This document shows, in pieces, positions 1 through 64,000 of a DNA stretch of 64,000 bases. A program made the translations under genes and the position numbers. Location of the stretch: positions 32,001 to 96,000 of the IMG/VR virus record IMGVR_UViG_2651870089_000025; one strand, 5' to 3'. This DNA is from a virus. Lineage: Duplodnaviria > Caudoviricetes. The stretch's first letter is position 1. The number at the start of each line of letters is the position of its first letter. Below the pieces are notes generated by a model. It saw nothing but the letters and a program-made list of their open reading frames with translations. It was not told the origin of the DNA and did no database searches.

Positions 1-2
1 CA

Positions 3-3000
3 CAACGACAAAGTAATTTATTTGCTGCCGAAGATTGGAGAACGATCTATAGAACGTTCAGCGAAATTAATTTTACCGCATATGATTTTGACACTATTAA
101 AAGTGCAATGGTGGAATATATGCAAAATAATTTCCCTGAAGATTTTAATGATTATATTGAAAGCAGTGAGTTTATCGCCATTGTTGAATTACTTGCATAT
201 ATGGGACAAACAATTGCATTTAGACAAGATTTAAATGTAAGAGAAAACTTTTTAGACACCGCAGAACGTAAAGAGAGCGTATTACGTTTGGCGGAAATGT
301 TAAATTATAAACCAAAGAGAAACATACCAAGCACTGGCTTAATTAAAGTATATGCTTTAAGAACAACAGAGTCTGTGTTAGATAGCACAGGGCAAGAGTT
401 AGCCAATCGCAATATTATATGGAACGATGCTAACAATACTGAATATTTAGAACAGTTTATTTTAATTTTAAATAGAGCATTACTTTCACGTAATCCGTAC
501 GGTACTCCTGTTAAAAAAGGTACATTAAATGGTATTATAACAGAACTGTATCAGTTAAATTCACGTCCTAATACCAACGTTGTGTACAATGTATCTTCTA
601 CAGTGAATAGTGTCTCTGCACCTTTTGAAGTAGTTAATGCAACGTTCGAAGATGAGCAATACGTAACAGAAATTGAGCCAAACCCAACAAGCAGCTTTGG
701 TTTGCTTTATCTAAATGACGGATTAGGCAATAGCAGTGAATCTACCGGATTTTTTACTTATATAAAACAAGGATCGTTAGAATTTAAAGATTTTAATATT
801 GCTGTTCCTCTTGCAAATAGAGCTATTAATGTTCCAGTTACGAATATCAATGAATTTGATGTTTGGGTACAAACAATTGATTCTACCGGTGAAGTATTAG
901 CATCTTGGACAAAAGTACCTTCTGTATCTGGAACAAATGTAATTTATAATAGCGTAATACAAGGTACAAGAAATATTTTTTCCGTTGAGACACAAGCAGA
1001 TGACACAATTAATATTAGATTTGCTGATGGCAACTTTGGTGATATACCTTATGGTATTATTCGTGTATGGTATAGAACAAGTTTAAACCAGCAAATAACA
1101 GTAAGGCCGGAAGATGTACAAGTACAGTCTATACGTATACCGTATACTGATACTGAAGGATTACCGCAAACATTAACTGTTACTTTAGAATTACTTACAT
1201 CTATGGCTAATAGTTTGCCAGCAGAAACAGTAACCGAGATCAAAACTAACGCGGCACAAACATATTATACCCAGGATAGAATGATTACCGGCGAGGATTA
1301 CAACATCTATCCAATTTTTAAGAATCCAAATATTCTTAAACTTAAATCTGTTAACAGAACGCACTCCGGCCACAATCGAGGCGTTGATATAAATGACCCC
1401 ACCGGGACCATACAAAATTTAAATGTGTTTGCAGAGGACGGCATGCTTTATCGAGATTTACAAGATACGCAAGTAACTTTTAATTTAACAGCATCAATGA
1501 CTGCCAATACAATAATACAGCGTTATATACAGACACAATTAAGTGTTGATGAATTAACAAATTTTTATTATGATACGTATAGAAAAGAAGTACAAAGATT
1601 AGAAGGTGCTATAGCATGGAAATTAACGAACACGGAACAATTACAATGGGTTTGTTTGCCTAACTCTAAAGAATCAAACACTGGCTATTTTGTAGAAAAA
1701 GATAAAAGTTTTCTTACTACTAATTCGGTAACGATTGGCTCGTCTTTATCAACAGGTAAACGCCGATATCTTACTGAACAGTCTTTAATAGAATTTACAA
1801 ATCAAGCAGGTAATGATATCCAATATGCTACAATAGAAAATATTATAAGCAACGGCGATCCTGCAGGACTTACAACAGGTCCTGTTGAACTAAACAAAGA
1901 GATACCACAAGGATTTATACTAACAAGATTCTTTCCAACATTGCGTAGGCTTTTTAATCAAACAGAAAAAGTTGCTATTACTGCACAACTTGACTTAAAA
2001 AATACTTTTGGTATTGGTTATGATTACACAACTCTCGAATACTATGTTATTGCACCAAATAATTTAGATAATGTTACTTTAACATACAATAGAACTTTTG
2101 CTAGAGATGTTACTGGAGACAATAAAGATGCTAGTTGGATTATTAAAGTAGAATATTTTCCTGCAACCTCATCAACTTCTGCAAGTTATACTATAACAAC
2201 ACGGGGGTTGAGATACATTTTTGAAAGTGAGCAAGATGTACGATTCTATTTTAATAATGAATATAAAACAATTGACATTAATACTGGTTTTGCAAAGAAA
2301 GATTTATTATCCTTATTAAAAGTTAATGTTGACCGCCGCGCCCAAATAGAAAGTGTAACAATTACAAATCCAGGTTCGGGATATAGCTTTGCCCCTAGTG
2401 TGACATTTAGTGCAGCCGGCGAAGTAGATGAAGCGCAGGCTACTGCATATCTATCTTGGAACACAGTAACAGGTGGTATAGGCGGCAGTGGATATTTGCC
2501 AACTGATACATCGTTGACTTATTTAGATAGTACAGTAGTGGATGGCAACGGTAACCAAACAGAAATATCTATCAACAACGAGGGAGTTCTTGCGCCATGG
2601 GGTAGAAGTTTACAACTTAAAGCAAATCTTTCTAGTAACGCATCTGCTACAATATTAATGGCAAACGATGCAGTTGGTAGTATTACATTAACTAACGGTG
2701 GAGCAAATTATACCTCTCCGCCAACCGTGACTATTTCTGCACCAGCCGGCGTTGGAGGAGTACAAGCAACTGCTAGTGCTATTATCGCGCAGGAATTAAC
2801 AGGCTGGAATTTCACCGCAACAAATTATCAGGGCGGCGGTTATCAAAATGTACCAAATGTTTATATCGATCCACCCGGCTATACAGGTAGCACATGGACC
2901 GTTAATCATAATTTGAATCAGAAATATGTTAATTTCGAGATAGTAGATGAAAATCATCGAGTAATCAATACAGTATATAATCCCCCAACAGTGACGTTTG

Positions 3001-5981
3001 TTGATGCAAACACGTTAACTGTAAACTGGGGAGGTGTTGTTACACCAGGTTATATAAACATTATTAAATCACGATATGGCTTTGGCACGCTGATTCCTTC
3101 TTCTAATATTTGGGAAATAACGCATAACTTAACAGGTACAGACGGTATTGTTAATATAGATATTATTAATGCATTCGATGACGAGTCAATGCAGGCTAAA
3201 ACAGAATTTCCGTTAATTGAATATACAACAGAATCAACATGTCGTGTGATTTTCCCTTCGGGTGTAGCATTAAGTGGTTATGTAGTTGCACATAACAGCG
3301 CCGGCAATGCAGGTGCAACAGGATCAGGTTATGTACATGAACAACTTTCTCCTGCAACTACATGGACTATTTCACACAACCTTGGCATGAAGCATTGTAG
3401 TGTTGATATTGCTGTTTTAGGTACACACGTCGATGGCGCGGACTTTAGCGAATCGATTGATCCTACTTTGTATTATAACATTCGAGGATCATACAGTTAT
3501 CCAACAATAACATTTGTTGATGAGAACACATTAACAGTTACTTTTGCCACAGCAACACCAGGAAAGGCAGTTATTACTTACGGTGACTACCATGGTAGTC
3601 AACAGCAGTCAGTTGGTATTGCACATATGGAAGTAGGCGACGATGCAACAAATCCATCAGGGTGTCCTCCTGTTACAATTAATAGTGGCGGCTCGGGATT
3701 TGTTGCCGGTGATGTGGGAAAAATTTACACAGTAGTCGGCGGTACAGGAACGTCTGCAACGGTTACTATTGCTACTGTTGATACTGTTGGAGGTACATGT
3801 ACTGGTGTTACTTTAACCGACCGCGGAGATTATACTGCACTACCAACTGTTATTGGTTGTGCTACTAGCGGCGAAGCCGGTAGTGTTGGCGTTGGTTTAA
3901 CGCTCGATCTTAACTTTAGAGTTAAAACCGTAGAACTTACTGTCTCCGGAGATGGTTATCAATCAACACCAAACGTTATTATAGATCCGCCTATAGGTAC
4001 TTGCGGTACCGGAACACAAGCAGAAGGTGAACCAACACTTGACGGTGAAGTTGCAAGTATTAACGTAGACGATCCTGGTTCGGGGTATACCGGAGCTCCG
4101 GTTATTACTATATCAGGCGGAGGCGGTGTTGGAGCAACTGCCACAGCAACACTCTCAAATAGTGTTGTTGGTGCTACTATACTGAGCTCCGGCTCGGGCT
4201 ACAGGCCGACTGGCGAAATTTTAACGGTAGGTACTTTTGGAGCAGCAGATGCATCAAGAGCATCGGGTATTTACGGTGGAGTATCTGGTACATCAACTGG
4301 CGCTGGATTAAACGCATTATTTACTATAACAGTAGATGCTTCTGGTGCAGTAACAGCCGTTACTATACCATCTGGCGGATTTGGCTATGAGGTTGGTGAC
4401 ATAATTACAATTAGCGACGCAGTATTAGGCGCTGGCGGCGCCCCTGATTTTACAATGCTAGTAGCATCGGTGTATGAGTTGTCTGTTACTTTCCCTGCTC
4501 CGTCTAGTCCCGGTGCTATAACCCCTGTAACGGCAACAGGTACTGCTGTTGTTAATGCATCGGGCAACGTAACTGGAATTTCAATTACACAAGGTGGCAC
4601 AGGTTACAGTTCCCCGGCAGATGATAGTCAAGCGATTACTATACCGCCTAGTGGTGTTATCGAATCTATCGAAATTACTGATACAGGATATGGTTATACT
4701 TCACCACCGTTTATAACATACCCAACTACAGCAGGAGGAACTGGCGCATCACAAGCAGGCGTGTTTGGATTTGTAAGTAGAGTGCAAATGAATGATTTTG
4801 GAAGTGGGTACACTATAAACGATGCAGTAACATTTACTACACCGCCTGCACCGGGAACACAAGCACAAGGTACATTATTGGTACAAACAACAAAGCCTTA
4901 TACAGATAATATTAACTTTAATATGTCTAGTTTGTTAACTTACGAAGATGGCTATCGAGATCCTAAGAAGGTACTAGTCACATTTGCAGATAGCGACAAC
5001 GATTTAATACCAGATGATCCACTAAGTTTTGATAAGTTTGTTACTGGAAACAAGCACATTTTCCAGGAAACATATGTTGATTTTGATGGATATGTATATT
5101 ATAGATTAACAAGAAATGTTTTAGAAGCAGCCAGCCAAGCAGATGAAGATTTAATATTAGCAGATGGCGCAACGTTTGCCGGAAAATACATTTATAGAAC
5201 AGATACAACGCAGTTTAAAAAAATTAGCGTATCTGCGCCATATACTGCTACAGTTTTAGTAAATGATACCGATGGAACAACCAAGTTTAAAGCATATATT
5301 GGACGTAGTACGCATATTACGCCAACAGTTACTTCAACTGAGGTTATTGAACATCAACCCGATGACGTATTCTTCCAGTGGAAGCATTATGCACCAGTTG
5401 ATCAACGTGTAGATCCGAGTGCAACAAATCTTGTCGATTTGTTTGTACTAACTAGAACATATTATACGGAAGTATTGTCATGGAAAGCAAATAATAGATC
5501 CGTAGATGTTTTCCCTGCGCCTCCTACTACTGCTGAACTGGGAGTTTCAATGGACTTGCTAAGTACTTACAAGAGTATCAGTGATGAGATTGTTTATAAG
5601 CCAGTTAAGTTTAAGCTATTATTTGGTTCAGCAGCTGGTACAGAACTGCAAGCAAAATTTAAGGTTATTAAAGTAGTTGGTAGTACAATGAGTGACAACG
5701 AATTGCAAAGTAGTGTAATTGAAAAAGTGAACGAGTTCTTTGATATCACAAATTGGGATTTAGGCGAAAGTTTTTATTATACTGAATTATCAGCATATAT
5801 TCATCAAAACTTACCGTCACATTTAAGTAGTATAGTAATTGTACCAAAGCAAGCAGAAAGTAACTTTGGTAACTTGTTCCAGGTAAAAGCAGAACCTGAT
5901 GAATTGTTTTTGAGTGTAGCAACTGTTGCTGATGTTGAAGTAGTAAAAGGCTTTACAGAGCAAAACTTAAAGATTAGATAA
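3..5981 (+). CDS. Baseplate wedge protein, T4 gp6-like, with a large inserted repeat region; 5' end lies just upstream of the window
   Basis: The frame is open from nt 3 (QRQSNLFAAEDWRTIY...YDFDTIKSAM), so the track's start at 108 is internal. gp6-type motifs: ELLAYMG..AFRQDLNVRENFLDTAERKESVLRLA..LNYKPKR, IRFADGNFG, AETVTEIKTNA..YYTQDRMITGEDY. Gly/Thr-rich beta modules are inserted at about 2340-4890. Confidence 0.85.
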   Translation, partial: QRQSNLFAAEDWRTIYRTFSEINFTAYDFDTIKSAMVEYMQNNFPEDFNDYIESSEFIAIVELLAYMGQTIAFRQDLNVRENFLDTAERKESVLRLAEMLNYKPKRNIPSTGLIKVYALRTTESVLDSTGQELANRNIIWNDANNTEYLEQFILILNRALLSRNPYGTPVKKGTLNGIITELYQLNSRPNTNVVYNVSSTVNSVSAPFEVVNATFEDEQYVTEIEPNPTSSFGLLYLNDGLGNSSESTGFFTYIKQGSLEFKDFNIAVPLANRAINVPVTNINEFDVWVQTIDSTGEVLASWTKVPSVSGTNVIYNSVIQGTRNIFSVETQADDTINIRFADGNFGDIPYGIIRVWYRTSLNQQITVRPEDVQVQSIRIPYTDTEGLPQTLTVTLELLTSMANSLPAETVTEIKTNAAQTYYTQDRMITGEDYNIYPIFKNPNILKLKSVNRTHSGHNRGVDINDPTGTIQNLNVFAEDGMLYRDLQDTQVTFNLTASMTANTIIQRYIQTQLSVDELTNFYYDTYRKEVQRLEGAIAWKLTNTEQLQWVCLPNSKESNTGYFVEKDKSFLTTNSVTIGSSLSTGKRRYLTEQSLIEFTNQAGNDIQYATIENIISNGDPAGLTTGPVELNKEIPQGFILTRFFPTLRRLFNQTEKVAITAQLDLKNTFGIGYDYTTLEYYVIAPNNLDNVTLTYNRTFARDVTGDNKDASWIIKVEYFPATSSTSASYTITTRGLRYIFESEQDVRFYFNNEYKTIDINTGFAKKDLLSLLKVNVDRRAQIESVTITNPGSGYSFAPSVTFSAAGEVDEAQATAYLSWNTVTGGIGGSGYLPTDTSLTYLDSTVVDGNGNQTEISINNEGVLAPWGRSLQLKANLSSNASATILMANDAVGSITLTNGGANYTSPPTVTISAPAGVGGVQATASAIIAQELTGWNFTATNYQGGGYQNVPNVYIDPPGYTGSTWTVNHNLNQKYVNFEIVDENHRVINTVYNPPTVTFVDANTLTVNWGGVVTPGYINIIKSRYGFGTLIPSSNIWEITHNLTGTDGIVNIDIINAFDDESMQAKTEFPLIEYTTESTCRVIFPSGVALSGYVVAHNSAGNAGATGSGYVHEQLSPATTWTISHNLGMKHCSVDIAVLGTHVDGADFSESIDPTLYYNIRGSYSYPTITFVDENTLTVTFATATPGKAVITYGDYHGSQQQSVGIAHMEVGDDATNPSGCPPVTINSGGSGFVAGDVGKIYTVVGGTGTSATVTIATVDTVGGTCTGVTLTDRGDYTALPTVIGCATSGEAGSVGVGLTLDLNFRVKTVELTVSGDGYQSTPNVIIDPPIGTCGTGTQAEGEPTLDGEVASINVDDPGSGYTGAPVITISGGGGVGATATATLSNSVVGATILSSGSGYRPTGEILTVGTFGAADASRASGIYGGVSGTSTGAGLNALFTITVDASGAVTAVTIPSGGFGYEVGDIITISDAVLGAGGAPDFTMLVASVYELSVTFPAPSSPGAITPVTATGTAVVNASGNVTGISITQGGTGYSSPADDSQAITIPPSGVIESIEITDTGYGYTSPPFITYPTTAGGTGASQAGVFGFVSRVQMNDFGSGYTINDAVTFTTPPAPGTQAQGTLLVQTTKPYTDNINFNMSSLLTYEDGYRDPKKVLVTFADSDNDLIPDDPLSFDKFVTGNKHIFQETYVDFDGYVYYRLTRNVLEAASQADEDLILADGATFAGKYIYRTDTTQFKKISVSAPYTATVLVNDTDGTTKFKAYIGRSTHITPTVTSTEVIEHQPDDVFFQWKHYAPVDQRVDPSATNLVDLFVLTRTYYTEVLSWKANNRSVDVFPAPPTTAELGVSMDLLSTYKSISDEIVYKPVKFKLLFGSAAGTELQAKFKVIKVVGSTMSDNELQSSVIEKVNEFFDITNWDLGESFYYTELSAYIHQNLPSHLSSIVIVPKQAESNFGNLFQVKAEPDELFLSVATVADVEVVKGFTEQNLKIR

Positions 5982-5982
5982 C

Positions 5983-8900
5983 ATGGCAAAAGAAAGAGTA
6001 TTTAAGAAATTACCTGCGATACATCAGACTGATGTGCTGGATAAATTTTTTAAGCATACAATTGATCAATGGTTTGCTGAGGAAAAGTTAGTACGATCAA
6101 AAGGGTTTGTTGGCAGAAAGGATCCTGCTATTTATAAACCAGAAGTTGACTATTATATTCCTGAAGTAGATTTTGTTAGAGAAAACTACCAACTTGAGCC
6201 TGCTTTGATTACAAGAGATGTTAATACTGCATCTATTACTAACGCATTATTTTACGATGATGTACTTAGATTACTGTCAGTAGAAGGCAGTAATATTTCT
6301 AATCCAAATCGACTACTTAAATCAAAGGCCTATTCATGGTCCCCACCAATTGATGTAGATAAATTTATTAACTACGAAAATTACTACTGGTACGATGACG
6401 GCCCGGTACGATTGGATGTTACTGCACCATTGTCCGCACCTCTTGATATTACAACAGACATAATAGGGAAAGCAACATTTACTTCATCCAACGGTGTTAA
6501 GTTTTCTAGTGGCACGAAAGTTAGATTTACAGGGTCAAACATCACTCCAAGTAGTTATTTGAATAAAGACTTTATCGTTGAAGGGGTCGGCAAAAGTATT
6601 CAATTAATTGATGTAGATAGCGATGACTTTAATTCTGTTCTTCCATATACGATTTCAGACGATGCTGAGGTATATGAAAAAACAGATTACATTACAATAA
6701 AACGTGGCGCCACAAATCAAAACCCGTGGAGCCGCACAAACAGATGGTTCCATAAAGATGTTTTATTACAAGTTACTGGCAGATCTACTGGCGAAACTTA
6801 TACAACAGAGACGTTGCATCCGTGGGACGATGCATCTGAACCATATGATAGTAAAAAATGGGATGCAACGATTGCAATCAACAGCGAAGTATTTTCTTTA
6901 GACAGTTTAAGACAAGCAAAACGTCCTATTATCGAATTTGATAGCGAGTTAGAGTTATACAGATACGGGTTAGAGGGGTTAGGAAGTGTTACGGTAGTTA
7001 GTGTCGAAGAGTACGGCACAATACAAGGAGCAACAAATCCAGTAGTAGATATGCATACTCTTCAAACAGGAGATACGCTTATTTTCTTAAATGACGCCTT
7101 GCTAAATTTCAATTTATGGGATGCTGATAGCTTTGACCCGGGTTCGCATCCGTCAGGAACACAATCACCACCTGGACCTTATGCAGATATGCCAAGCGGT
7201 ACATCTGGGGACTGGGACGTGACTTTAGGCACTGGTGCTGTATCTTACGGTATAATTTATACAGCGTCAATTGACTCAGTTACTGGAGTATGTACACTAA
7301 CAGCAACAACAAATGTAGTAGAGTTACAGAAGGTATTTGCTACAGATGGGTTATACTACTCCGGTAGAGAGTTTTACTGGGATGGAAATAGATGGCAATT
7401 ATCACAGGTTAAAGATAAACACAACGATGAGCCGTTGTTTCAGTTGTATGATCGCGACGGTACACAATTAGATCAGTTTGTTGATACATTTTCTGGTAGT
7501 AAAGTTTTTAGTTATAAAGAGTATACCGGAACAAACGATCTTTATATTGGTAAACCTTTGCAGTATAAAGAATTTGGTCAGCAAGCAGATATAGTTTTTA
7601 CTAACAACTTGGAAAGTATTGACGGCTTTGGCGGTTACGGGTATTTAAATCATTACGCATTGTCTGGTAGTGCATCTTTACCTGCTGATCGAATGTTGTC
7701 AGTGTTTTTAAACGGATGGAACGAAACAAACGAATACAGTAAACAAAAAGTAAAAGAAATGTTTGTGGCCTCTACAGACGGCGAGCAAGAATTTACGTTA
7801 AGTGTTATACCAGTTGTTGATAGCACTGGCTATTCACCAGAATTTGTTGTAACAGTTGATGGTAAATTAGCAAAGCAATCAACTCCAACACGAGCATATG
7901 ATTATAATATTGTTAGTAATATTTTAACATTTTCTACTAATAAAATAATAAAAAAGAATCAGATAATTGATGTTCGGATGGTAACAGATAATATAGTTAA
8001 TTTAAACGAGAAGCATTTCTACGAAATACCAGATAACTTAGAAGCCAACCCGGATAACTTGGATGTGACAGAAATTACCCCAAGTGAATTACAGGGACAC
8101 TTTGCTTCAATTATAGAGAATCAAGTTACCTTTGCTGGCAATCAAATAGGAACAAATAATTATCGAGATACTGCACAGGACAGAAGCAAAGGTAGAAGAA
8201 TATTACAGCACGAAAGTTCGTTGCTTCCCTTAATGACGTTATTGTCAAAACATGATGATTTTGATATTACTTCTACGATAAGATATGCTCAGAATGAATA
8301 CGAAACATTTAAAGGCAAGTTTTTACAGAGAGTACAGTTCTTTGCTACGCAAACGGATGCAGCTAATATAAGCAATTTTGTTGATCTTGTTTTGGAAGAC
8401 ATGTACAAGTACAAAAGTAGCTTGAGTGCTTTTAAAGAAACAAAACCTTTTGCGTATGGTATTAATTATACAGAAGAAACGTTCTATCCAGAGTTTAATG
8501 TAACATACTTAGATTTAGAGAAGAATTTAATTACCGATGACGATTTAAAGTATAGAAATAAAATAGTTCATGTTTATGTTACTACATATACCGAACGTCA
8601 AGATGGCGGCACTCTTAAACTATTGCTAAGAGATTGGCAATACAAAATTAATAATAGGCTTGATGAGTCAACAGGTAATGCAATAACTAGAATTGATTTC
8701 CAGGGTGAATACAGTACTATTGTAAGGAATTCCCACGTTGAAGTTAGAATTTTTGAGAATATACAAAATTCTTTTGTACCATTAACACCAAGCATGGCAG
8801 GAATGCATTCTGTATTCATGCCACAATTTGTAGTGGATGATACTTATAGTGGTGGAGACCAGAATGTATTAATAGGGCACGACGGTTCAAGAACAATTTT

Positions 8901-11900
8901 ATTTGGTGACATAAGAGACGATGCATTATTTGAGTTAGAGAAACGTATATACAATGCTATTCCGGCAACGTTTACAAGAGAATACCTTCCTGATATAAAT
9001 TATTATGACCTAGCACCGGGTAAGTTTAGATTTACAGATTATGGTAGTAAACTAGGTTATTCTAGATATGAGTTTATACAGTTACTCACCCCTATTTTAC
9101 AAAGATGGGCAACAGAGCACGGTGTAGACTTGTATACAAATCGTGCATACGATGAGAGTTTACCATTTACTTGGAACTATAGTAAGGAGACCGACAAGGA
9201 CGGTGATACCCTGCCTGGTAGTTGGCGAGGAATTTATTTACACTACTATGATACTATTCGCCCTCATACGCATCCTTGGGAAATGCTTGGATTTGGTATT
9301 AGACCTTATTGGTGGAAAACTACATACGGAACTGATTATAGCAGTAATAATACTGCGTTATGGAATGATCTAGAAGAAGGTATTATACGTAATGGAGAAA
9401 GAGAAAATTTAACTGACAGTAGTTATAAAAACTCTCCGTTCCGACGTAAAGGACTGAGTGCAGTTATACCCGTCGATCATACTGGCGCATTGCTAGATCC
9501 AGTACAAGCAGGTATTCTTACAACAGGCGTTATAGCATCAATGGATACATTTGGCGCGGCAGACGTTTTAAGAGTAGCAGGTACATATACCGGTGTAACT
9601 GGAACAACTGATGGCTTTGGTATTGTTGGTAAATTTAATATTACAGTAGATGGCTCTGGCGAAGTTACAAATGTTACAGTAGTCAGTGGTGGCTCAGGAC
9701 ACAGCATTAACGATACAATTACAATTGCTGATGGACACTTAGGCGCCGGCGGTGCCGCAGACTTTACAATGGATGTTGCTACTCTTACACCAGTGATTGT
9801 TAGTGGCGAGTATAGCAAACCAAATACTGTTGATCGAGGCTTAGATTGGGAAATAGGAGACTTTGGTCCGGCAGAATTTAGTTTATTAACAAATTCAGTT
9901 TGGCCGTTTATTATTAACAAACTTCTTTATCTAGCAGAACCGGTTGAGTATGTTACTAAAGGCTGGGATTCGCTTGAGGGAGAATACGCTATTGCTAACA
10001 AAGCACAATATATCTTTAAAGACACAGGTAAGCGCAAACAACTAAAAGATTTTAATTTTTATTCAGGTACTAATGTCGTTTATGGTTACCAAACTTGGAT
10101 ATATGCATATCTATTAAATCAAGGCAAGACGTATGCAAATGTAATTTCTAATATATTTCAAACATCTGGTGTAGCACTAGGGTACAAAGTTGGCGGTTAT
10201 GTTGACAAAGATTTTACTGCTATTGCAGATAGTTATAGTACAACTCGTACAACTAACAGCATTTTTATACCAGACGAAAATAAAACAGTTATATTGTATA
10301 AAGGACAGAGCGAAGGTTTAAGGAGATATAGCGGAGTTAAAATTACTCTCACCGAAACTGGTTATTCTGTTTCTGGTTATGATCAATATAACTCGTCTTT
10401 TAGAATCATACCAAGTATTAAAGATCATGATGCTACTATCATCCAAGTAGGCAATCTGCGAGTGTCAAAGTATAATAATTCTTATAATGTAGTCGCAGAA
10501 ATACCATACAATGCAGAGTTTAGCAATCAGAAAGATGTAGTTGACTTTTTGATTAGTTATCAGCGATATTTAGAATCTGTTGGGTTCGTGTTTGACGATT
10601 ACGATCCTGATGTTCTCGATACTTACAATTTTGAATATGCAGCTAAGGAGTTTTTATATTGGGCACAATTGTCAACTTGGGAAATTGGAACATATATAAC
10701 ATTAAGCCCAGTAGCAAGAAGCATTAAACTCGATACTGAGAAACTAGGACAAATAGATAGTCTCAGCGAGATTATCAATTCAACGTATAGTGTAGTTGAC
10801 AAGGACGGGTCTGCATTGTACAGTCGTGATATAACAATAGATAGACAGAACGATTATATTACTGTAAAGGCGTTAGATAGCACCAAAGGAATATTTGGAT
10901 TGAAATTGAATCCTTATAGAACTGAACATGCTATTTTATTTGATAACAAGACAGATTTTAATGATTTAATTTACGATCCGTTGCTCCGTTTGAGACAAGA
11001 TCGTTTAAAATTGAATCTTTCCAAGACAGTTAACTGGAACGGACATTACGAAGCACCAGGATACATTATTCAAAACGACACAATTATTCCAAACTTTGAG
11101 ACAACTGCTAACGATTATCGTAAATTTTTTAATGCATATGATACACCGTTAACAAATTCGTTATTGGACAGCTCGAGACATTTGTTTGGCTATCAGCACA
11201 GAGAATATTTAGATAACATTACTGAAGATGAGAATATTAGTTTTCAGTTTTTTAAAGGAATGTTGCGACAAAAGGGTAACGTGGATAGTATTAATAAACT
11301 ACTTCGTAGCCGAACTTTGTCTAATAGCAATATGTCAATTTACGAAGAATGGGCATTTAAGATAGGCGAGTTTGGTTCTACTGCTACTAGCACACAAAAC
11401 GAAATACAAATAAAAGCATCTGACGTTAGAGTGCAAAATCCGCTAATTGAGTTTACATTTGAAAACGATAATATAGATAGCTTATACGACGACTTAATAC
11501 AAGTTAATTACACTAACGATCTTAGATGGATAGAAAAGCCAGAGCTTCCTAAACCGGGAGTTTGGCCAAAGTTACCAATTGGTTATAGAGACAGTAGTTG
11601 GCTTCCGACTGCCGGGTACGTGCACAATAATGATGTTGATACAAGAGCATTCGATGTTAACATCTTGGCAAGTTTAAATACATCACTAGAAGCAGACGTT
11701 GAACCAACTATTGGCAATTTGGCTCACATAGCAAAAACATATAATGATGAGTTTGCTATATTTAAATTAGTTGAGACAGATTTAACAGTTAAAAATATTG
11801 AATTACTGGGTACAGGAAAGACGCGCGTCAGTGTTATCGGGGAAGTTGTTCCGCAAATAGTAGGAAATACTAAAGACATAACACCCAAAGTTGGTGATAC

Positions 11901-14900
11901 TATTAGAATAACACTCGACGACATCGACGATGTCGTCGAGCTCGACGACATCGAATCTTATGAAATTGAGTTGTCATCGTTTGATTTTGAAGACGAATAT
12001 CCAGTAATGAATGTAACAGTTACAAATGCTGGACTAGTAAAACAAAATGATAGTATTTTTATAACAACAGCCGCAAGTTACGAAAATACAGTTGAAGTAG
12101 TATTTGATCAAATACCCGAAGGCCCAGTAACTATAATTGGGCAAGTGTATAATCCAACAATAACTTTAACCGGCGAAATTCAAATTGACAATGTTACGCT
12201 AACTGTTACCAAAGGCGATACGTTATTTCATTCTGCACCAACTGCGCCATATACCGGAGGTATTATTGGTAACATTACACAAAATGTTCCAAACGTAAGT
12301 GCGTATAGTAATAACGGCTATTTACAAATTACAACAACAAATAAGTCCATATCAATTGACTCGCAGGTGAACTTGTTTGATAGTGACGTGGGTATTGTAA
12401 GCGATACATACTATAATGAATTAACATTAGATGAAATTTATAACGGATTTATTGAAGCCAAGGTACCAGATTTATTCATTACAAAAGATGAAACAAGAAA
12501 AGAATTACAATTAACAGGGCAATATGCAAACAAAATACAAGTAAAGAAAGGTGTAGGCGGAGCATTTAGTGCGCTATTCTTTACAGACACATCTAATAAC
12601 GAAGTATCTAAAATTGATAATCGTATTGTAACGATGGAAAATGTTTTAAAGGATATAAATGCTATAGTAGCAAATGAGGATTTTCTTGCTACAACCGATA
12701 TCAATGGTAATTTAAAACTTGAGTACAACGGTTCTAAGTTGTCTGTTTCCGGCGAGGGTTTATCCACGTTGGGACTTATTGCACAAACTAGCACATTACA
12801 AGTAGACTCAGTTATTTCTCATCCTTTTTATAAAGATAGTGTTATTGTTTTGAGTAATGTTTTAACAGAAGACAAGAAAAGCACAGGTTTAGCAGGCGGA
12901 TATGTTGTTGAAGAAGAAGTACTTTATATTAATAAAGAAGTTAATATTACCGCTGGCGTTGTTACTATAAAAGACTTAGATACAGATGAAATAGAAACTT
13001 TAGTAAATGTTAATAAAATACCACTATACGATATAGTTGGCGCCGACCGTGATTATATAAAAGAAATAGAAATTGATATTCAGTTTCCTATGTTGCCAAA
13101 TAGAATTTTAGTCGGCGATACCGATAACCTAAGTAGAATATCAACCGGTATGTCCGGCGAAGTACAAACAGTTTTATTCGGCAAAATAGGACCGTATACA
13201 GGATTAGTAGGAAACAATGGCAATGTTGTTGTTTCAACCGAAGGTGGTTCAACATTTACCACTGGAAAATTTACTGTGTCCATAACAGTAGAAAAGCGTG
13301 GAGTATTTGTAATCGATGAATTCTTCAATGGCGAAGGTAATAATACTTCATCTAATAAGATAAAACTGTGGCATCCTAGACGGTTTAAAACAAAAGAAGA
13401 TGCATTTAGCGACACTAAAACTAATAAAAGTTTTTATTCGTTGCAAGATTTAGTATGGGTTGATAATGAACCAAATGGTTGGTTAGTAAGTAAGTTAATT
13501 GATACAGACACACATTATGGTTTATCTGGTGTTAGTTTAGCACAAGGCGGTAGAGGTTATACACCTGCTGATATTGGTAAACATTTTACGTTTGAAACGC
13601 TAATCGAAGGAACAAAAGTTCAGCCGGTTTGTAAAATTGATGATATATTATATGGCGTTGGTAGTATTACTGTTACGGCCGGCGGGTTAGGATATACAAG
13701 TCCTCCGGCGGTGGCTTTTTCTGGAGGAGACGAGCAAGAACCAGCATTTGCTAGAGCATATTTAGATTCGGTACTTTCTAGTATTACTATTACTGACCCT
13801 GGCGCTGGCTATCAGTACTTACCGGGTGTTGAGTTATACGAATCTCCACTATACGAAGGAAAAATATGGTACGTAGAGCACAACTTAAATCAGAAATACG
13901 TTAATTTAGAGTTATTTGATGATAATCATATAGCAGTTGGTCCAGAGTACGTTTCGCCAGTAATTACATATGTTGATGAAAATAATTTAACAGTTGATTG
14001 GAATGGCGTAATAACTAGAGGTTATATTGATGTTATTAGATCCGAATACGTAAGCCCGTTAAATGCATCGTCTCGTTTCTGGTCAATAGCTCATAATTTA
14101 GGACAGCAGTTAGTTAATGTTGATATTATATATGATAACGACATAGGAGCAGCCGGACATTTTGATCATCCTCTAATTGAGTATTCGGATACAAATACTC
14201 TTACAGTAGTTTTCCCAAAAGGCATAGAAAAGTCAGGGTATGTTGCTGTAACTTATAGTGATAATTATGCACCAGGGGCTGCATCTGGACCAGGCTACAC
14301 GCACGATCAAAGTTCTGCTTCGCAGACGTGGTCTGTAACACACAATTTAGGTAAGAGACACGTTAATGTGGATGTGGCTCTTCCTGGAAGTAGTGTAGAT
14401 TTAACCGACTTAGGTAACTGGGCAACAGTATCACATAACTTAAATTCACAGTATGTTAATATAGCATTAGTTGATGCTGATGACAATGCAGTTGGCACTA
14501 TATACGATCAGGTTGTTGTTACGTATTTTAGCACCACTGCATTCAGGTTAGAACGAGGGTCTACTGTTATTGATAAAGCAGTTGTTGTTAAACCTCGATT
14601 TGTTAGTACTGTACAGCCAACAGCAAATACATGGACAATTACGCATGGTTTAAATGAAGATATTGTTAACGTTGAAATCATCTACACAGATAATACATCC
14701 GCTATTGGAAAATATGACTATCCGTTGATCGAATATACAGACGCAAATACTATTAAAGTTTTATTTCCGCCTGGTGTTGCTAGAGCCGGCTATGTTGCAG
14801 TAGCGCATAACAACGATAATAATATCGCATCGGGCTCTGGATATGAACACACACAAAGTTCTGCTTCGTCGACATGGACTATTAATCATAATTTAGGACA

Positions 14901-17900
14901 AAAATATGTTGTTGTTGATGTAGCAATGTTAGGTAGTGACATCGATTGGACCGGCTACAGTACACAATTTGTTATATTGCATAGTCTAGCGCAAAAATAT
15001 ATTAATGTTGAATTTGTTGGCAGCAATGATAATGTTATACATAACACATATAATGAGGCAATTCTTTCACACACTGATAGCAATAACATAACACTTACAT
15101 ATAATAATTCGGCTGACGTAAATAAAATTGTAGCAGTACCATCAAACTATACAAGTGCGTTGCAAGGAACTGCAAATATTTGGACAATTACCCACGGACT
15201 AGGAGTAGATTTTGCAAATGTGGACGTTATTTACAGCGACGATACATCTGCAAAATCTTTATTAGATCAGCCATTGATTGAATATACAGATTCAAACAAT
15301 ATTAGAGTAATATTCCCAACTGGTATAACAAAATCAGGGTATGTAGCAATTAATAGTGCTGGCGCGTATCAGCATACACAAGCATCTGCAACAACCACAT
15401 GGACGGTTACACACAATCTAGGTAGTCAGTATGTAAATGTTGATATTGCAGTATTAGGCGCTAGTATACAAGACAGCGATGTTAGCGCATCAATTAATGA
15501 CACTTTGTATTATAATATTAGCGGGATGTATGATTACCCAGAGATTATTTTTGTTGATGCAAATACATTAACTGTTACTTTTGCTACAGCAATTGCAGGT
15601 AAAGCAGTTATTTCTACTGGTACAGTAATTAATGGTGCTAGTGGACTGTATTATAATACTAGAGGATTATACGATAATCCTGAAATAAAGTATATTGATA
15701 ACAATAACTTAACTCTTACTTTTCCTGGATCTATAGCAGGTAAAGCAGTTGTTTCTGCTGGCGCTGTGTTTAATACTGATGTAGGAAGTAGGTATTATAA
15801 TATTAAAGGAAACTATGATTTCCCAACAATTGTACATACATCGAGTAATACGTTGTTTGCTAAATTCCTAATGCCACAAGAAGGCAAGTTAATGGTTTCT
15901 GCTGGTAAAGGTATATTAGATGATGATGCTGTAGTAACAGCACACATGGAGGTTGGCGACGACGGCGGTTGTCTAGGCATGACAATTAATACAGCCGGTA
16001 CCGGTTATCAGATTGGAGATACTATTATAGTAACCGGTGGTGTTGGAACACCTGCAACGGGAACTATTACTTCGGCAACAATAGGCGAAGTTGATACTAT
16101 AACTATAAGTGACCCCGGCTCGGGATACTTGACTGCGCCTAACGTTACAATTGACCCACCAACAAGCGGCACAACAGCAACCGCTACAGTAACAATTGAC
16201 GGTACAGCCGGAGAAATTATTACAGTTGATACTTTTAGTGCCGCAGATCCGTTACGAGCAACAGGGACATACACGGGCGTAACAGGTACAACATCGGGCT
16301 CGGGCACACTAGGTACGTTTGATATTACAGTTGACGGTACTGGCGCAGTTACAAGTGTTACTGTAGTAGATGGCGGTAATAGCAATGCAGTAAATGACAC
16401 AATTACAATTGCTGATGCAGATTTAGGCGCCGGGGGCGCCGCAGACTTTACAATGGATGTTGCTACAGTTTATGCTGGTTCTCTGGCTACCATTACACTT
16501 ACAGATGGCGGTGATGGTTATACAGCTGCACCAACCGTTACTATAGATTCTCCGCCAGCGGGCGTTACTGCATTAGCAACAGCTACAGTAACCTCAATTG
16601 GTATACCTACTGCAATATCTGTATTAAACGGGGGCGATTACACAGAATTACCTAATCATACAAATGTAGCAACAACAGCATCTCCTTCTGGAGGGAGATC
16701 CGGATTAACATTAGACTTGCTGTTTAAAGTTAAGTCTATATCTATTGAAACAACAGAGTCATTCCAATCACCGCCCGATATAAAAATTGCCGCCCCAATA
16801 AATCCAGGCGGCGGGGGATGTACACCTAGACAAGCTACTGCGGTTGCGGCAATATCAGGAACAATAGATAGAGTAGAAGTATTAGATAACGGTCAGTATT
16901 TGTCAACACCAATTATTAGTTTTGTTGGCGGTGGCGGTGCCGGCGCGGCCGCTACTGCTAATTTAGCAGGTCCGGTGTCGGCTATTTCGGTAGTTAATCC
17001 CGGGGACATAACTAAACTGCCCGACCCTGCTACTAATTTACCAACAATAGAAGTTGATAAAATTGTCGGAACGGACATGAAAGTAAATGCTACTTTTGAG
17101 GATATTACAAGTTTTGACACATGGTACGAAACAGTTAGAAGAGAAGAAGAACGAGTAAATACAAAACTTTTTGATGTTGCTTCTCTTTATGATATTGCGG
17201 AAGATATAATTGATACTAAACCGTTATTATTAGATTTTACAAAAGGACTTATTCCTGGACTGGCAAGCACTGAAATTTCTTACAGAGTTAATAATGATCC
17301 TGCTAGATACAATGTGTCTAGCAACGAAAATGCGTTAGTAAACGAAGATTTACTATGGGGCAGTAAGCAAGAAGGCGTGTTATGGTGGGATACATCAACC
17401 GTTAGGTTTTATGATGCTGAACAAGGCGATAATAGGTATCGTAGACGTTATTGGAATAAAATGTTCCCAGGATCAAGCATAGACGTTTACGAATGGGTTA
17501 AAAGTTCAGTAGCACCGTTAAGTTATAAAGGAAATGGGGTTGTAAGAAGCACAACTGAATATTGTCAAGTAGAAGAATGGAATTCATCAACTAACAAATT
17601 TGTAACATCATATTACTTTTGGGTAAAAGATAAATCTACTGTACCTGCTATTAGTAGTCGTTCTCGAAGTGCCGCTACTGTTGCGTCGTATCTTTCCGAT
17701 ACGTCCTTGTCGGAATGGTATGCTCCGGTTAGCAATCAGTATGAAATAGCTGTACCGATAGTTATTACAAGTTCTTCGACTACGCAAGAAATATCTGCAG
17801 AAGGTGTAAATCCGTTAGATATAACTAAAGTTTTAATTAACGGTAATACACAAGCATATGAGAATGGTATTGTTGATAGTGATGGGTTGATTAAAACAAT

Positions 17901-20900
17901 TATATTATCTATTACACCTAACGTAAATGATTTTATGGAAGTATTCTATAAGAAACCCGGCGGTGCAATAATTATTAACGGCATTGATAGATTTATTACA
18001 CCAGAAAGTTCGCATTTACAACTAAAATATAAAATTAAGGAAACAGAAGGTAACGTACATAAACAATGGGTATTACTAAGAAAAAGCGATCCACGTAGCG
18101 TAATCCCGAATTATTTTATCAATAAGATGATCGATAGTTTAGTTGGATATGACAAGACAGGATTAGCAGTTCCTGATACTGAAATGTTGCATCCAACACG
18201 ACGATACGGTACATTATATCGACCAAGACAAACATGGTTTAAGGATGTGAATCTTGCAAGAAAGAATTTTGTTTATTTAATGAATAAAACGTTGATCGAG
18301 CTGCCAATTAACGACGATAAAACAGGGTGGGATGCAAATGTTTATAACAATGAGTTTATAACTTATATTGACTGGTGGGCAACTGGTTATTCGGCTAGCA
18401 CCGCAGTTAATCATACTGTTAATACAACATTAGAAAGAGATCGGTTAACTAACCTAGCAAACGGCGATGTTGTAAAAGTATTAAACGATGGTGCAAACAG
18501 ATGGCGTGTTTTTGAGTATAATAATACTACAAATAAATTCTTAAAAATAGGTGCAGAAAAGCAGACAGTAAACTTTACTACAGCAACATATACTGATACT
18601 CTTACCGTTGATCAAAGCAATAGTTTGCGTAATATTATTGAGGCTATTTTTAATAATGTATTTACAACCACGTGGCATGTGAAGTTAAATGAAATATTCT
18701 TTGGCATGTCGGCTTATGTTCTTGCTGAGCAGCCTGATGTGAATTGGATATTTAAGAGTTCGTATTTAAATGTATCGTCAGAAGAAGAAGATCTAGGACA
18801 AAGGTTACAATATAAAGTTGACTTATTGCCGCATTTGCAAGAGTACATAAGTGAAGTTAAGCCTTATACTACAAAAGTTAGAGAATATAGGGGCGTTAAA
18901 AGTTTATCTTTGGATATTGCACAATCTCATATAACTGACTTTGATAACCCGCCGTATTATAATCCAGAGACCGCCGCGGTAGTTCCTTTACAGGCAGGAG
19001 TTAATCCTGCGTATGATTTAATTCTACAAACAGGAATTTATAAAGATTATTTAGAAAATTATACCGATAACAATCTAGTTAGAGCATTAACTGTTACTGT
19101 ATTATTTGACAGAGTAGATAGAAATATTTTACCAGCAAAGACATATATAACTGCTGGTAATGCAGGCGCAGACTCAAGATCGGTGCATTATAAAACCGAG
19201 TATACTGATGCAGAGAGATTGCGTAATGCGATACGAGATTTAGCAACAAGGGACTCTGTAGGAGACTTAACAACAGGAAGTATATGGGATCATGCTTCAC
19301 AGCGTATAGCAAAATACTCTAGTAATATTGGCTATAATTTAGAAGCATTAGCAAATATGTCATTGATCTCTAATCAAAATATAATGGATCATCCTGTTAT
19401 TGTTAGTAATTCGTTAGACGCATTAGAGACTATTACATATGATCAGTTAGTAGGTAATGATACTTATTACACTATCACCGGTGGTTACCATAGAGATTTA
19501 TCGTTGAAAGTATTTGAGGCGGTTCTCTATTATGACTTTGTTAGAAGTGGCATTGACTTAACTGGCCAAAGTTCTGCATTTGATAATTTAGTCGACGGCG
19601 TAAACTTAGATGTTTCAGGAATATCTGACGCTGGACTTGATATGGTTACTTTTATAAGACAATATAATAGTATACAATCCATGTTTATCAGAGGGTTACA
19701 AGATGCTTTTTATGATCTCCGTAAAGTTCAAATTGAGAACGGCAATCGTTTTGATATCACAACATTTGAAAATGACGATCCATTGCCAAAAGAATGGGGT
19801 TGGGATAGTCAACCGTGGGATTATACGTATACAGAAAACCCTGAAAACTTTAGAAGAATTAAATGGGATCAAGGACAGGACTTACCAGTACTTTACGCAG
19901 AATTTCCAAATACATCATTAGTTGGCAATGCGTTCAAAGATTTTAGTGGTAAGTTTGCAGATAGAGTAGGCTGGCACATATTTAATAGAGAAACAAAGTC
20001 AGGCGTTGAGTTTGTAGATTATAGACGAGATTTAATTTATATTACAGCAAGTGGTATTCCTGATCATCCAACAAATTGGAATGATCCGTTGCGTCCGGAT
20101 TTAAGAACATCATCTCCGCGTATAACACATCAAAACATGTCTTGGAACATTCCAAATACTGTTTTTGTGCCAATTGCAACAGAAAAAGAAAGTGTCCCAC
20201 ATGGACCTGTTGGTGTATTTAGAAATGGCGTAGCATTATACAGTAGTAAAGCAATTGCTAGTTACTCTGATCAAGATGTTTGGCATTATAATACTATGCA
20301 TATTGATTCTGCCCGAACTGATACAGGATACGGACCAAGTGGTACTTCTGCTACATTAAATAGATTCTTCTGGTCCTTTAGAGACGAACACGGTGCTGGT
20401 GTTAGCCCATCGGGACAATATCATTATTATACTAATCCTACGTCAATTTATAATGATAACTTACAGCAACATAGTCCGTTGTTAGGTTATGCATTTGATG
20501 GAGTGCCAATTTATGGACCTCGGGTATATGCAAGTAAGCATTATATAGGTGACGGAACAACAACGGCATTTGCTGGACCAGTAGAACCTGATTATAGTTT
20601 AATTGACGACTCCTTTATAAAAGTTACAATAGATGGCGTTGTACAGGAAGAAACAACTAACTTTACATTTACAGGCGCTACAGACGCAAAATCAGAAATA
20701 ACATTTGTGTCAGCACCTGCCGCAGACAGCGAAATTCTGTTTACAGTTACAATTACTGTTCATAGAGTTCAATCAAGTTATAGATTAAAGACTGGAACTA
20801 GAACTGCTATAGGCAGCGAAACAAATCCTGGAGGCACATACGACGGCACATTCTACGAAGACTACGAATACGTTGCAGGCCTAGGCCATCTAGACGAGTA

Positions 20901-21702
20901 TAACGGCCGTTTTGCACATACGCCAGAGTATCCTGAAGGTGTGTATGCATATTATGTTACAGTTGATGATGTAAATAATCCTGTTTTCCCTTATGTATTA
21001 GGAACAAAATACTATGGAAAACCAGAAACAGCAAACTACATCTTTACTCCTGATCCTGTAGCGTTAAACTTTAGGACTTATACAAAAGGGTATCCTAACG
21101 TATCAACTGATAGACAAGAAAGAGACAGTAAAGGATTTGTTCGCCCAACATATGAACAATGGCCCGAGGAGTTAATTCCAATTAGTCCTAAGGAAGGATT
21201 ACAAATTACAGTACAAACTAACGACAGTGATGACTTGTCAACAGTAACAGATTCGATTAGTTTTAGAGTATATTATGATGCAGATGGCGAAACAAAATAT
21301 TATGCATTACCAAACGCTACAAAAACAACAGTTTCTACTGCAATTGGCAAAGATGATATTGAAATAGCGGTTGCTGATGTAACAGTATTGCCTGAACCGT
21401 ATATGAATTCATTAGGCACTGGTTATACAACACCGGGTGTTGTGTTTATCGGAAACGAGCGTGTTGAATATTTCGACATTGATAGAACAAATAATAAGTT
21501 ATTACATTGCCGTAGAGGAACCGGCACTACAAGTGCACAATCGCATGCAATAAGCACCTCTGTGTTTAGTGCCGATGTAAATAATATTTTAACATATGAG
21601 ACAGAAACTACCTGGAGCCCAGATAGCATCAACGGGTTATATGCCTCTACAAGTGAGCAAGCAATATTCTTCAAAGATAGACCAGGAAATGCATTAGCAT
21701 AA
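5983..21702 (+). CDS. Giant (5239 aa) virion structural protein, probably a baseplate wedge/hub component (gp7-like position), with repeat modules and a C-terminal YHYH domain
   Basis: One uninterrupted ORF directly after the gp6-like gene. N-terminus has ENYQLEP...YSWSPPIDVDKFINYENYYW. It contains HNL repeats, GxGY-P-V modules and a YHYH-like region (GPVGVFRNGV, GQYHYY, HSPLLGYAFDGVPIYGP, LDEYNGR..TPEYPEGVYAY). Confidence 0.7.
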   Translation: MAKERVFKKLPAIHQTDVLDKFFKHTIDQWFAEEKLVRSKGFVGRKDPAIYKPEVDYYIPEVDFVRENYQLEPALITRDVNTASITNALFYDDVLRLLSVEGSNISNPNRLLKSKAYSWSPPIDVDKFINYENYYWYDDGPVRLDVTAPLSAPLDITTDIIGKATFTSSNGVKFSSGTKVRFTGSNITPSSYLNKDFIVEGVGKSIQLIDVDSDDFNSVLPYTISDDAEVYEKTDYITIKRGATNQNPWSRTNRWFHKDVLLQVTGRSTGETYTTETLHPWDDASEPYDSKKWDATIAINSEVFSLDSLRQAKRPIIEFDSELELYRYGLEGLGSVTVVSVEEYGTIQGATNPVVDMHTLQTGDTLIFLNDALLNFNLWDADSFDPGSHPSGTQSPPGPYADMPSGTSGDWDVTLGTGAVSYGIIYTASIDSVTGVCTLTATTNVVELQKVFATDGLYYSGREFYWDGNRWQLSQVKDKHNDEPLFQLYDRDGTQLDQFVDTFSGSKVFSYKEYTGTNDLYIGKPLQYKEFGQQADIVFTNNLESIDGFGGYGYLNHYALSGSASLPADRMLSVFLNGWNETNEYSKQKVKEMFVASTDGEQEFTLSVIPVVDSTGYSPEFVVTVDGKLAKQSTPTRAYDYNIVSNILTFSTNKIIKKNQIIDVRMVTDNIVNLNEKHFYEIPDNLEANPDNLDVTEITPSELQGHFASIIENQVTFAGNQIGTNNYRDTAQDRSKGRRILQHESSLLPLMTLLSKHDDFDITSTIRYAQNEYETFKGKFLQRVQFFATQTDAANISNFVDLVLEDMYKYKSSLSAFKETKPFAYGINYTEETFYPEFNVTYLDLEKNLITDDDLKYRNKIVHVYVTTYTERQDGGTLKLLLRDWQYKINNRLDESTGNAITRIDFQGEYSTIVRNSHVEVRIFENIQNSFVPLTPSMAGMHSVFMPQFVVDDTYSGGDQNVLIGHDGSRTILFGDIRDDALFELEKRIYNAIPATFTREYLPDINYYDLAPGKFRFTDYGSKLGYSRYEFIQLLTPILQRWATEHGVDLYTNRAYDESLPFTWNYSKETDKDGDTLPGSWRGIYLHYYDTIRPHTHPWEMLGFGIRPYWWKTTYGTDYSSNNTALWNDLEEGIIRNGERENLTDSSYKNSPFRRKGLSAVIPVDHTGALLDPVQAGILTTGVIASMDTFGAADVLRVAGTYTGVTGTTDGFGIVGKFNITVDGSGEVTNVTVVSGGSGHSINDTITIADGHLGAGGAADFTMDVATLTPVIVSGEYSKPNTVDRGLDWEIGDFGPAEFSLLTNSVWPFIINKLLYLAEPVEYVTKGWDSLEGEYAIANKAQYIFKDTGKRKQLKDFNFYSGTNVVYGYQTWIYAYLLNQGKTYANVISNIFQTSGVALGYKVGGYVDKDFTAIADSYSTTRTTNSIFIPDENKTVILYKGQSEGLRRYSGVKITLTETGYSVSGYDQYNSSFRIIPSIKDHDATIIQVGNLRVSKYNNSYNVVAEIPYNAEFSNQKDVVDFLISYQRYLESVGFVFDDYDPDVLDTYNFEYAAKEFLYWAQLSTWEIGTYITLSPVARSIKLDTEKLGQIDSLSEIINSTYSVVDKDGSALYSRDITIDRQNDYITVKALDSTKGIFGLKLNPYRTEHAILFDNKTDFNDLIYDPLLRLRQDRLKLNLSKTVNWNGHYEAPGYIIQNDTIIPNFETTANDYRKFFNAYDTPLTNSLLDSSRHLFGYQHREYLDNITEDENISFQFFKGMLRQKGNVDSINKLLRSRTLSNSNMSIYEEWAFKIGEFGSTATSTQNEIQIKASDVRVQNPLIEFTFENDNIDSLYDDLIQVNYTNDLRWIEKPELPKPGVWPKLPIGYRDSSWLPTAGYVHNNDVDTRAFDVNILASLNTSLEADVEPTIGNLAHIAKTYNDEFAIFKLVETDLTVKNIELLGTGKTRVSVIGEVVPQIVGNTKDITPKVGDTIRITLDDIDDVVELDDIESYEIELSSFDFEDEYPVMNVTVTNAGLVKQNDSIFITTAASYENTVEVVFDQIPEGPVTIIGQVYNPTITLTGEIQIDNVTLTVTKGDTLFHSAPTAPYTGGIIGNITQNVPNVSAYSNNGYLQITTTNKSISIDSQVNLFDSDVGIVSDTYYNELTLDEIYNGFIEAKVPDLFITKDETRKELQLTGQYANKIQVKKGVGGAFSALFFTDTSNNEVSKIDNRIVTMENVLKDINAIVANEDFLATTDINGNLKLEYNGSKLSVSGEGLSTLGLIAQTSTLQVDSVISHPFYKDSVIVLSNVLTEDKKSTGLAGGYVVEEEVLYINKEVNITAGVVTIKDLDTDEIETLVNVNKIPLYDIVGADRDYIKEIEIDIQFPMLPNRILVGDTDNLSRISTGMSGEVQTVLFGKIGPYTGLVGNNGNVVVSTEGGSTFTTGKFTVSITVEKRGVFVIDEFFNGEGNNTSSNKIKLWHPRRFKTKEDAFSDTKTNKSFYSLQDLVWVDNEPNGWLVSKLIDTDTHYGLSGVSLAQGGRGYTPADIGKHFTFETLIEGTKVQPVCKIDDILYGVGSITVTAGGLGYTSPPAVAFSGGDEQEPAFARAYLDSVLSSITITDPGAGYQYLPGVELYESPLYEGKIWYVEHNLNQKYVNLELFDDNHIAVGPEYVSPVITYVDENNLTVDWNGVITRGYIDVIRSEYVSPLNASSRFWSIAHNLGQQLVNVDIIYDNDIGAAGHFDHPLIEYSDTNTLTVVFPKGIEKSGYVAVTYSDNYAPGAASGPGYTHDQSSASQTWSVTHNLGKRHVNVDVALPGSSVDLTDLGNWATVSHNLNSQYVNIALVDADDNAVGTIYDQVVVTYFSTTAFRLERGSTVIDKAVVVKPRFVSTVQPTANTWTITHGLNEDIVNVEIIYTDNTSAIGKYDYPLIEYTDANTIKVLFPPGVARAGYVAVAHNNDNNIASGSGYEHTQSSASSTWTINHNLGQKYVVVDVAMLGSDIDWTGYSTQFVILHSLAQKYINVEFVGSNDNVIHNTYNEAILSHTDSNNITLTYNNSADVNKIVAVPSNYTSALQGTANIWTITHGLGVDFANVDVIYSDDTSAKSLLDQPLIEYTDSNNIRVIFPTGITKSGYVAINSAGAYQHTQASATTTWTVTHNLGSQYVNVDIAVLGASIQDSDVSASINDTLYYNISGMYDYPEIIFVDANTLTVTFATAIAGKAVISTGTVINGASGLYYNTRGLYDNPEIKYIDNNNLTLTFPGSIAGKAVVSAGAVFNTDVGSRYYNIKGNYDFPTIVHTSSNTLFAKFLMPQEGKLMVSAGKGILDDDAVVTAHMEVGDDGGCLGMTINTAGTGYQIGDTIIVTGGVGTPATGTITSATIGEVDTITISDPGSGYLTAPNVTIDPPTSGTTATATVTIDGTAGEIITVDTFSAADPLRATGTYTGVTGTTSGSGTLGTFDITVDGTGAVTSVTVVDGGNSNAVNDTITIADADLGAGGAADFTMDVATVYAGSLATITLTDGGDGYTAAPTVTIDSPPAGVTALATATVTSIGIPTAISVLNGGDYTELPNHTNVATTASPSGGRSGLTLDLLFKVKSISIETTESFQSPPDIKIAAPINPGGGGCTPRQATAVAAISGTIDRVEVLDNGQYLSTPIISFVGGGGAGAAATANLAGPVSAISVVNPGDITKLPDPATNLPTIEVDKIVGTDMKVNATFEDITSFDTWYETVRREEERVNTKLFDVASLYDIAEDIIDTKPLLLDFTKGLIPGLASTEISYRVNNDPARYNVSSNENALVNEDLLWGSKQEGVLWWDTSTVRFYDAEQGDNRYRRRYWNKMFPGSSIDVYEWVKSSVAPLSYKGNGVVRSTTEYCQVEEWNSSTNKFVTSYYFWVKDKSTVPAISSRSRSAATVASYLSDTSLSEWYAPVSNQYEIAVPIVITSSSTTQEISAEGVNPLDITKVLINGNTQAYENGIVDSDGLIKTIILSITPNVNDFMEVFYKKPGGAIIINGIDRFITPESSHLQLKYKIKETEGNVHKQWVLLRKSDPRSVIPNYFINKMIDSLVGYDKTGLAVPDTEMLHPTRRYGTLYRPRQTWFKDVNLARKNFVYLMNKTLIELPINDDKTGWDANVYNNEFITYIDWWATGYSASTAVNHTVNTTLERDRLTNLANGDVVKVLNDGANRWRVFEYNNTTNKFLKIGAEKQTVNFTTATYTDTLTVDQSNSLRNIIEAIFNNVFTTTWHVKLNEIFFGMSAYVLAEQPDVNWIFKSSYLNVSSEEEDLGQRLQYKVDLLPHLQEYISEVKPYTTKVREYRGVKSLSLDIAQSHITDFDNPPYYNPETAAVVPLQAGVNPAYDLILQTGIYKDYLENYTDNNLVRALTVTVLFDRVDRNILPAKTYITAGNAGADSRSVHYKTEYTDAERLRNAIRDLATRDSVGDLTTGSIWDHASQRIAKYSSNIGYNLEALANMSLISNQNIMDHPVIVSNSLDALETITYDQLVGNDTYYTITGGYHRDLSLKVFEAVLYYDFVRSGIDLTGQSSAFDNLVDGVNLDVSGISDAGLDMVTFIRQYNSIQSMFIRGLQDAFYDLRKVQIENGNRFDITTFENDDPLPKEWGWDSQPWDYTYTENPENFRRIKWDQGQDLPVLYAEFPNTSLVGNAFKDFSGKFADRVGWHIFNRETKSGVEFVDYRRDLIYITASGIPDHPTNWNDPLRPDLRTSSPRITHQNMSWNIPNTVFVPIATEKESVPHGPVGVFRNGVALYSSKAIASYSDQDVWHYNTMHIDSARTDTGYGPSGTSATLNRFFWSFRDEHGAGVSPSGQYHYYTNPTSIYNDNLQQHSPLLGYAFDGVPIYGPRVYASKHYIGDGTTTAFAGPVEPDYSLIDDSFIKVTIDGVVQEETTNFTFTGATDAKSEITFVSAPAADSEILFTVTITVHRVQSSYRLKTGTRTAIGSETNPGGTYDGTFYEDYEYVAGLGHLDEYNGRFAHTPEYPEGVYAYYVTVDDVNNPVFPYVLGTKYYGKPETANYIFTPDPVALNFRTYTKGYPNVSTDRQERDSKGFVRPTYEQWPEELIPISPKEGLQITVQTNDSDDLSTVTDSISFRVYYDADGETKYYALPNATKTTVSTAIGKDDIEIAVADVTVLPEPYMNSLGTGYTTPGVVFIGNERVEYFDIDRTNNKLLHCRRGTGTTSAQSHAISTSVFSADVNNILTYETETTWSPDSINGLYASTSEQAIFFKDRPGNALA

Positions 21703-21723
21703 TATACCAATATAATAAGAATA

Positions 21724-21731
21724 GATAAATA
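21724..21731 (+). promoter_or_regulatory. T4-type late promoter (GATAAATA)
   Basis: Matches the T4 late consensus TATAAATA apart from the first base, in an intergenic gap upstream of a structural gene. The same motif recurs before many genes in the window. Confidence 0.6.
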
Positions 21732-21751
21732 AGTAATAATGAGTTTTTATA

Positions 21752-22462
21752 ATGGAAAATAAAAATACACAAGACGAATTAAAAACTGAAAAACCGGATG
21801 AAACCGGCGGTGTTAGAATGGAAGGACATATTCTAATTCGTGATGTTACGGATGAAGAAAAACCAGTTGAATTAGTTAATAAAAGAAACGCAATTCATTA
21901 CGGTAATATGGCTAAACATCTTGCACAATCATTAGCAGGTAAGCCTAACTATGATATTCATTACATGGCTTTTGGTAATGGCGGTTCTAATGTTAATACA
22001 TTGGGAAAAATTACTTATAAAACTGCTAATGTTAGCGAAGCACCAGATGATTCATCCCCAACTTCTAATTTATATTCGATAAAATATTTTAAAGTTGTCG
22101 ACGACTTGGCTGCATCAAACGCGGCACCTTCAAAAAACAAACTAGAAGTGCTTTCAAGTTCAACAAGTTACACAGACATTAAAGTAACTTGTACATTAGA
22201 ATTTGGAGAGCCGTCAGGTGCACAGCAAAATTTTGATAATAGTACAGATTTTACAGATGATTTTGTGTTTGACGAACTAGGACTTTTTAGTCTGGATGTT
22301 GCAACAGGTAACGAGATTACAGGAACGGCAACAGATGCCGCAACATTACTTGACTTTAACTCAAAATGTTATATGCTAACACACGTTATTTTCCATCCTA
22401 TACAGAAATCATTAAATAGAATTATCGAGGTTGTGTATACAATCCGAATACAGATGCAATAA
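21752..22462 (+). CDS. Virion structural protein (baseplate/tail-associated)
   Basis: EGHILIRD..LVNKRNAIHYGN, MAFGNGG, FVFDELGL and MLTHVIFHPIQKSLNR motifs resemble baseplate-associated proteins of this phage type. Located between baseplate and fibre genes. Confidence 0.65.
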   Translation: MENKNTQDELKTEKPDETGGVRMEGHILIRDVTDEEKPVELVNKRNAIHYGNMAKHLAQSLAGKPNYDIHYMAFGNGGSNVNTLGKITYKTANVSEAPDDSSPTSNLYSIKYFKVVDDLAASNAAPSKNKLEVLSSSTSYTDIKVTCTLEFGEPSGAQQNFDNSTDFTDDFVFDELGLFSLDVATGNEITGTATDAATLLDFNSKCYMLTHVIFHPIQKSLNRIIEVVYTIRIQMQ

Positions 22463-22477
22463 TAAAGAGAGAGAAAT

Positions 22478-24349
22478 ATGACATATACAATTAATACATT
22501 CGACGGTAATTTTTTAACGAATGTAGCTCCAGGTACAGTGGATACAAATACTTCTCTATCATTACTAGGCAAGAACTATAGTGGATACGGTCAGATTATT
22601 GCAAGTAATTTTGTTTACTTGCTTGAAAATTTTGCAAAAACATCTCCGCCGTCAAGCCCATTAAAAGGCCAGTTATGGTACGATAAGAGCGAAGATGTAC
22701 TTAAAGTTTGTTCTATAACTGGCGATACAAATTCATTTGAAAGATTACAAGTTTACGTTGGTACATCCGAGCCGGCAACTGCCCGCGACGGTGATTTGTT
22801 TTATGATACTGACGATTTACAATTAAAAATTCGTTCTTCGGCATCTTGGAAAAACGCAAGCATCCCAGGTGCAAATGGAACAGAGTTAGGATTTGTTAAA
22901 GTAACATCAACTACTGATATTAACAGTACAAACAATGCAGGTGAGAAAACAGTTGCAGTAATGTTTATACGTGATCCTGCAACCCCAACATCTGCTCTTA
23001 CAGCAGATAACATTGTTGCTGTTTTTGCCCAAGAAACATTTTGGTTTTTGGCAACCGAACCAACAGGGCAAGGACAACAAACACTAGTTACAGCAGTATT
23101 TGGTGCTATGGATACCGATGCTAATCTTACTAATAACAGTAAAGTTACACGTGGTATGAATATTAATACTGCATATACAGATGCTACAGTTAATAACGCC
23201 TCTGATTCTAATAGACTCGGCGGACAACTACCATCGTTTTATTTAGATTATGCAAACTTTACAAACAGCGCCGGCGCACCATTTGTTGCATTAAATGCGG
23301 ATACTGTACCAACCTCTGATAATGCTTTTGTTGTAGGTTCCGGTATTGCAAGATTTGCTAATATTTTTAGTACAACATTTACTGGGGATTTAGCAGGCAA
23401 CGCTACTACGGCAACAAGCACATCACAACTTAATGGCCAAACAGCTTCTTATTATACTAATGCAAGTAATTTATCAACTGGAACTGTACCTTCTGGAAGA
23501 TTAACAGGCTCATATACAATTAATATTAATGGTAACGCTGATACTGCTACAAATGCTTCTCAAATAGGTGGTGTTTCGTTATCGGGTATTGTATTAACTA
23601 CAGGAAACCAGAATATTGCTGGCATTAAGACATTTGATAACGATGTAGTTATTACGGGCGACTTGACTATTAATGGTACAACAACAACTGTTAGCACAAC
23701 AAATTTAGAAATTGAAGATGCAATAATACAGTTAGCACGAAATAATACAACTGCCGCAGTACCTTACATTGGTTTGCAAGCAGAACGCGGCGCAACTGAT
23801 GCGTATCTAGTATGGGATGAGGCATCCGATCGATGGAGATCTACAACATCCGCCGACGGCACTACACACTCAGATGCAGACATGCAATGTGCAGTATTGC
23901 ACGGCCAAGCAACTTCGGCACAATACGCTGACTTGGCAGAAAGATATCATGCAGACGAAACATTGAGTCCCGGTACAGTTGTTCAATTGGGCGGTACTAA
24001 TGAAATAACAAAAGCAGTTGGCTATTGCTCAACAGAAGTATTTGGCGTTATTTCAACTGAACCTGCTTATAGAATGAATGCCGATGCTGGTACATCAAAC
24101 ACACACCCTTATGTTACATTAACTGGTCGCGCACCTGTAACAGTAGTTGGTAAAGTTAAGAAGGGAGATCGCTTAATTAGTAGTGAAATTTCTGGTGTTG
24201 CACAAGCACTACCTCGAGACTTTATTAAGTATTGCACAGAGAAAGGTGATCAACTAACTCTTCTTTGGGGCGTTATTGGACGCGCTTTAGAAGATAAAGA
24301 CACTGACGAAATTGGTTCTGTTGAGGCATTTATACAAGTTAACTCATAA
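22478..24349 (+). CDS. Tail fibre/spike-like protein with a C-terminal peptidase G2/intramolecular chaperone-like domain
   Basis: N-terminus SLSLLGKNYSGYGQIIASNFVYLLENFA..P..GQLWYD; Thr/Gly-rich shaft; C-terminus AQYADLAERY..PGTVV..GG..EIT...FGVISTEPAY.MN...GR.PV.V.G.VKKGDRL. Confidence 0.75.
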   Translation: MTYTINTFDGNFLTNVAPGTVDTNTSLSLLGKNYSGYGQIIASNFVYLLENFAKTSPPSSPLKGQLWYDKSEDVLKVCSITGDTNSFERLQVYVGTSEPATARDGDLFYDTDDLQLKIRSSASWKNASIPGANGTELGFVKVTSTTDINSTNNAGEKTVAVMFIRDPATPTSALTADNIVAVFAQETFWFLATEPTGQGQQTLVTAVFGAMDTDANLTNNSKVTRGMNINTAYTDATVNNASDSNRLGGQLPSFYLDYANFTNSAGAPFVALNADTVPTSDNAFVVGSGIARFANIFSTTFTGDLAGNATTATSTSQLNGQTASYYTNASNLSTGTVPSGRLTGSYTININGNADTATNASQIGGVSLSGIVLTTGNQNIAGIKTFDNDVVITGDLTINGTTTTVSTTNLEIEDAIIQLARNNTTAAVPYIGLQAERGATDAYLVWDEASDRWRSTTSADGTTHSDADMQCAVLHGQATSAQYADLAERYHADETLSPGTVVQLGGTNEITKAVGYCSTEVFGVISTEPAYRMNADAGTSNTHPYVTLTGRAPVTVVGKVKKGDRLISSEISGVAQALPRDFIKYCTEKGDQLTLLWGVIGRALEDKDTDEIGSVEAFIQVNS

Positions 24350-24372
24350 TAGAACATATAATGTCGATAATT

Positions 24373-24403
24373 AAAGCCAACACCGCGGTGTTGGCTTTTT
24401 TTT
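24373..24403 (+). terminator. Rho-independent terminator
   Basis: Perfect 26-bp palindrome AAAGCCAACACCG|CGGTGTTGGCTTT followed by a T tract, just after the fibre gene. Confidence 0.85.
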
Positions 24404-24411
24404 GATAAATA
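24404..24411 (+). promoter_or_regulatory. T4-type late promoter (GATAAATA)
   Basis: Lies immediately after the terminator and precedes a leader of about 140 nt and the 24556 gene. Confidence 0.6.
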
Positions 24412-24431
24412 TATAAAGTGACACTATATTG

Positions 24432-24540
24432 TTATTTGTACCTAGTGTGGAGCCTCAGACACTATAATAAACGTGGGTAATCGTGCCAGTCACGGGCGCG
24501 TAATCGAGTGACGGTTATCCCCACGTTAGAATGGGGGTAG
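24432..24540 (+). promoter_or_regulatory. Structured 5' leader RNA (two stem-loops, possible pseudoknot, alternative pairing next to the SD)
   Basis: TAGTGT/ACACTA hairpin; AACGTGGG/CCCACGTT outer stem; GTGCC/GGCGC and GTCAC/GTGAC pairings. It is a GC-rich island in AT-rich intergenic DNA. Confidence 0.5.
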
Positions 24541-24555
24541 ATTTAGGAGAAAAAT

Positions 24556-25464
24556 ATGACGTACTCTGCCGGTAATACGATTCTAGCTAGTGATCTCAAC
24601 TCATTTATTGCTGATGTTGAAGATATTTTTGGAGATAACAACTCTGGAAGCACAGCCGCAGGATCGTTAATTTTTGGTTACGGCGAGACTATGCTTCAAG
24701 CAGATGTCTCCGCAGGTAACACAATTACAGCTGCACAATGGAATAATCTTTATATGATGATTCACAGATGTGCAGGACACCAAGGTTCTACTGTTAACAT
24801 TTCAGGAAGTGCATCCGCAGGTCCTTTCAGTGCAGGTGGAACAATTTCAATTGATTCAAATCTAGCAACTGATATTGCTACAATTCGTACTAACAAATTA
24901 GTATTCTCAGCTGGTAACATGACAACAGGCACAGCCAACTCAAAATCAGGTACAGCTTCGTGGTCATCATCTACACAGCACAGTTTTACACAAACATTTG
25001 CTAGTTACGATGCCGCTAGATATTTCTTTAATCAAGGCGGTGGTATGCTCTTTACTGCTTCACTTTCGGGCGGTACGGGCACACAAACAACTAACTGGGC
25101 AACACTTTTAAGTACTATGGGTACTATTACTGTTGGCGTTAACACAACAACACAAAGTGGCACAGGTGGTACAACAGGCGATAGTTTTGATGACATTGTT
25201 GGTAATGCTACAACCACTCGCACAATCTTTACACAAGCAAGCTCTGGTGCGTATGCAAGTAACAACTACAAGATTCAATGTTCTTGTGATACAAATAAGA
25301 CAGTATTTACGTGGACTGTTACATTTACAGACGGCCACACAAATGCTTTTTATGACACTGTAAACGGTACACTAACAAGTACTGCACAAGAAAGACGTGC
25401 AACTGGCACATATGTCAATAGCGCGGCACCTTCTTATAGTGCAGGAACATTTACTCAATCGTAA
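24556..25464 (+). CDS. Virion structural protein (fibre/collar-like, Thr/Ser/Gly-rich)
   Basis: Strong SD (AGGAG). Repeated AGNTI(L/T)A..(L/W)N motif; TFASYDAARYFFNQGG motif. Confidence 0.65.
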   Translation: MTYSAGNTILASDLNSFIADVEDIFGDNNSGSTAAGSLIFGYGETMLQADVSAGNTITAAQWNNLYMMIHRCAGHQGSTVNISGSASAGPFSAGGTISIDSNLATDIATIRTNKLVFSAGNMTTGTANSKSGTASWSSSTQHSFTQTFASYDAARYFFNQGGGMLFTASLSGGTGTQTTNWATLLSTMGTITVGVNTTTQSGTGGTTGDSFDDIVGNATTTRTIFTQASSGAYASNNYKIQCSCDTNKTVFTWTVTFTDGHTNAFYDTVNGTLTSTAQERRATGTYVNSAAPSYSAGTFTQS

Positions 25465-25530
25465 TAGCTAGTAAATTTTAAAATTTACCTTTTGACCCTC
25501 TGTATAAGTAATTGTACAGAGGGTTTTTAT

Positions 25531-25875
25531 ATGTCTGATATAGAAAAAGCATACGAGTTTATTAATTTTAGAACAACAATAGTTAATCAGAAGCACTTGC
25601 TTTTAGCGCAAGTTGAAGAAAGGCTAACATGTTATTTGAACGGAGGCGTTTTCCGCGCCGAACCGGGGTTTATTGCGTTTATAGGTGATATAATTAACTC
25701 TGGATATGAGTCCGCACCCATACTAGATGTTAATAATAATCCAATATTAATCAAAGACTTAGCAGAATTTAAGAATACATTGCTATCTTCTTACATGGAA
25801 GTGGTGTATGATTACTGGAAAGATTGGGAAGATATTAGGGTTGAACGAGATTTAAAGAAAATAGCAGATGTCTAA
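25531..25875 (+). CDS. Hypothetical protein (possible fibre assembly/chaperone)
   Basis: Likely start MSDIEK after GAGGG and a late-like TATAAGTA. Contains the PILDVNNNPILIKDL motif. Confidence 0.5.
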   Translation: MSDIEKAYEFINFRTTIVNQKHLLLAQVEERLTCYLNGGVFRAEPGFIAFIGDIINSGYESAPILDVNNNPILIKDLAEFKNTLLSSYMEVVYDYWKDWEDIRVERDLKKIADV

Positions 25876-26662
25876 GGGTATAGTAATATTTGCTTTTAAC
25901 AACGAGCAAATAGATTATGAAAAAATTGCTCGGCTCAACGCAGCCATGATAGAGTATAACATGAATGTTCCTGTACATATTATTACAGATATAGGAGCAG
26001 TAGCACCGAGTAAACGGCACTATAAAGATTACAATCAAATTTTATCTTTTAATAATAGTTTACGATGGAATGCGTTTGAGTTGTCACCGTTTGACGAAAC
26101 ATTAGTATTAGATGCTGATTACTTAATAATGAATGATCGGTTTAACGCAGTGTGGGGAAGCAAAAACGAACTAATGCTCAACACGGATATTGTGCCATTG
26201 TTTAAAGATGAGTTTATTGAAGAGAAAAGGCTTAACGACTTTGGCATTACAATGGCGTGGGCTACAGCGATATATTTTAAGAAAACAACGTTAGTAGAAC
26301 ATTTTTTTAATATTATGAAACATGTTCACAGTAACTACGGGTATTATAGGCAAGTGTACGAATTTCATGGCGACTTATATCGCAACGACTTTGCGGCAAG
26401 TATAGCAAGGCATATGTTAAGCAGTTTCACAGAACACACAATGACAAGCATCCCGTTTTTGCCAGTTAGCAAAATGGTGGTTGCCAAGCCTGAGGATGAG
26501 ATTGTAGACTTTAAAGATGTAAATCATGTAAAAGTTAAAATAACTTTACCAAATAAACCCAATGAATGTATAGTCAATTCTATAAAGCATACTAATGTAC
26601 ATTTCTTAAACAAGAAAACAATTTTAGACAACAGCGATCGTATAGAGGAGTTGTATAAGTGA
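25868..26662 (+). CDS. Glycosyltransferase-like protein (GT-A fold, nucleotide-diphospho-sugar transferase)
   Basis: SPFDETLVLDADY DxD motif; MAWATAIYFKK; YRNDFA. Confidence 0.7.
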   Translation: MSKGIVIFAFNNEQIDYEKIARLNAAMIEYNMNVPVHIITDIGAVAPSKRHYKDYNQILSFNNSLRWNAFELSPFDETLVLDADYLIMNDRFNAVWGSKNELMLNTDIVPLFKDEFIEEKRLNDFGITMAWATAIYFKKTTLVEHFFNIMKHVHSNYGYYRQVYEFHGDLYRNDFAASIARHMLSSFTEHTMTSIPFLPVSKMVVAKPEDEIVDFKDVNHVKVKITLPNKPNECIVNSIKHTNVHFLNKKTILDNSDRIEELYK

Positions 26663-27519
26663 ACGAACGAGGGTATCTTATTATAGCCCAGAATAATCAA
26701 ACGCACGATTATACACGCATGGCTTATGCTCTTGCGTTAAGCATAAAGAACACACAATCAAAAGTCAAAGGCGTAAGCATAGCGTTGCCAGGATCAGAAT
26801 CGCATTTGTTATCGGAAAAGCAAAGTTGGATATTTGACAATGTGATAGAATTTCCATGGGGAGATGCCGCCGCATTAGCAGATTGGAAGATTAACAATAA
26901 ATGGAAGTATGCTCACTTTACACCGTATAAAGAAACTGTTATACTTGATGCTGACATGTTGTTTTTAAGTGACTACAGTCACTGGTGGGATACAATGTCT
27001 AGACAAGATATTATGGCTACAACAAATGTACTAACTTATCGTAACGAAGTTGCCAAAAGTACATATTATAGAAGAACATTTGTTAGTAATCAGTTGCCAA
27101 ACATTTATACAGCGTTTATGTATTTTAGAAAAAACAGTAAGATTATTTGGGAAGTGACTAAGTTAACACAAATAATTATGGAAAACTGGGAAGACTTTTA
27201 TTTAAAATATTTAGATGCTACTCGTCCTACTTGGCTAAGTGCCGATGTTGCGTATGCATTGGCAATAAAATTATTAGGAGTAGAGGATGAGTGTACAAGT
27301 AAAATTTTAACACCAACCTTTGTACATATGAAAACTCGCATGCAAGATACAGGAAATTTAGCTGACGAAGATTGGACAAAATACATACCAACTTATTTTA
27401 CTAACGATTGTAAGTTAAAAATTGGCAATTATCAACAGTATTATCCGTTTCATTATCATGTGAAAGAATGGCTTACAGATGATATAATTAAAAAATTAGA
27501 GGATGCGTCTGATGGGTGA
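26659..27519 (+). CDS. Glycosyltransferase-like protein (GT-A fold), paralogue of the preceding gene
   Basis: TPYKETVILDADML DxD motif; NIYTAFMYFRK; FVHMK; FHYH. GTG start overlaps the upstream stop. Confidence 0.7.
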   Translation: MNERGYLIIAQNNQTHDYTRMAYALALSIKNTQSKVKGVSIALPGSESHLLSEKQSWIFDNVIEFPWGDAAALADWKINNKWKYAHFTPYKETVILDADMLFLSDYSHWWDTMSRQDIMATTNVLTYRNEVAKSTYYRRTFVSNQLPNIYTAFMYFRKNSKIIWEVTKLTQIIMENWEDFYLKYLDATRPTWLSADVAYALAIKLLGVEDECTSKILTPTFVHMKTRMQDTGNLADEDWTKYIPTYFTNDCKLKIGNYQQYYPFHYHVKEWLTDDIIKKLEDASDG

Positions 27520-28072
27520 TCTATACGTTTATTTTAATGATAGCAACCAAATAGTTTCTGTATCTGGAAATAAAGATGTTACCTCGCCTAATCGTTATGC
27601 CGCATTTCCTGAAGATGAAGTTGCTGGCTTTATATTAGGTACAATGAATATGATGGAATATGTTGTACGAGAAAATCGGCAAACGGGTAAAGTAGTAATT
27701 GAAAAGAAAGTAACACAAGAAATATCAGTACGCACAGTTGATAATACGTTGTATGAAATACCAAAAAGCAATAACCAGTTTCAAATTAAAGTATTAAATA
27801 GTTTAAGCAACAATACTTTAACTTTTATTTTAGACAGCGGATTAAGAAATAGTTTAACACAAGCAGGGGACAGTATAACCATCAACGGTGTTAATACTTT
27901 ACATTTCTTTTTCACTGAACTTAATGATCCGCATTTTTTAAAGAAGCATGTTAGTTTTAGTGTTGAAGAATTTCTTAGCAAAGATATTGAAGTAGTATAT
28001 ACAGAAAATTTAACAAACGCAAGTGTATACACAAGAAGAATTTATGATGATTATATATATGAGGAAGTATAA
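27512..28072 (+). CDS. Hypothetical protein
   Basis: ORF overlaps the upstream stop and abuts the downstream start; likely start MGDLYV. No recognisable motif. Confidence 0.55.
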   Translation: MGDLYVYFNDSNQIVSVSGNKDVTSPNRYAAFPEDEVAGFILGTMNMMEYVVRENRQTGKVVIEKKVTQEISVRTVDNTLYEIPKSNNQFQIKVLNSLSNNTLTFILDSGLRNSLTQAGDSITINGVNTLHFFFTELNDPHFLKKHVSFSVEEFLSKDIEVVYTENLTNASVYTRRIYDDYIYEEV

Positions 28073-29014
28073 ATGGCAAAACATAGTTTAAATGAGTTTG
28101 ATGTTTTTTATATTAGTTTTGATGAACCAAACTGCGAAAAGAACTACGCAGATTTAGTTAACAAAATACCATGGGCACAACGCATACACGGTGTTAAAGG
28201 ATTTGATAGTGCCCATAAAGCAGCCGCCGAAGCAAGTCGAACAGATAGGTTTATTACAGTAGATGGTGATAACATTGTTGACGAGAGTTTTTGGAACGGC
28301 GAATTGGAAATAGATCCAGAGAGACATGAAAAATCAATCTGGAGTTGGAGTAGCAAAAATATTATTAATGGATTAGTATACGGTAACGGCGGCATTAAAC
28401 TATGGCCAAAAGAACCTACGCTTGCTATGAAAACACACGAGCATGCCGAAAACGAATCTGCCGCAATTGACTTTTGTTGGGACTTAGACTATCAGCAGAT
28501 GAACGACATTTATTGCATGAATCATCCTAACGGTAGTCCTTATCAAGCCTTCCGTGCAGGTTTTCGCGAAGGCGTTAAAATGTCGTTAGCAGACGGCAAA
28601 AAAGTAAACCCAGCGCCGGGAGAATTTGAAAAAGCAATATGGCATAAAAATTATACAAGACTTCTCATATGGGCAACAATAGGAGCAGATGTTGAAAATG
28701 GCAAGTGGGCAATATACGGAACCCGGCTTGGATGCGAGTTATGTAACTTAGACCCGGAGTTTAACCATCATAATGTAAGAGATTATGAATGGTTTAGAGA
28801 GTTTTATGATAGCCGCGTAGCATCGGTTGTTAATGATGATAATATAGATAGACACACCGTCAACGTTGGCGACACTTTACGTACTCGTTTGGGTATGCAG
28901 TTGGGCGAAGTGGATGCAAATGCAAGCAAGTTTTTTAAACGAGTATATGTAAATCCTCCACGTGTTGGGGTTAATGTTACAGAAAAATGGATGGAAAAAA
29001 ATAATTTAGCATGA
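28073..29014 (+). CDS. Glycosyltransferase-like protein (DxD)
   Basis: FYISFDEP..RIHGVKGFDSAHKAAA...FITVDGDN; NGLVYGNGGIKLW; AFRAGFREGVKM. Confidence 0.6.
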   Translation: MAKHSLNEFDVFYISFDEPNCEKNYADLVNKIPWAQRIHGVKGFDSAHKAAAEASRTDRFITVDGDNIVDESFWNGELEIDPERHEKSIWSWSSKNIINGLVYGNGGIKLWPKEPTLAMKTHEHAENESAAIDFCWDLDYQQMNDIYCMNHPNGSPYQAFRAGFREGVKMSLADGKKVNPAPGEFEKAIWHKNYTRLLIWATIGADVENGKWAIYGTRLGCELCNLDPEFNHHNVRDYEWFREFYDSRVASVVNDDNIDRHTVNVGDTLRTRLGMQLGEVDANASKFFKRVYVNPPRVGVNVTEKWMEKNNLA

Positions 29015-30390
29015 CAGATTTTTTTCTCGAAGATGTAAAAAATATTAAGAAAAAACTGGACTCTGTTAGCAGTAGTTTCTGCTTGGCTAAATGGTATCAA
29101 GTAACAATACATTTACAAAATGGGCATACACATAGTTGCCACCACCCCGGAACACACAAAGTTCCTGTTGATGAATTAACTAATAATCCAACCGCATTGC
29201 ATAATACGCAGTACAAGAAAGAACGCAGGAAAGAAATGCTCGAAGGTAAAAGGCCGGCAGAGTGTCAATATTGCTGGAATGTCGAAGATAGCTCTGGCGA
29301 AAATTATAGTGATAGACACATTAAAAGTGCCGCTATGTGGTCAGCACCATGGTTCAACGATGCAGTAAAAAATCCATGGGACGACAATCCAAATCCGCGT
29401 TATTTGGAAGTTAGTTTTGGTAATGTTTGTAATTTTAAATGTATGTATTGCTATCCTAACATTAGTAGTCAGTGGTATGAAGAAGCAAAGCAGTATGGAC
29501 CGTATCCTACAAGCCAGAACTTTGGAAGTTTACAACATTTGGAATATAAAGGCACAACACCGATCCTCGAACGAGAATATAATCCATATGTGGAAGCATT
29601 TTGGAAATGGTGGCCGGACTTATATAAATCTTTACATACATTTAGAATTACCGGCGGCGAGCCGTTGTTAAACAAGAACACCTTTAGGGTGCTTGAGGAA
29701 ATTAATAAAAACCCCAGGCACGAATTAGAGTTAGCAATAAACACAAATATGTGTGTGCCTGATAAAAACTTTGATGAATTTATTTCTTTAATAAAACCAG
29801 TAACAGAAAAACTTAACAATGTAAGTGTTTTTACAAGTGTAGAAGCAACACATAACAAAGCAGAATGGATAAGATATGGATTAGATTATAATAAGTTCTG
29901 GCAAAATATTTCTAAACTTCGTGCAGAAGTTCCAAAGTTACATATTGATTTTATGTGCACTTACAATGCGTTAAGTGTTACTAGCTTCGCTGATCTCTTA
30001 AAAAAAATATATGAAGTACGTTGTAGTTCTCCGCACAACGATCCATGGCATCCGCCGCTGATGGTGAGCGTACCGTACTTGCGTAATCCTCCGTTTTTAA
30101 CAGTTAAAATTTTAGACAGTAGTTTTGAGGGATATATTATTGAAAGTATTGAGTTTATGGAGTCTCATCGCGGCAACGATGACACGCCAGGATTTATAAG
30201 TCATGAGATAGAAATGATGAAGAGAATTTTAAGTTGGTTTAGAACATCAATTGATGTTGCGCAATTAAATGTAAATCGTGCAGATTTTGTTAAGTACGCA
30301 GACGAATACGATAAAAGACGAGGAACTAACTTTTTAGAAACGTTCCCAGAATACACAGATTTTTATAACACGAGTAAAACATTATGCTAG
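29011..30390 (+). CDS. Radical SAM enzyme with an N-terminal twitch/SPASM-like Fe-S domain
   Basis: CNFKCMYC motif and ITGGEPLL. N-terminal C..W...CHH...C..C cluster. Confidence 0.85.
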   Translation: MTDFFLEDVKNIKKKLDSVSSSFCLAKWYQVTIHLQNGHTHSCHHPGTHKVPVDELTNNPTALHNTQYKKERRKEMLEGKRPAECQYCWNVEDSSGENYSDRHIKSAAMWSAPWFNDAVKNPWDDNPNPRYLEVSFGNVCNFKCMYCYPNISSQWYEEAKQYGPYPTSQNFGSLQHLEYKGTTPILEREYNPYVEAFWKWWPDLYKSLHTFRITGGEPLLNKNTFRVLEEINKNPRHELELAINTNMCVPDKNFDEFISLIKPVTEKLNNVSVFTSVEATHNKAEWIRYGLDYNKFWQNISKLRAEVPKLHIDFMCTYNALSVTSFADLLKKIYEVRCSSPHNDPWHPPLMVSVPYLRNPPFLTVKILDSSFEGYIIESIEFMESHRGNDDTPGFISHEIEMMKRILSWFRTSIDVAQLNVNRADFVKYADEYDKRRGTNFLETFPEYTDFYNTSKTLC

Positions 30391-31112
30391 AAGTTTTTCA
30401 TTTAAGTTATTACGAACCGTTCGCTGACGAGACATACGAAAAGTTAAAACAGCGTGTGCCGTGGGCAAAGCGAGTGCAAAACATTAAAGGTATATTTTAT
30501 GGGCACAAAGAATGTGCAAGGCAATCTCTTACTACAATGTTTTATGTTGTTGATGCTGATGCAATATTAGAAGATAATTTTGATTTTACATATAGACCAA
30601 GTAGCGAGTTAGAGTATTGGGACGGTGTAAAACAAAACGAATGTATTCATGTATGGCGTTGTAAAAATTCTGTAAATGACTTAGTATATGGATACGGTGG
30701 TATAAAATTATTTCCTCGAGAACCAGTCAGGCGCGCAAAGGATTGGCATATTGATTTTACAACAAGTGTATCTGGTAAGTTTAAAGCAATGCCAGAGTTA
30801 AGTAATTCGACATATATTAACGCAGATCCGTTAACAGCATTTCAAAGTGGCTTTAGAGAATGTACAAAGTTAGCGGCACAAGTAATTAAAGATCCAGAAG
30901 GGCATTACGATAGTAGTAACGATCCTCGTATATTAGAGTGGATCAACATATGGTGCAGTAAAGGTGCAGATCGTCCCAACGGCGAATGGGCGATACTTGG
31001 TGCACAGAAAGGTCGCGAGTACGGCGAAGCAAACAAAGGCAATACCAACGCCTTGGATAAAATAAATGACAGAGACTGGATACGAGAACAGTTTGACAGT
31101 TTAAACAATTAG
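30384..31112 (+). CDS. Glycosyltransferase-like protein (DxD), paralogue of 28073-29014
   Basis: FHLSYYEP..RVQNIKGI..GHKECA...FYVVDADA; NDLVYGYGGIKLF; AFQSGFRECTKL. Confidence 0.6.
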   Translation: MLEVFHLSYYEPFADETYEKLKQRVPWAKRVQNIKGIFYGHKECARQSLTTMFYVVDADAILEDNFDFTYRPSSELEYWDGVKQNECIHVWRCKNSVNDLVYGYGGIKLFPREPVRRAKDWHIDFTTSVSGKFKAMPELSNSTYINADPLTAFQSGFRECTKLAAQVIKDPEGHYDSSNDPRILEWINIWCSKGADRPNGEWAILGAQKGREYGEANKGNTNALDKINDRDWIREQFDSLNN

Positions 31113-31121
31113 TGTTATAAT
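31093..31121 (+). promoter_or_regulatory. Sigma70-type promoter
   Basis: TTGACA-17 nt-TATAAT with an extended -10 TG; the ATG is 8 nt downstream. Confidence 0.75.
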
Positions 31122-31129
31122 AACTTACT

Positions 31130-32884
31130 ATGGAAGCACATGAAATATTAGACAGATACGAACTACTATACAGTAGCCAAGCACCTATTCTAAGCGACAT
31201 TCGTCGTGTTGTAGTAGACGAAGATTTAAGCAGTATTTTTAGAATTGCATCAGATATAACACAACATAAAGAGTTAGTCGATGAGTTTCGTAAGTCCGTT
31301 ATTGAAAAAAACCCACATGCAATATTTCGTGTTGTTTCTCTTTTGTCCGCTGGAAACGAACCACATGAACAGATTGTAGAAGATTTACGAAAAGCAGTAG
31401 TAGAAGAAAATCATCGATCAATATTTAGAGTGTTCGAGCATGCCGGTGTTGGTATAGATGATTTGCGTAAAGCAATGACAGAAAAAAATCATCGAGCGAT
31501 ATTTAGAGTTTTTGATTATTTCGATTCTTCGGATAAATTAGATGATCTGCGTAAAGCAATTATTGAGAAGAATCATAGATCGATATTTAGAGTTTTCGCT
31601 CAATACGGACTTACTACTGAATTAGAAGATTTACGAAAAGCCATGACAGAAAAAAATCTAAACGCAGTATTTAGAATTTTTGAGGAGCACAAGAATGCAG
31701 ACATTGACGATATTCGTAAAACTATCATAGAAGAAAATTTACATGCATTATTTAGATTATTAGAGCATTATGAGTTAGATATACCGTTAGATGATTTGCG
31801 CCGTGCAATAATTGAAGACAATTTACATTCATTATTTAGATTAATCAAAAACGAAGAAACGTTGCCTGCTGAAGATATACGTAAAGCAATAATAGAAGAT
31901 AACCTACATTCGTTATTTAGGTTAGTTGATACTTTAAATACAGGCGAAACGGCTGTGCTAATAGATGATGTACGCCGCAGTATTGCTGAAAAGAATTGGC
32001 ACTCAGTTTTTAGAACGTTAGATTATTTTCAACAAACGGATTTGTTACCACTTTCGATGCCAATTGAGGATTTACGCAAGGCTATAATAGAAGAGAATAT
32101 GCATTCAATTTTTAGAGTGTTGTCTCGTCTCGACGCTGAAAATAGAGAAATGAACAATTTGCGCCAAGCAGTAGTATTGAATTTCAATACTACAGTAGTA
32201 TTGAAAAAAATAGAGTCGTTGGTGGCAATGTTTATTGATAATCCACCTGCTTTATTTGATACTCTCCCTAGAGCAATACGCAATTTTCCTGAAGCAGAAT
32301 TGCGAGATGCATTTTCTAGAGGACAAGTTGCTAGTAAAAAATGGCTAGTTGAGGAGTTAGTAAAATTAGATTTGGACCTTGGTACGGTATTTTTGTGTGC
32401 TGGGTGGTACAGTTCCTTGGCATTATTATTATTTGAGTCAGGCCTGAAACTAGAAAAGATTAGATCGTTTGACATAGACCCAACTTGCTATAAAATTGCT
32501 GACACAATTAATAGACCATATGTTATGGACGCTTGGAAGTTTAAAGCACAAACCGGCGATATAACAGAAATTAATTACAGAGACGGTCATACATATGATA
32601 CAATAAAAAGCAACGGCGAGCCGCAAGAGTTGTATGATAAACCTGATACTGTAATTAATACAAGTTGCGAACACATTACAAATTTTTCCAAGTGGCACAG
32701 TTTAATACCAGTTGGAACTTTAGTTATTTTACAAACAAACGATTATTTTGAAATTGAAGATCACGTGAATTGCGTAAATGATATTGACGAGTTTAAACGA
32801 ATGGCTCCGCTTACTAATGTTTTATATGAGGGTGTATTAAATCTCGAAAAATATAATAGATATATGTTAATAGGATATCGTTAA
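31130..32884 (+). CDS. Helical-repeat protein fused to a class I SAM-dependent methyltransferase-like domain
   Basis: Eleven D(D/E)LRKA(I/V)(I/V)ExNxx(S/A)(I/L)FR repeats, then DAFSRGQVASKKWL, FLCAGWY, RSFDIDP, INTSCEH and LQTNDY. Confidence 0.7.
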   Translation: MEAHEILDRYELLYSSQAPILSDIRRVVVDEDLSSIFRIASDITQHKELVDEFRKSVIEKNPHAIFRVVSLLSAGNEPHEQIVEDLRKAVVEENHRSIFRVFEHAGVGIDDLRKAMTEKNHRAIFRVFDYFDSSDKLDDLRKAIIEKNHRSIFRVFAQYGLTTELEDLRKAMTEKNLNAVFRIFEEHKNADIDDIRKTIIEENLHALFRLLEHYELDIPLDDLRRAIIEDNLHSLFRLIKNEETLPAEDIRKAIIEDNLHSLFRLVDTLNTGETAVLIDDVRRSIAEKNWHSVFRTLDYFQQTDLLPLSMPIEDLRKAIIEENMHSIFRVLSRLDAENREMNNLRQAVVLNFNTTVVLKKIESLVAMFIDNPPALFDTLPRAIRNFPEAELRDAFSRGQVASKKWLVEELVKLDLDLGTVFLCAGWYSSLALLLFESGLKLEKIRSFDIDPTCYKIADTINRPYVMDAWKFKAQTGDITEINYRDGHTYDTIKSNGEPQELYDKPDTVINTSCEHITNFSKWHSLIPVGTLVILQTNDYFEIEDHVNCVNDIDEFKRMAPLTNVLYEGVLNLEKYNRYMLIGYR

Positions 32885-33975
32885 TGTATACTTATGATGA
32901 GATTAGAACAGTACATTTAGAAATTACACAACGTTGCCAAGCAGCTTGCCCTATGTGTGATCGTAACATGAACGGCGGAGCCGACAACCCCCATATGACA
33001 GATGCAGAACTATCAATTGGAGATGTGCAGAAGATTTTTAGTGTCCCGTTTGTACAGCAATTAAAAACCATGTATATGTGCGGTAACTTAGGCGATCCTA
33101 TTGTTGCTAAAGATACACTTGAAGTATTTGAGTATTTTAGAAAACACAACCCGGATATGTGGTTAAGTATGAACACTAACGCAGGTGCTAGAGAACCAGA
33201 ATGGTGGGAGCGTCTTGCCAAAATATACGGACGCATGGGCACAGTTATTTTTAGTGTCGACGGGTTACGAGATACAAACCATTTATATAGACAAAATGTA
33301 AATTGGGACATAGTTGAACGTAGTATGCGAGCATTTGTAGGAGCCGGTGGTAGAGCACGATGGGACTTTTTAATATTTGAACACAATGAACATCAAGTAG
33401 AAGAAGCAGAGGCACTTGCTAACGAAATAGGTTTTGAGAAGTTTACCAAAAAGAAAACAGGAAGATTTATTAGTAGTGCTACAAGTCAAGCAAAGGAAGA
33501 ACATCAATCGGTAAATCGCAAAGGGCAGGAAACACAAAACTTAACAAAACCTACTAAAGAAGAATATAAAAATAGAGCATTACTAAAGCAAGAAGAAATA
33601 ATCAAAACTTATGGTAGTATGTTGGAGTATTATAATACTTGTCAAATAAAATGTAAAGTTGCCAACGAGGATAAGAGTATTTTTATAACAGCCGAAGGAC
33701 TTCTTATGCCGTGTTGCTGGACTGCCGGACGCATGTACAAATGGTGGCATAAAGATTTTAGGGTTGAGCAGATATGGGATTTTATTGATCATGCAGGCGG
33801 TAAAGAAGGTATTGATGTAATTAACAACAATTTAGGGGATGTTATTAATAACAGCGGCTTGCTACAGGATATTACAAACAGTTGGTCTTTGAACAGTTTA
33901 GAGAAAGGTAAATTGGGGGTTTGTGCACAGAAGTGCGGAATAGAATTTGACCCATTTGGTGAGCAGTTTACTTAG
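32884..33975 (+). CDS. Radical SAM enzyme with a C-terminal SPASM/twitch-like domain
   Basis: CQAACPMC; CGNLGDP; FSVDGL; C-terminal C...ITAEGLLMPCCW...CAQKC. Confidence 0.85.
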   Translation: MYTYDEIRTVHLEITQRCQAACPMCDRNMNGGADNPHMTDAELSIGDVQKIFSVPFVQQLKTMYMCGNLGDPIVAKDTLEVFEYFRKHNPDMWLSMNTNAGAREPEWWERLAKIYGRMGTVIFSVDGLRDTNHLYRQNVNWDIVERSMRAFVGAGGRARWDFLIFEHNEHQVEEAEALANEIGFEKFTKKKTGRFISSATSQAKEEHQSVNRKGQETQNLTKPTKEEYKNRALLKQEEIIKTYGSMLEYYNTCQIKCKVANEDKSIFITAEGLLMPCCWTAGRMYKWWHKDFRVEQIWDFIDHAGGKEGIDVINNNLGDVINNSGLLQDITNSWSLNSLEKGKLGVCAQKCGIEFDPFGEQFT

Positions 33976-34396
33976 TATTTCTTCTATTGATAATTAAATC
34001 AAGTTTCTTTATATTATTCTTATTTTGCAAGATCAATTTAGTGCCAGCATGCAAAGGTTTTGGCCATGCACCGATATTAACCCACGCATAACCCACGTGC
34101 TCATCATTTAATTCTGGGTGAAATTCATTATTAATAGTACTTACAAAACTAGCATAGTTAAAACCGTCATCGTTGCTAACAAAGTTATCTAAAGGAACAG
34201 TTTTAATAATTTTAGGAAAATTTATTAATTCTTCTTTGAGTTCTCGTTCTAACGCACTACCTAGGGTTTCTCCCTCTTCAACTTTTCCACCAAAGAAACT
34301 CCACGTTAGTGGGTGAGAACTGTCTTCGGATCGTAAGCCTAAGAGTATACGATTAGTTTTTAGGCTTAAAAAAATAGTGCCTACTGCTTTTATCAT
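33968..34396 (-). CDS. Nudix hydrolase
   Basis: Nudix box GGKVEEGETLGSALERELKEEL; LNDEH..YAW; PLH. Confidence 0.85.
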   Translation of the reverse strand: MIKAVGTIFLSLKTNRILLGLRSEDSSHPLTWSFFGGKVEEGETLGSALERELKEELINFPKIIKTVPLDNFVSNDDGFNYASFVSTINNEFHPELNDEHVGYAWVNIGAWPKPLHAGTKLILQNKNNIKKLDLIINRRNTK

Positions 34397-34405
34397 TATA
34401 ATATA

Positions 34406-34594
34406 CTATACTTTTTTAGGTGTATATGTATATTTACATGATTTACAAAACCATTTGCCGCTTTTATTTGTAAACATCTCTTTACCGCACAAGCATTGTA
34501 CAAGCGTTTGTACGTCTTTTTTTACATCACTATCCGCCAGAACCCCGGGTAATACCTCCCCTGGTACGAGTCTAGCCATTGTGTTCCGTTCCAT
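34406..34594 (-). CDS. Possible small zinc-ribbon protein (start uncertain; overlaps the gp15-like 3' end)
   Basis: CLCGKEM...WFCKSCKY gives CxC/CxxC, and the ORF fills an otherwise empty gap. Confidence 0.35.
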   Translation of the reverse strand: MERNTMARLVPGEVLPGVLADSDVKKDVQTLVQCLCGKEMFTNKSGKWFCKSCKYTYTPKKV

Positions 34595-35910
34595 TTAAAT
34601 TGGTCTCCGGTGTAGTTATTTTGTATGTAAGTGATTTCCTCTGTTGCTGATGAATCAAAAAATACCACCCAACTACTTCCATTAAATTGAATAATGTCAT
34701 TTGTGTTTGCTACTAAGTTACCCCATGCTTGCGTTTCGTTTTCAACACCGGGTGCGCCAATGTCGTCTAGGATTAAATATCTTTGATTTGTTGTAGCAGC
34801 CGGTAATGTGCCATCGCCAGGATAACTTGCGTGTGGGTTAATAATTGCATTAACTGTAAAATCTGTTCCTGGCAATGTATCGGTGTCAACGGTGTAGTCT
34901 ACAACATTTCCAGTTCCTGTTGTTGTAATAGTTCCAATAATATCGTCTGGGTTTGTCTGAAGTTCTGGATCCTGATTAAGACGTAATCTAACTTGCGTTA
35001 CGCCTTCTTTTAAACCACCATATGGTTCTAAATAATCTACCCAACTTAATTCTTTACCGTCGCCGCGGTCATTTATACCAGCATGATTTAGTAATTTTAT
35101 TTGCCCATTGGAAACATTAATTGAGGCATTGCTCGGTGTAATAATATCGCGTGTTAGGAAGTCTTGTGTACCAAAGAAATCATAAGCATCCGGATCAAAG
35201 TCTTCGGGATAGTCGTTAATTTTATTTGTAATCTGATTAATAACACGTTGTTGATATACTTTTGCAGGAGGACTGATCCAAACCGGCATAGTAAATGTCA
35301 TAGATGCGATATCAATTGTAGAATCGATACCTTGTGGTACACCTCGAGAACTCCAACTAATGTCTGTTAGTTCAACAACAACAAGCGAAGTCCAGTCGAG
35401 TATATTTGTGCTACTTTGTAGTTCAATCGATGGATTAAACAAGACCATTATTTGTTCCATTAGTTGTAATTTTTGATCAGCATTGCTTGTCCATACATCT
35501 ACTTGCATAGTTAACGTATACGGAGTAGGCATTATTCTTTCTACACTATATCTATTGCCTACTTTGTTAGTATATTTTCCAGTTTCCTGGTCAAACTCTC
35601 GTTCTATAATCTGTTGTTTGTCAACGTACAAGGGATCTAATGTTCTAGATCTGTCAGGTTGTACTGTTAAAATATGTGAAGTAATAAACGGGCAAGAATT
35701 AACAACATTCTCGCTGTTGTTTCTTAAAATATGTCCTACCATACGTTGCATGTCTGCATATCTGCAAGGAACTTTAATAAACTTTTCTACACCATCTTTG
35801 CCTTTACCAGTTTTAACTAGTAAGCCACCAAACAACCGCATGAATTGTAGAATATATCTACGAAACTGTTCGTCGTAAAAATAACCTGCTTCTCTATATC
35901 TACTTGTCAT
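34522..35910 (-). CDS. Tail sheath stabiliser/terminator, T4 gp15-like, with C-terminal extension
   Basis: YFYDEQFRRYILQF.RLF; KVPCRYA; MPTPYTLTMQVDVW..N.DQKLQLMEQI.VLFNP. Confidence 0.75.
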   Translation of the reverse strand: MTSRYREAGYFYDEQFRRYILQFMRLFGGLLVKTGKGKDGVEKFIKVPCRYADMQRMVGHILRNNSENVVNSCPFITSHILTVQPDRSRTLDPLYVDKQQIIEREFDQETGKYTNKVGNRYSVERIMPTPYTLTMQVDVWTSNADQKLQLMEQIMVLFNPSIELQSSTNILDWTSLVVVELTDISWSSRGVPQGIDSTIDIASMTFTMPVWISPPAKVYQQRVINQITNKINDYPEDFDPDAYDFFGTQDFLTRDIITPSNASINVSNGQIKLLNHAGINDRGDGKELSWVDYLEPYGGLKEGVTQVRLRLNQDPELQTNPDDIIGTITTTGTGNVVDYTVDTDTLPGTDFTVNAIINPHASYPGDGTLPAATTNQRYLILDDIGAPGVENETQAWGNLVANTNDIIQFNGSSWVVFFDSSATEEITYIQNNYTGDQFKWNGTQWLDSYQGRYYPGFWRIVM

Positions 35911-35921
35911 ATTTTATCTCT

Positions 35922-37013
35922 TTAAAAATCCGTTTTAGGTTTTATTGTTCTACTTAAACCTTGTTTTGAAGATACAGTTGTATTTGTATTTCTATCAACA
36001 GTTGAATCGGCATTTTCAATAAAGGTTGTAAGTATTGTGTTAGCGGCTCTCCATACATGTCGTGTGTCATCCTCAACTTTGATCCATAGTTCGCTTTTTC
36101 TAATAAACAGTCTATGTGGGTTAAAATCTGTTCTTAAGAAATATGCACCTTCTGATGGATTTTGTGGAAATGTTTCGCCGCTTCCTACTACTGATGCACC
36201 GTTAGGGGGGGTTGCATCTGATGTCCACACAGATGGTTTGTGTGTTTCCTCGTCAATGAAAATATGTCCGCCTTCAAAGCCATGTTTGGGAACTTCGTTT
36301 TCGCCCTGTTCTAATATCGCCTCACTAATTTCAAGTTCGTTATTGTATGTACTTAGGATATGTTTTAGATCGTTTGCTTCGTCTCCGTCACCGAGTATGT
36401 CTCGATATTCCATTGTGTCAACTAGTGCATTACATTTTACACGAACAAGATGAGGCCACCAATTTGCATCGAATCCGGCTGCTTCTCTTATTACATCTTC
36501 GACTACATAAAATTTTCTTATCGGTCCTGCTGAATTATCTAAACCGGTGTCGTCGAGTAAGTGTGGCAATTCTAACACATCACCCGCCATAATTTTGCGA
36601 CCTAATATTGCCATAGTATCATTTAAGTGAAATGTCATGAAGATATTATCTTGTGCAAGAAATAGTCCAAACTGTGTTAAGTCAAAATCATTGTCAGCAG
36701 GAGAATATACACCGCGTAAATCGTAAACATTCTCGTCGTACTTGCGATCTCTGTTTTCTAAAAACAGCAGGTCTTGTATTTTTGTTTCAGCAACAATATT
36801 TTCTGTAGACTTTCTTTTACCATAATTAGGTTGTGTAACATCTTCTTGTTCTACAGTACCGTCTTCTAAAATTGTTTCGCCTTGATCGTAAACACCTACA
36901 TATTTGTGTACAAATACGCCTGTGCCACCTGCGTAGATATGCTCACCAACAATTCGGTCAATAAACTTATAATCATTTCCTTTAACAGGCTTCCAGAGTG
37001 ATAATCTAGGCAT
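35922..37013 (-). CDS. Neck/head-closure protein, T4 gp14-like
   Basis: IQDLLFLENRDRKY; DFDLTQFGLFL; LGRKIMAGDVLELPHL. Adjacent to the gp15-like gene, with a late promoter (GATAAATA, minus strand 37032-37039). Confidence 0.6.
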   Translation of the reverse strand: MPRLSLWKPVKGNDYKFIDRIVGEHIYAGGTGVFVHKYVGVYDQGETILEDGTVEQEDVTQPNYGKRKSTENIVAETKIQDLLFLENRDRKYDENVYDLRGVYSPADNDFDLTQFGLFLAQDNIFMTFHLNDTMAILGRKIMAGDVLELPHLLDDTGLDNSAGPIRKFYVVEDVIREAAGFDANWWPHLVRVKCNALVDTMEYRDILGDGDEANDLKHILSTYNNELEISEAILEQGENEVPKHGFEGGHIFIDEETHKPSVWTSDATPPNGASVVGSGETFPQNPSEGAYFLRTDFNPHRLFIRKSELWIKVEDDTRHVWRAANTILTTFIENADSTVDRNTNTTVSSKQGLSRTIKPKTDF

Positions 37014-37045
37014 AGTTAAATCCCTTTATTGTATTTATCGCTTTG

Positions 37046-37082
37046 GTTAAGGTTGACAGTTATTCGCTGTGTAGTATAATGT
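37046..37082 (+). promoter_or_regulatory. Sigma70-type promoter, copy 1 of a 37-bp direct repeat
   Basis: GTTAAGGTTGACAGTTATTCGCTGTGTAGTATAATGT (TTGACA-16-TATAAT). Confidence 0.8.
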
Positions 37083-37104
37083 AGTTAATAATAGAGGAAT
37101 TGTA

Positions 37105-37887
37105 TTGAAACACCTAATCAGCATCACAGACGCAGATATCCCTTTATTACTAGAAAAATCACAGCAAATTGAGGCACACGGCCCTCCGCAATACCGTCAT
37201 CCTAAGGTATTATGTAATTTATTTTACGAACCTAGTACAAGAACAAGCAGTAGTTTTGCTAGTGCTATGTTTCGCATGGGAGGGCAAGTAATATCAATTA
37301 ATGATGTTAACTATAGTTCTGTTAGTAAAGGCGAAAACTTAGAGGATACTGTTAGAACTGTAGGCACTTATGCTGATGTTATTGTATTGCGTTCCAAAAT
37401 AGCAGGGGAAGCGCACAGGGCAAGTTTAGTTAGTGATGTACCAGTTATTAATGCTGGTGACGGAAACGGCGAACATCCTACGCAGACATTATTGGATCTT
37501 TATACAATATATAAACATTTCGGGCGTGTAGAAGACTTAACTGTGACATTTGTAGGTGATATTGAAAACGGTAGAACAGTTCATAGTTTAGATAAAGCAC
37601 TGACAAATTGCGAAAAGTATTTTTGCGAAACATATGATAAAAGTATATGGCCTACTAGTGATGTTTATTATCTAACAAGGGTTCAGCGCGAGCGCGGAAG
37701 CGAAGGCAGTTATAGCATGCGAAAGGAACATATACACCATATTCCGGAGACCTCTATTGTTATGCATCCATTTCCTCGCAATGAGGAGATACCAACTTGG
37801 TTTGACAGCGACCCTAGGGCAAAATACTTTGAACAAATGCATAACGGATTAATTATGAGACAAGCAATTTTAGCAGAATTTTTGTAA
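37105..37887 (+). CDS. pyrB: Aspartate carbamoyltransferase catalytic subunit (short form; auxiliary metabolic gene)
   Basis: FYEPSTRT carbamoyl-phosphate motif; SSVSKGE.LEDT; NAGDG.GEHPTQTLLDL; VGD..NGRTVHSL; TRVQRER; MHPFPR. TTG start after GAGG. Confidence 0.92.
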   Translation: MKHLISITDADIPLLLEKSQQIEAHGPPQYRHPKVLCNLFYEPSTRTSSSFASAMFRMGGQVISINDVNYSSVSKGENLEDTVRTVGTYADVIVLRSKIAGEAHRASLVSDVPVINAGDGNGEHPTQTLLDLYTIYKHFGRVEDLTVTFVGDIENGRTVHSLDKALTNCEKYFCETYDKSIWPTSDVYYLTRVQRERGSEGSYSMRKEHIHHIPETSIVMHPFPRNEEIPTWFDSDPRAKYFEQMHNGLIMRQAILAEFL

Positions 37888-37892
37888 AATTC

Positions 37893-37929
37893 GTTAAGGT
37901 TGACAATTATTCAACGTATAGTATAATGT
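37893..37929 (+). promoter_or_regulatory. Sigma70-type promoter, copy 2 of the 37-bp direct repeat
   Basis: GTTAAGGTTGACAATTATTCAACGTATAGTATAATGT, 32/37 identical to copy 1. Confidence 0.8.
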
Positions 37930-37958
37930 TTAAATAGCAATAAAACAAGGAAAAAACT

Positions 37959-39218
37959 GTGGCCGCTAAAAAGAAAGCAAAAAAACGTGTAGCAAAAAAG
38001 AATGATGGTGCGTTTGGAGCACCAGACTGGGACGACTTACAATATACTGCTGACGAGTTGCTAGATCTTGATGATGAGAAAAAATTAGAAATAAAATTGC
38101 GTGTTATGCAAGGATTAAATTTTTATAACTATCATCATTCATCTAAGGACAGCAAGCAACCACTTATTGAGTGGATGAAGAAGCAGAAGGTTGTAGATAA
38201 GAACGCAATTAACATAATTAAAGCCGCTCCGGACACACAGATAGGTATTACCGCTGGATCTGTTGCTCGTATGCTACTTAAAGGTGCGCCGCCTACGGAT
38301 AACCTTGTTGCTGGACTTAAAAAGAGGATTCGAGAAATTGTCGAATCGGTGGAGAATCCACAAAATTGGGGTGGCAGTTTAAATGATGAGCCAAAACCAA
38401 AAGCAGACAAACCAAAAACAGCACAAGTTATTTCTATTCAAGATCGTATGGTAGAGAAAGCAAATAACTTCGCTGGCGAATATATCGAGGGGGCGGTTGA
38501 CGATATGATTGCCAACGGCTTTAAGACCGATTTTAGCCTAGCAACTTTGTTACAAGTGCATGATGTATCCGGAAAAGCGGCAAATTTAATTGCACGAATG
38601 TATGACAGCGATGTAGAGGACTTGACGAAAGTGCTCGCAGGCGTCGACAATGTCGACGTCGACAAAGAGGATGAATACGAAGCACAACTGCTTGAAGGCT
38701 ACGGCCATTACACAAAATCACAACTTAAAAAACTGTTACAGTTTTACACATCTGTAATTGCGGATGCAGAACATCACGGCAATCTACAAAAAGCAACTCG
38801 TAAGGTGCGTAAGAAGAAAGCACCAAACAAAGAGAAGTTAGTTGGCAAGATCAAGTATAAACTACAGGATGAAGCATTAAAACTTGTCTCTATCGATCCA
38901 AAAGACATACTTGGTGCTAACGAATTGTGGGTTTATAACACAAAGAATCGCAAACTTGGCAAGTATGTTGCCTCTAACATTGATCCAAAGGGTATGGCTA
39001 GGGATGGCACAGGACTAAGCATTAAAGGCACTACGATTATAGGCTTTGATGAGAAGTTGAGCATACAAAAGACTTTGCGTAAGCCAGCGGACTCGCTTAA
39101 AGCATTTAAGAGTGCTGGCAAGGTTGCGTTGCGTAAGTTTATGGATGAATTGACTACTACAGATATAAAGTTAACCGGTAGGATAAACAACGAGATCATA
39201 CTTTTAAAAGTGCAATAA
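37959..39218 (+). CDS. Phage hypothetical protein (basic, early-expressed)
   Basis: 419-aa ORF with SD and promoter. C-terminus LVSIDP..ILGA.ELWVYNTKNRKLGKY...SIQKTLRKP...GRIN resembles T4-like phage hypotheticals. Confidence 0.6.
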   Translation: MAAKKKAKKRVAKKNDGAFGAPDWDDLQYTADELLDLDDEKKLEIKLRVMQGLNFYNYHHSSKDSKQPLIEWMKKQKVVDKNAINIIKAAPDTQIGITAGSVARMLLKGAPPTDNLVAGLKKRIREIVESVENPQNWGGSLNDEPKPKADKPKTAQVISIQDRMVEKANNFAGEYIEGAVDDMIANGFKTDFSLATLLQVHDVSGKAANLIARMYDSDVEDLTKVLAGVDNVDVDKEDEYEAQLLEGYGHYTKSQLKKLLQFYTSVIADAEHHGNLQKATRKVRKKKAPNKEKLVGKIKYKLQDEALKLVSIDPKDILGANELWVYNTKNRKLGKYVASNIDPKGMARDGTGLSIKGTTIIGFDEKLSIQKTLRKPADSLKAFKSAGKVALRKFMDELTTTDIKLTGRINNEIILLKVQ

Positions 39219-39244
39219 TAGGAGAATATGTACTAAATATTTTA

Positions 39245-39664
39245 GTGCATATCCTTAAAAAATTATTATTCATACTTTTATTGTTGCTTCCATTAAACAG
39301 TTTTGGTTTACAATTGTTTTATGTGGGCGCAACATGGTGTCCTGCATGCTTGGTAATAAAGAACGAGATTCTTCCTTTCTATAATGACGTAGATTTACCA
39401 ATAGTACAAATAGATATCACAACGGGTGTTATTGCTAACGAGGAATATCGTACATATTATGGCAATGGCACTATTGCTAGGTTATACGGGATTCCTGCGT
39501 TTATAATTTGGGACGAAGTTAACAAACGAGAATTAGTCAGATGGGTAGGCTATGCGTCTGAAGAACATTTTTACGATATGCTTAACCGTGCCAAAATAGT
39601 AGCAGAAAGAAATATAGAAAGATGTAGAATTTTTAACATCTGTCAGCCAAATAATATACAATAA
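39245..39664 (+). CDS. Thioredoxin-like protein with a signal peptide
   Basis: Hydrophobic N-terminus (KKLLFILLLLLP); ATWCPAC; GIPAFI cis-Pro motif. Confidence 0.7.
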   Translation: MHILKKLLFILLLLLPLNSFGLQLFYVGATWCPACLVIKNEILPFYNDVDLPIVQIDITTGVIANEEYRTYYGNGTIARLYGIPAFIIWDEVNKRELVRWVGYASEEHFYDMLNRAKIVAERNIERCRIFNICQPNNIQ

Positions 39665-40140
39665 TGTACAATGATCTTAATTTAAAAACAGTTAACTGGC
39701 TAGACATAGACATTTCAGATTGGAAGGAAACATCTAAATTAGAGTTAGTTTTTAATAAAAATAACACTATTTCTTTTAAATTTGCAGATGCTGGTAAATG
39801 GCCAACAGTAGAAATGGTTCATTATACCAACAGTGAAAACGATCATTGCACTTATATACCGGATGGTACTGCATTACAAGTAGATGCTAATTGCTGGGTG
39901 TTTGTATTTAAAGATAACAGATGGCATGCAGGTACCTGGGGTAGTTTTCATAATTCGTATACAAAGCCTTTTGTAAATTTAGGCGGACATCGCATTAAGC
40001 AAGATCCGTTAACAGATTGGTATCCTGTGGTTGGCGAGACTCTTTATTTTATGGTATCTGCATATGCAAGATTTGGCGAAAATATTAATGTAAAAGAACG
40101 CACCAATGCTGTAAAAGTGCAATGGCCTGCTTTATTATAA
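39664..40140 (+). CDS. Hypothetical protein
   Basis: 158-aa Trp-rich ORF coupled to the upstream stop (TAATG). Confidence 0.55.
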   Translation: MYNDLNLKTVNWLDIDISDWKETSKLELVFNKNNTISFKFADAGKWPTVEMVHYTNSENDHCTYIPDGTALQVDANCWVFVFKDNRWHAGTWGSFHNSYTKPFVNLGGHRIKQDPLTDWYPVVGETLYFMVSAYARFGENINVKERTNAVKVQWPALL

Positions 40141-40194
40141 CGAGTTATTAAACTACGTAGTTTTCTTCTTAAATAATACATTAAGGAGACAACT

Positions 40195-40434
40195 ATGAAA
40201 TTTGTAGATTTTACACACCTTAAAACTGTAGGCGAAACATACTGGCAACATTTCTCATGGTGTGCGTATGCTGTGGCAACTTTTATATACATGATTGTTT
40301 TGTCAGCAATTCATGGCATATTCCCTTTTCTAATCCCTAACTATCCAGATAGAGTAATGATTCGTTTCTTAGAAAAGTTTAGATCACGCAGAGTAAGAAC
40401 AGGCCAGGCAGATCGCTTACCAGAATCATCTTAG
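40195..40434 (+). CDS. Small membrane protein, DUF6356-like
   Basis: HLKTVGETYWQHF...IHGIFPF pattern; strong SD (AAGGAG). Confidence 0.6.
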   Translation: MKFVDFTHLKTVGETYWQHFSWCAYAVATFIYMIVLSAIHGIFPFLIPNYPDRVMIRFLEKFRSRRVRTGQADRLPESS

Positions 40435-40451
40435 ACTACATAAGTAGTAGT

Positions 40452-41444
40452 ATGGATAAAAATCAATACGGAACTCTTGTATTTGACGGTATTCTGTTGG
40501 ATATCGAAGAAGAAGTACCGCACTTGCTAAACTCTTTAAACAATAGTGTAGAGAATTGCATAGAAGCAATTAAAGAACTGGACGGCCAGTTTTCTTTAGT
40601 ATGGAAAACACCCAACTTCTCAATCACAGCTACTGATTTTAGTTTAACGCATTTTTTATATAATGAAAAGACTTTTGAATTGCTTGAACCTAACACTATC
40701 TATATATTTGATAATGAGTACAATGTAGTTAATAAAATGGCATTTTTTGAGGGATACAGTAGCATCTCAAGTATTACTAGTTACGAGTCCTTATACGATG
40801 CTTTTGAGAAAAATGTTTATAGGATACTAAAAAAAGATCCCAAACCGTCATTGTTTGTGTCTGATGGTATAGACAGCGGAGCAATACATTGTGCTTTTAT
40901 AAAAACAAACAAGTCAGTTGATATCTTTTCTGGGTATCAGCAAGATGCTCCGTTATTAAAAGAAGATATGATAAAAAGGAGACAAGGTATACACAGACAA
41001 TACTTTAACTCTCCGTTTCTTATTAATAAGTTTTTAAATGTTGAAACTGATGATTTTAAACAGTTTAGAAGTGCTATTGAAATTTCTCCTAGCGATCGAT
41101 TGGCGATAGTTGGATGTAATGCTGATCGGATATTTGTAAACAGTAAAGATTATGAAAATTACTGGATGCCCCAAGAAGAAATAACAATGATGCAAAATAT
41201 TAAGGATGTATTTGATGAATACAACCAAAGATACTTTGATTTTTTTGCAACAAAAAACATTGTCAAAGAATGGTTCAAGATTGCAATTGACAAGAGAAAT
41301 TTAAAATATAAAGAATGGATGATAATGTACTGTAATATGCTTAACTATCCTAATTTTGAAAATTTAAAAAACGGAAAGGAAGTTATATTAACCAATAATG
41401 TGTTTACGATAAGTACTGACGACATGCATTATTATGATAAATAG
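40452..41444 (+). CDS. Divergent asparagine-synthetase-like protein (PP-loop ATP pyrophosphatase)
   Basis: LVFDG...ELDGQFSLV resembles a GATase-II remnant; FVSDGIDSG is a PP-loop variant; VGCNADRIF resembles GxGADELF. Confidence 0.5.
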   Translation: MDKNQYGTLVFDGILLDIEEEVPHLLNSLNNSVENCIEAIKELDGQFSLVWKTPNFSITATDFSLTHFLYNEKTFELLEPNTIYIFDNEYNVVNKMAFFEGYSSISSITSYESLYDAFEKNVYRILKKDPKPSLFVSDGIDSGAIHCAFIKTNKSVDIFSGYQQDAPLLKEDMIKRRQGIHRQYFNSPFLINKFLNVETDDFKQFRSAIEISPSDRLAIVGCNADRIFVNSKDYENYWMPQEEITMMQNIKDVFDEYNQRYFDFFATKNIVKEWFKIAIDKRNLKYKEWMIMYCNMLNYPNFENLKNGKEVILTNNVFTISTDDMHYYDK

Positions 41445-41463
41445 TATATTATAGGATAACAAA

Positions 41464-42213
41464 ATGGCAAGAAAACCCACATCTGCTCGCAATGAAATTA
41501 TTAAAAACTTGCAAACACGTCTAGGCGGCGGTATGGTTGATGTTGAATTAGATCCTGAACACTATAATCTAGCAATTGATAGAGCAATTGCACGTTATAG
41601 ACAGCGATCATCAAATGCCACAGAAGAAAGTGGTATGTTTTTAACAACACAAACAGATGTTGACGAATATTACTTGCCAGCAGAAGTTTTAGAGGTCCGT
41701 AAAATTTATAGACGAGCAATCGGCAGTTCAAGTACAGGTATTGGTTTAGATCCATTTGATTTAGCATTCACTAACTTGTACATTTTACAAGCAGGTAGAG
41801 TAGGCGGTGTTGGACTATTTGATGCTTTCAGTCAGTATCAAGAAGTTGTTGGTCGTGTGTTTGGATCTGATATTAACTTTACTTGGCATCCTAATACACA
41901 TAAGTTAAATCTAATTCGTCGTATTAAAAACGAAGAAAGTATTCTTTTACATGTTTACAACGAAAAACCCGAAAATGAAATACTACGAGATCGTCGGGGT
42001 CGTTTATGGTTAGAAGATTACGCTTTGGCTACTTGTAAGATTATGCTAGGCGAAGCAAGAGGCAAATATGCTACGCTACCGGGTGCAGCCGGCGGTGTAT
42101 CGTTAAATGGTGATGCACTTAAAGCAGAAGGAAGTGCCGAGTTAGATAGACTTGAAATTGAACTGCAACGCTACGGAGACGGTAGCGAACCTCCGACATT
42201 TATCATCGGATAA
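41464..42213 (+). CDS. Neck protein, T4 gp13-like
   Basis: RLGGGMVDVELDPEHY..AIDRA; WLEDYALATCK.MLGEARGKY..LPG..GGVSLNGDALK. Late promoter GATAAATA at 41436-41443. Confidence 0.8.
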   Translation: MARKPTSARNEIIKNLQTRLGGGMVDVELDPEHYNLAIDRAIARYRQRSSNATEESGMFLTTQTDVDEYYLPAEVLEVRKIYRRAIGSSSTGIGLDPFDLAFTNLYILQAGRVGGVGLFDAFSQYQEVVGRVFGSDINFTWHPNTHKLNLIRRIKNEESILLHVYNEKPENEILRDRRGRLWLEDYALATCKIMLGEARGKYATLPGAAGGVSLNGDALKAEGSAELDRLEIELQRYGDGSEPPTFIIG

Positions 42214-42242
42214 TTGACATTTTTCTTTAAATCACGTATAAT
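42214..42242 (+). promoter_or_regulatory. Sigma70-type promoter
   Basis: TTGACA-17-TATAAT; the ATG is 6 nt downstream. Confidence 0.75.
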
Positions 42243-42248
42243 ACTTTT

Positions 42249-42920
42249 ATGATTATTGGGTTAGTGGGTTTCAAAGCGGCTGGCAAAGACACAGTCGCAA
42301 ATTATCTTATTGAAAATAGCGGCGAAAAATGGACTAGGGAAAGTTTTGCTAGTTCATTAAAAGACTCGCTTGCATCTGTATTCCAATGGGATCGTGCTAT
42401 GCTAGAAGGCGACACTGAGGAAAGCAGAGAATGGCGTGAAACAGTAGATGAATGGTGGGCAAATAAACTAGATATGCCCGACTTTACTCCACGCATTGCT
42501 TTACAAAGATGTGGCACAGACTTATGGCGCAACAAGTTTCACGATGATATATGGCTGTTAAGTGTAGAAAAGAAACTAACTACTGCTAAACACAACGTTA
42601 TTATTACAGATACACGCTTTCCCAACGAAATTAAACTTATTAAGGAGTTGGGTGGTAAAATAGTGCGTGTAAGGCGCGGACCGGAACCCGAATGGTGGAA
42701 TACAGCAGTGGCAGATAACGCAGAACGTGAAGATCCAATGCATGAACTAATGATGCCGATGGTATATCCTAATGTGCATGAATCCGAATATGCTTGGGTA
42801 GGGTGTAATGTTGATTATGTTGTTGATAATGGCGGAACATTAGAACAGTTAAGAGAGCGTGTTAAAAATCTGGAACAAGGTCCCCTTGCTTCCATGGTAT
42901 ACCGAGATCCGAAATCATGA
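42249..42920 (+). CDS. Deoxynucleoside monophosphate kinase, T4 gp1-like
   Basis: MIIGLVGFKAAGKDT P-loop; FASSLKD; TPRIALQRCGTD; IITDTRFPNE; HESE. Confidence 0.88.
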   Translation: MIIGLVGFKAAGKDTVANYLIENSGEKWTRESFASSLKDSLASVFQWDRAMLEGDTEESREWRETVDEWWANKLDMPDFTPRIALQRCGTDLWRNKFHDDIWLLSVEKKLTTAKHNVIITDTRFPNEIKLIKELGGKIVRVRRGPEPEWWNTAVADNAEREDPMHELMMPMVYPNVHESEYAWVGCNVDYVVDNGGTLEQLRERVKNLEQGPLASMVYRDPKS

Positions 42921-43215
42921 CATAACAGTTAGAGCAAACTGTTTTTAAATTCTTCCAGTTGTTGTTATTTCTATTTCCGTCTATGTGATATACATTTAAT
43001 TGTATAGGATGCTCGGCAACAAAGTTGCATCTTTCGCAGTGCTTCTTTTTCTTGTACCCACTCTTGCCCCAATTGCTATAAGGCGTGGCAGTTAACCCTC
43101 GATCGAGGCGTAAACATTTGTCGCATTTTTTGCGGTAATATGTTTTGTTATCTTTTATATAGTTAATTGCAACAGGGCGTTTTTTACAGCTACAAAGAGG
43201 TCTTTTGTTGTTCAT
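42862..43215 (-). CDS. Zn-binding HNH-like protein
   Basis: Likely start MNNKRPLC, because the longer track ORF runs through the gp18 promoter. CxC, CxxC and CERC motifs; HIDGNRNNN..NL.TVCSNC. Confidence 0.7.
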   Translation of the reverse strand: MNNKRPLCSCKKRPVAINYIKDNKTYYRKKCDKCLRLDRGLTATPYSNWGKSGYKKKKHCERCNFVAEHPIQLNVYHIDGNRNNNNWKNLKTVCSNCYVMISDLGIPWKQGDLVPDF

Positions 43216-43337
43216 ATTACTATTTAACATCGTGCCCTTTAAAGGTATTTTATTATCTGTGTTTTTTGCCCACATACAAATAAATATGTGTATATCAATT
43301 TTAGTTTTTAACACTAAAAAACATAGGGGAAAGAAGT

Positions 43338-46055
43338 ATGGCAACATTAGTTTCACCAGGCGTATCGGTTAGCGTAATCGATGAGTCTTTTTATGGTTCT
43401 GCTGGTACTGGTACTGTTCCGCTAATTATTCTTGCTACAGGCAAAGATAAGGCACATCCAAGCGGTACAGGTACAGCATCCGGCACAACTAGTAGCCTAG
43501 CAACATTAAGTTTAATTACCTCACAGAGGGAATTACTACAAACATTCGGCAATCCTTTCTTCCGTAAAGTTGGTGGTACAATGATTCACGGTGATAACCA
43601 AAACGAGTATGGCCTACTAGCCGCTCACAGTTATCTTGGTCTTGCCAACCGTGTATACGTTCTTCGTGCAGGTATTAACTTATCTGAACTAGAAGCATCA
43701 GGTACTGCGCCAACTGGCGAAGCCGTTAATGGTACATATTGGTTAGATCTAACAGCATCAAATATGGGTGTGTTTACTTATAATTTAGCAACTGCTACAT
43801 GGGTAGCAGGTACTGTTCATAAGATAAACAGCGCAGATGACTATGATGCAGGCACCGGTGCACCACTTAACAGTATAGGCTTAGACGGAGATTTTGCATG
43901 GGTAGCCGTAGCAGGCGGTAACGCACACAACAGAGTGTGGCAAAAAGTAAGTGGTGTTTGGTACCATTTAGGTACAAATACATGGGCAGCTGCATCAAGT
44001 AAAGATTTCCAATTTGCCGCGCACAATGCTGTACCAACAACACAATCTGATGGCTCAACACCATTAGCAACAGGTGATGTTTGGATTAAAACAACACAGT
44101 ATAACAATGGTACAGACTTTAAGGTAAAACTTTACAATTCTACAGCAAACACATGGACAACAATTACCAGTCCTGTATTAGCAAGCACTGATGCAGCCTG
44201 GGCAAATTATGGTACACCAGTAACAGGTAACTTGTTTGTTAAATATAACCACGAGCAAGGTTCCCATTCTTTAGAAGTTGCTTCACACCAACTTTTAAGA
44301 TTTAATGGTAGTGCAACACTAGCAGTAACAGGTAGTACAGCAAACCCAACATTGACAGGTTCGCATTCAATTGTGGTTAACGGTACAACAGTAACATATA
44401 CTGCAACATCAGATACTGCTGTTATTAGAACAGCGGCATTGATTAACTCAGCAGGCATTACAAACATTCAAGCAAGTGTTTCAAGTAACAAACTTGTTAT
44501 TACAAACACAGCAGGTAAAGATATTGTTCTTGCCGCAGGTACTGGTACAATGTTAGCAGATTTAGGTTTAACAGCAGGTACATCAAGTAACTGGGAATCA
44601 CTAAGTTACGAGCCAAACACAGTAGAACCGGCTGGTACACCAGTAGATGGTACACTATGGTACGATAGCCGTAACACAACAGTTGATTTACTAGAAACAT
44701 ATGATAACTCAGGTTCAACAGAATGGCGTACATTCTCTGGTACATTTACTGCATCTGCTTCAGCACCAACAGCGCCTTCAGCAGGTGATGTATGGTTAGA
44801 TACAGTACAGGTAGAAGCATATCCAGCATTATATAAGTACAATGGTACAACATCTGTTTGGGATGCAATTGATAATGCAGATCAAACAACAAACCAAGGT
44901 ATTGTATTTGGTAACTTCCGTGCTACAAGTGCTTCATCACTTGAGGGTTCTGACATTATTCCAAATCCATCAACATATCCTGTTGGTATTTTGGGTTGGA
45001 ACTTTATGGCATCAGGTTACGATGTTAAGAAGTATAATGCAACAGCTGCAAAATGGTATAACGAATCAGGACTGCAACTAGACGGTTCACCTTACATGGG
45101 TCGTCATGCACAAAAGAAAGTTATTACAGTTTCAATGGCAGCTGCTATTTCTGCAAGTGAAGATGTACGTGCAGAAACACGCTTCTTTAACTTAATTTCA
45201 GCTCCTGGTTTCCCAGAGTTGCTAGATGAAATGAAGACACTTAACGTTGATCGTAAGGAAACAGCATTTATTATTGGTGATTCCCCAATGCGATTAGCAT
45301 CAGATGCTACATCTATTAAGAATTGGGCATCCAATTTCAATGTAGCCGCCGAAAATGGCGAGAAAGGTCTTGTATCATCTGGCTTTGATATGGGTATTTG
45401 GTATCCGGGCGGATGTTATACAACAAACGTTACAGGCGACAATGTTGTACAACCACCATCACACATTGTATTACGTGTAATGGGTTACAACGACCAAGTA
45501 GCATTTGAATGGTTCGCTCCTGCAGGTTATAATCGCGGTCTTGTAAACAACGCAACAAGTGTTGGTTACATTGATAGCGAAGGCGAATACAATGCAGTAG
45601 TACTAAACCAAGGTCAACGTGATGTATTGTATGTTAATAAAATGAACCCAATTGCACAAATGCCTAATAGAGGCTTAGTTGTTTGGGGGCAAAAAACATT
45701 GCATACACTAACAAGTGCATTAGATCGTGTTAATGTTTCACGTTTGGTTGCTTACTTACGTAGACGTTTTGACGATATGTCACAACCGTTCTTGTTTGAG
45801 CCAAACGATGAATTTACAAGAGGACAAGTAGTAGCAGTATTTGACCAATTCTTGGGCGATATGGTTACAAAACGAGCACTATACGACTTCTTGGTACTGT
45901 GTGATACAAGTAACAACACACCAACACGTATTGACCGAAACGAATTATGGATTGACGTAGCAATTCAACCTGTAAAAGCAGTTGAATTTATCTACATTCC
46001 GGTTCGTGTGAGAAATACAGGTGAGGATCTAACAATTGCACCAACATATACATAG
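43338..46055 (+). CDS. gp18: Tail sheath protein
   Basis: MATLVSPGVSVSVIDES; WFAPAGYNRG; VVWGQKT...SALDRVNVSRL; FEPND; NNTPTRIDRNELWIDVAIQPVKAVEFIYIP. Late promoter ATAAATA at 43280-43286. Confidence 0.95.
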   Translation: MATLVSPGVSVSVIDESFYGSAGTGTVPLIILATGKDKAHPSGTGTASGTTSSLATLSLITSQRELLQTFGNPFFRKVGGTMIHGDNQNEYGLLAAHSYLGLANRVYVLRAGINLSELEASGTAPTGEAVNGTYWLDLTASNMGVFTYNLATATWVAGTVHKINSADDYDAGTGAPLNSIGLDGDFAWVAVAGGNAHNRVWQKVSGVWYHLGTNTWAAASSKDFQFAAHNAVPTTQSDGSTPLATGDVWIKTTQYNNGTDFKVKLYNSTANTWTTITSPVLASTDAAWANYGTPVTGNLFVKYNHEQGSHSLEVASHQLLRFNGSATLAVTGSTANPTLTGSHSIVVNGTTVTYTATSDTAVIRTAALINSAGITNIQASVSSNKLVITNTAGKDIVLAAGTGTMLADLGLTAGTSSNWESLSYEPNTVEPAGTPVDGTLWYDSRNTTVDLLETYDNSGSTEWRTFSGTFTASASAPTAPSAGDVWLDTVQVEAYPALYKYNGTTSVWDAIDNADQTTNQGIVFGNFRATSASSLEGSDIIPNPSTYPVGILGWNFMASGYDVKKYNATAAKWYNESGLQLDGSPYMGRHAQKKVITVSMAAAISASEDVRAETRFFNLISAPGFPELLDEMKTLNVDRKETAFIIGDSPMRLASDATSIKNWASNFNVAAENGEKGLVSSGFDMGIWYPGGCYTTNVTGDNVVQPPSHIVLRVMGYNDQVAFEWFAPAGYNRGLVNNATSVGYIDSEGEYNAVVLNQGQRDVLYVNKMNPIAQMPNRGLVVWGQKTLHTLTSALDRVNVSRLVAYLRRRFDDMSQPFLFEPNDEFTRGQVVAVFDQFLGDMVTKRALYDFLVLCDTSNNTPTRIDRNELWIDVAIQPVKAVEFIYIPVRVRNTGEDLTIAPTYT

Positions 46056-46157
46056 TGCATAGGATTTTCATAAAAACCCGAGTGAATGGGGGTCACAAGC
46101 CCCCAGTCATTCAGGGGGTAAAGTAGATAAATATTATAAGCAAGCAGGAGACGCAAA

Positions 46158-46736
46158 ATGGCAACAAAATTCGGTATTGACGTAGCAGGCGATAATGCCA
46201 GAGGTATTCTACAACCTAAGTTAAAATATAAGTATAGAGTACAATTCAACGGTATTGGCGCAGGTGAAGAACGCGAGTTTACACGTAATGTTGTTACATG
46301 CGATCGACCAAAAGTAGCATACGAAGAAGTTCCAGTACATTCATATAACTCACGTGTTTACTTGCAAGGTAAACATGAATGGCAAGCCATTTCAGTGACT
46401 TTCCGCGACGATGTACAGAACAATATTTCGGGTTTAGTAGGTAGACAAATTCAACGCCAAGTAGATCATCATAATCAGGTTTCAGCACTAAGCGGAGCCG
46501 ATTATAAATTCCAAATGACTGTTGCTATTCTAACTGGTACACACGGTGGTACAGAAACAGAATTGGATAAATGGTTACTTGAGGGTTGTTTTATCGTTAA
46601 CAGTGATTATGACGCAGGTGATTATGCCGCAAGTGATCCTGTAACTGTTACTTTATCGATTCGTTATGATAACGCACTACACTTTGATAAGGGTGCAAAC
46701 TTGATGCCAACCGGGGTAACAGTACAAACTACATAA
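46158..46736 (+). CDS. gp19: Tail tube protein
   Basis: Follows the sheath gene. LQPKLKYKYRV; YLQGKHEWQ.ISVTFRDD; WLLEGCF...DY...VTVTLSIRYDNA. Late promoter at 46126-46133 and SD. Confidence 0.85.
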   Translation: MATKFGIDVAGDNARGILQPKLKYKYRVQFNGIGAGEEREFTRNVVTCDRPKVAYEEVPVHSYNSRVYLQGKHEWQAISVTFRDDVQNNISGLVGRQIQRQVDHHNQVSALSGADYKFQMTVAILTGTHGGTETELDKWLLEGCFIVNSDYDAGDYAASDPVTVTLSIRYDNALHFDKGANLMPTGVTVQTT

Positions 46737-46754
46737 TTATAGCGTAATAATTAT

Positions 46755-48215
46755 ATGGCAAAGTATACCCGAGCAACACCAGGCGGAAGCGCAAGTGGAG
46801 AAAGTTGGATAGGCATGAGGAATGTGGTACGCGGGGCGTCAGAGGCGCCCCGTGTACACGGATTAACAGGACAAAAGCATACAAAAACCCCTCGGTTTAA
46901 AAACCATTATCTTGTAAAATTCCAATACACCGAAGAGTTAAAGCCTCTTTTTTACGGCAGAGACGCAAAGCAGTTAATAGATGTAACACATAGAGTTAGA
47001 TCTATTGATGCTCCACGAGTAGAAATTGAAACCGAAACTTTAAATCAGTATAATAAGCCTCGTATTACCCCAACTAAGATTAATTATCAACCAGTCACTA
47101 TAGCATTTTGGGATGACAGGTCTGATATATCTACAAATTTCTGGGTACAAACATATTCTTATTACTTTTCTAATGGTAGACGTCAAGGTACAACCCAGTA
47201 TAGTTATCGAGACAGCGATTTAACACATACTGAGACAAATGGTATATCGGCGATGTTAGGATACGATCATTACGGTTACAATCTAAAAGGAAAAGTAAAT
47301 AAAAAGAATTTGTTTCAGTACATTTCTTTGTATTTTTTACAAAATGGTTTTGCATCACGAATTGATTTAATTAATCCTTATATGCAGTCGGTACAGCATG
47401 ATCAGTTTTCTCAAGAAGCAACTAGCGAGTTGGCAAACATTAATGTAACGTGGGGTTATGAAAATCTTGTTTATTATCCGCAAAGAAATATAAAAGGGGA
47501 TAATAATTTATTTTCAATTTTAGACGGAGACGCAACTATTTTTGACTGGGTAGGAGAAGAAGTATCCGTGCCTAGTAGTCCCTTTTCCACCGATTTTGAC
47601 AGACCAAAAGATTCAGTACCTAACCCAGGCGAAGCTGGTGGAGCAACATCCGATGCTGCCAATGCCGCATCTTTTGCTGAACTAGGACAAATTTCCGCTA
47701 ATGCAGTTGCTCGTCCTAGAGGACCGTTGAGCGGTTATGTTTCGGTTGAAACTAACGCCGACTGGTTGCCAGCCTCTGGCGTGTCTAAAAGTAACGTTAG
47801 CGGCTGGGTGAATCCAAATACCGGAGAACTTGTAGTGCCAACCGGAGATTTTACAGCGAATCCAACCGACGGAGCCGCTATAGATGCAATTGCATCTAAA
47901 ACAGGAGGCTCTTTTCCTTTACCCGGCTTAAACAACCAAACAGCATATCCGGTTACTGGATCTTCTGTTGCTGATAGAATTGCAAAGAGTCCTTATGGGA
48001 ACGCAGTTTTCCCTCAAGGTGGGCAAATTAGCACTTGGGTAAATCCAAATACCGGACAACGTGTAGTTCCATCGAGAGTAAATAGCACAATCCAGTTGCC
48101 TACTTTGCAAACTTTAACTAATCAATGGAATGCTTTAACGCCATCGCAACAACAAGCAGAACTAAAAGCAAGAGCACAACGGTTAGAAAAAGCACAAAAC
48201 GACCGAAACTCATAG
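46755..48215 (+). CDS. Tail tube-like/baseplate-tube initiator protein with a low-complexity C-terminal extension
   Basis: SIDAPR...ETLNQYNK.RI..TKINYQPVTIAFWDD; LINP...VQHD resembles a tube-fold paralogue. The C-terminus contains WVNPNTG twice. Confidence 0.6.
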   Translation: MAKYTRATPGGSASGESWIGMRNVVRGASEAPRVHGLTGQKHTKTPRFKNHYLVKFQYTEELKPLFYGRDAKQLIDVTHRVRSIDAPRVEIETETLNQYNKPRITPTKINYQPVTIAFWDDRSDISTNFWVQTYSYYFSNGRRQGTTQYSYRDSDLTHTETNGISAMLGYDHYGYNLKGKVNKKNLFQYISLYFLQNGFASRIDLINPYMQSVQHDQFSQEATSELANINVTWGYENLVYYPQRNIKGDNNLFSILDGDATIFDWVGEEVSVPSSPFSTDFDRPKDSVPNPGEAGGATSDAANAASFAELGQISANAVARPRGPLSGYVSVETNADWLPASGVSKSNVSGWVNPNTGELVVPTGDFTANPTDGAAIDAIASKTGGSFPLPGLNNQTAYPVTGSSVADRIAKSPYGNAVFPQGGQISTWVNPNTGQRVVPSRVNSTIQLPTLQTLTNQWNALTPSQQQAELKARAQRLEKAQNDRNS

Positions 48216-48241
48216 GTTAACTTGTTGTCATAAATATTATT

Positions 48242-48676
48242 ATGGCTAGTAATAATTACACAGAAACAACCAGTGCTATAACAACCGACGCAACTAAATT
48301 AATAAAAACGTTCGGAAAAGTAAAAGATCCTTCACCTGATAGTACTGCAATTGCAACTGCATACACTCCTCCGTTGTCTGTTAACGGTGCAGATTTTGAT
48401 ATTTGTTATGCAATGTTTGATCAAGATGGTGTTATTGCAAGCAAAGAAGTAAAACAAACATTGGCAGTTCTTGTTCTAGAAGCAGCTAAAGCATTAAATA
48501 TCGAGCCACAAGAAATTATAAATTATAAAATACCTACTTCAAGTACACTTTCGATGACTGCAATAGGATTAAGCATGATTAATCAGTTACGTCCTATAAC
48601 AAGTCAGCTTGGTGTAAAGAGTGTTTCTACAACGTCGGCTAAAACTGCATTGGTTAATAGAAACATACTCGCGTAA
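48242..48676 (+). CDS. Hypothetical (probably virion) protein
   Basis: Late promoter CATAAATA at 48229-48236; lies in the structural cluster. Confidence 0.5.
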   Translation: MASNNYTETTSAITTDATKLIKTFGKVKDPSPDSTAIATAYTPPLSVNGADFDICYAMFDQDGVIASKEVKQTLAVLVLEAAKALNIEPQEIINYKIPTSSTLSMTAIGLSMINQLRPITSQLGVKSVSTTSAKTALVNRNILA

Positions 48677-49125
48677 TGGCTAAGTATTCACAGGGGTTGT
48701 TTACCCCAAAAAATGTTAAAAAGTATTTAGGAACAAAGCAACCTCGTTTTAGATCAGGTTGGGAGTTAGCATTTATGCGTATGTGCGATGCACATCCTAA
48801 TATAACCGGTTGGGCAAGCGAAGCAGTAAAAATTCCATATATTCATCCGTTAACAGGACGTAGTACACAATACGTGCCTGATTTTATTATACAGTATACA
48901 GACAAAAACGGTAGAAATCACACAGAAGTTATTGAGATTAAGCCGTATAATCAAACAACAGAAGAACGTGCTACACATATTGGTGAAAAAGCACAAGCAC
49001 AAATAAACAAAGCAAAGTGGATAGCCGCATCTGATTGGTGTAGCAAGAAGGGCATGACATTTCGTGTGCTAACAGAAAACGAAATATTTACCAACCCTAG
49101 TATGCGTAAATCACGCAGACGGTAA
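48676..49125 (+). CDS. Head completion nuclease, T4 gp4-like (TnsA-like fold)
   Basis: KYLG....FRSGWE..FM..CD.HP.I..WASE...IPY..P......YVPDF....EIKP...N.AKW.AA..WC...G..F.VLTE. Confidence 0.85.
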   Translation: MAKYSQGLFTPKNVKKYLGTKQPRFRSGWELAFMRMCDAHPNITGWASEAVKIPYIHPLTGRSTQYVPDFIIQYTDKNGRNHTEVIEIKPYNQTTEERATHIGEKAQAQINKAKWIAASDWCSKKGMTFRVLTENEIFTNPSMRKSRRR

Positions 49126-49168
49126 TAATTTACTGAAAAATAAATAATAATTAAGTAGGTACTTATCT

Positions 49169-49684
49169 ATGACTAAAAAACTTGAAGAAGAATTTAATTT
49201 ACCGCCGTTAAAAGAGGTATTAGACGCAGTAGAGGAAGAAGAGGAAGAAGTAGAAGAGGTGATGACAAAGTCTGAAACCTTGGCGTTAGAGCGAGACGAG
49301 ATTTTTACAGCCTTAAAAGCCGCTGATAAAATAGATCAAGCATTACCTGTTGTGCAAGGATTAGAAGCAAATGATACTGAAATGGACACATATGCTAATC
49401 AAGCAGAGCAAGCGTTTAAAGACTTAATGGATTTAGGTATGAATGTTGAGGCAAGGCATGCAGGTGATATCTTTGCTGCCGCACAACGCATGTTAAAAAA
49501 CGCAATAGAAGCAAAAACAAGCAAAACAGACAAAAAATTAAAAATGATTGAACTACAATTAAAGAAAATGAAGTTAGATCAGACGCAAAAGAAAGACGAT
49601 GGCATGATTGAGGGAGAAGGGTACGTAATTGCAGACAGGAACGACATTCTCAAAAGTTTCATAGACAAGAAAAACGATAAATAG
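49169..49684 (+). CDS. Helical protein, possibly terminase small subunit (gp16-like)
   Basis: Late promoter; coiled-coil core (AFKDLMDLGMNVEARHAGDIF.AA..ML) and C-terminal DRNDIL; lies upstream of gp17. The assignment is inferential. Confidence 0.4.
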   Translation: MTKKLEEEFNLPPLKEVLDAVEEEEEEVEEVMTKSETLALERDEIFTALKAADKIDQALPVVQGLEANDTEMDTYANQAEQAFKDLMDLGMNVEARHAGDIFAAAQRMLKNAIEAKTSKTDKKLKMIELQLKKMKLDQTQKKDDGMIEGEGYVIADRNDILKSFIDKKNDK

Positions 49685-49716
49685 TTAAAGTTAAAAATTC
49701 CATACGAGGAAGAGAG

Positions 49717-50253
49717 ATGAAAACATTAAAACAATACTTAGCTGAATCCACAAAGGAGTACAAGTATAAAGTAAAGATTTTAGGTGAAGTTACCGATGAT
49801 ATGATGGTAACTATTGAGAATGAGCTAAAAAAGTTCGATCTTAAAACAATTAGTGCACCTACAAAAACAATATTTCAAAAGCAACCGTTAGATTTTGACG
49901 AAGGTGTGTCCGGAGAAGTAAACATTGCTAGTTTTACAACAGGATTACCACTTTCGATTGATACAGTACGTGATAGAATCGCTCACAACTTGGGCATGCC
50001 AGAGCGTTATCTTAAAATTCGTACCGAAAATGATCCACTAGAACACGACTTGGTTGATAACAATATTGATACAGAACTTGTAATTGGCGAAAGCAACCCT
50101 GAGGATGCAGCCTTAAACAATGAATATCCAGCAGATGAGCACGATGTAAGTGATTATCATGGCAACGAGTTTAATACAAAGTTCATTGAGGAACTAATGA
50201 AACTTGTTAAAGATCGAGACACACATGTAAGTAATTACATGAAAGGTGAATAA
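49717..50253 (+). CDS. Putative head/virion protein
   Basis: N-terminus MKTLKQYLAES resembles a prohead-protease-cleaved leader. Late promoter at 49676-49683. Confidence 0.55.
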   Translation: MKTLKQYLAESTKEYKYKVKILGEVTDDMMVTIENELKKFDLKTISAPTKTIFQKQPLDFDEGVSGEVNIASFTTGLPLSIDTVRDRIAHNLGMPERYLKIRTENDPLEHDLVDNNIDTELVIGESNPEDAALNNEYPADEHDVSDYHGNEFNTKFIEELMKLVKDRDTHVSNYMKGE

Positions 50254-50254
50254 A

Positions 50255-50851
50255 ATGACCAACGATACAAAATATAACGCTGATGTACATAAGTCATTGC
50301 GTATTATAAAAGAATATAATGCTGGCCAGGAAAAATTAGACGAAGCACCATATGGTGCATGGGCAAGTGCCAAAGATGCACTTAGAAGCAAAGTATCTGG
50401 TCCTTTGGGTCTAGGTAGAGACGGTGCTGACAGAGCAGCTGGCCGAAGAGAGGCAGGGCAGCTTGCAAATACTATAAATCGTCAGTGGCAGAAGTATCTA
50501 GGAAGCCAGGGTACAGAGCCAAAAGATGCTAAACCACAGCAATTGAAAGATTTTGTCGCCCAGTATTATTCAAACGCAGATTTTGATGCAATAGTTAAAC
50601 AGTTATCGCCGGCCGGCGCAATACTAAAGCAATTTCAGGATAATCCAAGTACTCCTGTATCAACAGATCAGCAGAATCAGATTTTAATGGGGATTGCACA
50701 AGCAACTTATAAAGCACCATCGGCTGCATCTCCAGGATCCAAGCCGTTATCTAAAGCAGAAGTTGATGCTGTGCAGAAAGCAGCTCAAGCAGGCAATTTT
50801 ACTGATGTGCTAAATCAATTAACACAGTGGAAAAAAGACGGTCGTTTTTAG
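50255..50851 (+). CDS. Putative internal head protein
   Basis: LRIIKEYN...KLDEAP processing-like motif; Ala/Gln-rich. Start at 50255 or 50246. Confidence 0.5.
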   Translation: MTNDTKYNADVHKSLRIIKEYNAGQEKLDEAPYGAWASAKDALRSKVSGPLGLGRDGADRAAGRREAGQLANTINRQWQKYLGSQGTEPKDAKPQQLKDFVAQYYSNADFDAIVKQLSPAGAILKQFQDNPSTPVSTDQQNQILMGIAQATYKAPSAASPGSKPLSKAEVDAVQKAAQAGNFTDVLNQLTQWKKDGRF

Positions 50852-50860
50852 GATAATAAC

Positions 50861-51382
50861 ATGAAAAAAGAACACAATGAGGAGAATACAATGAGAGTAG
50901 ATGAGATGTGCGGTGCATGTCAAGATGAAATGGAAGCACCAAAAACAAACTACAATCTAACAATTACAACTGATAAAGATGATACTCATACAACAACAAC
51001 GGTTAGCAGTGATAAGCCAGAAGAGTTAATGAGAATGCTTCAACTTTCAGGTATGCCAGCTGCACATGCAGAGCCAGACGGCGACGAAGGTATGGGTATG
51101 GATCATAGTTATGAGAAGCCAAGTTCGATTTCTTCAATGAAAGATTTGATTGCAAAAGTGTCAAAGCCGGCATTACCAAAAGAAGAAGCAATTGAAGTTG
51201 AGCAAGACCCTACAAATGATGCAAAAGTATTTGGTTTAAAAGATTTGGTTATTGGCCAAAGTAAAAAGCAACCAAAGCAACGCACAGTATCAGCAAGACA
51301 TGGCGACAACCCGTATAAAGATGCAGGACAGTTAGAAGAAGAATTTACTTCCGCATACAATGAGTTTAAAAGCCAAGAGTAA
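50861..51382 (+). CDS. Acidic hypothetical protein (putative prohead core/scaffold-like)
   Basis: Acidic and low-complexity; ELMRMLQLSG and GDNP motifs; in the head cluster. Confidence 0.5.
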   Translation: MKKEHNEENTMRVDEMCGACQDEMEAPKTNYNLTITTDKDDTHTTTTVSSDKPEELMRMLQLSGMPAAHAEPDGDEGMGMDHSYEKPSSISSMKDLIAKVSKPALPKEEAIEVEQDPTNDAKVFGLKDLVIGQSKKQPKQRTVSARHGDNPYKDAGQLEEEFTSAYNEFKSQE

Positions 51383-51384
51383 AA

Positions 51385-51702
51385 ATGTTAGTAACTGAAG
51401 TGCTTATAGAAAGATCAGAAGATCAAGCCGCGTATCGTGCAAGTCATGACGATGCAACTATGCGGCATCGTCCATTGGATAGACGTCCTACAGTAGGTAG
51501 CCGTCGTATCTGGACTGGTATGAGCGGTGCTTTAGTTAAGCAAGCAATTCGTATGGAACATATTGTTGATGAAATTGCCGAGTTTGACCCAAACAAAGCA
51601 GATCCGGAAATTATCAAGCGTTTCCAAAAAGCATTTGATCAACTAAATGCTTTTGCAAGTAAAATTAAAAAAGATTATCGCAACTATAAGGGAGACGAGT
51701 AA
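51385..51702 (+). CDS. Putative internal head protein
   Basis: N-terminus MLVTEVLIE; tightly packed ORF. Confidence 0.5.
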   Translation: MLVTEVLIERSEDQAAYRASHDDATMRHRPLDRRPTVGSRRIWTGMSGALVKQAIRMEHIVDEIAEFDPNKADPEIIKRFQKAFDQLNAFASKIKKDYRNYKGDE

Positions 51703-51704
51703 GC

Positions 51705-52745
51705 ATGAGAGCATACGAGTTTTTAACAGAAAAACTATCTCGTGATCAACGAGTAAAGATGCAACGCATCTACTCCAAGATGGAAAATAATCCGGTCGTT
51801 ATCGATGAACTTTGGAAAATTATTAGTCTAAAAGTGCAGGATAATGAAGGAAATTTGCAAGATAGAATTTTAACAGCATTGCAGCCGGATAAAACAAAGC
51901 CAGAATATGATCAAACGTTTGCAGATGGATTTGTTGAAGCATTTGCAACAGCAATTGAAGGCACACAAGGTACAGTTGAAGAAAAGATAGAGTTTGCTAA
52001 TACTTTGGGTAAAGTAAATCATGTTGATACAAAAGCATTACTCCAAACATTATCTGGATGGAGCGACTGGTTAGTAGGAACTCCTTTTTCGCAGAGATTG
52101 TTTGATACTATGTTTAATTTACCAGCATTTAGAACTGATAACAAGGGTCCTGGTGAAGTTGCATTAGCACTACTAAGCCCTGACATTGTATTATCAAAAA
52201 CAAAAGGCGATATCATTGTTGACGGAACACCTATAGAACTTAAAGGCGGTAAAACAGCCGCCGGCGGCAGACTTTCTCCAACAACAGGTACAATAGGAAT
52301 GTTATATGGTAATAAAGATTTTTGGAGCAAGTTATTACCTGATGATCCTATTAAAGCAGCCGAGTTAGGAAAAGTTAATAAAATTAACGCAAATAATTAT
52401 AGTTCTTTCTTAGAAAAGAATGGATTAAATCAAAATCACTCCCGGGCAATTTTGAGTGCTATTTTTAAAGCAGATGGTTTAGATGATTTAGTTTTAAAAG
52501 CCGCAAAAAAAGGAGCCGGAGTCACAGCAGCCGATCTTATTGGAATAGCGGTTAAAAATTATGGTTTATCGCAAGGCGACGAACATTTTTTAATTTTGCA
52601 AGCAGACATTAGAATGTCCTTATACTTTAATGTAAATGATTTAACACCGGTGTTAAACCGTTTGTCTTTTAATTTACCGCTAATTGATAGCGATGCCCGT
52701 AGTCAAGGCAAAGCACAAATTGGTATATTGAAAAAATCTCGTTAA
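51705..52745 (+). CDS. Putative head-packaged protein with a PD-(D/E)xK-like motif
   Basis: N-terminus MRAYEFLTE; GPGEVALALL...KGDIIVDGTPIELKG....GGRL. Confidence 0.5.
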   Translation: MRAYEFLTEKLSRDQRVKMQRIYSKMENNPVVIDELWKIISLKVQDNEGNLQDRILTALQPDKTKPEYDQTFADGFVEAFATAIEGTQGTVEEKIEFANTLGKVNHVDTKALLQTLSGWSDWLVGTPFSQRLFDTMFNLPAFRTDNKGPGEVALALLSPDIVLSKTKGDIIVDGTPIELKGGKTAAGGRLSPTTGTIGMLYGNKDFWSKLLPDDPIKAAELGKVNKINANNYSSFLEKNGLNQNHSRAILSAIFKADGLDDLVLKAAKKGAGVTAADLIGIAVKNYGLSQGDEHFLILQADIRMSLYFNVNDLTPVLNRLSFNLPLIDSDARSQGKAQIGILKKSR

Positions 52746-52762
52746 AAAGAAACTTTCCACCC

Positions 52763-52770
52763 TATAAATA
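52763..52770 (+). promoter_or_regulatory. T4-type late promoter (TATAAATA)
   Basis: Exact consensus, 5 nt before the terminase ATG. Confidence 0.7.
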
Positions 52771-52775
52771 CTTGT

Positions 52776-54371
52776 ATGCCAGGTACCGACAGTCAATTAG
52801 TCAAATCTGCTCATAAAAAAACCAAATATACCAAAGAGCAAACAGAGCATTTACAAAAATGTTTAGACCCAGAGACGGGTCCTTTGCATTTTATGCGTAA
52901 TTTTGTGTATATACAACATCCTGTAAAAGGACGGTTACAATTTGAGCCGTATAATTTTCAATTGGAGTTGATAGAAAACTATCATAATTATCGCTTTTCT
53001 ATTAATATGTGTGCTCGGCAAATGGGTAAAACTACTGTTGCCGCTGGATATTTGTTATGGTATGCAATGTTTAAACCAGACAGCACAATAATGATTGCCG
53101 CACACAAGTACCAAGGCGCCGCAGAAATTATGCAACGTGTTCGTTATGCATATGAAAGTGTGCCGGATTTTGTAAGAGCAGGTGTAGTTAATTATAATAG
53201 AAACAGTATTGACTTTGATAATGGATCTCGTATTATAGCGGCTACTACAACAGAAACTACTGGACGTGGTATGTCCTTGTCACTAATTTACATGGACGAG
53301 TTTGCGTTCGTACAACCGCGTGTAGCGAAAGAATTCTGGACAGCACTATCTCCTACACTTGCTACAGGTGGTAAATGTATTATTACGTCGACGCCTAATA
53401 GCGATGACGACCAATTTGCTACAATTTGGCGAGAAGCAAATGCTACGCATGATGAGTTTGGTGAAGATCAGAAGTTAGGTAAAAACGGATTTTCAGCAGT
53501 AAAAGTAGTATGGAGTGAACATCCAGACAGAGATGAGAAATGGGCAAAGGAAGAACGATCTCGAGTTGGCGAGGAGCGTTTTAGACGCGAGCACTTATGC
53601 GAATTTATTATATATGATGAAACACTTATTGACGCATTAAAGTTAGTAGGACTTACAGGACGGGAGCCTATTTTAAGAACCGGTGAGGTAAGATGGTATC
53701 ATAAACCAAAGAAAGGTGGTATCTACTTGGTAGGACTCGATCCAAGTTTAGGAACAGGCGGTGACTACGCGGCAATACAAGTATTTGATGGTATAACAAT
53801 GCAACAGGTTGCTGAATGGCAACACAATAAGTCTCCTGTAAAACGCCAAATAAAAATAATGCAAGAAATACTTGAGCATATTGCAAAAGAAACCGGTTAT
53901 AAAGAAACAGCACATACCGAAACAGAGATTTACTGGAGTGTCGAAAACAATACTTTGGGCGAAGCATGTTTAACTGTTATAGAACACACAGGCGAGGAGA
54001 ACTTTGCTGGAATGATGGTGAATCAGCCTAAAACCGGAAGCGGGCAAAGACGTTATCGTAAAGGGTTTACAACAACTGCTAAAACTAAACTGTCAGTTTG
54101 TGCTACATTAAAAAATCTTGTTGAAGGCGGTAAAATGGAAGTTAACAGTAAGCGGCTAGTTAGAGAGTTAAAAAACTATGTTGCTAACGGCTTAAAGTTT
54201 GAGGCAAAAGTAGGCGAAACAGACGATTTAATATCTGCAACTTTATTAGTTTTAAGAGTAAGCAATCATTTAGCAAAGTATGATGATAGAATCCACGATA
54301 GATTAGCACAAAATACTGATGATGACGACGAATTTGGTTTTTCAGACCCAATGCCATTGGGCATAATTTAA
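52776..54371 (+). CDS. gp17: Terminase large subunit
   Basis: YNFQ adenine-binding motif; ARQMGKTT Walker A; IYMDEFAF Walker B; ITSTPN; nuclease residues in GLDPSLG, VENN and DDL. Confidence 0.95.
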   Translation: MPGTDSQLVKSAHKKTKYTKEQTEHLQKCLDPETGPLHFMRNFVYIQHPVKGRLQFEPYNFQLELIENYHNYRFSINMCARQMGKTTVAAGYLLWYAMFKPDSTIMIAAHKYQGAAEIMQRVRYAYESVPDFVRAGVVNYNRNSIDFDNGSRIIAATTTETTGRGMSLSLIYMDEFAFVQPRVAKEFWTALSPTLATGGKCIITSTPNSDDDQFATIWREANATHDEFGEDQKLGKNGFSAVKVVWSEHPDRDEKWAKEERSRVGEERFRREHLCEFIIYDETLIDALKLVGLTGREPILRTGEVRWYHKPKKGGIYLVGLDPSLGTGGDYAAIQVFDGITMQQVAEWQHNKSPVKRQIKIMQEILEHIAKETGYKETAHTETEIYWSVENNTLGEACLTVIEHTGEENFAGMMVNQPKTGSGQRRYRKGFTTTAKTKLSVCATLKNLVEGGKMEVNSKRLVRELKNYVANGLKFEAKVGETDDLISATLLVLRVSNHLAKYDDRIHDRLAQNTDDDDEFGFSDPMPLGII

Positions 54372-54392
54372 TAGAATAGATAAATACTAATT

Positions 54393-56570
54393 ATGGGTAT
54401 AAGCATAGAAACAGTGGCCACAGAGGTCCGTAAAGTTATAAAAGGTTCTGGTTATCGCTTAGAAATGTTCACTGAAGATGGTGATCAAACACTTGACGAT
54501 AGAACTGCTCGTAGATTTTTCTTAAAACCATCAAACATAATGGTTACTATTGACGAGGATGATAAAACTTTAAAATTACATAAACCGGATACTGTTGAGT
54601 TAGATCAAATTGAAGGTTTACACGGAACTCTAAAAAATTTAGCCAGTAAGTATAGACTAAATTTTGATTATAAATCATTTGGCCACGCATTAAAACCAAA
54701 AGACTATGTTCACCAAGCAATTAAAGCATTAAATGATGAGGAATTAGATATGAAACCAATGGCAGAAGGTATGTCTCCAATGTCGGGTAGTACAAAGTCA
54801 AGTTATCAATTAGTTGACGATAAAGTAAAACTAATCGCGAGACATTCAAAACCAGTAGACGAAGCGGTGCGTGGATCCCGCAGTAGAAACATTAAGGCTT
54901 TGTTTATCGAAAACGGAGCAGGCGAAAGATTTCAATATCCACATATACACTTAGCAGGTGCTCGTGCAATGGCACGTCATGTTAGCATGGGTGGTACACC
55001 ATACGACACAGTAGGTACGCATATTGCAAAGTTGTCAGAAGATTACAAAAAACTTCAACGCTTTGTAAGATATGCAAAATCTAACCATGTAGTAACTGAA
55101 GAAAACGCAAGTATTGTTGATGCAGTTAGAGAACGCTACGATGGTATTAAACGAGATTTGTCTCGCTTAACAAGTGTCAAAGGATATGCTCAACAAGTTG
55201 AGGCTATCCAAGAGGAAGTATTTGAAGCTTCCGAAGACAAGATTGCAGAACTTCGAGACATGTTCACTGCCAGAACATTTGATGAGTCTCTTAACGAAGT
55301 TCTTCCACTAATTTCTCAAATTGTTGAATACAGATTATCAAAAGATGCTAAAAAAGCAACAGGTGACAAGTTAAAAGATATGGATTTGCTTGTACAAAAA
55401 TCAGAAGATGTGTCATTTTATAAACCATCTGAGTCACAAGAAAAATATGCAAGTGCAAAAATCCTAAAGTTCTCAGAACCAAAATATGAATATGGTTACA
55501 AAGTTAGAGAACTTGCAGGTTTAATCGAAGATGATTTATTATCGTCATTTTTAAGTTCAGTTGCAAACAACGACAAGGCAATGGAAGTGCTTGCTTCTCT
55601 TGAGCAAAAAGGCGTTAGAACAACTTCACCAGCAGGTGTTGTAGTACAAAATGTTATGGATGCCGCCAACGAAAAAGGTATTTTTGATAAAATAGAAAAT
55701 GCAGATGATGCAAATGATGCAGATGATGAATTCGCAAAACAGGATGCAGAAGATATGCCAGATGATTTTAACCCGCCAAAAGTAGAAAGCAAAAAATTCA
55801 AAGACTGGGTGGAGTCTGTTACAAGCGACGATGTACTATTTGAACAAGTAGTAGTCGCAGAAGATGAATTTGTAGATTTCAACCGTGCTTTAGCAGTTGC
55901 TAAAGAGCGTATGAATACATTACCTCGCATGGGGGATGGTTCACCATTGGTACGCAAGATTAAAGGTATGTGCGAAGAAATAGCAGTTGAGTATGATGTT
56001 AAAGCAGAAGACCTTTATGCGGCACTAAGCGGCGACGACGTAATCAACGAAGGTGAACCAGCACAGCCAGATCATAGCGATATTGCACATGCAATTCAAA
56101 TGGCAAAAGATATGGCCGGCGATATGACGGGCGCATATAACAAGATTGTTGATATGTATGGCCAAGAAGTTGCCGATAGCGACGAAGTGCAAGACGCATT
56201 ACGTCAAGCCAACGAAGCAATTGAATATGTTGGAGAAGAATTTCCAGCAATATACGATGACGAAGGCGAAATAGTAGCAAACTCAGCAAGAGATGCAATG
56301 CGATTACTGTATGATTCAGATGACTACGATGCAATTCTTGGCGATGTAGAAGATGGTGACTACGATAGTCTATTGTCTGCACTCGACCGCAGTGGTTACA
56401 TGCACGAAGGCAAAAAGAAAGATCACGACAACGATGGCGACATTGATAGTGATGACTACTTAGCCGCTCGTGACAAAGCAATTAAAAAAACAATGAAAAA
56501 AGAATCTGTAAATTTAACTATTGCAAGATTAGCAGAGTTATCCCGTATTAAACGTTTAGCAGGCTTATAA
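54393..56570 (+). CDS. Large acidic head-associated protein (prohead core-like)
   Basis: Late promoter at 54379-54386. GERFQYPHIHLAGARAMARHVSMGGTPYD; EF-hand-like DHDNDGDIDSDDY; C-terminus ELSRIKRLAGL. Confidence 0.55.
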   Translation: MGISIETVATEVRKVIKGSGYRLEMFTEDGDQTLDDRTARRFFLKPSNIMVTIDEDDKTLKLHKPDTVELDQIEGLHGTLKNLASKYRLNFDYKSFGHALKPKDYVHQAIKALNDEELDMKPMAEGMSPMSGSTKSSYQLVDDKVKLIARHSKPVDEAVRGSRSRNIKALFIENGAGERFQYPHIHLAGARAMARHVSMGGTPYDTVGTHIAKLSEDYKKLQRFVRYAKSNHVVTEENASIVDAVRERYDGIKRDLSRLTSVKGYAQQVEAIQEEVFEASEDKIAELRDMFTARTFDESLNEVLPLISQIVEYRLSKDAKKATGDKLKDMDLLVQKSEDVSFYKPSESQEKYASAKILKFSEPKYEYGYKVRELAGLIEDDLLSSFLSSVANNDKAMEVLASLEQKGVRTTSPAGVVVQNVMDAANEKGIFDKIENADDANDADDEFAKQDAEDMPDDFNPPKVESKKFKDWVESVTSDDVLFEQVVVAEDEFVDFNRALAVAKERMNTLPRMGDGSPLVRKIKGMCEEIAVEYDVKAEDLYAALSGDDVINEGEPAQPDHSDIAHAIQMAKDMAGDMTGAYNKIVDMYGQEVADSDEVQDALRQANEAIEYVGEEFPAIYDDEGEIVANSARDAMRLLYDSDDYDAILGDVEDGDYDSLLSALDRSGYMHEGKKKDHDNDGDIDSDDYLAARDKAIKKTMKKESVNLTIARLAELSRIKRLAGL

Positions 56571-56914
56571 TGAGATTTTACGATTTACTGAACGAAACAC
56601 TAGATGGTGACTTTGCTCAGTACATCGTAATTGATCATTCCAGACCTGGACACCAGTGGTCTGCTGATACTAAAAAAGATGTTGTTGATGTAATATTAAC
56701 AAATTCTATTAAAGAATGGCAAGTAGTTGAAGCAGACACACAGGATATTCTTGCAGATTGGCGTAACGATTCTATACTGCATGGCAAGATTACCCCAAAA
56801 GATCCAACATACGATCGTATATCAGAATTAATGTTTAGCGTTGATGACGATTTACCTGATCACTCTTCCTTCCCAAAAGTTAAAGCGGATATGGAAATAG
56901 TAGACGAAGAATAG
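56570..56914 (+). CDS. Putative internal head protein
   Basis: N-terminus MRFYDLLNE; coupled to the upstream stop. Confidence 0.5.
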   Translation: MRFYDLLNETLDGDFAQYIVIDHSRPGHQWSADTKKDVVDVILTNSIKEWQVVEADTQDILADWRNDSILHGKITPKDPTYDRISELMFSVDDDLPDHSSFPKVKADMEIVDEE

Positions 56915-58096
56915 TTAAATTATATCTTTAATATAGTTATGCTCGTCTTGTATATTAAATTTACGAATACCATTCATCCACGTAGTAAATTCTTTAAAAG
57001 TAGAGTAACTATCTAGCGGTACCGGGACATTGAATATTATGTTCTCAATGCTTTGTATTTCGGTTGAGTTTATTGCAAATGCACTTTCTTGTATTTCTGT
57101 AATTATGTTTTTAAATGCATTATTTTTGTGCTCGTCTAATAGTAGATTTGCTGATAGATACGGTTGAACAGCAGGATATACATTTATACTATGTTCGTCG
57201 AACTTGTTATTTTGATACTGTGAAAAATGCGTTAACGTATTAATTATATTGCCTACATTATAAATGCTTAGTACAAAATTAATTCCAAGCACGGATATAT
57301 TTGGATGTGCTAACAATGTTTGAAAGTTTTTTTCAACAGGAGCAAAGTTTGTTCCTCGTATCCAATTATAAGTATTTCCTATTCCGTCTATACTAGCAAA
57401 GATTTCTAAGTTTTTTAGTTTATTAAATGTTTCTATTGTTTGTTTAGGCAAGGATGTTATGTTACTAACTATTTTAATTTTTATGCTTGGTTTTATGTTA
57501 CTAATTTTGTCTAAGAATACTAAACAATTTTTATCGTATAAAGGTTCGCCACCTTTTATGGTAATCAGTTCTAAATCATTGATGTTGTCAAAAATAGATT
57601 CCAAGACTTCTTTTTGTAATACAACATGCTGAAATTTATCGTAATGTTTTCTAAAGTTGTTAGCAACAGACAGCGGCATTGATTTTTCTAAATGATGCCA
57701 ATGCGAACTGTGTGTGCTGTTGCACATTGAACATGCTAAATTACATTTGTTACTAAAACTAATATCTAAATACCTAATTTTTGGATCAATATCATCCTTT
57801 GCCCAGTTTCGTTCGTTGGCATATTTTAATCTTTTGCTTTCTAACTTTTCTCCTTCCCTGCTGTAGCATTGACTACACAAGTCGATATATTCATCGTTTA
57901 GCATTTTTTGTCTTACTTTAGTTAAGTCATCTCCGTTAAATATTTTTTCTAGTGTTGTGCTAGATTGCGTAAAATCATGCAAACTGTGTTTTTTGTTTTC
58001 ACGCCATACGGGACATAGTTGTGCAAGTCCTCGAGGGTCAATTGTTAAGCCGTCAAATGGGATATAACAGAAATGCTTTTTTTCGTAAATTGACAT
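56915..58096 (-). CDS. Radical SAM enzyme with an N-terminal twitch/SPASM-like domain
   Basis: CNLACSMC; IKGGEPL; ASIDG; N-terminal C..P.......G...LC....C..C. Confidence 0.85.
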   Translation of the reverse strand: MSIYEKKHFCYIPFDGLTIDPRGLAQLCPVWRENKKHSLHDFTQSSTTLEKIFNGDDLTKVRQKMLNDEYIDLCSQCYSREGEKLESKRLKYANERNWAKDDIDPKIRYLDISFSNKCNLACSMCNSTHSSHWHHLEKSMPLSVANNFRKHYDKFQHVVLQKEVLESIFDNINDLELITIKGGEPLYDKNCLVFLDKISNIKPSIKIKIVSNITSLPKQTIETFNKLKNLEIFASIDGIGNTYNWIRGTNFAPVEKNFQTLLAHPNISVLGINFVLSIYNVGNIINTLTHFSQYQNNKFDEHSINVYPAVQPYLSANLLLDEHKNNAFKNIITEIQESAFAINSTEIQSIENIIFNVPVPLDSYSTFKEFTTWMNGIRKFNIQDEHNYIKDII

Positions 58097-58176
58097 ATTG
58101 GATAAATACCTATATAATATTTATTGTTGATTTTGTTATTATTGTACTTGACTTCTGTTCAATTAGATATTATAAT
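58090..58176 (+). promoter_or_regulatory. Tandem sigma70-type promoters and a late promoter for gene 32
   Basis: TTGACA(58090)-17-TATAAT(58113); TTGACT(58148)-17-TATAAT(58171); GATAAATA at 58101-58108. Confidence 0.6.
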
Positions 58177-58236
58177 ATATCTAATTAAGTAATACTTAAT
58201 TTTAATACTAATACAAGGCTAATAAAGGAGAAAAAA

Positions 58237-59220
58237 ATGGCTACATTGGCAGAACTAAGAGCAAAACTCGCGGCACAGGAACAGCAATCGTCTGGACCAC
58301 GCGAAACAGACAACGCAATTTATGCGTTCTGGAATATCCCTAACGATACTACAGCAACAATTCGATTCCTTCCAGACGGAGATCAAAGCAATACCTTTTT
58401 CTGGGTAGAGCGTCAAATGATCCGTATCCCGTTTCCGGGTGTGAAAGGGCAGGACGAAGCAAAGGCTGTAACGGTTAATGTACCGTGTGTTGAAATGTGG
58501 GGAGAAACTTGTCCAATTCACGCAGAAATTCGTCCGTGGTTTAAAGACCCGGCTCTAGAAGATATCGGACGCAAATATTGGAAAAAGCGTTCTTACATCT
58601 TTCAAGGATTTGTCGTAAATAATCCACTTGATTCTGATGCAACGTCAGATAACCCTATTAGACGTTTTGTTATTAATCCGTCTATATTCAAGATCATCAA
58701 AGCGGCATTAATGGACCCGGAAATGGATAATCTACCAACTGATTATGAGAATGGTACAGATTTCCGTTTAACTAAAACACAAAAAGGTCAATATGCTGAT
58801 TATTCCACTTCAAACTGGGCACGACGTGAACGAGGCTTAACCGAAGAGGAGATGAGCGCAGTTGAAACACACGGGTTGTTCACATTAAGTGATTATCTTC
58901 CAAAGAGGCCATCGGCTGACGAAGTTAAAGTAATCTACGATATGTTTCAAGCATCTGTAGATGGCGAGTTGTATGACTTGGAGAAATGGGGAGACTATTA
59001 TCGTCCATACGGTATTGGTGCACCATCCAACTCTGGAACAGCACAACCTGTTAACAACGACAACAAGGAAAACACAACGACTACTGCTGAGTCAAGTGTT
59101 ACACCTGCTAAGGAAACTGTTGCGGAAGAAGATAGTGAAGAAGGATCCAGCAATAAAAGTGCTGATGAAATCTTAGCAATGATTCGCAGTCGCAAAAAGA
59201 CCGAAACAGCGTCGGCTTAA
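58237..59220 (+). CDS. gp32: Single-stranded DNA-binding protein
   Basis: ATIRFLPDGD...FFWVER; CVEMWGETCPI; KYWKKRSY; DF.LTKT.KG.YADYSTS.W; acidic tail; precedes uvsX. Confidence 0.88.
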   Translation: MATLAELRAKLAAQEQQSSGPRETDNAIYAFWNIPNDTTATIRFLPDGDQSNTFFWVERQMIRIPFPGVKGQDEAKAVTVNVPCVEMWGETCPIHAEIRPWFKDPALEDIGRKYWKKRSYIFQGFVVNNPLDSDATSDNPIRRFVINPSIFKIIKAALMDPEMDNLPTDYENGTDFRLTKTQKGQYADYSTSNWARRERGLTEEEMSAVETHGLFTLSDYLPKRPSADEVKVIYDMFQASVDGELYDLEKWGDYYRPYGIGAPSNSGTAQPVNNDNKENTTTTAESSVTPAKETVAEEDSEEGSSNKSADEILAMIRSRKKTETASA

Positions 59221-59227
59221 ACGAGTG

Positions 59228-59250
59228 TGAGGGGGGGTTCTCCCCCCTCA
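59228..59250 (+). terminator. Intergenic stem-loop (weak terminator or mRNA-stabilising hairpin)
   Basis: TGAGGGGGG/CCCCCCTCA inverted repeat between gp32 and uvsX, with only a poor T tract. Confidence 0.5.
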
Positions 59251-59269
59251 AGTTTATGGAGGATAAGAA

Positions 59270-60379
59270 ATGGTAAAACCTTATGATTTTTCTAAATTAA
59301 GAAAAAGTTTAACAAAGAATATTGATGGCTTGAGTTTAGGATTCAATGATCCTAAAGACTGGATCGATACTGGCAGTTATGCATTGAACTATCTTATCAG
59401 CGGTGACTTTTATAAAGGCGTGCCGTTAGGTAAAGTAACAATGTTTGCTGGCGAATCCGGCTCTGGTAAAAGTTTAATTGTAAGTGGTAACTTGGCTCGT
59501 AATGCACAAAAAGCAGGATGCTTTGTGGTTATGATGGACAGCGAAAATGCATTAGATACAGAATGGCTAGAAGCACTTGGTGTAGATATAAGTGAAGATA
59601 AACTTTTAAAAATTAACGTATCAATGATCGATAGCGTAGCAAAAACCCTATCAGAGTTGCTTAAAGGATACCGCGAAGAAAATGAGGGCAACGAATATGA
59701 AGATTGCCCAAAAGTAGTAATTATTATCGATAGTTTAGGTATGTTGCTATCTCCTACAGACATTCAACAGTTTGAGAAAGGAGATCTAAAGGGTGACTTG
59801 GGTCGAAAGCCTAAAGCACTTACAGCATTAATTCGCAATACAGTTAATACTATTGCACCATACCCAATTGGATTCATAGTTACAAACCACACGTATGCAT
59901 CGCAAGATATGTTTGATCCGGATGACAAAATCTCAGGTGGACAGGGTTTTGTATATGCAAGTTCAATTGTAGTTGCAATGCGTAAACTAAAACTTAAAAC
60001 TGATGCAGATGGAAACAAAGTTACAGATGTACTTGGTATCAGGGCGGCGTGTAAAGTAATGAAAAGTCGCTTTTCAAAACCGTTTGAATCAGTACAAGTG
60101 GAGATTCCATATGAAACTGGAATGAGCCCATTTAGTGGTTTAGTTGACATGTTTGAAAAATCTGGTATTCTTGTTAAGCAAGGTAACAAGTTAAAATATG
60201 TTGATAAAACAGGAAACGAGCACAGTTACTTTAGAAAAGGATGGAATGCGGATACAATTCCAATTATCTTACAGGAACAACGCGAAGGTTTGATTTTAGA
60301 GCCTGTTATAGACGATGAACATAGTTATAATGAAGAGGATTTTGAAGAACCGGTCTTGGAAGAAATTGAGGAAGAATAG
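59270..60379 (+). CDS. uvsX: RecA-like recombinase
   Basis: IDTGSYALNYLISG; AGESGSGKS Walker A; DSENALD; IIDSLG; TNHTY; SGGQGFVYASS; KSRFSKPF. Confidence 0.93.
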   Translation: MVKPYDFSKLRKSLTKNIDGLSLGFNDPKDWIDTGSYALNYLISGDFYKGVPLGKVTMFAGESGSGKSLIVSGNLARNAQKAGCFVVMMDSENALDTEWLEALGVDISEDKLLKINVSMIDSVAKTLSELLKGYREENEGNEYEDCPKVVIIIDSLGMLLSPTDIQQFEKGDLKGDLGRKPKALTALIRNTVNTIAPYPIGFIVTNHTYASQDMFDPDDKISGGQGFVYASSIVVAMRKLKLKTDADGNKVTDVLGIRAACKVMKSRFSKPFESVQVEIPYETGMSPFSGLVDMFEKSGILVKQGNKLKYVDKTGNEHSYFRKGWNADTIPIILQEQREGLILEPVIDDEHSYNEEDFEEPVLEEIEEE

Positions 60380-60409
60380 GTAAATATCCGTAGAACATGG
60401 AGACACTCA

Positions 60410-60643
60410 ATGGATATTAGTCCCGAAGTATTTGTAGAAATGTGGAATGTACTAAAACCGTACATCCCACAAAAAGAAAGATTTGATGCCGCTTATAGTA
60501 TGATAGATTTTTATGATACAAATGGTGACATTGAAGAATTAAGAGAAAGCGATATTTTGGATTCCTATCTTGCTAAAGCGTTAAATGAATACCTAGACGA
60601 AGAATTAGATGACGATGACGAAGATGAGGATGACGACTATTAA
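60410..60643 (+). CDS. Small acidic hypothetical protein
   Basis: SD GGAG; lies between uvsX and uvsY; acidic tail. Confidence 0.6.
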   Translation: MDISPEVFVEMWNVLKPYIPQKERFDAAYSMIDFYDTNGDIEELRESDILDSYLAKALNEYLDEELDDDDEDEDDDY

Positions 60644-61128
60644 TGGCTAGTTGGTATCAACGTGTAGTTGAAGATATAACTGTCCTTCCAGATTGCATAG
60701 ACTATTTTGAAGGACAGTTAGCCGAAGCACGAAACGAAGTTAGATTTAACGGAAGTATTGAAAAAGCCTCAAGTGCTATTCCGGCTATTGTGCAAACAAG
60801 GTTTTCCGAGTTGCAAGAAATTGAAGCAATTTTGGAGCATTTAAATATACATTTACGAAAGTTGCGAGCACAAACTTTTAGAATGTATTTAGAAAAATAC
60901 AACAGGCAGTTAAGTTCGCGCGATGCAACGGCATTTGTTGACGGCGAACAAGTAGTTGTAGATCAATCAGAACTTATTAATGAATTTGGTTTATTACGCA
61001 ACCAGTTTCTTGGGGTGTTGAAAGCACTAGAAGCAAAGCAGTTTCAAATCAACAACATTGTAAAATTACGTGTGGCCGGCCTCGAAGATTCTGAAATCAA
61101 TATGTTTTACGGTAATCCTAATAAGTAG
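60643..61128 (+). CDS. uvsY: Recombination mediator protein
   Basis: YLEKYNRQLSSRDA..FVDGE; LKALEAKQFQINNIVKLRVAGLED; adjacent to uvsX. Confidence 0.8.
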   Translation: MASWYQRVVEDITVLPDCIDYFEGQLAEARNEVRFNGSIEKASSAIPAIVQTRFSELQEIEAILEHLNIHLRKLRAQTFRMYLEKYNRQLSSRDATAFVDGEQVVVDQSELINEFGLLRNQFLGVLKALEAKQFQINNIVKLRVAGLEDSEINMFYGNPNK

Positions 61129-61148
61129 TAATAGATGTAGATAATTTG

Positions 61149-61178
61149 TTGACAAGCAAGTTGTCTATAGTGTATAAT
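61149..61178 (+). promoter_or_regulatory. Sigma70-type promoter with an overlapping inverted repeat
   Basis: TTGACA-18-TATAAT; GACAA-N5-TTGTC inverted repeat at 61151-61165. Confidence 0.65.
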
Positions 61179-61211
61179 AGTTACATTAATTTATTGTAAA
61201 GGAGAATTGTA

Positions 61212-61613
61212 ATGAGTATTAATCTACGTAAAGCCGCCACTTTACAAGAGCAAATTCGTCAAACTATCAGTGACATAAATCTTGACAGCGTACCAAACGG
61301 CGAGTTACCAGATCGTTTAAATCGTGTAGAAGAACTTGAGTCAGTACTTTTTAGTTTGCGAGATAAAGTAGGCAAAGCAAATGTTGAATCTGGTGTTAGT
61401 ACTTTGTTAACTAAGAGAGTTCAACTTAACACACTTATTAGCAGATACGAAAAATTAGTTCGCAATGGACACGAAGAATATAAATCCAAGTTATCTGACT
61501 TCCGTCGCGAGAGAGTAACAATAAGTGAACAAATTTTAGAGTTGAATGTTAGTTCTATGGTTAATTTAACAGAAACAGACATGAATGTGCTTGCTAAAGA
61601 AGAGATAGTATAA
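61212..61613 (+). CDS. Small coiled-coil protein of unknown function
   Basis: Strong SD (AAGGAG); helical heptads; motifs INLRKA, LRDKVGKANVESGVSTLL and ILELNV. Confidence 0.75.
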   Translation: MSINLRKAATLQEQIRQTISDINLDSVPNGELPDRLNRVEELESVLFSLRDKVGKANVESGVSTLLTKRVQLNTLISRYEKLVRNGHEEYKSKLSDFRRERVTISEQILELNVSSMVNLTETDMNVLAKEEIV

Positions 61614-61616
61614 ATA
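61609..61616 (+). promoter_or_regulatory. T4-type late promoter (TATAAATA) overlapping the stop codon
   Basis: Exact consensus, with no protein-coding gene evident before the next terminator. Confidence 0.55.
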
Positions 61617-61621
61617 CAGTC

Positions 61622-61762
61622 GTAACCGGGTGTTGTAGGGTAAACAAGCGAAGACGAAAACAATACTTGCTAATATTGTTCTAGAGATAAAGATAAGATA
61701 AGATAAGGTATACCTGGTTATTTGCTGGAAGGGCGTCAGAAATGGCGCCTTTCTTTTTTTTT
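61622..61762 (+). ncRNA. Candidate structured non-coding RNA with GAUAA tandem repeats
   Basis: 12-bp closing stem 61622-61633/61710-61721; inner hairpin 61659-61680; four GATAA copies at 61686-61706; terminator at the 3' end. Confidence 0.55.
61728..61762 (+). terminator. Rho-independent terminator
   Basis: GAAGGGCGTCA-GAAA-TGGCGCCTTTC followed by T9. Confidence 0.88.
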
Positions 61763-61804
61763 GTTTATAATTGACAAATGCGGTTTATCTGTTATTATAA
61801 TAGT

Positions 61805-62011
61805 ATGAATAAAATAGAAAAAATGGTCAAAGAATGCGTAGACGCCATAGGCGACATTGCTATGAAGAATGACATAAATATTATTGATGAGGATTTTGTT
61901 AAAGACATAGCACTTTCGTCAAAGTTTTTAAACGCAGCCTTTGATCGACAATTTTGTCAAGAAAACGTTTTACACGAGCATATGTCTAAATTAACAAATT
62001 CTCTATCTTAA
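61805..62011 (+). CDS. Small hypothetical early protein
   Basis: Probable start MNKIEK just after TTGACA(61771)...TATAAT(61796). The track's 61778 start lies inside the promoter. Confidence 0.5.
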   Translation: MNKIEKMVKECVDAIGDIAMKNDINIIDEDFVKDIALSSKFLNAAFDRQFCQENVLHEHMSKLTNSLS

Positions 62012-62029
62012 CGATAGGGGCGTTCGTAA

Positions 62030-62359
62030 GTGAGATACAAGTTATATCTAGATAATGCTGGTCTTCCGGTGCATATCGGGTCAGGATTTAAAGGCACCGC
62101 TGGCTGGACAATAAAACAGGATTATGATGATGTAATTGATCATATAGAGAAACATGGTTGTCCTGTGTTTATCAGTTTTGGTAATCAAATAAGTGGTGGT
62201 TTAGGTAAAACAATGTACGATTTAGCCAACTGGCTTATTGCACAAGATCTAAAAGGACAGTTTTTTCCCGATGATTTTGATTTTACTGTACACTCAGACA
62301 ACCCTATGGATGTTGCAAATATTTCTAATCTATTGAACGCTTATTTAAGGTCTCGCTAG
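62030..62359 (+). CDS. Divergent cyclic-phosphate-processing receiver-like domain protein
   Basis: YKLYLD(N)...W....YDD.I.HIEKHGCP.FISF...G..KTMYDLANWL...F.FTVHS.NP pattern. Confidence 0.55.
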   Translation: MRYKLYLDNAGLPVHIGSGFKGTAGWTIKQDYDDVIDHIEKHGCPVFISFGNQISGGLGKTMYDLANWLIAQDLKGQFFPDDFDFTVHSDNPMDVANISNLLNAYLRSR

Positions 62360-63343
62360 GCCTCGATTAATTAACTCTTTAATCTTGCCCATTTGCAATA
62401 CATCGTGTATAGTCATAGTTGACGAATTCCACCATGGGTCTAAGTCTAGTTCTATAATTATTTTTATTGTAGTTTCGTGTGCATATTGTAGTTCGGCTTT
62501 TTTTGCCTTGGTAAACTTAAAGTTTGGTTCTATGTTGTAAATGTCGCTTACATTTTGATCTATGATTAATTTATCCATATCGATTAATTTTTCGTTGCTA
62601 TCGAGATCAAACAAAAGATTTTCGGTGTAATCTTCGATAAAGTAATTAATATATTGTTTAAGTTCTATACCTGTGATTAGGTGTTTATTGTGCTTTGTCT
62701 TAACTTTTTCAAAGTGAGTAATATATTTGTATAACCCTAACACCATTGGCAACCATGTTCTGTTTTTACTAAATCTAGCGTATACTTTGTTTTGAAATTT
62801 TAGATCTATTGGTGTCTTTGTATTTTGTGTAGGCAATCGATATGGGTAGTGATGAAACTTTAAATATTTAAAAGACGATAATAATATATTATCAGGAATT
62901 TGCAATGGCCGTGACAATGGAATTGTTATAATCTCGTTAAGTTTTTTAGTTTCGTTTATGTTATTTAAAACAAACTCCTCGTTATTAAAATACTTTTCCC
63001 AGGAGATACTAGGCAAGTTGAAAGTGTACTTTAATAGTAAAATAGTTCTAATGTATATTTTAAGTATAGTTTCTTCTGATTCGTTTGTATAATGTTTTTT
63101 AATTTTTTTGTAAATAGGAGTTTCTTGATAGCCAGCAGTACCAAATATACATTCAACAACATCATTTGAAAGCCACTCGTAGTTAGTCTTTAATGGATTG
63201 GTACTTTTTGCAGACACATTGATTAAATTAGGATTTTCTGTTTTGTGATGATCCTCAAGCAAAAAATGCATTAAAAAATGTCCCATAGATCCCGGAGGAT
63301 AAATGAGAGGAGTAAAATGGTTAAAAAATGTTTCGCCGAGCAT
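62345..63343 (-). CDS. Hypothetical protein (N-terminal YPPGSMGHFL motif; possibly sulfotransferase/P-loop-like)
   Basis: 332-aa AT-rich ORF with an exact late promoter TATAAATA on the minus strand at 63348-63355. Confidence 0.55.
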   Translation of the reverse strand: MLGETFFNHFTPLIYPPGSMGHFLMHFLLEDHHKTENPNLINVSAKSTNPLKTNYEWLSNDVVECIFGTAGYQETPIYKKIKKHYTNESEETILKIYIRTILLLKYTFNLPSISWEKYFNNEEFVLNNINETKKLNEIITIPLSRPLQIPDNILLSSFKYLKFHHYPYRLPTQNTKTPIDLKFQNKVYARFSKNRTWLPMVLGLYKYITHFEKVKTKHNKHLITGIELKQYINYFIEDYTENLLFDLDSNEKLIDMDKLIIDQNVSDIYNIEPNFKFTKAKKAELQYAHETTIKIIIELDLDPWWNSSTMTIHDVLQMGKIKELINRGLARP

Positions 63344-63457
63344 CAGTTATTTATAGCACGTTTCAATGCTGGATGTTGTATAGATAAGAACTATTCTTAT
63401 TTAAAAACCTATAAAAACAAGCGGTTTTTTGTTGTAAAAATCCCACACTTTTTAAGA

Positions 63458-63485
63458 TTGACATATTTGGGTTATCAGGTATAAT
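63458..63485 (+). promoter_or_regulatory. Sigma70-type promoter
   Basis: TTGACA-16-TATAAT. Confidence 0.7.
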
Positions 63486-63492
63486 GTATATA

Positions 63493-63633
63493 ATGATTGA
63501 GATACTTCTGTTTTTAATCCTGCTAGTGCTGGTAGTTAAATGGCTACCGGGTATAGCAACTTTTGTAGTCAGTGCTATTTTAGCCATTTGTGCGTTAATT
63601 GGCGCTCTTGTGCTATTAGTAGCATTTCTTTAA
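63493..63633 (+). CDS. Small hydrophobic membrane protein (46 aa; not in the ORF track)
   Basis: MIEILLFLILLVLVVKWLPGIATFVVSAILAICALIGALVLLVAFL*, directly after a promoter. Confidence 0.55.
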   Translation: MIEILLFLILLVLVVKWLPGIATFVVSAILAICALIGALVLLVAFL

Positions 63634-63653
63634 CCTTTAACAAGGAAATATTT

Positions 63654-64000
63654 ATGTCCGCTCGTGTAAAGATTATTTCCGGTACTTACCGGAAACACCC
63701 TGTTTGCAATATGGTTTTTGATATAGCGTCTGATCTTTTGCCGAAAGAAAAATCCACATCAATCACGGTTGATTGCTCGCACCTATTAGGCCCGGACGCA
63801 CCGTTTCCGTGGAACAAGGTTGGTGCAAACGGCAAAGCCAAGATTAAAGTAGCCAACTCAGAGGATTACGAGATAGTGTCCTCTGATGTGCCCGTTGGCT
63901 CTGCTGACCCTGCCGCTCCAAAAACACCAGTTGAAACAGATGAGGAAGCGATTGCACGAATTCGCGAACGCTTTAAGATTCTCGAAGACATGACCGAGGC
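63654..64000 (+). CDS. Hypothetical protein, truncated by the window end
   Basis: SD AAGGA. MSARVKIISGTYRK...ETDEEAIARIRERFKILEDMTE stays open to the end of the window. Confidence 0.6.
   Translation, partial: MSARVKIISGTYRKHPVCNMVFDIASDLLPKEKSTSITVDCSHLLGPDAPFPWNKVGANGKAKIKVANSEDYEIVSSDVPVGSADPAAPKTPVETDEEAIARIRERFKILEDMTE

What the first reader, a model, noticed from the sequence alone, without database searches (positions are those of the whole stretch)
61149..61762. Coiled-coil gene plus a downstream repeat-bearing structured ncRNA: candidate protein-RNA two-component system
Seen in sequence: a self-contained unit of sigma70 promoter, SD, 133-aa coiled-coil ORF, about 140 nt with no evident gene, and a strong terminator. 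The non-coding part has a 12-bp closing stem (GTAACCGGGTGT 61622-33 / ATACCTGGTTAT 61710-21), whose G-U pairs argue for selection at the RNA level. It also has an inner hairpin (AACAATA/TATTGTT), a purine-rich single strand (AAGCG AAGACG AAAAC) and four GATAA pentamers (61686-61706). An exact late promoter TATAAATA overlaps the ORF stop and would start transcription about 5 nt before the stem, so the RNA could also be made on its own late in infection. Inference: an oligomeric helical protein binds the 5-nt-periodic RNA, with a type III toxin-antitoxin-like logic, as an RNP scaffold, or for autoregulation. Alternatively the RNA decoys a host RNA-binding protein such as Hfq, which binds A-rich repeats. 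The LR...AN...G...LL / ELN pattern recalls DIP1984-like coiled-coil proteins, but I have not verified this.
Basis: partly seen in the sequence, partly recalled or inferred. Interest (0 to 1): 0.85.

Follow-up and report, generated by a model that had tools for sequence, protein, structure and literature searches.

The report
New phage small RNA beside helical-protein gene
Behind a small helical-protein gene, an uncultured marine giant phage carries a conserved, folded small RNA that matches no catalogued RNA family, and relatives of the protein in other giant phages are usually followed by RNA genes or non-coding DNA, so protein and RNA may work together.

Summary
Promoter, SD, 133-aa ORF, 12-bp closing stem, inner hairpin, four GATAA units, TATAAATA on the stop codon and the terminator all sit at the stated coordinates.

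The non-coding part is a real, conserved structured RNA. Every locus held with a protein homologue (66-100% identity) has it. Eleven of 12 closing-stem pairs show compensatory changes. The interior is A-rich and C-poor, with one conserved motif, AUACUUGCUAA(N)AUUGU. Rfam 15 has no match.

ATAAATA behaves as this phage's late promoter and sits 3-5 nt before the 5'-terminal helix in most lineages. So the RNA is probably made both as the 3' end of the early mRNA and alone late in infection.

The GATAA run is not conserved. It has three copies in a 99%-identical strain and is absent elsewhere, so it is a slippage microsatellite. Type III TA logic fails.

The protein is a compact helical bundle. 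It is DIP1984/DUF6847-like by fold only, and it is a shortened member of a ~188-aa jumbo-phage family. In 70 of 84 loci that family is followed directly by another unlisted ~210-nt structured RNA or a CAU tRNA. A protein-RNA partnership is therefore plausible but unproven.

An overlapping window of this scan noted the same stretch.

The parts
61149..61178 (+). Early sigma70-type promoter of the 133-aa gene (TTGACA, 18-nt spacer, TATAAT)
   Evidence: 12 of 12 consensus match. A TTGACA...TATAAT promoter stands at the same place in all 19 homologous loci inspected.
61193..61211 (+). Translation initiation region: AUUGUAA, AGGAG (SD 61200-05), AAUUGUAAUG. Two WUUGUW motifs flank the SD.
   Evidence: Conserved in class A loci. 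Class B keeps the copy upstream of the SD. Motif density per 100 nt is 4.4 here, 0.21 in the ORF and 0.27 window-wide. This arrangement occurs at no other start in the window.
61212..61613 (+). 133-aa helical-bundle protein. It is a shortened member of a ~188-aa jumbo-phage family, and DIP1984/DUF6847-like by fold only.
   Evidence: 114 close homologues. AF2 pLDDT 95.1. 3kdq_A Z 11.0 over 117 residues. hhalign against the ~188-aa family gives probability 99.9%, E 5.6e-37. No Pfam, PHROG or NCBIfam hit.
61609..61616 (+). T4-type late promoter TATAAATA overlapping the stop codon. The predicted start is at about 61622, the first base of the closing stem.
   Evidence: TATAAATA is depleted in the window: 4 found, 11 expected. 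Of 18 ATAAATA sites, 12 lie in the ~3% left non-coding by a crude ORF call, mostly 4-60 nt before a same-strand gene start. The motif is conserved 3-5 nt before the 5'-terminal helix in most homologous loci, and lies beyond the stop codon in many.
61622..61633 (+). P1 closing stem, 5' arm
   Evidence: In P1, 89.5% of cells are paired, against 30-42% when the partner is slid. 11 of 12 pairs show changes on both sides.
61634..61709 (+). A-rich, C-poor interior loop of about 76 nt, with weak and variable local structure
   Evidence: Interior composition over 24 distinct sequences is 46% A and 7% C, against 34% A and 17% C window-wide. No inner helix is conserved across lineages.
61663..61679 (+). 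Conserved motif AUACUUGCUAAUAUUGU, the only long conserved sequence in the interior
   Evidence: Invariant or nearly invariant columns in A2, A4 and A5. Class B carries the variant AUGAUUGUUAAUUGU.
61685..61707 (+). GATAA microsatellite (4.4 copies), not a conserved part of the RNA
   Evidence: TRF. There are 3 copies in L029/L001, whose protein is 99-100% identical. A 5-nt deletion at 61690 appears in an RNA-library contig. The run is absent from other lineages.
61710..61721 (+). P1 closing stem, 3' arm
   Evidence: Same as the 5' arm.
61722..61724 (+). Conserved UUG directly after P1
   Evidence: Invariant in class A alignment A2.
61727..61762 (+). Intrinsic terminator: 12-pair stem, GAAA loop, 9-T run. 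It ends both the early mRNA and the late RNA.
   Evidence: The stem covaries across loci. In all four RNA libraries laid, contig depth beyond it is lower than on the ORF (weak evidence).

Best explanation
This is a gene for a previously uncatalogued phage small RNA. The core is about 105 nt, or about 140 nt with its terminator. It lies directly behind, and always together with, the gene of a 133-aa helical-bundle protein, next to uvsX/uvsY in an uncultured marine jumbo myovirus lineage.

Shown:
- The RNA has a 10-12-bp closing stem that covaries strongly and only makes sense on the + strand.
- Its interior is compositionally constrained: A-rich, C-poor and indel-rich.
- It carries one conserved 17-nt motif, and a conserved terminator follows it.
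- It is present at every homologous locus held and was found nowhere else.

Inferred from sequence:
- It is made twice. Early, it is the 3' end of the mRNA started at the sigma70-type promoter. Late, it is a free ~140-nt transcript from the ATAAATA promoter, which ends 3-5 nt before the 5'-terminal helix.
- The stem ties the 5' end to the terminator-proximal end. This would protect the RNA and display the unstructured loop with its UUGCUAA/AUUGU motif as a binding platform.

Most likely mechanism (inference, about 40-45%): the RNA is the partner or regulator of the protein encoded upstream. The protein would recognise UUGU-type motifs. These occur both around its own Shine-Dalgarno sequence (autorepression) and in the RNA (titration, or assembly of an RNP).

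The GATAA run is a slippage microsatellite inside the loop and is not part of the mechanism.
For: RNA structure and conservation:
- Searches show the same layout behind every homologue.
- RNAalifold finds P1 plus the terminator.
- Pair counts for P1: 89.5% paired against 30-42% when slid; 11 of 12 pairs change on both sides; covariation score 0.66 against 0.11-0.24 when slid; 0 of 500 shuffles reach the observed value.
- G-U pairs lie on the + strand only.
- Covariance model R1 finds one copy in the window (69.5 bits) and one in the 107.5-kb virus record.
- R1 finds the RNA in all 35 homologous loci searched, including 9 loci that were not used to build it (74-82 bits).
- Among 117 IMG/VR stretches that match the motif pattern, only the 9 already known to carry the protein gene pass the model.
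- Downstream genes differ between lineages: a 61-77-aa gene plus a cREC_REC gene, a PHO4-like gene, or a radical SAM gene. The upstream order uvsX, small acidic gene, uvsY, this gene is fixed.

Late promoter:
- (see parts).
- In class B loci a second covarying hairpin starts 3-4 nt after ATAAATA.

Expression (weak): an RNA-library contig joins the ORF to the RNA as far as 61716. In the two best-covered runs, contigs on the ORF have depth 85-91 against 11 or less beyond the terminator; the two thinner runs show about 6-10 against 5 or less.

Protein-RNA link:
- The 133-aa protein is homologous end to end to a ~188-aa family (hhalign probability 99.9%).
- Of 84 loci of that family, 44 are followed directly from the stop codon by a different ~210-nt structured RNA. 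It covaries and is not in Rfam.
- 7 more loci carry part of that RNA, and 19 are followed by a CAU tRNA or, in one case, another tRNA within about 30 nt.
- Three further subfamilies have 264-356-nt non-coding gaps after the gene.
- The WUUGUW motif is 16-fold enriched in the TIR and 5-fold in the RNA.
Against: - No experiment and no raw reads show a discrete ~140-nt species or its ends. Contigs cannot show them.
- The protein is not basic by my own residue count (about 19 K+R against 21 D+E), and it has no recognised RNA-binding domain.
- The shared UUGU motif was noticed after the fact. It is not enriched in the TIRs of the distant ~188-aa family.
- Neighbourhood conservation within each subfamily is largely inherited, so only about five independent lineages support the gene-then-RNA rule.
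- One relative, P0129, is followed directly by a protein gene.
- In L020 and L042 the late-promoter motif is degenerate.
- The RNA may already be one of about 8,500 unnamed candidates predicted from IMG/VR (PMC10690425). I could not check this.
Confidence: 0.6

Rival explanations
1. The RNA is a trans-acting phage sRNA or sponge that works without the neighbouring protein. Its exposed A-rich loop and conserved motif would either base-pair with a host or phage mRNA, or soak up a host RNA-binding factor such as Hfq, ribosomal protein S1 or RNase E. The linkage to the 133-aa gene would only reflect a shared transcription unit.
For: It has its own late promoter and terminator and a 5'-terminal helix. 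The loop is single-stranded, A-rich and C-poor, with one conserved 17-nt motif and no conserved inner helix. These features are typical of seed-bearing or protein-titrating sRNAs (established knowledge).
Against: No complementary site better than chance was found in the 64-kb window: the best other matches have 2-3 mismatches, with 18 found against 10.5 expected. The host is unknown, so host targets cannot be searched. The pentamer period does not fit the ARN triplet rule for the Hfq distal face. This rival does not explain why distant relatives of the protein are also followed by RNA genes.
Confidence: 0.22
2. It is a purely cis-acting 3' end of the early mRNA. A long stem plus terminator would stabilise or insulate the transcript, and the TATAAATA would be incidental or would serve read-through into downstream genes.
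For: An RNA-library contig joins the ORF to the RNA. In class B loci the next gene (PHO4-like) has no recognisable promoter of its own and must be reached by read-through.
Against: A stabiliser needs only the terminator. It would not need a covarying 12-bp stem enclosing about 80 nt of constrained composition plus a conserved 17-nt motif. The late-promoter motif is kept at a fixed 3-5 nt from the first helix, even where it lies wholly outside the coding sequence.
Confidence: 0.1
3. It is a riboswitch or attenuator. P1 would close a ligand-binding aptamer, and the adjacent terminator would be its expression platform controlling late read-through into the downstream gene.
For: P1 ends 5-12 nt before a terminator. 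In class B a transporter-like gene follows without a promoter of its own.
Against: Downstream genes differ between lineages. In class A a perfect early promoter lies between the terminator and the next gene. The interior is indel-rich and low in complexity, and has no set of conserved junction nucleotides. No anti-terminator pairing is evident. Rfam shows no aptamer match.
Confidence: 0.04
4. It is a DNA-level element rather than an RNA. One possibility is an R-loop-type replication origin beside uvsY, as with T4 ori(uvsY). Another is a recombination or protein-binding site.
For: It lies next to uvsX/uvsY. A promoter is followed by a purine-rich transcribed strand (61-69% purine), which favours stable RNA-DNA hybrids (established knowledge of T4 oriF).
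Against: The stem covariation tolerates G-U pairs on the + strand only. On the other strand, or in DNA, these would be A-C or G-T mismatches. The promoter is of the late type, whereas T4 origins use middle promoters. A strong terminator follows directly.
Confidence: 0.03
5. It is a type III toxin-antitoxin-like pair, in which the repeat RNA neutralises a toxic protein.
Against: The repeats are 5 nt long, 3-4 copies, strain-variable and absent from homologues. The RNA lies downstream of the gene, not upstream. The protein is a helical bundle with no resemblance to ToxN, AbiQ or CptN among its fold matches.
Confidence: 0.01

Closest known systems
3'-UTR-derived sRNAs with an internal promoter of their own (for example DapZ in Salmonella and MicL in E. 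coli; from established knowledge)
   Same: The promoter sits at or inside the 3' end of the upstream ORF. The sRNA shares the mRNA's intrinsic terminator, so it exists both as a UTR and as a free RNA.
   Different: Here the internal promoter is a phage late promoter, so the two forms would be separated in time. No Hfq dependence or target is known. The RNA has a long closing stem around a large A-rich loop, not a 5' seed.
Phage T4 stable RNAs C and D (rnaC, rnaD) of the tRNA cluster, function unknown (from established knowledge)
   Same: They are small stable RNAs of T4-type phages with no known role. The relatives of the protein studied here lie in tRNA clusters and are followed by an unlisted ~210-nt RNA.
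   Different: No sequence comparison with T4 was made. T4 has no detectable homologue of the protein. The window itself has no tRNA genes.
T4 translational operators (RegA and gp32 autoregulation)
   Same: A short A/U-rich motif lies over the SD/AUG of the regulated gene and recurs elsewhere. From memory only, the T4 RegA SELEX consensus contains AAAAUUGU, which resembles the motif here.
   Different: No RegA gene was found in the partial record, and the control search did not ring, so this says nothing. In the window the motif arrangement is confined to this one gene. The candidate binder is an unrelated helical protein.
Type III toxin-antitoxin systems (ToxIN, CptIN, AbiQ/antiQ)
   Same: A protein gene and a non-coding RNA with short repeats share one transcription unit with a terminator.
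   Different: The gene order is reversed, the repeat unit is 5 nt instead of about 34-36 nt, the repeats are not conserved, and the protein has no endoribonuclease fold.
DIP1984 / DUF6847 family (PF20935, NF038048; formerly annotated 'septicolysin'), with PDB 3KDQ from Corynebacterium diphtheriae
   Same: It shares the overall helical-bundle fold: VIA-align Z 11.0 over 117 of 133 residues, and Foldseek probability 0.95-0.99. The nearest Atlas clusters carry PF20935.
   Different: No HMM match at any permissive threshold. The function of the family is unknown, so the resemblance explains nothing about mechanism. That 3KDQ is DIP1984 itself is my recollection and was not verified.

Membership tests
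Any Rfam 15 RNA family | Covariance-model match at or near the family's gathering score | tested here: not met
   A permissive scan of 60500-62500 gave a best hit of 21.9 bits (L20_leader, gathering score 58.7, E 0.23). Nothing was credible.
DIP1984 / DUF6847 (NF038048, PF20935) | Match to the family profile HMM above its curated cut-off | tested here: not met
   There was no hit for the 133-aa protein in Pfam at E<=0.1 or NCBIfam at E<=0.1. NF038048 found nothing in the whole virus record at E<=10. None of the 81 family members scanned matched PF20935 at E<=1.
DIP1984 / DUF6847 (NF038048, PF20935) | Same fold as the family's solved representative (3KDQ) | tested here: met
   3kdq_A is the top match of 48,161 chains: Z 11.0, rmsd 4.6, 117 residues aligned, 20% identity. 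The next match scores Z 8.8 over a 61-residue hairpin. Foldseek gives probability 0.95-0.99 and TM 0.46-0.54. Atlas neighbours carry PF20935. Caveat: for helical bundles, Z below about 13 can reflect a common arrangement.
~188-aa jumbo-phage protein family (no Pfam or NCBIfam hit for the members scanned) | End-to-end profile homology | tested here: met
   hmmsearch found 392 representatives at E<=1e-3. hhalign of A1 against A7 gave probability 99.9% and E 5.6e-37, with all 133 columns aligned and two deletions. Atlas structure TM is 0.93-0.94 to clusters of 188 and 191 aa.
Type III toxin-antitoxin (ToxIN-like) | The antitoxin is a tandem array of ~34-36-nt repeats, conserved with the toxin | tested here: not met
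   The only repeat has a 5-nt unit, 3-4 copies, varies between strains and is absent from other lineages.
Type III toxin-antitoxin (ToxIN-like) | The RNA gene lies upstream of the toxin gene, separated by a terminator, and the toxin is a ToxN/AbiQ-type endoribonuclease | tested here: not met
   The RNA lies downstream of the ORF. The protein is a helical bundle. The matches listed from the two PDB fold searches include no ToxN-like chain.
Riboswitch with terminator expression platform | The same regulated gene class lies downstream, with no promoter in between | tested here: not met
   Downstream genes differ between lineages. An 11-of-12 early promoter lies between the terminator and the next gene in the window, and the same arrangement holds in all class A loci.
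Riboswitch with terminator expression platform | Many invariant unpaired nucleotides at helix junctions, forming a ligand pocket | tested here: not met
   Only one 17-nt motif and a few UUG triplets are conserved. The interior is indel-rich, and no inner helix is conserved.
T4-type late transcription unit | A TATAAATA (NATAAATA) box a few nt upstream of the transcript start, used genome-wide before late genes | tested here: met
   An exact TATAAATA stands at 61609-16. Of 18 ATAAATA sites in the window, 12 are intergenic and lie before same-strand starts. The octamer is depleted elsewhere. Use of this promoter has not been shown experimentally.
3'-UTR-derived sRNA with its own promoter | A discrete free transcript that shares the mRNA's terminator | not testable with these tools
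   Only Logan contigs of RNA libraries were available, and they cannot show transcript ends or levels.
Hfq-binding sRNA | An intrinsic terminator with a U-tail plus (ARN)n or U-rich Hfq sites, and a host that has Hfq | tested here: inconclusive
   The terminator with a 9-U tail is present. The loop is A-rich, but its 5-nt period does not fit ARN triplets. The host is unknown.

The most novel reading that the evidence does not exclude
The DUF6847-fold protein family of jumbo phages is a dedicated RNA partner. Each lineage pairs it with a structured RNA encoded directly after its stop codon. In this marine lineage that is the ~105-nt stem-closed A-rich RNA. In freshwater-type jumbo phages it is an unrelated ~210-nt multi-helix RNA next to a CAU tRNA. 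Together, protein and RNA would form a previously unrecognised phage ribonucleoprotein. Here the free RNA made late in infection would titrate the protein off its own mRNA or assemble it into an RNP.
Probability: 0.3. Interest if true: 0.8.

Novelty: new member of a known kind. Interest (0 to 1): 0.6.

Why it matters
Very few small RNAs of lytic phages are known, and almost none from uncultured marine jumbo phages. This one has strong comparative support: compensatory stem changes, conserved promoter and terminator placement, and presence at every homologous locus held. It can be tested directly with synthetic constructs, without a cultured host.

The wider pattern may matter more. A large protein family of unknown function is usually followed by RNA genes or non-coding DNA in several jumbo-phage lineages, including a second ~210-nt structured RNA that is not in Rfam. 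This gives a first functional handle on that family and on DIP1984/DUF6847-like proteins in general. It also points to a possible new class of phage RNP.

If instead the RNA acts alone on the host, it would be a rare example of a late, phage-encoded regulatory or decoy RNA.

Tried and rejected
**Searches that found nothing**
- Rfam permissive scans of the window region and of the second RNA gave nothing credible.
- blastn (distant mode) and tblastn against 50,697 phage records found no match for the 2-kb region or the 133-aa protein.
- PHROGs, Pfam and NCBIfam found no family for the protein.
- The PDB sequence search returned only coiled-coil bias hits.
- A search of the window for a site complementary to the conserved motif found nothing beyond chance.
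- Literature searches found no description of this RNA or of the function of the protein family.
- The window has no tRNA genes.

**Searches that say nothing either way**
- RegA (PF01818) was not found in the virus record, but the control genomes did not ring either and the record is only 29% complete.
- Model R1 found no copy in the uvsX regions of Vibrio phage 2.275.O and Agrobacterium phage Atu_ph07, nor in 26 loci of the distant ~188-aa family. The RNA is therefore lineage-specific.
- The supplement of the IMG/VR candidate-RNA catalogue (PMC10690425) is not held as text. I could not check whether this motif is among its 8,495 unnamed candidates.
- The search for related loci with the whole ~188-aa alignment failed because the alignment was too diverse.

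**Ideas considered and dropped**
- RNA-library contigs end at 61652-61654 in three runs. I read this as an assembly break at a strain SNP (G/A at 61653 between the window and L029), not an RNA end.
- WUUGUW enrichment in the TIRs of the distant family was not found: 7 of 54 TIRs carry it, 0.33 against 0.19 per 100 nt.
- Readings of the conserved motif as an anticodon-loop mimic, a CsrA-type GGA sponge, or a MotA-box middle promoter were considered on the sequence. They were dropped because loop sizes, GGA counts and spacings do not hold across lineages.
- A small peptide in the RNA was rejected. No start codon is conserved: an AUG is present in L005 but absent in L007.
Full report
**1. The observation**

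- a perfect sigma70-type promoter at 61149-61178 (12 of 12);
- SD AAGGAG at 61200-05;
- a 133-aa ORF at 61212-61613;
- TATAAATA at 61609-16 across the stop codon;
- a 12-pair closing stem, 61622-33 with 61710-21, with three G-U pairs;
- an inner 7-bp hairpin, 61659-65 with 61674-80;
- four GATAA units at 61686-61706;
- a strong intrinsic terminator at 61727-62.

The 155-nt stretch folds better than all 200 shuffles (z = -2.96). The closing stem is in both the MFE and the centroid structure.

**2. Context**

The window is part of a 107.5-kb virus record that CheckV rates 29% complete, which implies a jumbo phage. Upstream lie UvsX (59270-60379), a 77-aa acidic protein and a UvsY-like mediator (60643-61128; phrog_231). 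The closest UvsX proteins are those of jumbo myoviruses: Sinorhizobium phage Phosso, Agrobacterium phage Atu_ph07, Xanthomonas phage XaC1, Vibrio phage 2.275.O and a set of ~340-360-kb enterobacterial phages. No cultured phage has the 133-aa protein or this DNA.

**3. The RNA is real and conserved**

The protein has 114 close homologues (66-100% identity) in marine and estuarine metagenomes. I fetched 28 IMG/VR loci, 6 metagenome loci and 19 assembly loci.

Every locus long enough shows the same layout behind the stop codon:
- an ATAAATA-type box;
- a helix starting 3-5 nt later;
- about 75-90 nt of A-rich sequence;
- the 3' arm of the helix;
- a short linker (UUG in class A);
- a terminator.

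RNAalifold recovers the closing stem and the terminator. Counting the stem on 20 distinct sequences gives:
- 89.5% of cells paired, against 30-42% when the partner is slid by 1-3 columns;
- 11 of 12 pairs with changes on both sides;
- a covariation score of 0.66, against 0.11-0.24 for the slid versions;
- no shuffle of 500 reaching the observed value.

G-U pairs occur on the + strand, so the selected structure belongs to the + strand transcript.

A covariance model of the core (R1, 112 positions) gives these results:
- It finds exactly one copy in the window (69.5 bits) and one in the whole virus record.
- It finds the RNA in all 35 homologous loci searched, among them 9 that were not used to build it (74-82 bits).
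- Of 117 IMG/VR stretches that contain the motif pattern, only the 9 contigs already known to carry the protein gene pass the model.
- It finds nothing behind uvsX/uvsY of Vibrio phage 2.275.O or in the uvsX region of Atu_ph07.

Rfam 15 has no match, even at E<=10.

**4. Anatomy**

There are two classes.
- Class A includes the window. P1 starts at the predicted late transcription start.
- Class B is the branch whose proteins are about 68% identical to the window's. It has an extra 5' hairpin that itself covaries (UUGAUG...CAUCAA becomes AUGAUG...CAUCAU), followed by P1.

The interior has no helix conserved across lineages. It is constrained in composition: 46% A and 7% C, against 34% and 17% in the window as a whole. 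It holds one conserved motif, AUACUUGCUAA(N0-2)AUUGU. Class B has the variant AUGAUUGUUAAUUGU.

The GATAA run is not conserved. L029 and L001, whose proteins are 99-100% identical, have three copies. An RNA-library contig shows the same 5-nt deletion. Other lineages have only generic purine-rich sequence. The RNA around it, however, is not.

**5. Transcription**

The early promoter before the ORF is conserved in all 19 loci inspected.

ATAAATA behaves as this phage's late promoter:
- Of 18 copies in the window, 12 lie in the ~3% left non-coding by a crude ORF call. Nearly all of these are 4-60 nt before a same-strand gene in the structural region.
- The full octamer is depleted elsewhere, with 4 found against 11 expected.
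- In many loci the box before the RNA lies beyond the stop codon, sometimes duplicated. Coding constraint therefore does not explain it.
- It is degenerate in L020 and L042.

Downstream genes vary. They are a 61-77-aa gene plus a cREC_REC gene with their own early promoter, a PHO4-like gene without one, or a radical SAM gene. The RNA therefore belongs with the upstream gene.

Four metatranscriptome runs hold the region as contigs.
- One contig joins the ORF to the RNA as far as 61716.
- In the two best-covered runs, contigs over the ORF have depth 85-91 against 11 or less beyond the terminator. The two thinner runs show about 6-10 against 5 or less.
- This is weak support for termination at 61762 and none for a free RNA.
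- The contig ends at 61652-54 coincide with a strain SNP, and I read them as assembly breaks.

**6. The protein**

AlphaFold2 gives a confident compact bundle (pLDDT 95.1, pTM 0.78): five helices, with two short strands that pair the N-terminus with residues 116-118. It is not an extended coiled coil.

The best solved match is 3kdq, an uncharacterised Corynebacterium diphtheriae protein: Z 11.0, 117 residues aligned, clearly above the next match. Foldseek gives probability 0.95-0.99. The ESM Atlas places the protein next to viral clusters that partly carry PF20935 (DUF6847), and next to one bacterial cluster named 'septicolysin'.

No profile HMM of DUF6847 or DIP1984 matches it.

An exhaustive profile search found 392 representatives, mostly 185-195 aa, that align end to end. 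hhalign gives probability 99.9% and E 5.6e-37. The window protein is a shortened member of this family, with two deletions.

**7. Relatives of the protein are mostly followed by RNA genes**

I fetched 84 loci of the ~188-aa family, on contigs up to 364 kb. The sequence immediately downstream of the gene falls into these groups:

| Downstream of the stop codon | Loci |
|---|---|
| Conserved ~210-nt sequence, full length (...ACAGACCCCGG...GGACAGAGUAACAGCUCAGUCUAGGGC...GCUAGACAC) | 44 |
| Part of that sequence | 7 |
| A tRNA within about 30 nt (CAU anticodon in 18 of the 19) | 19 |
| Other | 14 |

- In 42 loci the first tRNA downstream has a CAU anticodon.
- The ~210-nt element has several covarying helices: 12 of 22 predicted pairs show double changes. 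It has no Rfam match.
- The genes lie inside tRNA clusters.
- The three further subfamilies sampled (L044, L177, L180) have non-coding gaps of 264-356 nt.
- One relative, P0129, is followed directly by a protein gene.
- Model R1 does not match any of these loci, so the RNAs differ between lineages.

This raises the odds that the protein family works on or with RNA. The caveat is that synteny within each subfamily is inherited, so only about five lineages count as independent.

**8. A motif shared by the ORF's start region and the RNA**

The TIR reads AUUGUAA-AGGAG-AAUUGUAAUG. The same WUUGUW word follows the 5' arm of P1 and ends the conserved motif in the RNA. Its density per 100 nt is 4.4 in the TIR, 1.3 in the RNA, 0.21 in the ORF and 0.27 window-wide. 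The SD-flanking arrangement occurs at no other start in the window.

This fits a protein that represses its own translation and is titrated or assembled by the RNA. But the motif was noticed after the fact, and it is not enriched in the TIRs of the distant family.

**9. Verdict**

- The structured RNA is real (about 95%).
- It is a separate late transcript as well as a 3' UTR (about 70%, inferred from sequence).
- It works together with the upstream protein (about 40-45%, inferred from neighbourhood and motif).
- The GATAA periodicity and the type III TA logic are rejected.
- The riboswitch, pure stabiliser and DNA-origin readings are unlikely, for the reasons given under rival explanations.

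The RNA is a new family within a known kind: a phage-encoded small RNA derived from a 3' UTR with its own promoter. It may already be one of the thousands of unnamed IMG/VR candidates of PMC10690425, which I could not check.

Noticed in passing
L183-L252, for example L194:1771-1981 and L186:1771-1985 (other jumbo-phage contigs, not the window): A conserved ~210-nt structured RNA starts at the stop codon of the ~188-aa relatives of the window protein and is often followed by a CAU tRNA. It has several covarying helices and an almost invariant GGACAGAGUAACAGCUCAGUCUAGGGC...GCUAGACAC 3' domain. Rfam has no match. It looks like a second uncatalogued phage RNA family.
   Followed up: partly
L035:6579-6680 and L039 (about 3084-3190): Between the terminator of the RNA and the PHO4-like gene, some class B phages carry two tandem copies of a ~40-nt unit. 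Each copy has a GCCAGACUCCUGGC hairpin. Sister loci (L036, L022) lack the unit, so it may be a small inserted repeat or a regulatory element.
   Followed up: no
window 62030-62359 (+): The 109-aa product matches PF20274, the cREC_REC cyclic-phosphate-processing receiver domain (E 3e-10). The gene recurs two genes downstream of the RNA in class A loci (L040, L174).
   Followed up: no
window 63348-63355 (-), before ORF 62345-63343 (-): An exact TATAAATA ends only 4-5 nt before the ATG of a 332-aa minus-strand ORF that has no family match. Either the transcript is leaderless or nearly so, or the true start codon lies further in.
   Followed up: no
window 60410-60643 (+): A 77-aa protein with a highly acidic tail sits between uvsX and uvsY. 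Its tail is encoded by GAT/GAC/GAA repeats (TRF 60596-60636). Its position is conserved in all related loci (75-83 aa), and it has no family match.
   Followed up: no
L212:2635-2707: An Rfam freshwater-2 RNA (RF02980; 55.6 bits, above the gathering score) lies about 900 nt downstream of a ~188-aa family gene in a freshwater-type jumbo-phage contig.
   Followed up: no
L171-L173 (gene call 1694-2761): In some assemblies the PHO4-like gene was called 35 codons too long, so that it runs across the RNA and the terminator. Automatic annotation would hide the RNA there.
   Followed up: partly
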